Assembly (NCBI GenBank): GCA_965261975.1 | Contig: CBDHEC010000002.1 | Location: 1 to 17,439, forward strand | Origin: Alphaproteobacteria bacterium | GTDB lineage: Bacteria; Pseudomonadota; Alphaproteobacteria; UBA6615 | Length of the DNA stretch: 17,439 bases | Direction: 5' to 3' | Part shown: positions 1 to 17,439 of the stretch, one piece after another | Layout: every line of letters starts with the position of its first letter | Numbering within the stretch: position 1 is the stretch's first letter | Notes under the pieces: model-generated | Database searches by the model: none | What the model saw: the letters and a program-made list of their open reading frames with translations, nothing else | Told to the model about the DNA's origin: nothing | Program-made: the position numbers and the translations under genes

Positions 1-846
1 AAACGCCTGGTCGGAGCGATGGGAATCTCGCGGACCACGACGGATTCCGCCCGCGTCGCGGGCGCGCTGGCCGGCGCAAGCATGGTCGCCACCCTCGGCA
101 TGGCACCGGCCTATACCGCCGTCACGATCCTCTACGCAGTCTCGGTTCTGTTGACGCTCGGCACCGCGCGTCGCGCACAAACCGAGGACGGAAAACCCCA
201 GGGCCTCTCCGCCACACACAACTCGCCGCTCCGCGACATGGTGGATTCCTTCGCCTATGTCTGGCGCACACCGCATTTACTGGCGGCCATGGCCCTCGCG
301 TTGCTGGTCAATCTCTGCGCCTTCCCGCTGATGGGCGGTGTGCTGCCCTATGTGGCGCGTGAAGTATACGGCACCGGACAGACAGGGCTCGGCTATCTCG
401 CCGCGAGCTTCGCCTTCGGCGCCCTGGTCGGTTCGCTCGGCCTTTCGGCCAACCGCCGCGCCATCCGACCGGGCCGCATGATGATCATCTACACATTCGC
501 CTGGTACGCGCTGCTGCTGGTGTTTGCCTGGGTCGACGTGATGGCCGTGGGCATCATCGTGCTGATGCTGGCGGGCCTGTGCCAGACCCTGGCGCTGGTG
601 CCGCTCTCGGTGATGCTGATGCAGAGCTCCGACCCGCGGATGCGCTCAAGGGTGCTGGGCCTGCGGATGCTGGCGATCTACGGCCTGCCCATGGGTCTGC
701 TGGCATCGGGCCCGTTGATCGAGGCCTTCGGCTATGCCGCCACGGCGACCAGCTATGGCGTGTTCGGCGTGATTGCCACCGCGCTCATCGCCTGGCGTTG
801 GCACGCCGATATCTGGCGGGTGGATGCGGTGGCGAACCGGGGGTAA
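1..846 (+). CDS. MFS transporter, C-terminal part (5' end outside the window)
   Basis: The frame is open from base 1 (KRLVGA-MGISR...). It has several hydrophobic helices, an MFS-like central loop (SPLRDMVDSFAYVWRTPHL) and the MFS-type loop SDPRMRSRVLG. Stop is TAA at 844-846. Confidence 0.85.
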   Translation, partial: KRLVGAMGISRTTTDSARVAGALAGASMVATLGMAPAYTAVTILYAVSVLLTLGTARRAQTEDGKPQGLSATHNSPLRDMVDSFAYVWRTPHLLAAMALALLVNLCAFPLMGGVLPYVAREVYGTGQTGLGYLAASFAFGALVGSLGLSANRRAIRPGRMMIIYTFAWYALLLVFAWVDVMAVGIIVLMLAGLCQTLALVPLSVMLMQSSDPRMRSRVLGLRMLAIYGLPMGLLASGPLIEAFGYAATATSYGVFGVIATALIAWRWHADIWRVDAVANRG

Positions 847-871
847 CGCGGCGACCGGCTCAACTACGGCT

Positions 872-1363
872 TCAACAGCCCTTGTAGGCCTTGCGGGCGC
901 ACTCGCGGGCCATTTCCTGCGCTCGTTCGAGCTGGACCTTGGAGAGTTTTCCCACAACCCGGTCTCTGCTTCTGATCGCCGCCCGGTCGAATGACGATGT
1001 GGCGATATTCCACCACATATAGGCATACATGTTGTCGAGCGGGACACCGTTGCCGCTCGAATACATGTCGTCCAGTTTGACCTGGGCGGCGGTGTTCCCC
1101 TGTTCGGCGGCCAGCCTGAACCACCACGCCGCCTCCTTGTAGTTCTGTCGAACACCGTTTCCCTGGCGATACATCTCGCCCAAACTCAGTTGGGCTTCGG
1201 CGACCCCCTGCTCGGCAAGCGGTGTCCACTCGGCCAGGGCGGTTGCGTAGTCCCGCCGTTCGTAGGCGGTTTGACCCTTCTGTAAATCAGCGCTCCAGGA
1301 CAACCCCGTGTTTCCAAGAAACAGGGCCATCGTCAGGCATAAGGTGGCGGTCAGGTTTTTCAT
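872..1363 (-). CDS. Secreted Sel1-like repeat (SLR/TPR) protein, 163 aa
   Basis: ATG at 1363 follows an AAGGGGG Shine-Dalgarno (SD). It starts with a signal-peptide-like segment (MKNLTATLCLTMALFLGNTGLSWS-AD). One canonical Sel1 repeat (AEAQLSLGEMYRQGNGVRQNYKEAAWWFRLAAEQGN) is followed by a degenerate second repeat. The upstream extension in the ORF track (to 1486) looks non-coding. Confidence 0.88.
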   Translation of the reverse strand: MKNLTATLCLTMALFLGNTGLSWSADLQKGQTAYERRDYATALAEWTPLAEQGVAEAQLSLGEMYRQGNGVRQNYKEAAWWFRLAAEQGNTAAQVKLDDMYSSGNGVPLDNMYAYMWWNIATSSFDRAAIRSRDRVVGKLSKVQLERAQEMARECARKAYKGC

Positions 1364-1503
1364 GATAACCCCCTTGCAATGTCCCGATATTCTAGCCCGA
1401 CCACGACAATTTTCACGTATCTCGTGCAGAAAAATTTCGGGCGATGGACATATGGAACTGCAAATCCGGCCAAAATTTGTCCGCATGATGGCCGTTCGGG
1501 CAC

Positions 1504-1527
1504 AAAAAAGCCGCCCGAAGGCAGCTC
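1504..1527 (-). terminator. Rho-independent terminator of tRNA-Glu
   Basis: Minus strand reads G-AGCTGCC-TTCG-GGCGGCT-TTTTT: a stem with a C(UUCG)G tetraloop and a U tract, 15 nt after the tRNA CCA. Confidence 0.85.
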
Positions 1528-1542
1528 ATTCACAACAAAAGT

Positions 1543-1618
1543 TGGTATCCCGTAGGGGAGTCGAACCCCTGTTTCCGGCGTGAGAGGCCAGCGTCCTAGG
1601 CCACTAGACGAACGGGAC
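1543..1618 (-). tRNA. tRNA-Glu (anticodon CTC)
   Basis: 76 nt: GTCCCGTTCGTCTAGTGGCCTAGGACGCTGGCCTCTCACGCCGGAAACAGGGGTTCGACTCCCCTACGGGATACCA. Acceptor stem GTCCCGT/ACGGGAT, anticodon arm CTGGC-CTCTCAC-GCCGG, T-loop GTTCGAC, encoded CCA. Confidence 0.97.
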
Positions 1619-1645
1619 ATCGTGGCATTTCAAAACAGGATCGAC

Positions 1646-1674
1646 GAAATAACCGAAGCGGCCCGTCATTTCAA
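1646..1674 (-). promoter_or_regulatory. Putative sigma70 promoter of tRNA-Glu
   Basis: TTGAAA (1674-1669), 17-nt spacer, TATTTC (1651-1646), 27 nt upstream of the tRNA 5' end. Confidence 0.55.
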
Positions 1675-1706
1675 GCCGATGTTCGCACCGGCGGCCTCGT
1701 GCACGC

Positions 1707-2765
1707 TCAGGCCGCCACGCCGAAATGGCCGCGCACGGCGTCGATGAAACCGTCGACATCGGCGTCCGTGACGCTCCATGGCACGACGAGGCGAATCGTG
1801 CCGTCGCTCCCGACCCGATAAAACCCGAAGCCGTCCGCTTCCAGCTTGTCCAGTGTCGGCAATGGCAGCTTGGCGAAGACGATGTTGGCCTCCGGCGCGC
1901 GCACCAGTTCCGCGCCGTCGATCCTCGATATACCGTCAGCGAGTTTGGCCGCGCCTGCATTGGCCGTGCGCGCGGCCTGCAGCCACGCATCGTCTTGCAG
2001 ATAGCCTTCGAGCTGGGCCGAAACGAAGCGCATTTTCGACACCAGGTGACCGCCACGTTTGCGACGCTCGCCAAATGCGGCCGCAAGGTCCTCGCGGAAA
2101 AAGATCACCGCTTCGGCGGCCATCGCACCGCCCTTCGTGGCGCCGAAGGACAAGACATCCACCCCGCGCCGCCAGGTGGCGTCCGCCGCGCTCACGTCAA
2201 GTGCGGCGAGGGCGTTGGCGAAACGTGCGCCGTCCATGTGCAGCGCCAGGTCGGCTTTCCGCGCGATCTCCGCGATCGCGTCGACATGCGCGGCGCTGTA
2301 GACCGTGCCCGCCTCGCTCTCCTGGGTGATCGTGATCGCCGCCGGCGGCATGTTGTGGACGCCATGAGGCCGCGCGGTCTCGATGGCCGCACGCAGCATC
2401 GCCGGGTCGATCCGGCCGTCGGGACCGTCCACCAGGGTCAGCTTCGCGCCCCCGGTATAGAATTCAGGCGCGCCGCATTCATCCGTGTTGGCGTGGCTCA
2501 CCGGATGGCAGAAGACGGTGCCGAAGGGCGGACACAGCGCCGACAGGGCCAGCGCGTTCGCTGCCGTGCCCGTGGTCACCGGGAAGGCCCAGAGTTCACA
2601 CTCGAAAATATCGCGCAGGCGCGCCGACACACGCTCGGTCCACGGGTCGTTGCCATAGGGCATGGCGCCCGCCGACGCGGCCTCGCTCACCGCCGCGATC
2701 ACTTGCGGCAGCGCGCCGGCCACATTGTCGCTGGCGAAGTTGGCCGGGGCGTTCGCCCTGCTCAT
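1707..2765 (-). CDS. ltaE: Low-specificity L-threonine aldolase (PLP-dependent)
   Basis: Motifs NFASDN, YGNDPWT, TGTAANALAL, DECGAPEF, HMDGARFANA and DVLSFGATKGG (PLP lysine). ATG at 2765 overlaps the upstream TGA (ATGA coupling). Confidence 0.9.
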   Translation of the reverse strand: MSRANAPANFASDNVAGALPQVIAAVSEAASAGAMPYGNDPWTERVSARLRDIFECELWAFPVTTGTAANALALSALCPPFGTVFCHPVSHANTDECGAPEFYTGGAKLTLVDGPDGRIDPAMLRAAIETARPHGVHNMPPAAITITQESEAGTVYSAAHVDAIAEIARKADLALHMDGARFANALAALDVSAADATWRRGVDVLSFGATKGGAMAAEAVIFFREDLAAAFGERRKRGGHLVSKMRFVSAQLEGYLQDDAWLQAARTANAGAAKLADGISRIDGAELVRAPEANIVFAKLPLPTLDKLEADGFGFYRVGSDGTIRLVVPWSVTDADVDGFIDAVRGHFGVAA

Positions 2766-3076
2766 GGCCGAATCTCGGACTGAATCTGGCCGCTCGACAA
2801 TTGAATCACGAACACCCGCCGGCATTCGGGCAGTTCCGCGGGACCGCCGGTTATAACGGTCAGGCGGCCGGCATTGGTGGTCGCCTGCTCGATCACGCAG
2901 GCCGGCGACGGCAGGCCGAGCGATAGCCGGTCCGGTGTCGCTTGGGTATTGTTGCCCCCGGATGCAGCCCCCGGTTCGCCGTCATCATCGAACGCCGTCC
3001 AGATGATGGCGCCAAAAACGACCAGGATGAGGACACCCAGTACGATGACGATCGTGCGTAAAACATGTATGGCCAA
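2762..3076 (-). CDS. Small hypothetical protein with a single N-terminal transmembrane anchor, 104 aa
   Basis: TTG start 5 nt after a GGAGG SD. Hydrophobic helix TIVIVLGVLILVVFGAIIWTAF, a low-complexity linker, then a short beta-rich domain with two Cys. The stop overlaps the ltaE start. Confidence 0.75.
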   Translation of the reverse strand: MAIHVLRTIVIVLGVLILVVFGAIIWTAFDDDGEPGAASGGNNTQATPDRLSLGLPSPACVIEQATTNAGRLTVITGGPAELPECRRVFVIQLSSGQIQSEIRP

Positions 3077-3100
3077 TGGACCCTCCGAACTTCGAAGCGC

Positions 3101-3128
3101 AGTCTAGGGCCGTGACGCAAAAAGACAA
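3101..3128 (-). promoter_or_regulatory. Putative sigma70 promoter for the membrane protein-ltaE unit
   Basis: TTGTCT (3128-3123), 16-nt spacer, TAGACT (3106-3101), just upstream of the GGAGG SD. Confidence 0.45.
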
Positions 3129-3165
3129 CGATACGCAAGGCGACAATCCGGCGGACGATCCCTTC

Positions 3166-4158
3166 ATGGACGAGACCATGCCGGGTGAAGCAACGCTGCA
3201 GGTGGCCGTCGCAGCCGATCAGGCGGGCACCCGGCTCGACCGGTTGCTGGCGGCCACGCTCGAAGACCTGTCGCGTTCGCGCCTGAAGGCGCTGATCGAG
3301 GACGGCCAGGTGCGCCGCGACGGTGAGATCATCCGATCACCCTCGGCCAAGGTAAATTCTGGGGACGCGTTCGAGGTCACGATCCCTGCACCGGTCGATG
3401 CCATCCCGGTCGGGCAGGACATCCCCCTCGACATCCTGTTCGAGGATGACGATCTGATCGTGCTCGACAAGCCCGCTGGCATGGTCGTCCACCCCGCGCC
3501 GGGCAATCCCGACGGCACCCTCGTCAACGCGCTAATCGCCCATTGCGGCGATAGCCTTGCCGGAATCGGTGGCGTGCGACGCCCCGGAATCGTCCACCGG
3601 CTGGACAAGGACACGAGCGGCGTGATGGTTGCCGCCAAGACCGCCGTGGCGCATGCCAATCTCGTCGAGCAATTTTCCGCACGGAGCGTGGACCGGGCCT
3701 ATCATGCATTCGTTTGGGGCCTGGCGACGCCGGCGACAGGCGAGATCGAGGGCGCCATCGGCCGTCACCCCAAGAACCGAAAGAAGATGGCCGTGCGCGA
3801 GACCGGCGGGAAGCACGCATTGACCCGCTACAAGACCCTCGAGGTCTATGGCGACGGATTGGCATCGCTGGTCGAATGCCGTCTGGCGACCGGCCGCACC
3901 CACCAGATCCGGGTGCATTTGAGCCACCGCGGAAACCCGCTTGTGGGCGATCCTCAGTATGGCCGCGCAACGGGGCGGCGCGATGCGGTTTCAGCCCTGG
4001 ATCCGGAGATGAAACGCCAGATTGTTGGATTTTCGCGCCAGGCGCTACACGCGCGCGTCCTGGGATTCGTCCATCCCGTTTCGGGTCAACGTATTGATTT
4101 TAAAACAGAATTGCCCGACGACATGGCACATCTTAAGAAAATATTAGAATCTCTCTAA
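3166..4158 (+). CDS. rluD: RluA-family 23S rRNA pseudouridine synthase (RluD type, with S4 domain)
   Basis: S4 domain (RLDRLLA...SRSRLKALIEDGQV), DKPAGMVVHP, catalytic GIVHRLDKDTSG, TGRTHQIRVH, GDPQYG and RQALHA. The start is uncertain: 3076, 3112 (GTG), 3166 or 3178. Confidence 0.93.
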   Translation: MDETMPGEATLQVAVAADQAGTRLDRLLAATLEDLSRSRLKALIEDGQVRRDGEIIRSPSAKVNSGDAFEVTIPAPVDAIPVGQDIPLDILFEDDDLIVLDKPAGMVVHPAPGNPDGTLVNALIAHCGDSLAGIGGVRRPGIVHRLDKDTSGVMVAAKTAVAHANLVEQFSARSVDRAYHAFVWGLATPATGEIEGAIGRHPKNRKKMAVRETGGKHALTRYKTLEVYGDGLASLVECRLATGRTHQIRVHLSHRGNPLVGDPQYGRATGRRDAVSALDPEMKRQIVGFSRQALHARVLGFVHPVSGQRIDFKTELPDDMAHLKKILESL

Positions 4159-4162
4159 GATA

Positions 4163-4189
4163 TTGTAGTCCGGCACGAAATCACCATAT
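4163..4189 (+). promoter_or_regulatory. Putative sigma32-type promoter upstream of rpoH
   Basis: TTG (4163-4165), 18-nt spacer, CCATAT (4184-4189). This resembles alphaproteobacterial RpoH promoters (CTTG...CC[T/C]ATAT). Confidence 0.4.
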
Positions 4190-4254
4190 TCCTGTGACAG
4201 GCTGACGCCTCGTTCAGCACATTCCATTCGCACGTGCGGATGTTGGGAGATTCA

Positions 4255-5151
4255 ATGATGGCATCACCGGCGCTTCCCTCGCTTACCCCCGACGGCAACC
4301 TGTCGCGCTACCTGCAGGAAATTCGAAAATTTCCCATGCTGGAGCCCGAGCAGGAGTTCATGGCCGCCAAACGCTGGGTCGAGCATGAAGACGTGGACGC
4401 CGCCCACTTGATGGTGACGAGCCACCTTCGACTGGTCGCCAAAATCGCGATGGGTTATCGCGGCTACGGCCTACCCGTCGCCGAACTGATCTCCGAAGGC
4501 AATGTCGGGCTCATGCAGGCCGTCAAGAAATTCGACCCAGATCGGGGCTTCCGCCTGTCGACCTATGCGATGTGGTGGATCCGCGCCGCCATCCAGGAAT
4601 ACATCCTGCACTCCTGGAGCCTCGTCAAAATGGGCACCACGGCGGCACAGAAGAAGCTCTTCTTCAACCTTCGACGCATGAAGGGGCAGCTAAAGGCATT
4701 CGACGAAGGCGATCTTCCGCCAGAGCAGGTCGCGCATATCGCCAAGGAACTGAGTGTCGCCGAGAAGGACGTGGTGATGATGAACCGCCGCCTGGCCGGC
4801 CCCGACGGCTCCCTCAATGCGCCGCTGCGCAAGGATGGGGATGGCGACGGCGAATGGATGGACTGGCTGGTCGATGAATCCGAGTCTCAGGAATCCGAGC
4901 TCGTTGAGCAGGACGAGCTGGAAAACCGGCGCAAGCTCCTGAACCAGGCCATGGAAGGCCTCAATGAGCGTGAGCGCCACATTCTGAACGAGCGCCGTTT
5001 GCGTGAGGACCCCGTTACCCTTGAGGACTTGTCCCAGCAATACGATATCAGCCGCGAACGGGTGCGGCAGATCGAGGTTCGGGCGTTCGAGAAGTTGCAG
5101 AAAGCGATGAAGAACCTGACCATCGAGCAACAGGTCGCCGCGCCGCAATAG
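4255..5151 (+). CDS. rpoH: RNA polymerase sigma-32 factor RpoH
   Basis: RYLQEIRKFPML, region 2 (SHLRLVAKIA...ELISEGNVGLMQAVKKFDPDRGFRLSTYAMWWIRA), RpoH box QKKLFFNLR and region 4 (TLEDLSQQYDISRERVRQIE). GGGAG SD lies before the ATG at 4255 or 4258. Confidence 0.97.
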   Translation: MMASPALPSLTPDGNLSRYLQEIRKFPMLEPEQEFMAAKRWVEHEDVDAAHLMVTSHLRLVAKIAMGYRGYGLPVAELISEGNVGLMQAVKKFDPDRGFRLSTYAMWWIRAAIQEYILHSWSLVKMGTTAAQKKLFFNLRRMKGQLKAFDEGDLPPEQVAHIAKELSVAEKDVVMMNRRLAGPDGSLNAPLRKDGDGDGEWMDWLVDESESQESELVEQDELENRRKLLNQAMEGLNERERHILNERRLREDPVTLEDLSQQYDISRERVRQIEVRAFEKLQKAMKNLTIEQQVAAPQ

Positions 5152-5172
5152 CGCGGGACAAGACTGTCGGGA

Positions 5173-5679
5173 TCAGCTCTTGGATGGCGCCTTGATTCCG
5201 GTGCCCCATTCTTCGACAAGGCGCTGCTGTTCGCGCCGCATCATCTTGATTTTGGTTTCGTTCGTGACCTCGATGTAGACGGCCGCGACCTTGGGCATTC
5301 CCAGGACCAGCAGCCAGCCGATGCCCGCCGTGCCGAACATCACGGCGATGACGAATACGTCGGACAACATCGCCGTCGCGCGCGCCATCATCGGCCCCGC
5401 GACCAGAAGTTCGACAATGAAGGGGGCCACGCCGGCAATATTCGCCGCAGCGACGGCAAGTGTCGCATTTCGGCCCGGCTCGCGATCGATGATGAAGGCG
5501 ACCATCGCCGGGACACAGCCAACGATAAACACCAGCAGGGCCGGCGCGGCGAACAGCATCAGGCCCATGAAGATCACGCCGACGAGCATGAACAGATAGG
5601 CGCCACCGCCTTTCTTTGCAGGCGGTGCCTCCGCCGATTTCGCCGGCGCTGCTTTCGCTTTGTCCTTCGACGAGGCCAT
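5173..5679 (-). CDS. Hypothetical integral membrane protein (about 4 TM), 168 aa
   Basis: ATG at 5679, 4 nt after the TAG of the upstream gene. Basic Ala/Lys/Pro N-tail, four hydrophobic segments and a charged helical C-tail (KIKMMRREQQRLVEEWG). Confidence 0.8.
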   Translation of the reverse strand: MASSKDKAKAAPAKSAEAPPAKKGGGAYLFMLVGVIFMGLMLFAAPALLVFIVGCVPAMVAFIIDREPGRNATLAVAAANIAGVAPFIVELLVAGPMMARATAMLSDVFVIAVMFGTAGIGWLLVLGMPKVAAVYIEVTNETKIKMMRREQQRLVEEWGTGIKAPSKS

Positions 5680-5683
5680 CTCG

Positions 5684-7738
5684 CTATCCAATCCTCGAGA
5701 AAACCAGCGCCGCAATCACGAGCACGCTGATGATGCTGGAAACGTTTGCTGCAATTTGCCGGCCGAGCAGGTTTGCCTGACGTTGAAGACGTTTCTCGTC
5801 GGTCTGCATTCTCGTGATCTCGGCGGCCAGGGCCGCATATCGACGTTCTGCGGCTGCCGCACCGCGTTCATCCCAGCGACGCCTCTTGGCATTGTCGACG
5901 ATCTTGATCAGGTCGCCCAGCCTGCCCTTGGCTGCCGCCTTCTTGGAATCCTTCAGTATCTCCTCACGCAACGTCACATTGCGGAAACTGCTGATCGCAG
6001 GTTGTAATTCTTCGAGGAAAATTTTGAAGAGTTCCTTGGTTACCACCGCACTGTTCTTGCTCTGCACGAAGGCCAACAGCCGCAATTGTGCCGAGTTCTT
6101 TTCCATGTCGCTGGAGGCGCGCGCGTAATCATGCAATTCCCGGTCAATCCGCCCGGTGATGCGCGCGGCCAGAAACGCGGCGATGTGACGGTCAAACAAT
6201 AGTTCGCCGGTCTCGGCATGGCGCTCGATGCATTCCAGCAATTCCCGCGGCTGCAACGGCACACGTCCCTTGAGCGACGGGCTCAGGCACGGCAATGCAG
6301 GGTTCAGTTCATAAACGCATCGCTCGATAGAGAAACCCGGCGCCGTGTCGGCCAGAAATATCGCTGCCTTGTCGACAATCTCCGATGCCGCCAGCATCCA
6401 GGTCTTGGGGCGTGTCTGGCACTCGTGCCAGAAGCTCATCATCTTGCCGAGAACAAGATCGGTATAGTCCGCCGACAGACCCTTGTCCCAGACGGCGATG
6501 ATCGAAGCCGGGCCAATCGCATCCGGCATCACGGCCATCTTGCGAAAGCGTATGGGACCGACCGGATCGAGCTTCGTGATGATCCGCGACAAACGAATAT
6601 CGTCCGTCATTTTTCGCGGCCCCGACGAACCGATCAGTCCACATTCGGAAACATCTTTCGCAAGATCACGATTCTTCAGGTTTCGTTCGATCCACAGCTC
6701 GATGGTGTCGTCGCTGGCCAGCTTAAGGGCCGCATCCCAATCCGACGCCAGGTGGTGCGCCAGCTCACGTGCGGTGTAGGCCATGCGCCCATTGACCTCC
6801 ATCGGCCTGTCCGCGCGTTCTTCGGATACGGGCTGCGACGGATTCACGCGACCACTGTTCACCCAGTTCGACAGGTCGGGGATGGTCCATCTTTCATGCT
6901 CTTCGTCACGGAGCAACGAGCGCACGACGGGCGCGAGATCGGCGTGAAGCTTGTGCTTGCCCAACAGCGCATTGTAGCTGCCATGCGCGACCCGGCGCTG
7001 GAGAAGCTCCTCCTCGTCCATCCCCGCAACGGGATTGAACCCCAGCCCGAGAACCATGATCGTCACACCGAGCGCAAACAGCTCGTCCGACAGGTCACCG
7101 ATCCCGCGACAGATCGGCGGACACATGGCACGCTCGATCGTCTCGAACATCGATGGCTGCTCATAGCCCGGTGGCGCGCTGTAAATCTGGCCCGACACGA
7201 CGGAATCGTCGCTCACCTGTCGATAGAGATTGGTTGGCCGAATATTGCGATGTGTCAGGCGGTCTTCCTGCATCCGCCGGAGCAAATCCAGGATCGGCAT
7301 CAGGAGATCGCGCTTGATCTCGCGAACGGTCCAATACTGGGTTTTCGAATCCATGGTTTGCAGCAACGGCGGCCCGGGGGGCTGCGGCAGGATAATGACA
7401 ATTTCCTCGCGGCCGTCACCGACCCAGTCGACCTGGCCCCAGCGGATGGGCTTCAGGAGCGCTTCGTGCGGAATATCCTTCGCCGCGAGAATGGCCGTGA
7501 GACGCGCCGGGACTTTATGGTCGAGCACCAAGGCATAGAGTTCGCGGTCCGGGTCTTCGGCATCATGGGTCAGATAAGCGCGCGCCGTCGGCGTGGACAG
7601 ATGGGGCAACACGACATCGGGCTGAATCTTGTACCGGCTGGCAAAGACCACCTCTTTCTTGGAATCGGGAGACGGCGGCCGGGTACTTGTCCCTTCCGGC
7701 GCGTGCGGTTCTTCCGCTCTTACTGTCGCGTCACTCAT
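5684..7738 (-). CDS. Ser/Thr protein-kinase-fold protein (predicted pseudokinase) with C-terminal coiled coil and membrane anchor, 684 aa
   Basis: Hanks subdomains are recognisable in order: RYKI (I), HEALL..I.WG (IV), IILPQPPGPPL (V), LTHRNIRPTNLY (VIb), ETIE (VIII), SDELFALGV (IX), LLRDEEHERW (XI). The C-terminal hydrophobic helix is IISVLVIAALVF. Confidence 0.85.
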   Translation of the reverse strand: MSDATVRAEEPHAPEGTSTRPPSPDSKKEVVFASRYKIQPDVVLPHLSTPTARAYLTHDAEDPDRELYALVLDHKVPARLTAILAAKDIPHEALLKPIRWGQVDWVGDGREEIVIILPQPPGPPLLQTMDSKTQYWTVREIKRDLLMPILDLLRRMQEDRLTHRNIRPTNLYRQVSDDSVVSGQIYSAPPGYEQPSMFETIERAMCPPICRGIGDLSDELFALGVTIMVLGLGFNPVAGMDEEELLQRRVAHGSYNALLGKHKLHADLAPVVRSLLRDEEHERWTIPDLSNWVNSGRVNPSQPVSEERADRPMEVNGRMAYTARELAHHLASDWDAALKLASDDTIELWIERNLKNRDLAKDVSECGLIGSSGPRKMTDDIRLSRIITKLDPVGPIRFRKMAVMPDAIGPASIIAVWDKGLSADYTDLVLGKMMSFWHECQTRPKTWMLAASEIVDKAAIFLADTAPGFSIERCVYELNPALPCLSPSLKGRVPLQPRELLECIERHAETGELLFDRHIAAFLAARITGRIDRELHDYARASSDMEKNSAQLRLLAFVQSKNSAVVTKELFKIFLEELQPAISSFRNVTLREEILKDSKKAAAKGRLGDLIKIVDNAKRRRWDERGAAAAERRYAALAAEITRMQTDEKRLQRQANLLGRQIAANVSSIISVLVIAALVFSRIG

Positions 7739-7791
7739 CCTATTCGCCCATACGTTGCGCGATCCGCAGCGCAGATCGCCGCGAATTCAGG

Positions 7792-7824
7792 AGTTTAGGC
7801 AGGATGAAGGTAAAGGAAGGTTAA
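7792..7824 (-). promoter_or_regulatory. CtrA-box-like site with a downstream -10 element
   Basis: Minus strand TTAA-CCTTCCT-TTAC (7824-7810) matches TTAA-N7-TTAA with one mismatch. TAAACT (7797-7792) follows 12 nt later. Confidence 0.6.
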
Positions 7825-7830
7825 CGCCGA

Positions 7831-9123
7831 TCAATCGGCAAACGGGTCCCGCACCAGGATCGTGTCGAGCCGTTCCGGGCTGGTCGAGAGCAGCGCAACG
7901 GGGGCATCGATCAGTTCCTCGATACGGCGCACATATTTGATCGCCGTGGCAGGCAAATCGGCCCAGCTGCGCGCGCCCTGGGTGCTGGTCTGCCAGCCTT
8001 CCATCGTTTCATAGACCGGCGTGACGCTGGCCTGTTCACGAATCCCGGCCGGGAACCTCGGCACCTCGACACCATCGACGGTGTAGCCCACGCAAACCTT
8101 GAGTTCTTCGATGCCATCGAGGACATCAAGCTTCGTCAGGGCAATACCGCTGATTCCACCGACGCGAACCGCCTGACGAACCATCACCGCATCGAACCAG
8201 CCACAACGGCGGCGTCGGCCGGTCACGGTGCCGAACTCATGCCCGCGTTCGCCCAAGAGCTCACCGACTTGGTTCTCCTGCTCCGTCGGGAACGGGCCGC
8301 TGCCCACGCGCGTGGTATAGGCCTTGGTGATGCCAAGCACATATCCGATCGTGTTTGGCGCCACACCCGAACCCGCCGCGGCCTGCCCGGCCACCGTGTT
8401 GGACGAGGTCACAAATGGATAGGTGCCGTGGTCGACATCGAGCATCGCACCCTGGGCACCCTCGAAGAGAATTCGTTTTCCGGCCTTGCGCGCATCATCG
8501 AGGAAATCCCAGACCGGCGCGGCATAGGGCAACAATCGCTCGGTGATCTCGTCAATGCGTGCCATCAACTCGGCCTTGTCGACCTCTTCCGCGCCCAGTC
8601 CACGCAGCAGGGCATTGTGGTGGAACAGCAAATGGTCGACCCGCGTGTCGAGGGTCTCCCGGTCCGCCAGATCGCAAACCCGAATGGCGCGGCGGCCCAC
8701 CTTGTCTTCATAGGCCGGGCCGATACCGCGGCCGGTCGTGCCGATCTTGTCTGCACCGCGGGCCACCTCGATTGCCTGATCGAGATAGGGATGCAACGGC
8801 AGGATCAGGCTCGCATTGTCGGCAACCTTGAGGGTCTCGGGGGTCACCTCGACACCCATCTTGACGATCTCGTCGATTTCCCCGAGCAATGCCCAGGGGT
8901 CGACGACGACGCCGTTTCCGATGACCCCGATCTTGCCCGGGCGCACAACGCCGGAGGGTAACAGGCTGAGTTTGTAGACCTGACCGTCAATAACCAGCGT
9001 ATGCCCGGCGTTGTGCCCGCCCTGAAAACGAACCACGACATCGGCACGCTCCGACAGCCAGTCGACGATCTTGCCTTTGCCTTCATCGCCCCACTGGGAG
9101 CCAACCACCGCTACATTCGCCAT
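7831..9123 (-). CDS. purA: Adenylosuccinate synthetase
   Basis: [73 protein letters not shown] and LTKLDVLD. Confidence 0.99.
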
Positions 9124-9135
9124 AGATTCAATCCG

Positions 9136-10320
9136 CTAAGTATTGCTGCCGTCGGCTTTCGCCGGCGCGCCATCCACCAGGAGATGGCTACATCCCAATC
9201 GTCTCGCCTCGGCCCCCGCATCATCTTCCAACGTCATTCCTGCGACGGTAATCCATCCCGCCTCGCGGTACGTCACACCCGTCTGAAATGGCGTGCCATA
9301 GGGCAGGTAAAGCCGGTCACCGACGGCGGTCGCGGGCAATGCGCGAAGGATCGAGTCCATATAGAGCGACGCTCCCGTCGCGGCCTCACCGGCACCGGTG
9401 ATATAGCGGCCGCCACGCCCCAGCTCACCCCGCACGCCCTCGGCGAATAATGTGAAGCTCACGCCGGTATGATACTCGAACCCGCGATACTCGACAGGAT
9501 CGAGGGTCAGCGGCAGGTCCGGCATCGAGGCGTGAAGACCGGCGACCACGGCCGCCAGGCGTTCGACTTCGGCCTGCGCACCCGCCGGCAGCGATAATTC
9601 CTGTAACTCGCCGATGACTTCGTCGGCCGGGCCGACGGTTTCAATCAGGGCACACAAGGCCTTCGCCGCATCCGAAAACGCAATCCCGTTGCCCCGCAGG
9701 ATTTCACCGGTCGCGTCTTCGTCCTTGCGATCGAGCGCGGCGCGAAGATCGTTGGTCGTCACCTCGTCGAGGTCGATCTGTTCGAGAATATTCGCGACCA
9801 GCGCCGGCGAGTTGAGATCAACCGTCGGTCGCGGCACACCCGCCGCCACAAGCGCCGCCGCCGCCAGCGATATCACCTCAACGTCGGCGCTTACATCCTC
9901 GGCCCCGATCAACTCGAGCCCGACCTGGGCAAATTGCCGCTCGGGGCGCAGCTGGTTACCACGCACGCGCAATATCTGCCCGGCATATGACAGGCGCAAC
10001 GGCCGCGGCGCGTCGTGCAGTCTGGCTTCGGCGATACGCGCGACCTGCAGCGTGATATCCGCCCGCACTGCCATCATGCGCTGGCTGACGGGATCCATCA
10101 CCCGGAACATCTGCCCGGCGAGGCTGCCGCCGCCGTTTGTGCCATTCCCCACGAGCGTCGATTCGAACTCGACCAGGGGTGGTTTGACCTGCTCGTAGCC
10201 GCAGGCGCGGAACCCGTCCATGATCCCGGAAATGGTCGCAGCTTCCTGCGCCGCACGCGGCGGCAACAGGTCATGGAGACCCGCCGGCAGCAATGCTTTG
10301 TTTTCACCTGAATCAGTCAT
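9136..10320 (-). CDS. hisZ: ATP phosphoribosyltransferase regulatory subunit HisZ
   Basis: HisRS-like paralog: LLPAGLHDLLP, RADITLQVARIA, PLRLSYAGQILR, RQFAQVGLELIG, YRGFEYHTG and GRGGRY. It has no full HisRS anticodon-binding domain and sits next to purA. Confidence 0.92.
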   Translation of the reverse strand: MTDSGENKALLPAGLHDLLPPRAAQEAATISGIMDGFRACGYEQVKPPLVEFESTLVGNGTNGGGSLAGQMFRVMDPVSQRMMAVRADITLQVARIAEARLHDAPRPLRLSYAGQILRVRGNQLRPERQFAQVGLELIGAEDVSADVEVISLAAAALVAAGVPRPTVDLNSPALVANILEQIDLDEVTTNDLRAALDRKDEDATGEILRGNGIAFSDAAKALCALIETVGPADEVIGELQELSLPAGAQAEVERLAAVVAGLHASMPDLPLTLDPVEYRGFEYHTGVSFTLFAEGVRGELGRGGRYITGAGEAATGASLYMDSILRALPATAVGDRLYLPYGTPFQTGVTYREAGWITVAGMTLEDDAGAEARRLGCSHLLVDGAPAKADGSNT

Positions 10321-10329
10321 GACGCGCGG

Positions 10330-10358
10330 GGTTTAAACGGTTTGGCATGTGTCGGCAA
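10330..10358 (-). promoter_or_regulatory. Putative internal sigma70 promoter for hisZ-purA
   Basis: TTGCCG (10358-10353), 17-nt spacer, TAAACC (10335-10330), 9 nt before the hisZ ATG. Confidence 0.45.
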
Positions 10359-10392
10359 TGGTAAGTCAGGGCCGACCAGACCCTTCCTTGTA

Positions 10393-11439
10393 TCATTTGC
10401 CGGGAGTCGGCCTTGCCGCCACGATTGTACCATCGGCCAGGCCGTAAACCGCATAGACGGTTCCACTGCGATCCAGCCTGGCGGGCCGTACGGCGGTAAC
10501 GATCTTCCGGTCATGGGCGACCGCGTCGAAATCGCGAAAACGCCCCTCGGCGAAGGTCACGAAGCGCAGCGCATTGCGCCGCGCATCGGGAACGGCAATA
10601 TCGGCCACGCCGTCACCGGTCCCGGCCGCCTGCGCCTGCTCCCGGCTGCCGATGGCGTGGTTGGAGAACCCTCGCGCGGCGTGGTCCTGGTGCAGCTTGC
10701 GGTCCCGAAACTCATACAGGCGGAGCGTGCCGCCGATGTGCGGGGTCTCGACGAAAGCGACTTCGGTTCGGCCGTCACCGTCGAAATCCGCGGCGCCCAC
10801 CGGATTGAGCCAGCGGTTCGCGCGACCGATCGCCGGCACTTCGGACAGGAAGACCACCCCGGATTCATCGAGGCCGAACACGGCGAGTGCCGCACCGGCA
10901 TCCAGATAGGACTGAACCACGATCGCCTCATCGCGCCCGTCACCGTCAAGATCGATCAGCCGAACCCGGCGATCCTCAAAAACGGAACCCGCGTCCAGCT
11001 TGTAGCGTGCAATCCGGCCATCCGGGCGTTGCAACGCAAGACCACCCGCCTCGATCCCATCCCCCAAAACGCCATGGCGATAGCGGTCTGTCGGATCGGT
11101 CAGCCACGCGCGGGCGATCCCGCCGGTACCATAGGTGATTTCCCCGTCCGGCAGCATGTCGTCGGGCCGGGGCGCCAGCGAGGTGGTTGTCGGTATCGAA
11201 ATGTCCGGGATGGCAAGCTTGCCGCGCTCAACGATCAGCCTGCGAACTCGGCCATCCGCCGAGCGCACACCGACCTGCGACGGCGCATGAGAAATGCCGC
11301 CCTCGACACCCGGACCGATGCGGACAATTTCCATGCTGCCGGCCGTCTCCGGCAACCGGAGAACGTCTGCTGCGGATGCCGCACCGGCGACAGCGACCGT
11401 CATAGCCACCACGAGGCATGTGGCAGCCCGAAACTGCAT
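10393..11439 (-). CDS. Secreted FG-GAP/VCBS-repeat protein, 348 aa
   Basis: Signal peptide (MQFRAATCLVVAMTVAVAGAASA-AD) and DxDxDG motifs DLDGDGRDE and DFDGDGRTE, plus a degenerate TGDGVAD. The start overlaps the serA stop (TGATG). Confidence 0.8.
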   Translation of the reverse strand: MQFRAATCLVVAMTVAVAGAASAADVLRLPETAGSMEIVRIGPGVEGGISHAPSQVGVRSADGRVRRLIVERGKLAIPDISIPTTTSLAPRPDDMLPDGEITYGTGGIARAWLTDPTDRYRHGVLGDGIEAGGLALQRPDGRIARYKLDAGSVFEDRRVRLIDLDGDGRDEAIVVQSYLDAGAALAVFGLDESGVVFLSEVPAIGRANRWLNPVGAADFDGDGRTEVAFVETPHIGGTLRLYEFRDRKLHQDHAARGFSNHAIGSREQAQAAGTGDGVADIAVPDARRNALRFVTFAEGRFRDFDAVAHDRKIVTAVRPARLDRSGTVYAVYGLADGTIVAARPTPGK

Positions 11440-13016
11440 CAGAAGTTAAGCGCCTTCGCCTGCACCACGTTCGGCAGCGCGGCGACCGCGGCCAGCACAT
11501 CGGCCGGGACCTCGTGATCCACTTCGACAAGTGCGATCGCATCATCGCCCGCCGCGGTGCGGCCAAGCTGGAACGTGGCAATATTCAAGCCGGCGTCGCC
11601 CAACACCGTGCCGAGATGGCCGATCAGGCCCGGCTTGTCCTCGTTGTTGACGTAGAGCATGTGGCTGCCGAGCTCGGCTTCCATGGGCACCCCCTTCACG
11701 TCGACCACCCGCGGCCGGTCGCCGCCGAACAAGGTCCCGGCGATGGAGCGGGTATGGTTCTCGGTAACGACGGTCAGGCGCACCAGCGTCTGATAGTCAC
11801 TTTCACGCGCCGTGCGCACCTCCGACACGTCGATCCCGCGCTCCTGGGCCATGACGGGCGCGTTGACCATGTTCACACTATCGAGCACCGGCGAGAGCAA
11901 TCCCTTCAGCGCCGCGGCACTGAGCGGCTTGGTATTCAATTCTGCCGCATGTCCCTCATACTCGATGGTCACACTTTTGAGACTGGATTCGACGAGTTGT
12001 CCCGCGAAGCTGCCGAGCAGCTCCGCGAGCTTCATATAGGGCATCAGGCGCGGCGCATCCTCGGCCGAGACCGACGGCATGTTCAACGCGTTCACGACCG
12101 CGCCGGTCAGCAGATAATCGGCCATCTGCTCGGCAACCTGGATCGCGACATTGACCTGCGCCTCGGTCGTGCTTGCACCCAGATGCGGGGTGCAGACGAG
12201 ATTCTCGGTCCCGAACAGCGCATTGTCCTTGGCCGGCTCTTCCTCGAAAACATCGAGGGCGGCGCCGGCGACATGGCCCGATTCGAGCGCGGCCTTGAGA
12301 TCCGCCTCGACGACGAGGCCGCCACGCGCGCAATTGACGATGCGCACGCCCGGCTTGGTCTTTGCCAGCGCCTCGGCATCCAAAATACCCCGGGTCTGGT
12401 CCGTCAACGGGGTGTGCAGGGTGATGAAGTCCGCACGCCGGAGGAGCGTGTCCAACTCCGCCTTCTCGACCCCCAGCTCGCGTGCGCGCTCGTCGCTGAG
12501 GAACGGATCAAAGGCAACGACCTTCATCTTCAGACCCAGCGCGCGCTCCGCCACGATCGAGCCGATGTTCCCGCATCCGATCAAGCCCAGGGTCTTGGCG
12601 GTCAGCTCCACCCCCATAAAGCGTGACTTTTCCCATTTGCCTTCCTGGGTGGATATGTTGGCCTCGGGAATCTGCCGCGCCAGCGCCATCATCATCGCGA
12701 TGGCATGTTCGGCAGTCGTGATCGCATTGCCGAACGGCGTGTTCATGACGACGATGCCTCGCGCAGTCGCGGCACCCCGGTCGACATTGTCGACGCCGAT
12801 ACCCGCACGGCCGATGACCTTCATATTGGTCGCGGCCTCGAGGACCGTTGCCGTCGCCTTTGTCGCCGACCGGATTGCCAGGCCGTCATAATCACCAATA
12901 ACGGCAATCAGCTCTTCTTCGGATAGGCCGGTCTTCACATCGACCTCGATACCGCGCTCAACGAAAATTTCTTTCGCGCGTTCACTCATTTTGTCGGAAA
13001 TCAGTACTTTTGGCAT
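11439..13016 (-). CDS. serA: D-3-phosphoglycerate dehydrogenase (long type I, with ASB and ACT domains)
   Basis: IGRAGIGVDNVD, NTPFGNAITTAEH, Rossmann GLIGCGNIG, NCARGG, TPHLGAST and ACT domain NEDKPGLIG. GGAAGGA SD precedes the ATG at 13016. Confidence 0.98.
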   Translation of the reverse strand: MPKVLISDKMSERAKEIFVERGIEVDVKTGLSEEELIAVIGDYDGLAIRSATKATATVLEAATNMKVIGRAGIGVDNVDRGAATARGIVVMNTPFGNAITTAEHAIAMMMALARQIPEANISTQEGKWEKSRFMGVELTAKTLGLIGCGNIGSIVAERALGLKMKVVAFDPFLSDERARELGVEKAELDTLLRRADFITLHTPLTDQTRGILDAEALAKTKPGVRIVNCARGGLVVEADLKAALESGHVAGAALDVFEEEPAKDNALFGTENLVCTPHLGASTTEAQVNVAIQVAEQMADYLLTGAVVNALNMPSVSAEDAPRLMPYMKLAELLGSFAGQLVESSLKSVTIEYEGHAAELNTKPLSAAALKGLLSPVLDSVNMVNAPVMAQERGIDVSEVRTARESDYQTLVRLTVVTENHTRSIAGTLFGGDRPRVVDVKGVPMEAELGSHMLYVNNEDKPGLIGHLGTVLGDAGLNIATFQLGRTAAGDDAIALVEVDHEVPADVLAAVAALPNVVQAKALNF

Positions 13017-13078
13017 GGGGTCATCCTTCCGCAGCAATGCGGGTATGGGCGTATTTTTGGAAGAGTGGTCGTCGCCGG

Positions 13079-14254
13079 TCAGGCGGCGGCGCGTTCGGCC
13101 TTCACCGTCTCGAAGGCCCAGTCGAGCCAGGGCATCAGGGCCGCGAGGTCGGATTTCTCGACCGTCGCACCGGCCCAGATCCGCAGGCCCGGCGGGGCGT
13201 CACGATAGGCACCGACATCGAAGGCAACACCCTCGCTGTCGAGCAGCGTTGCGACTGCCTTCGCGGTGGCGGCCTGCTCGTCGTCCGGAAGTGCGGCGAA
13301 CCAGGCATCCACGACCTTGAGACACACGCTCGTCGTCGAGCGGAGCGCCGGGTCGTCAGCGAGAAAGGCCGCCCAGTTCGACTGGGCCACCCAGGCATCG
13401 ATCACGCCGAAATTCTCGTTCGAGCGACCAATCAATGCATCGATGCCACCGATCTCCTGCGACCAGTCGAGAGCGTCGAGATGATCCTCGACGCAAATCA
13501 TCGACGGCGTGTTGATCGTGCTGCCCTTGAAGATATCCTCGTTGAGCTTCCCGCCCTTGGTGAGGCGGAAAATCTTCGGCATCGGCCATGGTGGCGCATA
13601 GCTTTCAAGGCGCTCGACCGCGCGCGGGCTCAGCACCAGCATCCCGTGCTGGGCTTCACCACCCAGAACCTTCTGCCAGGACCAGGTGACGATATCGAGC
13701 TTGTCCCAGGGCAGATCCATGGCGAAAGCCGCTGATGTCGCGTCGCACAGGGTCAGGCCCGCACGGTCGTCGGGAATCCAGTCGCCGTCCGGCACACGAA
13801 CACCCGATGTCGTGCCGTTCCAGGTGAAGATCACATCGCGCGCGAAATCGACCGCCTCGAGATCCGGCAACGCACCATAGTCGGCGTCGAGGATGCGAAC
13901 ATCGTCGAGCTTCAGCTGCTTGACGACGTCCGTCGCCCAGCCCTGGCCGAAGCTTTCCCAGGCCAGGATGTCGATCGGACGGGCGCCGAGGACCGACCAC
14001 ATGGCCATCTCGAAGGCGCCGGTGTCCGAGGCGGGCACGATGCCAATCCGGTAATCCTCGGGGATTCCCAGGATCGAGCGGCTGTCCTCGATAACACGCT
14101 GGAGTTTGGCCTTGGGACCCTTTGCGCGATGCGATCGGCCGATGCTGGCATCGGTCAGGGCATCCAGCGACCATCCGGGTCGCTTGGCGCAGGGGCCAGA
14201 GGAAAAGAGGGGTGAGGCCGGACGGGTGCCCGGCTTGGTCATTGCTTGCGTCAT
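13079..14254 (-). CDS. serC: Phosphoserine aminotransferase (alphaproteobacterial/Methanosarcina type)
   Basis: [57 protein letters not shown] (PLP lysine) and [21 protein letters not shown] precedes the ATG at 14254. Confidence 0.97.
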
Positions 14255-14261
14255 GTACGCG

Positions 14262-14308
14262 CTCCTTGCAGAACGCCGCACCTCGTTGGGGAGGTGTGGC
14301 CCGCGGCA
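14262..14308 (-). ncRNA. serC leader RNA motif (cis-regulatory element)
   Basis: Minus strand GCCGCGGGCCA-CACCTC-CCCAAC-GAGGTG-CGGCGTTCTGCAAGGAG: a hairpin with a CCCAAC loop, an upstream GGG and the SD just downstream. It matches my recollection of the alphaproteobacterial serC motif and sits in the expected position. Confidence 0.8.
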
Positions 14309-14309
14309 G

Positions 14310-14337
14310 AAACTAGTTGTATTTCGCTTGGGGTCAA
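14310..14337 (-). promoter_or_regulatory. Putative sigma70 promoter of the serC-serA operon
   Basis: TTGACC (14337-14332), 16-nt spacer, TAGTTT (14315-14310), directly upstream of the serC RNA motif. Confidence 0.5.
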
Positions 14338-14378
14338 GCGCTGCTTTGTCGCAGCACCTATGCAGACGCGGTCGAGAC

Positions 14379-16253
14379 TCAGATAAGGCCGTAATACCAC
14401 GGTGCGACCAGGCTGAAGATCAGCCAGACAATGATCAACAACGGGGTGCCCACGCGCACAAAATCGACGAATCGGTAGTTGCCAGGCGCCATCACCAGAA
14501 GATTCGTCTGATATCCCACCGGAGAGGCAAAGGAACAGTTCGCCGCAAAGACAACGGCCACCGCAAAGGGCTCTATGGGCAATGCCAGGCCATTCGCCAG
14601 GCCAACGGCAATCGGCGTGAAAAGCACGGCGGTCGCCTTGGTGCTGATAATATTGGCCAACACCGCCACCAGCAGGAAGAACGCGGAGAGTATCACGGCC
14701 GGCGATGCATCGCCGACCACGCTGAGCAATAGCCCTGCGAGAAACTCCGCCCCGCCGGTGGCCTGCAGCGCACTGCCGAGTGCCAGCGCCGCGGCAATCA
14801 TCATCACGATCGTTCGGTCAATGGCGCGTGCGGCCTGGCGGATATTCAATACGCCGGTCGCAAGCATGGCCCCGGCCCCGACCAGCGTCGCGATCTCGAT
14901 GGGAACGATACCCAACGCCGCCGAGGCGATCACGGCGGCGAATATGATCAGGGTGCTGGTGGCATGGTGGACGGCCGGCATCTCCGCTGCGGTCCACTCG
15001 ACCAGCAGGATGTCCTGATTGCCGCGCAGGGATTCAACGTCAACCTCGCGCCCCTGTACCAGCAGGACATCGCCCGGCTCGAGCCGAATTTCCGTCACCC
15101 GCGCCCGGATCATCTGCGAGCGGCGCTGAATACCCAGCACCACACAATGGTACTGGTAGCGAAACCCGATCTGAGTCAGCGTCTGGCCAACAAGGCGCGA
15201 GGCGGGCGTCACCATCGCCTCGGCAAGAACCTGGTTACCCACCTGCCAGCGCTGCGCACCGTCCTCGCCCTCAAAACGCTCCCAGTCCTGCCCCAGTTCA
15301 GGGTGAAATTGTTCCGGTTCACCCTTGAGCGCCTCGGTCAATGCTGCGCGGGTCGCGGCGACCACCAGGATATCGCCCTCAGAAAGCCGAAACGCATCAT
15401 CGAATGGCGGCATGAAGGATTCACCCTCATGGATGATCACGCGGACCGTCATGTCCTTGAGGTCGGGGAAGAAACCGCCGCGCGGCTGCATGCCGTGAAA
15501 TTTGGAACCTTCGGTCACCGCGACCTCGGCCATGAACTGGCGCCCGCCGCCGGCGATCGCATTGGTCAGCAGCGCGCGCTCGGGCAGCAGCCGCGGGCAC
15601 AAGAAGATGACATAGACGACGCCAACCAGGGCCAGGGCGGCCCCGGGTATCGCAAACTGGAAGAACGAGAAGCCTTCGTTGCCCAGCTCGATCAGCATGC
15701 CGGACACGAGCAGGTTCGTGCTGGAACCGATCAGGGTGACCATGCCGCCGAGGATCGCGGCGAACGACAGCGGCATCATCAGCCGCGAGGGTGACTGGCC
15801 CAAACGCGAGGCCAGCGCCTGCATGATCGGTATGAAGATCACCACCACGGGTGTGTTGTTCATGAACCCGCTGACGACCAGTACGGCCACGAAGGCAAGC
15901 CCGGTCGCCAGCGCGGCATGGCCGCGCCCGTAACGAAAGAACATCTGCGCGCCGGCCTCGAGCACACCCGTGCGGGCCAGCCCCTCACCCATCACCAGCA
16001 AGGCCACGACCGTCAGCAATGCGGGATTTGCAAAACCGGCCAGAAGCCGTGTCGGGTTGAGGATGTTGTCACCATCCGCATCCACGACGGGAACGAAGTG
16101 GAAGAAGACCAGCAGCACACAGATCACCCCGAGCGAGGTGAGCTCAAACGTCAGCCGCTCGAGGGTGTACATGACCAGCGCCACGATGATCACGGCGAAG
16201 GTCAGCCACATTCCGAGCTGGCTCGGGTCCATTTCGGCGATAAAACTGATCAT
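14379..16253 (-). CDS. SLC13/DASS-family permease with two central TrkA-C domains
   Basis: N- and C-terminal TM blocks with [26 protein letters not shown] and [14 protein letters not shown]. The soluble middle has two TrkA-C-like repeats ([12 protein letters not shown]...GDILVV; [12 protein letters not shown]...GDVLLV). GGAG SD is present. Confidence 0.92.
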
Positions 16254-16307
16254 CCTGCTCCGGGCGGCATTGGGGCTCTCTCGGGCCTCAGTCTACCACG
16301 CGCGCAA

Positions 16308-16766
16308 TCAAGCTGCGTTTTCGCCCGCCCGACTGCGTACAAAGATCGTGGCCTCAAAGGTCAGGACGGGGCCAGCCTCTGTCTCGACGACGAACCCGAG
16401 CGTGACAACGCCGCGCCCGGGATCAGAGCGTGTGGCGCGCGCCTGCAGCACCTCGACACGGGTCGACAATGTTTCTCCCGGCCGTACGGGCGCCGTCCAG
16501 CGGATCTTGTCCATGCCCGGGCCGCCCAGACCGGTGCCGTCTACCGCGCCGGTCCGGATGAACTGGCCCGTCGCGATGGCAACGGTCTGAAAGCCGCTGG
16601 CGACATGTTCACCGAAGGCCGTGTCCTTTGCGCCCTCCGGGTCGGTGTGGAAAACCTGAGGGTCGTGCAGCTCGGCAAACCAGATGATTTCGTCCGCCTC
16701 AAGCGTCACGGGGGCGGTCTCGATGACCCGGCCAACCGTATAGTCTTCCAGGAAGAATCCGCTCAT
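16308..16766 (-). CDS. MaoC-family (hotdog-fold) dehydratase, copy 2
   Basis: LEDYTVG, hydratase motif DPQVFHTD, ASG and WTAPVRPGETL. The start overlaps the stop of copy 1 (ATGA). Confidence 0.9.
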   Translation of the reverse strand: MSGFFLEDYTVGRVIETAPVTLEADEIIWFAELHDPQVFHTDPEGAKDTAFGEHVASGFQTVAIATGQFIRTGAVDGTGLGGPGMDKIRWTAPVRPGETLSTRVEVLQARATRSDPGRGVVTLGFVVETEAGPVLTFEATIFVRSRAGENAA

Positions 16767-17221
16767 GCCGCATCCTCCGCCGGGCGCCGACGCAGGAACG
16801 TCGTCGCGATGTAACTGGAGACTTCCTGCTCCCCGACAGATGTTGCAATCCGCATCCGAATGATCCCGCGTTCGGGACGAGACTTGGACGCGCGCAACTC
16901 AACCACCTCGGCCGTCGTGTGCAAGGTGTCGCCCGGGCGCACGGGGGCGGACCATGTGATTTCGTCCATGCCGGGGCCGCCGAGCGCGTTCTCGGTGAAC
17001 AGGCCGATCCGGATGAACTGGGCAAAAGCCAATCCGATAGTCTGGTGCCCGCTTGCGATCAAACCGCCGTAGAAACTGTCCTTCGCCGCGATCGGATCGG
17101 TGTGGAATACCTGCGGATCATATTTTTCGGCGAAGGTAATAATGGCCTCCTCCGACACCGTCACCGGCTCGGTTTCGAACACTTCGCCGACGGTGTAGTC
17201 GTCCCAGTAGCGCGCTGTCAT
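16763..17221 (-). CDS. MaoC-family (hotdog-fold) dehydratase, copy 1
   Basis: WDDYTVG, DPQVFHTD, GGLIASG and WSAPVRPGDTL. GGAAGGA SD is present. Confidence 0.9.
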   Translation of the reverse strand: MTARYWDDYTVGEVFETEPVTVSEEAIITFAEKYDPQVFHTDPIAAKDSFYGGLIASGHQTIGLAFAQFIRIGLFTENALGGPGMDEITWSAPVRPGDTLHTTAEVVELRASKSRPERGIIRMRIATSVGEQEVSSYIATTFLRRRPAEDAA

Positions 17222-17284
17222 GGGGTCCTTCCCGTAAATGCAGGCGCGGACCCTACCCCGAGCGAACCCGGGAATAAAGTGGCC

Positions 17285-17439
17285 TCAGCGCCCGCTTTCC
17301 GCCGGGTCGCCCTCGGCGCGCGACGCCTCCCAGGCAAGGATCAGGCGCTTCTTGTCGGGGTGCCAGCGATAGCCGCTGATACTGCCCCCGTTTCGGATGA
17401 CGCGGTGGCACGGAATCAGCCACGACACGGGATTGCGTG
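17285..17439 (-). CDS. Methylated-DNA--protein-cysteine methyltransferase (Ada/Ogt family), C-terminal fragment; not in the ORF track
   Basis: Manual translation gives RNPVSWLIPCHRVIRNGGSISGYRWHPDKKRLILAWEASRAEGDPAESGR*, which contains the active-site PCHRV. TGA is at 17287-17285. Confidence 0.93.
   Translation of the reverse strand, partial: RNPVSWLIPCHRVIRNGGSISGYRWHPDKKRLILAWEASRAEGDPAESGR

Follow-up and report, generated by a model that had tools for sequence, protein, structure and literature searches.

A conserved pseudokinase gene and its four-TM partner gene as a candidate two-gene membrane module with its own regulatory site in Rhodospirillales-type alphaproteobacteria

The window, by which we mean the whole stretch of 17,439 nt of DNA that was analysed, carries two co-oriented minus-strand reading frames which are separated by 4 nt and sandwiched by purA and a convergent rpoH. 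They are referred to here as PK and TM4, and their features are listed in Table 1. The PK stop codon (TAG, 5686-5684) is followed by four bases and then by the TM4 ATG at 5679. A longer alternative TM4 frame with a TTG start at 5715 would overlap PK; the ATG start was favoured because M1 was at least 90% conserved in an alignment of 72 TM4 sequences. The coordinates, together with the Pfam and NCBIfam matches of the flanking genes, bore out the initial annotation, which had placed two adjoining co-oriented genes between purA and a convergent rpoH. The GC content of the pair (0.59-0.61) was slightly under that of the purA-hisZ stretch (0.62-0.64) and overlaps the range within the window (0.58-0.68). 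At E ≤ 0.001, 95 sequence relatives of PK and 56 of TM4 were obtained, and both are real genes. The relatives were named 'hypothetical protein' or 'serine/threonine protein kinase' and nothing else, in agreement with the initial annotation, according to which similar pairs are annotated only generically.

Table 1. Positions of the two genes, their flanking genes and the features discussed in the text
Feature	Position	Strand	Description
PK gene (P0001)	5684-7738	minus	684 aa, tail-anchored pseudokinase
PK kinase-like domain	6839-7651	minus	PK residues ~30-300; bilobal protein-kinase fold, catalytically degenerate
PK C-terminal domain	5891-6826	minus	PK residues 305-616 (~310 residues); all-helical with two small beta hairpins, unmatched fold
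PK stalk helix	5759-5890	minus	PK residues 617-660; heptad-like hydrophobic stripe, candidate coiled coil
PK C-terminal membrane anchor	5699-5758	minus	PK residues 661-680
TM4 gene (P0002)	5173-5679	minus	168 aa, membrane protein
RREQQRLVEEWG	5203-5238	minus	TM4 residues 148-159; end of C-terminal helix (EEWG)
purA	7831-9123	minus, upstream of PK	Pfam Adenylsucc_synt 7.5e-178; NCBIfam purA above cut-off
rpoH	4234-5151	convergent, downstream of TM4	TIGR02392, 375.6 bits against a cut-off of 323.1
Box GTTAACC-N5-TTAC	7810-7825	minus	CtrA-type (TTAA-N7-TTAC); one mismatch to TTAA-N7-TTAA
CCTAAACT	7792-7799	minus	CTA-containing, partly conserved, candidate -10; ~10 nt downstream of the box

The kinase-like domain of PK carries HRN in place of HRD and has neither the beta-3 Lys nor the DFG Asp. 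The PK model was confident (pLDDT 90.4, pTM 0.84), and its comparison with the PDB in Foldseek returned at least 500 kinase matches at E ≤ 0.001, those of the kinase domain with WNK and PknB having E-values of 2.5e-09 to 1e-07 and TM scores (target) of 0.7-0.75. The best phmmer match among PDB sequences was MAPKAPK3 (7.3e-05, residues 109-308), where HRNIRPTN of PK aligns with HRDVKPEN. A census of the PK family found the beta-3 Lys and the DFG Asp in 0/75 members each at the aligned positions, and an Asp at the HRD position in 1/75 (A in 37, N in 16 and G in 13) and in 1/114 further representatives with a recognisable loop. The His and Arg of the loop were present in 66/75 and 49/75. PK thus belongs to the Hanks-type kinase superfamily by fold and is a pseudokinase by its residues, since the catalytic triad is missing across the family; the kinase fold without catalytic motifs, as first proposed, is borne out by sequence, structure model and residue census. 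Other positions are well kept: N170 is invariant (75/75), R167 is retained in 69/75 and an acid (E/D) follows G183 in 68/75, the clade of the window having Gln rather than an acid at 184 (6/75). A GRGxG loop (R211, G212, G214) after an APE-like Glu and an activation-segment-like stretch (S187, P189, G191, Q194, P195) are also conserved. Pfam assigned the window PK to no family at E ≤ 0.01, the gathering score of Pkinase (PF00069) not being reached, and NCBIfam gave sub-threshold kinase matches and nothing above threshold. A precomputed PF00069 flag was present on 30 of the 95 PK relatives, as counted by hand.

The C-terminal domain of PK had been overlooked in the initial annotation, and it holds the largest share of the invariant polar residues of the protein. 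Its AlphaFold2 pLDDT was 93.3, and the invariant or near-invariant residues are G468, E472, R473, Y476, N479, C484, S486, D516, R517, H518, F522, R526 and Q559. Foldseek with the domain model returned 0 matches at E ≤ 0.001, the best E-values being 0.85 in the PDB and 0.30 among the viral structures of BFVD, and all matches in the ESM Atlas were under 0.9. No consistent Pfam family was found at E ≤ 0.1 among the 75 members of the domain alignment; the top family, PSD13_N, occurred in 3/75 and was taken as noise. Designed armadillo-repeat proteins were the sole profile matches among PDB sequences, with no stretch passing alone, and were rejected. This domain may be the working part of the protein. 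The PK family is large, the domain profile finding 1873 cluster representatives at E ≤ 0.001, 1134 of which also pass E ≤ 1e-30, and its architecture is uniform. The domain ended within ~15 residues of the C terminus in the rows inspected by eye among the 150 representatives listed; 130 of the 148 new representatives among these were at least 600 aa long, and 144/148 further family representatives had an apolar C-terminal 19-mer.

Beyond this domain, a single continuous helix runs from residue 617 to 683 of the PK model, and the hydropathy periodicity of the family stalk peaks at 105 degrees. Conserved small residues (G659, A663, A664) precede the anchor, after which four residues remain. A coiled coil and a TM anchor had been proposed for this end of the protein; the long helix and the anchor were recovered, and the heptad-like periodicity is what suggests a coiled coil.

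TM4 has four hydrophobic segments, at about residues 27-46, 47-64, 72-95 and 108-128, preceded by a basic N-tail rich in Lys, Ala and Pro. Its conserved residues are P57, A61, D65, N80, G83, P86, G121 and P129. Within RREQQRLVEEWG, W158 and G159 are invariant and L154 is at least 90% conserved; the Elioraea homologs carry the same C-terminal motif as ALEQRRATLRETWG. The description of TM4 as a four-TM protein ending in a charged helix therefore holds. Pfam, NCBIfam and PADLOC assigned it to no family. Pfam at E ≤ 0.1 gave EpsG as the top family among the 72 alignment members, which at 4/72 was taken as noise, and the TM4 profile matched nothing below E 0.19 among PDB sequences. The nearest ESM Atlas clusters were unnamed or auto-named 'putative acyl-CoA synthetase' and had no Pfam family. 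Neither a PK-TM4 fusion nor any other fused form of TM4 was found among longer proteins, a weak piece of evidence against the proposed module.

Gene linkage was assessed in 80 of the 251 confirmed genome loci, each taken from a different contig. An HMM search placed a TM4 homolog on the same strand directly 3' of PK in 73/80 loci. Three of the seven misses are contig ends (L047, L052, L059), so that 73 of the 77 assessable loci were linked; linkage in other genomes, set as a check in the initial annotation, was thereby confirmed. The other four (L018, L022, L025, L075) have PK and no TM4 within the flank, which shows that PK can exist without an adjoining partner. The linked loci span the Rhodospirillales and Elioraea of the Acetobacterales. 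Upstream purA was found in 54/75 assessable loci and downstream rpoH in 45/69, and 8 of the 10 loci with neither retained the PK-TM4 pair. The mirror-tree partial correlation of PK and TM4 was 0.53, the top of 15 gene pairs (27 loci), followed by 0.47 and 0.43.

The flanks in most loci are housekeeping genes, and the hisZ-purA-PK-TM4-rpoH-rluD block is syntenic in many of them; part of the PK-TM4 linkage is therefore inherited order. A scan of 47 neighbouring proteins in the 17 loci that lack purA immediately upstream found no flagellar gene and one chemoreceptor, which lends no support to the suggested tie to flagellar or chemotaxis assembly. GGDEF/EAL proteins made up 9 of the 18 scanned neighbours in five Azospirillaceae-type loci as against 0 of the 29 others; because these five genomes are related, they represent no more than one or two events. 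Relatives turned up in MAGs of Magnetospirillum and in Azospirillum-labelled genomes, and both genera have tractable model species. No publication on the family or the pair emerged from our literature search; supplements to the bacterial Ser/Thr kinase atlas may assign those relatives that pass PF00069.

A CtrA-box-like element had been noted ahead of the pair, and it is present with one mismatch, 5 nt past the purA stop and 71 nt ahead of the PK start. Within the window, matches to the CtrA box were not beyond chance (2 against 0.40 expected; 16 of 200 shuffles reached 2). In relatives the box recurs far more often than chance would allow: TTAACC-N5-TTAC occurred 11 times in 965,939 nt (the window and the 80 loci, both strands), in each case immediately 5' of PK on the gene strand. 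The full box was found in the window and in 10/80 loci, most relatives being without it. An alignment of eight upstream regions showed fixed flanks around a variable 5-nt spacer. GTTAACC was found in 15 of 74 PK upstream windows (26,640 nt) against 56 occurrences in 1,774,772 nt elsewhere, and TTAACCAT occurred 8 times in 53,280 nt against 15 in 1,748,132 nt. On the gene strand, the box reads TTAACCAT in seven relatives. This is the ungapped CtrA motif, and activating CtrA sites lie near -35, as outlined in PMC6180460. In L003 a LOV-domain gene intervenes between purA and PK and the box remains beside PK. As the conserved form is TTAC and not TTAA, another regulator may bind it. Judged by sequence, CCTAAACT is a candidate -10 region, with variants such as CCTAAAGT, CCTAGAGT and similar forms in the eight-region alignment. 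A sigma-70 promoter scan of 5000-8000 gave no consensus site, and no terminator-like site was found between purA and PK. Another CtrA-like box, at 4133-4147 ahead of rpoH, recurs only in L001, the closest relative, and some one-mismatch box was seen upstream of rpoH in 11/46 loci, at other positions.

The predicted PK-TM4 complex scored 0.48, the best of three controls scored 0.00, and the prediction was graded as weak support for a physical complex. The runs agreed in at least 91% of contacts, with a partner pLDDT of at least 70, and the output specified no interface. In calibration, 116 of 157 solved complexes and 2 of 215 mismatched pairs passed the mark; at scores of 0.60 or less the figures were 18 of the 157 and both of the mismatches that passed, and these counts hold only roughly for PK-TM4, custom alignments having been used. 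In the band of this score, a pass is wrong more often than it is right, unless binding was likely to begin with. Of the inner-membrane complex proposed at the outset, the linkage of the genes stood firmly; the complex score and the top mirror-tree correlation lend weak support to contact between the proteins.

Taken together, we put forward PK-TM4 as a one-operon, non-catalytic inner-membrane module of Rhodospirillales-type alphaproteobacteria, possibly under CtrA control, a reading to which we give about an even chance. PK would lie entirely in the cytoplasm and be held at the membrane through its C-terminal anchor. With the Lys and the Asp residues of HRD and DFG gone, its kinase-like domain would be unable to phosphorylate, and it is therefore most likely a binding or conformational-switch domain. 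For the C-terminal domain, with its invariant polar cluster, binding of a ligand or partner is probable. The stalk and the small residues where the chain enters the membrane probably pack on a second PK, on the TM4 bundle or on both, and the basic N-tail and EEWG helix of TM4 would also face the cytoplasm. The operon appears to have its own regulatory site, the CtrA-type box lying roughly at the -35 position; given the conservation of this box, the module is probably expressed within a CtrA-governed programme. The module may serve as a scaffold or receptor, and the box is the one feature that hints at polarity or the cell cycle as its field of action. A bolder version, which we find improbable, is an order-wide, hitherto unrecognised signalling module in which the CtrA-controlled pseudokinase would sense a second messenger such as c-di-GMP or a membrane or envelope cue through a catalytic or ligand-binding pocket of new fold (Cys, Asp, His, Glu, Arg) and, with its 4-TM partner, couple the signal to motility, envelope or cell-cycle decisions among spirilla and related bacteria.

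Other explanations were weighed against this module. PK could be an atypical enzyme or small-molecule sensor, either through a non-canonical, nucleotide-dependent activity of its degenerate kinase domain or through a C-terminal domain that is catalytic or binds a ligand and has a new fold; TM4 would then be its substrate in the membrane, its channel or its regulator. Activity of a non-canonical kind, or chemistry on a ligand, may exist, as N170, R167 and the acid after G183 are kept and the Cys and Asp of the C-terminal domain are invariant, with a near-invariant His; the GRGxG loop, a polar cluster probably denser than a pure scaffold usually keeps and the GGDEF/EAL neighbours, which hint at a second-messenger link, point the same way. 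The three canonical catalytic residues are absent family-wide, however, the clade of the window has Gln at 184, the C-terminal domain matched no enzyme in fold or sequence in the PDB, BFVD or Pfam, and the GGDEF/EAL loci amount to one or two events at most, so that we regard this as unlikely. It is rather improbable, in our estimate, that TM4 is an unrelated small membrane protein which shares the PK transcript through inherited gene order and does not bind PK. The weak complex prediction, the four loci with PK alone and the syntenic hisZ-to-rluD block would fit such an arrangement, but the pair survives in most loci that lack both flanking genes, its linkage exceeds that of purA and of rpoH, only 4 nt separate the genes in the window and their distance correlation leads the 15 pairs.

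The neighbouring rpoH raises a further option, in which the module would control or sense RpoH, for example by membrane tethering or release of sigma-32. Although rpoH is the convergent neighbour in the window and in the 45 loci noted above, 24 assessable loci have no rpoH nearby and most of these keep the pair, neither protein resembles known anti-sigma factors in Pfam or NCBIfam, and the CtrA-like box at 4133-4147 is confined to the window and L001. The convergent orientation means that no transcript is shared with rpoH, and the adjacency looks like ancestral gene order because that of purA is even more frequent; we hold RpoH control to be very unlikely. A mobile or anti-phage defence kinase system is effectively refuted. 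PK did weakly match NCBIfam MAD6 (5.7e-05; 21.8 bits against a cut-off of 460) and PADLOC PD-T4-6 (0.0014) and mad6 (0.0083), but these matches span the generic kinase fold alone and fall far under the cut-offs, TM4 matches no PADLOC defence model, the genes lie in conserved core synteny, the 80 loci come from 80 different contigs, and the GC content overlaps the range of the window.

Bacterial Hanks-type pseudokinases form an established class that has scarcely been studied, and a 2025 review describes them as largely unexplored experimentally (PMC12599244). In the libraries searched, the ~310-residue domain, the TM4 partner and the conserved CtrA-type operator are without a described counterpart. 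Should the module turn out to act as a membrane scaffold or sensor under CtrA, alphaproteobacterial developmental control would gain a new component beyond the Caulobacter and Rhizobiales models, and pseudokinase biology a clean bacterial two-protein system.

Among known systems, the UbiB/ABC1 atypical kinases were set aside, as PK had no such match in Pfam or NCBIfam. The GLW pseudokinases are mostly proteobacterial and are defined by a GLW motif where HRD would stand and by a poly-Leu (LLLL/W) beta-3 strand (bioRxiv 10.1101/2025.01.12.632604; PMC12599244). PK shares C-terminal anchoring with them and differs in its loop (H-R-N/A/G) and beta-3 strand (LYALVLD); it also has a C-terminal helical domain and a 4-TM partner, which do not figure in the GLW descriptions available. 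In MviN/MurJ (ActPs3) of Mycobacterium tuberculosis, a pseudokinase on a membrane protein is portrayed as a regulatory docking platform and not an enzyme (PMC12599244). There, pseudokinase and multi-pass flippase form one polypeptide, whereas PK is a separate tail-anchored protein beside a small 4-TM protein; ActPs3 is, moreover, reported as actinobacterial with a hallmark activation-loop deletion, whereas PK keeps an activation-segment-like stretch. Compared with CtrA-activated promoters as outlined in the source cited above, the PK box matches TTAA-N7-TTAA with one mismatch at a position compatible with -35, and differs from the consensus in that its 3' half reads TTAC in every one of the 11 full boxes.

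The nearest parallel to the way in which PK may work is EssB/YukC of Firmicute type VIIb secretion, which the review presents as a Hanks-type pseudokinase with all three catalytic motifs degraded, EssB having a single-helix membrane anchor and acting as a dimerising scaffold that recruits partners (PMC12599244). PK matched no EssB/YukC family in Pfam or NCBIfam, and no T7SS genes were seen in the scanned PK neighbourhoods, where the neighbours were purA, rpoH, hisZ, rluD or other housekeeping genes. EssB/YukC has its helix mid-protein and an extracellular C-terminal domain, whereas PK ends in a tail anchor with four residues outside. PK further differs from EssB in having an additional cytoplasmic domain of ~310 residues, with an unmatched fold, and a dedicated 4-TM partner.

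By its genes, the window looks like a housekeeping region from an alphaproteobacterial chromosome, and re-examination of its ORFs, flanks, motifs and promoter box showed that the sequence-level statements of the initial annotation were all correct. PK, the gene of the tail-anchored pseudokinase, is separated from purA by 92 nt. The stop codons of TM4, the gene of the four-segment membrane protein, and the convergent rpoH are only 21 nt apart (5152-5172), and a scan returned no terminator-like site there. The GC content of the pair (0.59-0.61) was a little lower than in the purA-hisZ stretch (0.62-0.64) and inside the window range of 0.58-0.68. The ORF behind the serC leader was assigned to phosphoserine transaminase type 2 (NCBIfam TIGR01365, 649 bits) and gave no Pfam match at all. 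The ORF in the hisZ/serA interval showed weak FG-GAP repeat matches (6.9e-08) and no NCBIfam family.

Features of the window and of the PK protein
Feature	Position	Strand	Remarks
rluD	3076-4158	+	
Second CtrA-like box	4133-4147	+	TTAAGAAAATATTAG, one mismatch; in the rluD 3' end, ~90 nt upstream of rpoH
rpoH	4234-5151	+	
TM4	5173-5679	-	168-aa ORF; ATG start, four bases after the PK stop
TM4 N-tail (residues 1-26)	5602-5679	-	KDKAKAAPAKSAEAPPAKK
PK	5684-7738	-	684-aa ORF; stop TAG at 5686-5684
PK membrane anchor	PK residues 661-680		Conserved G659, A663 and A664 ahead; only four residues after
CtrA-like box	7810-7824		Upstream of PK
purA	7831-9123	-	
hisZ-like gene	9136-10320	-	
348-aa ORF	10393-11439	-	
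serA	11439-13037	-	Next after the phosphoserine transaminase ORF
400-aa ORF	region 13079-14306	-	Phosphoserine transaminase
serC leader RNA	14255-14306	-	Rfam RF00517, 53.9 bits; ahead of the 400-aa ORF

PK is a pseudokinase throughout its family. Pfam returned nothing for the protein and NCBIfam only kinase matches far below threshold. In a phmmer search of the PDB sequences, residues 109-308 aligned to kinase C-lobes (MAPKAPK3, 7.3e-05), with HRNIRPTN of PK placed on HRDVKPEN of MAPKAPK3. The AlphaFold2 model, obtained with an alignment of 78 relatives, was confident (pLDDT 90.4, pTM 0.84), and its N-terminal ~270 residues resembled solved kinase domains, WNK and PknB among them (E 2.5e-09 to 1e-07, TM by target 0.7-0.75). 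A census of catalytic residues covered 75 full-length family ORFs, namely that of the window and those of 74 loci. The β3 lysine and the DFG aspartate were present in none of the 75, and the HRD aspartate in one, its position being taken by Ala (37), Asn (16) or Gly (13) in most others. N170 and G183 were invariant, R167 was retained in 69 ORFs and an acidic residue directly followed G183 in 68. Among 148 further representatives of those listed, 114 had a recognisable loop, and a single one of these carried Asp at the HRD position. The model, the PDB kinase matches and the census thus bear out the initial description of a kinase fold without catalytic motifs.

The C-domain of PK (residues 305-616) is helical, with two small hairpins, and was modelled alone with a pLDDT of 93.3. 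No Foldseek match was obtained at E≤0.001 (best 0.85 in the PDB and 0.30 in BFVD), nor a meaningful profile match to PDB sequences or a consistent Pfam family. The domain carries most of PK's invariant polar positions (E472, R473, Y476, N479, C484, S486, D516, R517, H518, R526 and Q559), and this dense cluster keeps a ligand-binding or enzymatic reading alive. Residues 617-683 form one single helix in the AlphaFold2 model, the cytoplasmic part of which (617-660) has a hydrophobic periodicity peak at 105 degrees, near a heptad. A profile of residues 305-684 retrieved 1873 representatives at E≤0.001, of which 1134 remained at E≤1e-30. Among those listed, 144 of 148 further representatives had an apolar C-terminal 19-mer, and 130 of the 148 were at least 600 aa long; the 18 shorter ones may be fragments. 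In rows inspected by eye among 150 listed representatives, the domain ended at most about 15 residues from the C terminus.

TM4 has four hydrophobic segments, with a conserved DR behind the second, N80, G83 and P86 conserved in the third and G121 in the fourth. Its C-terminal helix ends in EEWG, of which W158 and G159 were invariant in 72 sequences. The N-tail is rich in Lys, Ala and Pro (26 residues, of which 6 are basic and 2 acidic) and was likened to basic low-complexity tails; that of the Elioraea homologs is alike in composition and different in sequence. By the positive-inside rule, both ends would be cytoplasmic. No match to TM4 was found in Pfam, NCBIfam, the PADLOC models or the PDB sequences, and its neighbours in the ESM Atlas were all unnamed.

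A scan in which each species was represented by a single genome yielded 251 loci with a PK relative, 80 of which were listed and analysed. They came from the Rhodospirillales genera Azospirillum, Nitrospirillum, Niveispirillum, Skermanella, Magnetospirillum, Thalassospira, Terasakiella, Oceanibaculum and Tistlia, and also from Virgifigura, Algihabitans, SAR116 and Elioraea (Acetobacterales). TM4 followed PK in 71 of the 80 by tblastn and in 73 by an iterated HMM, in agreement with the linkage initially proposed; the two loci gained were from Elioraea, where the TM4 product ends in ALEQRRATLRETWG. Three of the seven misses were cut by a contig end. In the other four (L018, L022, L025 and L075), TM4 was absent within the flank by both methods, and these form a PK subclade with the loop HNA or HNG. 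PK is next after tilS in L018, L022 and L075, the upstream flank of L025 being too short to judge, and a TolA-binding/TPR (cpoB-like) gene lies further upstream in L022 and L075. Downstream of PK are gpsA and dnaN in L018 and L022, and acetyl-CoA synthetase in L025 and L075.

Across the 80 loci, purA was upstream of PK in 54 of 75 assessable cases, and 45 of 69 had rpoH on the downstream side. The pair was kept in 8 of the 10 listed loci having neither gene; it outlasts its flanking genes. With the housekeeping trend removed, the correlation of PK and TM4 pairwise distances was 0.53 over 27 loci, narrowly the top of 15 gene pairs. In locus L008, an IS630-family transposase (8117-9163, minus strand; 2e-81) lies between PK and TM4, and the TM4 ORF begins inside hydrophobic segment two, which suggests that this MAG carries a truncated partner gene. 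A few MAGs bear odd taxon labels, L019 being labelled Mycobacteriaceae and L018 and L047 Bdellovibrionales. L019 and L047 have a purA of alphaproteobacterial type (68-70% identity to that of the window), and L019 also rpoH (70%). L018 has neither in its flank, and its PK and tilS context group it with the alphaproteobacterial TM4-less subclade. The bin labels of these three loci may be wrong.

The initial annotation had further proposed that the two proteins form a complex. Prediction with PK 305-684 and TM4, each supplied as a custom-built alignment, gave a score of 0.48, classed as 'weak support', against 0.00 for the best of three controls. The runs agreed in at least 91% of contacts, with a partner pLDDT of at least 70, and the output named no interface. 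In the benchmark, 116 of 157 solved complexes reached the mark, as did 2 of 215 mismatches; scores up to 0.60 accounted for 18 of the 157 and for both mismatches that passed. No fused form turned up, which is weak evidence. Taken together, the predicted complex and the linkage put the chance that PK binds TM4 somewhat above even.

PMC6180460 gives as CtrA motifs TTAA-N7-TTAA, a TTAA half site and an ungapped form, TTAACCAT, and locates activating sites close to -35. Within the window alone, two one-mismatch boxes against 0.40 expected were unremarkable, as 16 of 200 shuffles reached two. Across the loci, TTAACC-N5-TTAC occurred 11 times in 965,939 nt (both strands), always on the gene strand and just upstream of PK, which upholds the putative CtrA site initially noted there. 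The five spacer bases were variable, and TTAC was the conserved 3' half. The carriers of TTAACC-N5-TTAC (the window, L001-L007, L009, L071 and L073) are related to one another, and most PK relatives among the listed loci lack it. Of 74 regions upstream of PK (26,640 nt), 15 contained GTTAACC, versus 56 occurrences in 1,774,772 nt elsewhere, and TTAACCAT occurred 8 times in 53,280 nt versus 15 in 1,748,132 nt. In L003, purA and PK are separated by an inserted ORF of 187 aa (1247-1810, plus strand) that encodes a LOV blue-light sensor domain (GRNCRFLQGP; NCBIfam YtvA family, 3.4e-28, under the cut-off). Between this ORF and PK the GTTAACC box is kept, and it therefore belongs to PK and not to the purA 3' end. 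The rpoH-side box served as an internal control. It was common only to the window and its closest relative, L001, and some one-mismatch box lay at other positions in 11 of 46 loci; it is therefore probably due to chance.

Regarding the cellular process, the suggested flagellar or chemotaxis role was not supported by the neighbourhoods of the listed loci, which held mostly housekeeping genes and one chemoreceptor, with no flagellar gene among the neighbours scanned. In five loci of Azospirillaceae type (L013, L015, L036, L039 and L061), the pair has moved away from purA and rpoH, and c-di-GMP genes lie on its flanks. GGDEF and/or EAL domains were present in 9 of 18 scanned neighbours there versus 0 of 29 in other loci; the five genomes are related, so these represent few independent events.

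PK and TM4 probably constitute a module that is non-catalytic, tethered to the membrane and served by a candidate regulated promoter of its own. Of the undescribed module first put forward, the two-gene unit, its linkage, the pseudokinase and the CtrA-type box stood, the complex did so weakly, and a role in flagella, chemotaxis or polarity gained no support. The literature search found no paper on the pair or the family. Membership of PK among the EssB/YukC or MviN pseudokinases was rejected, and the motif definitions of the proteobacterial GLW family and the other six kinase-atlas pseudokinase families, as far as the accessible text gives them, do not fit. The pair belongs with the bacterial membrane pseudokinases, with one domain of unassigned fold and a partner outside any described family. 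The closest working analogies are two systems outlined in PMC12599244: the membrane pseudokinase EssB/YukC, which forms dimers and recruits partners, and MviN, whose pseudokinase domain is a regulatory docking platform.
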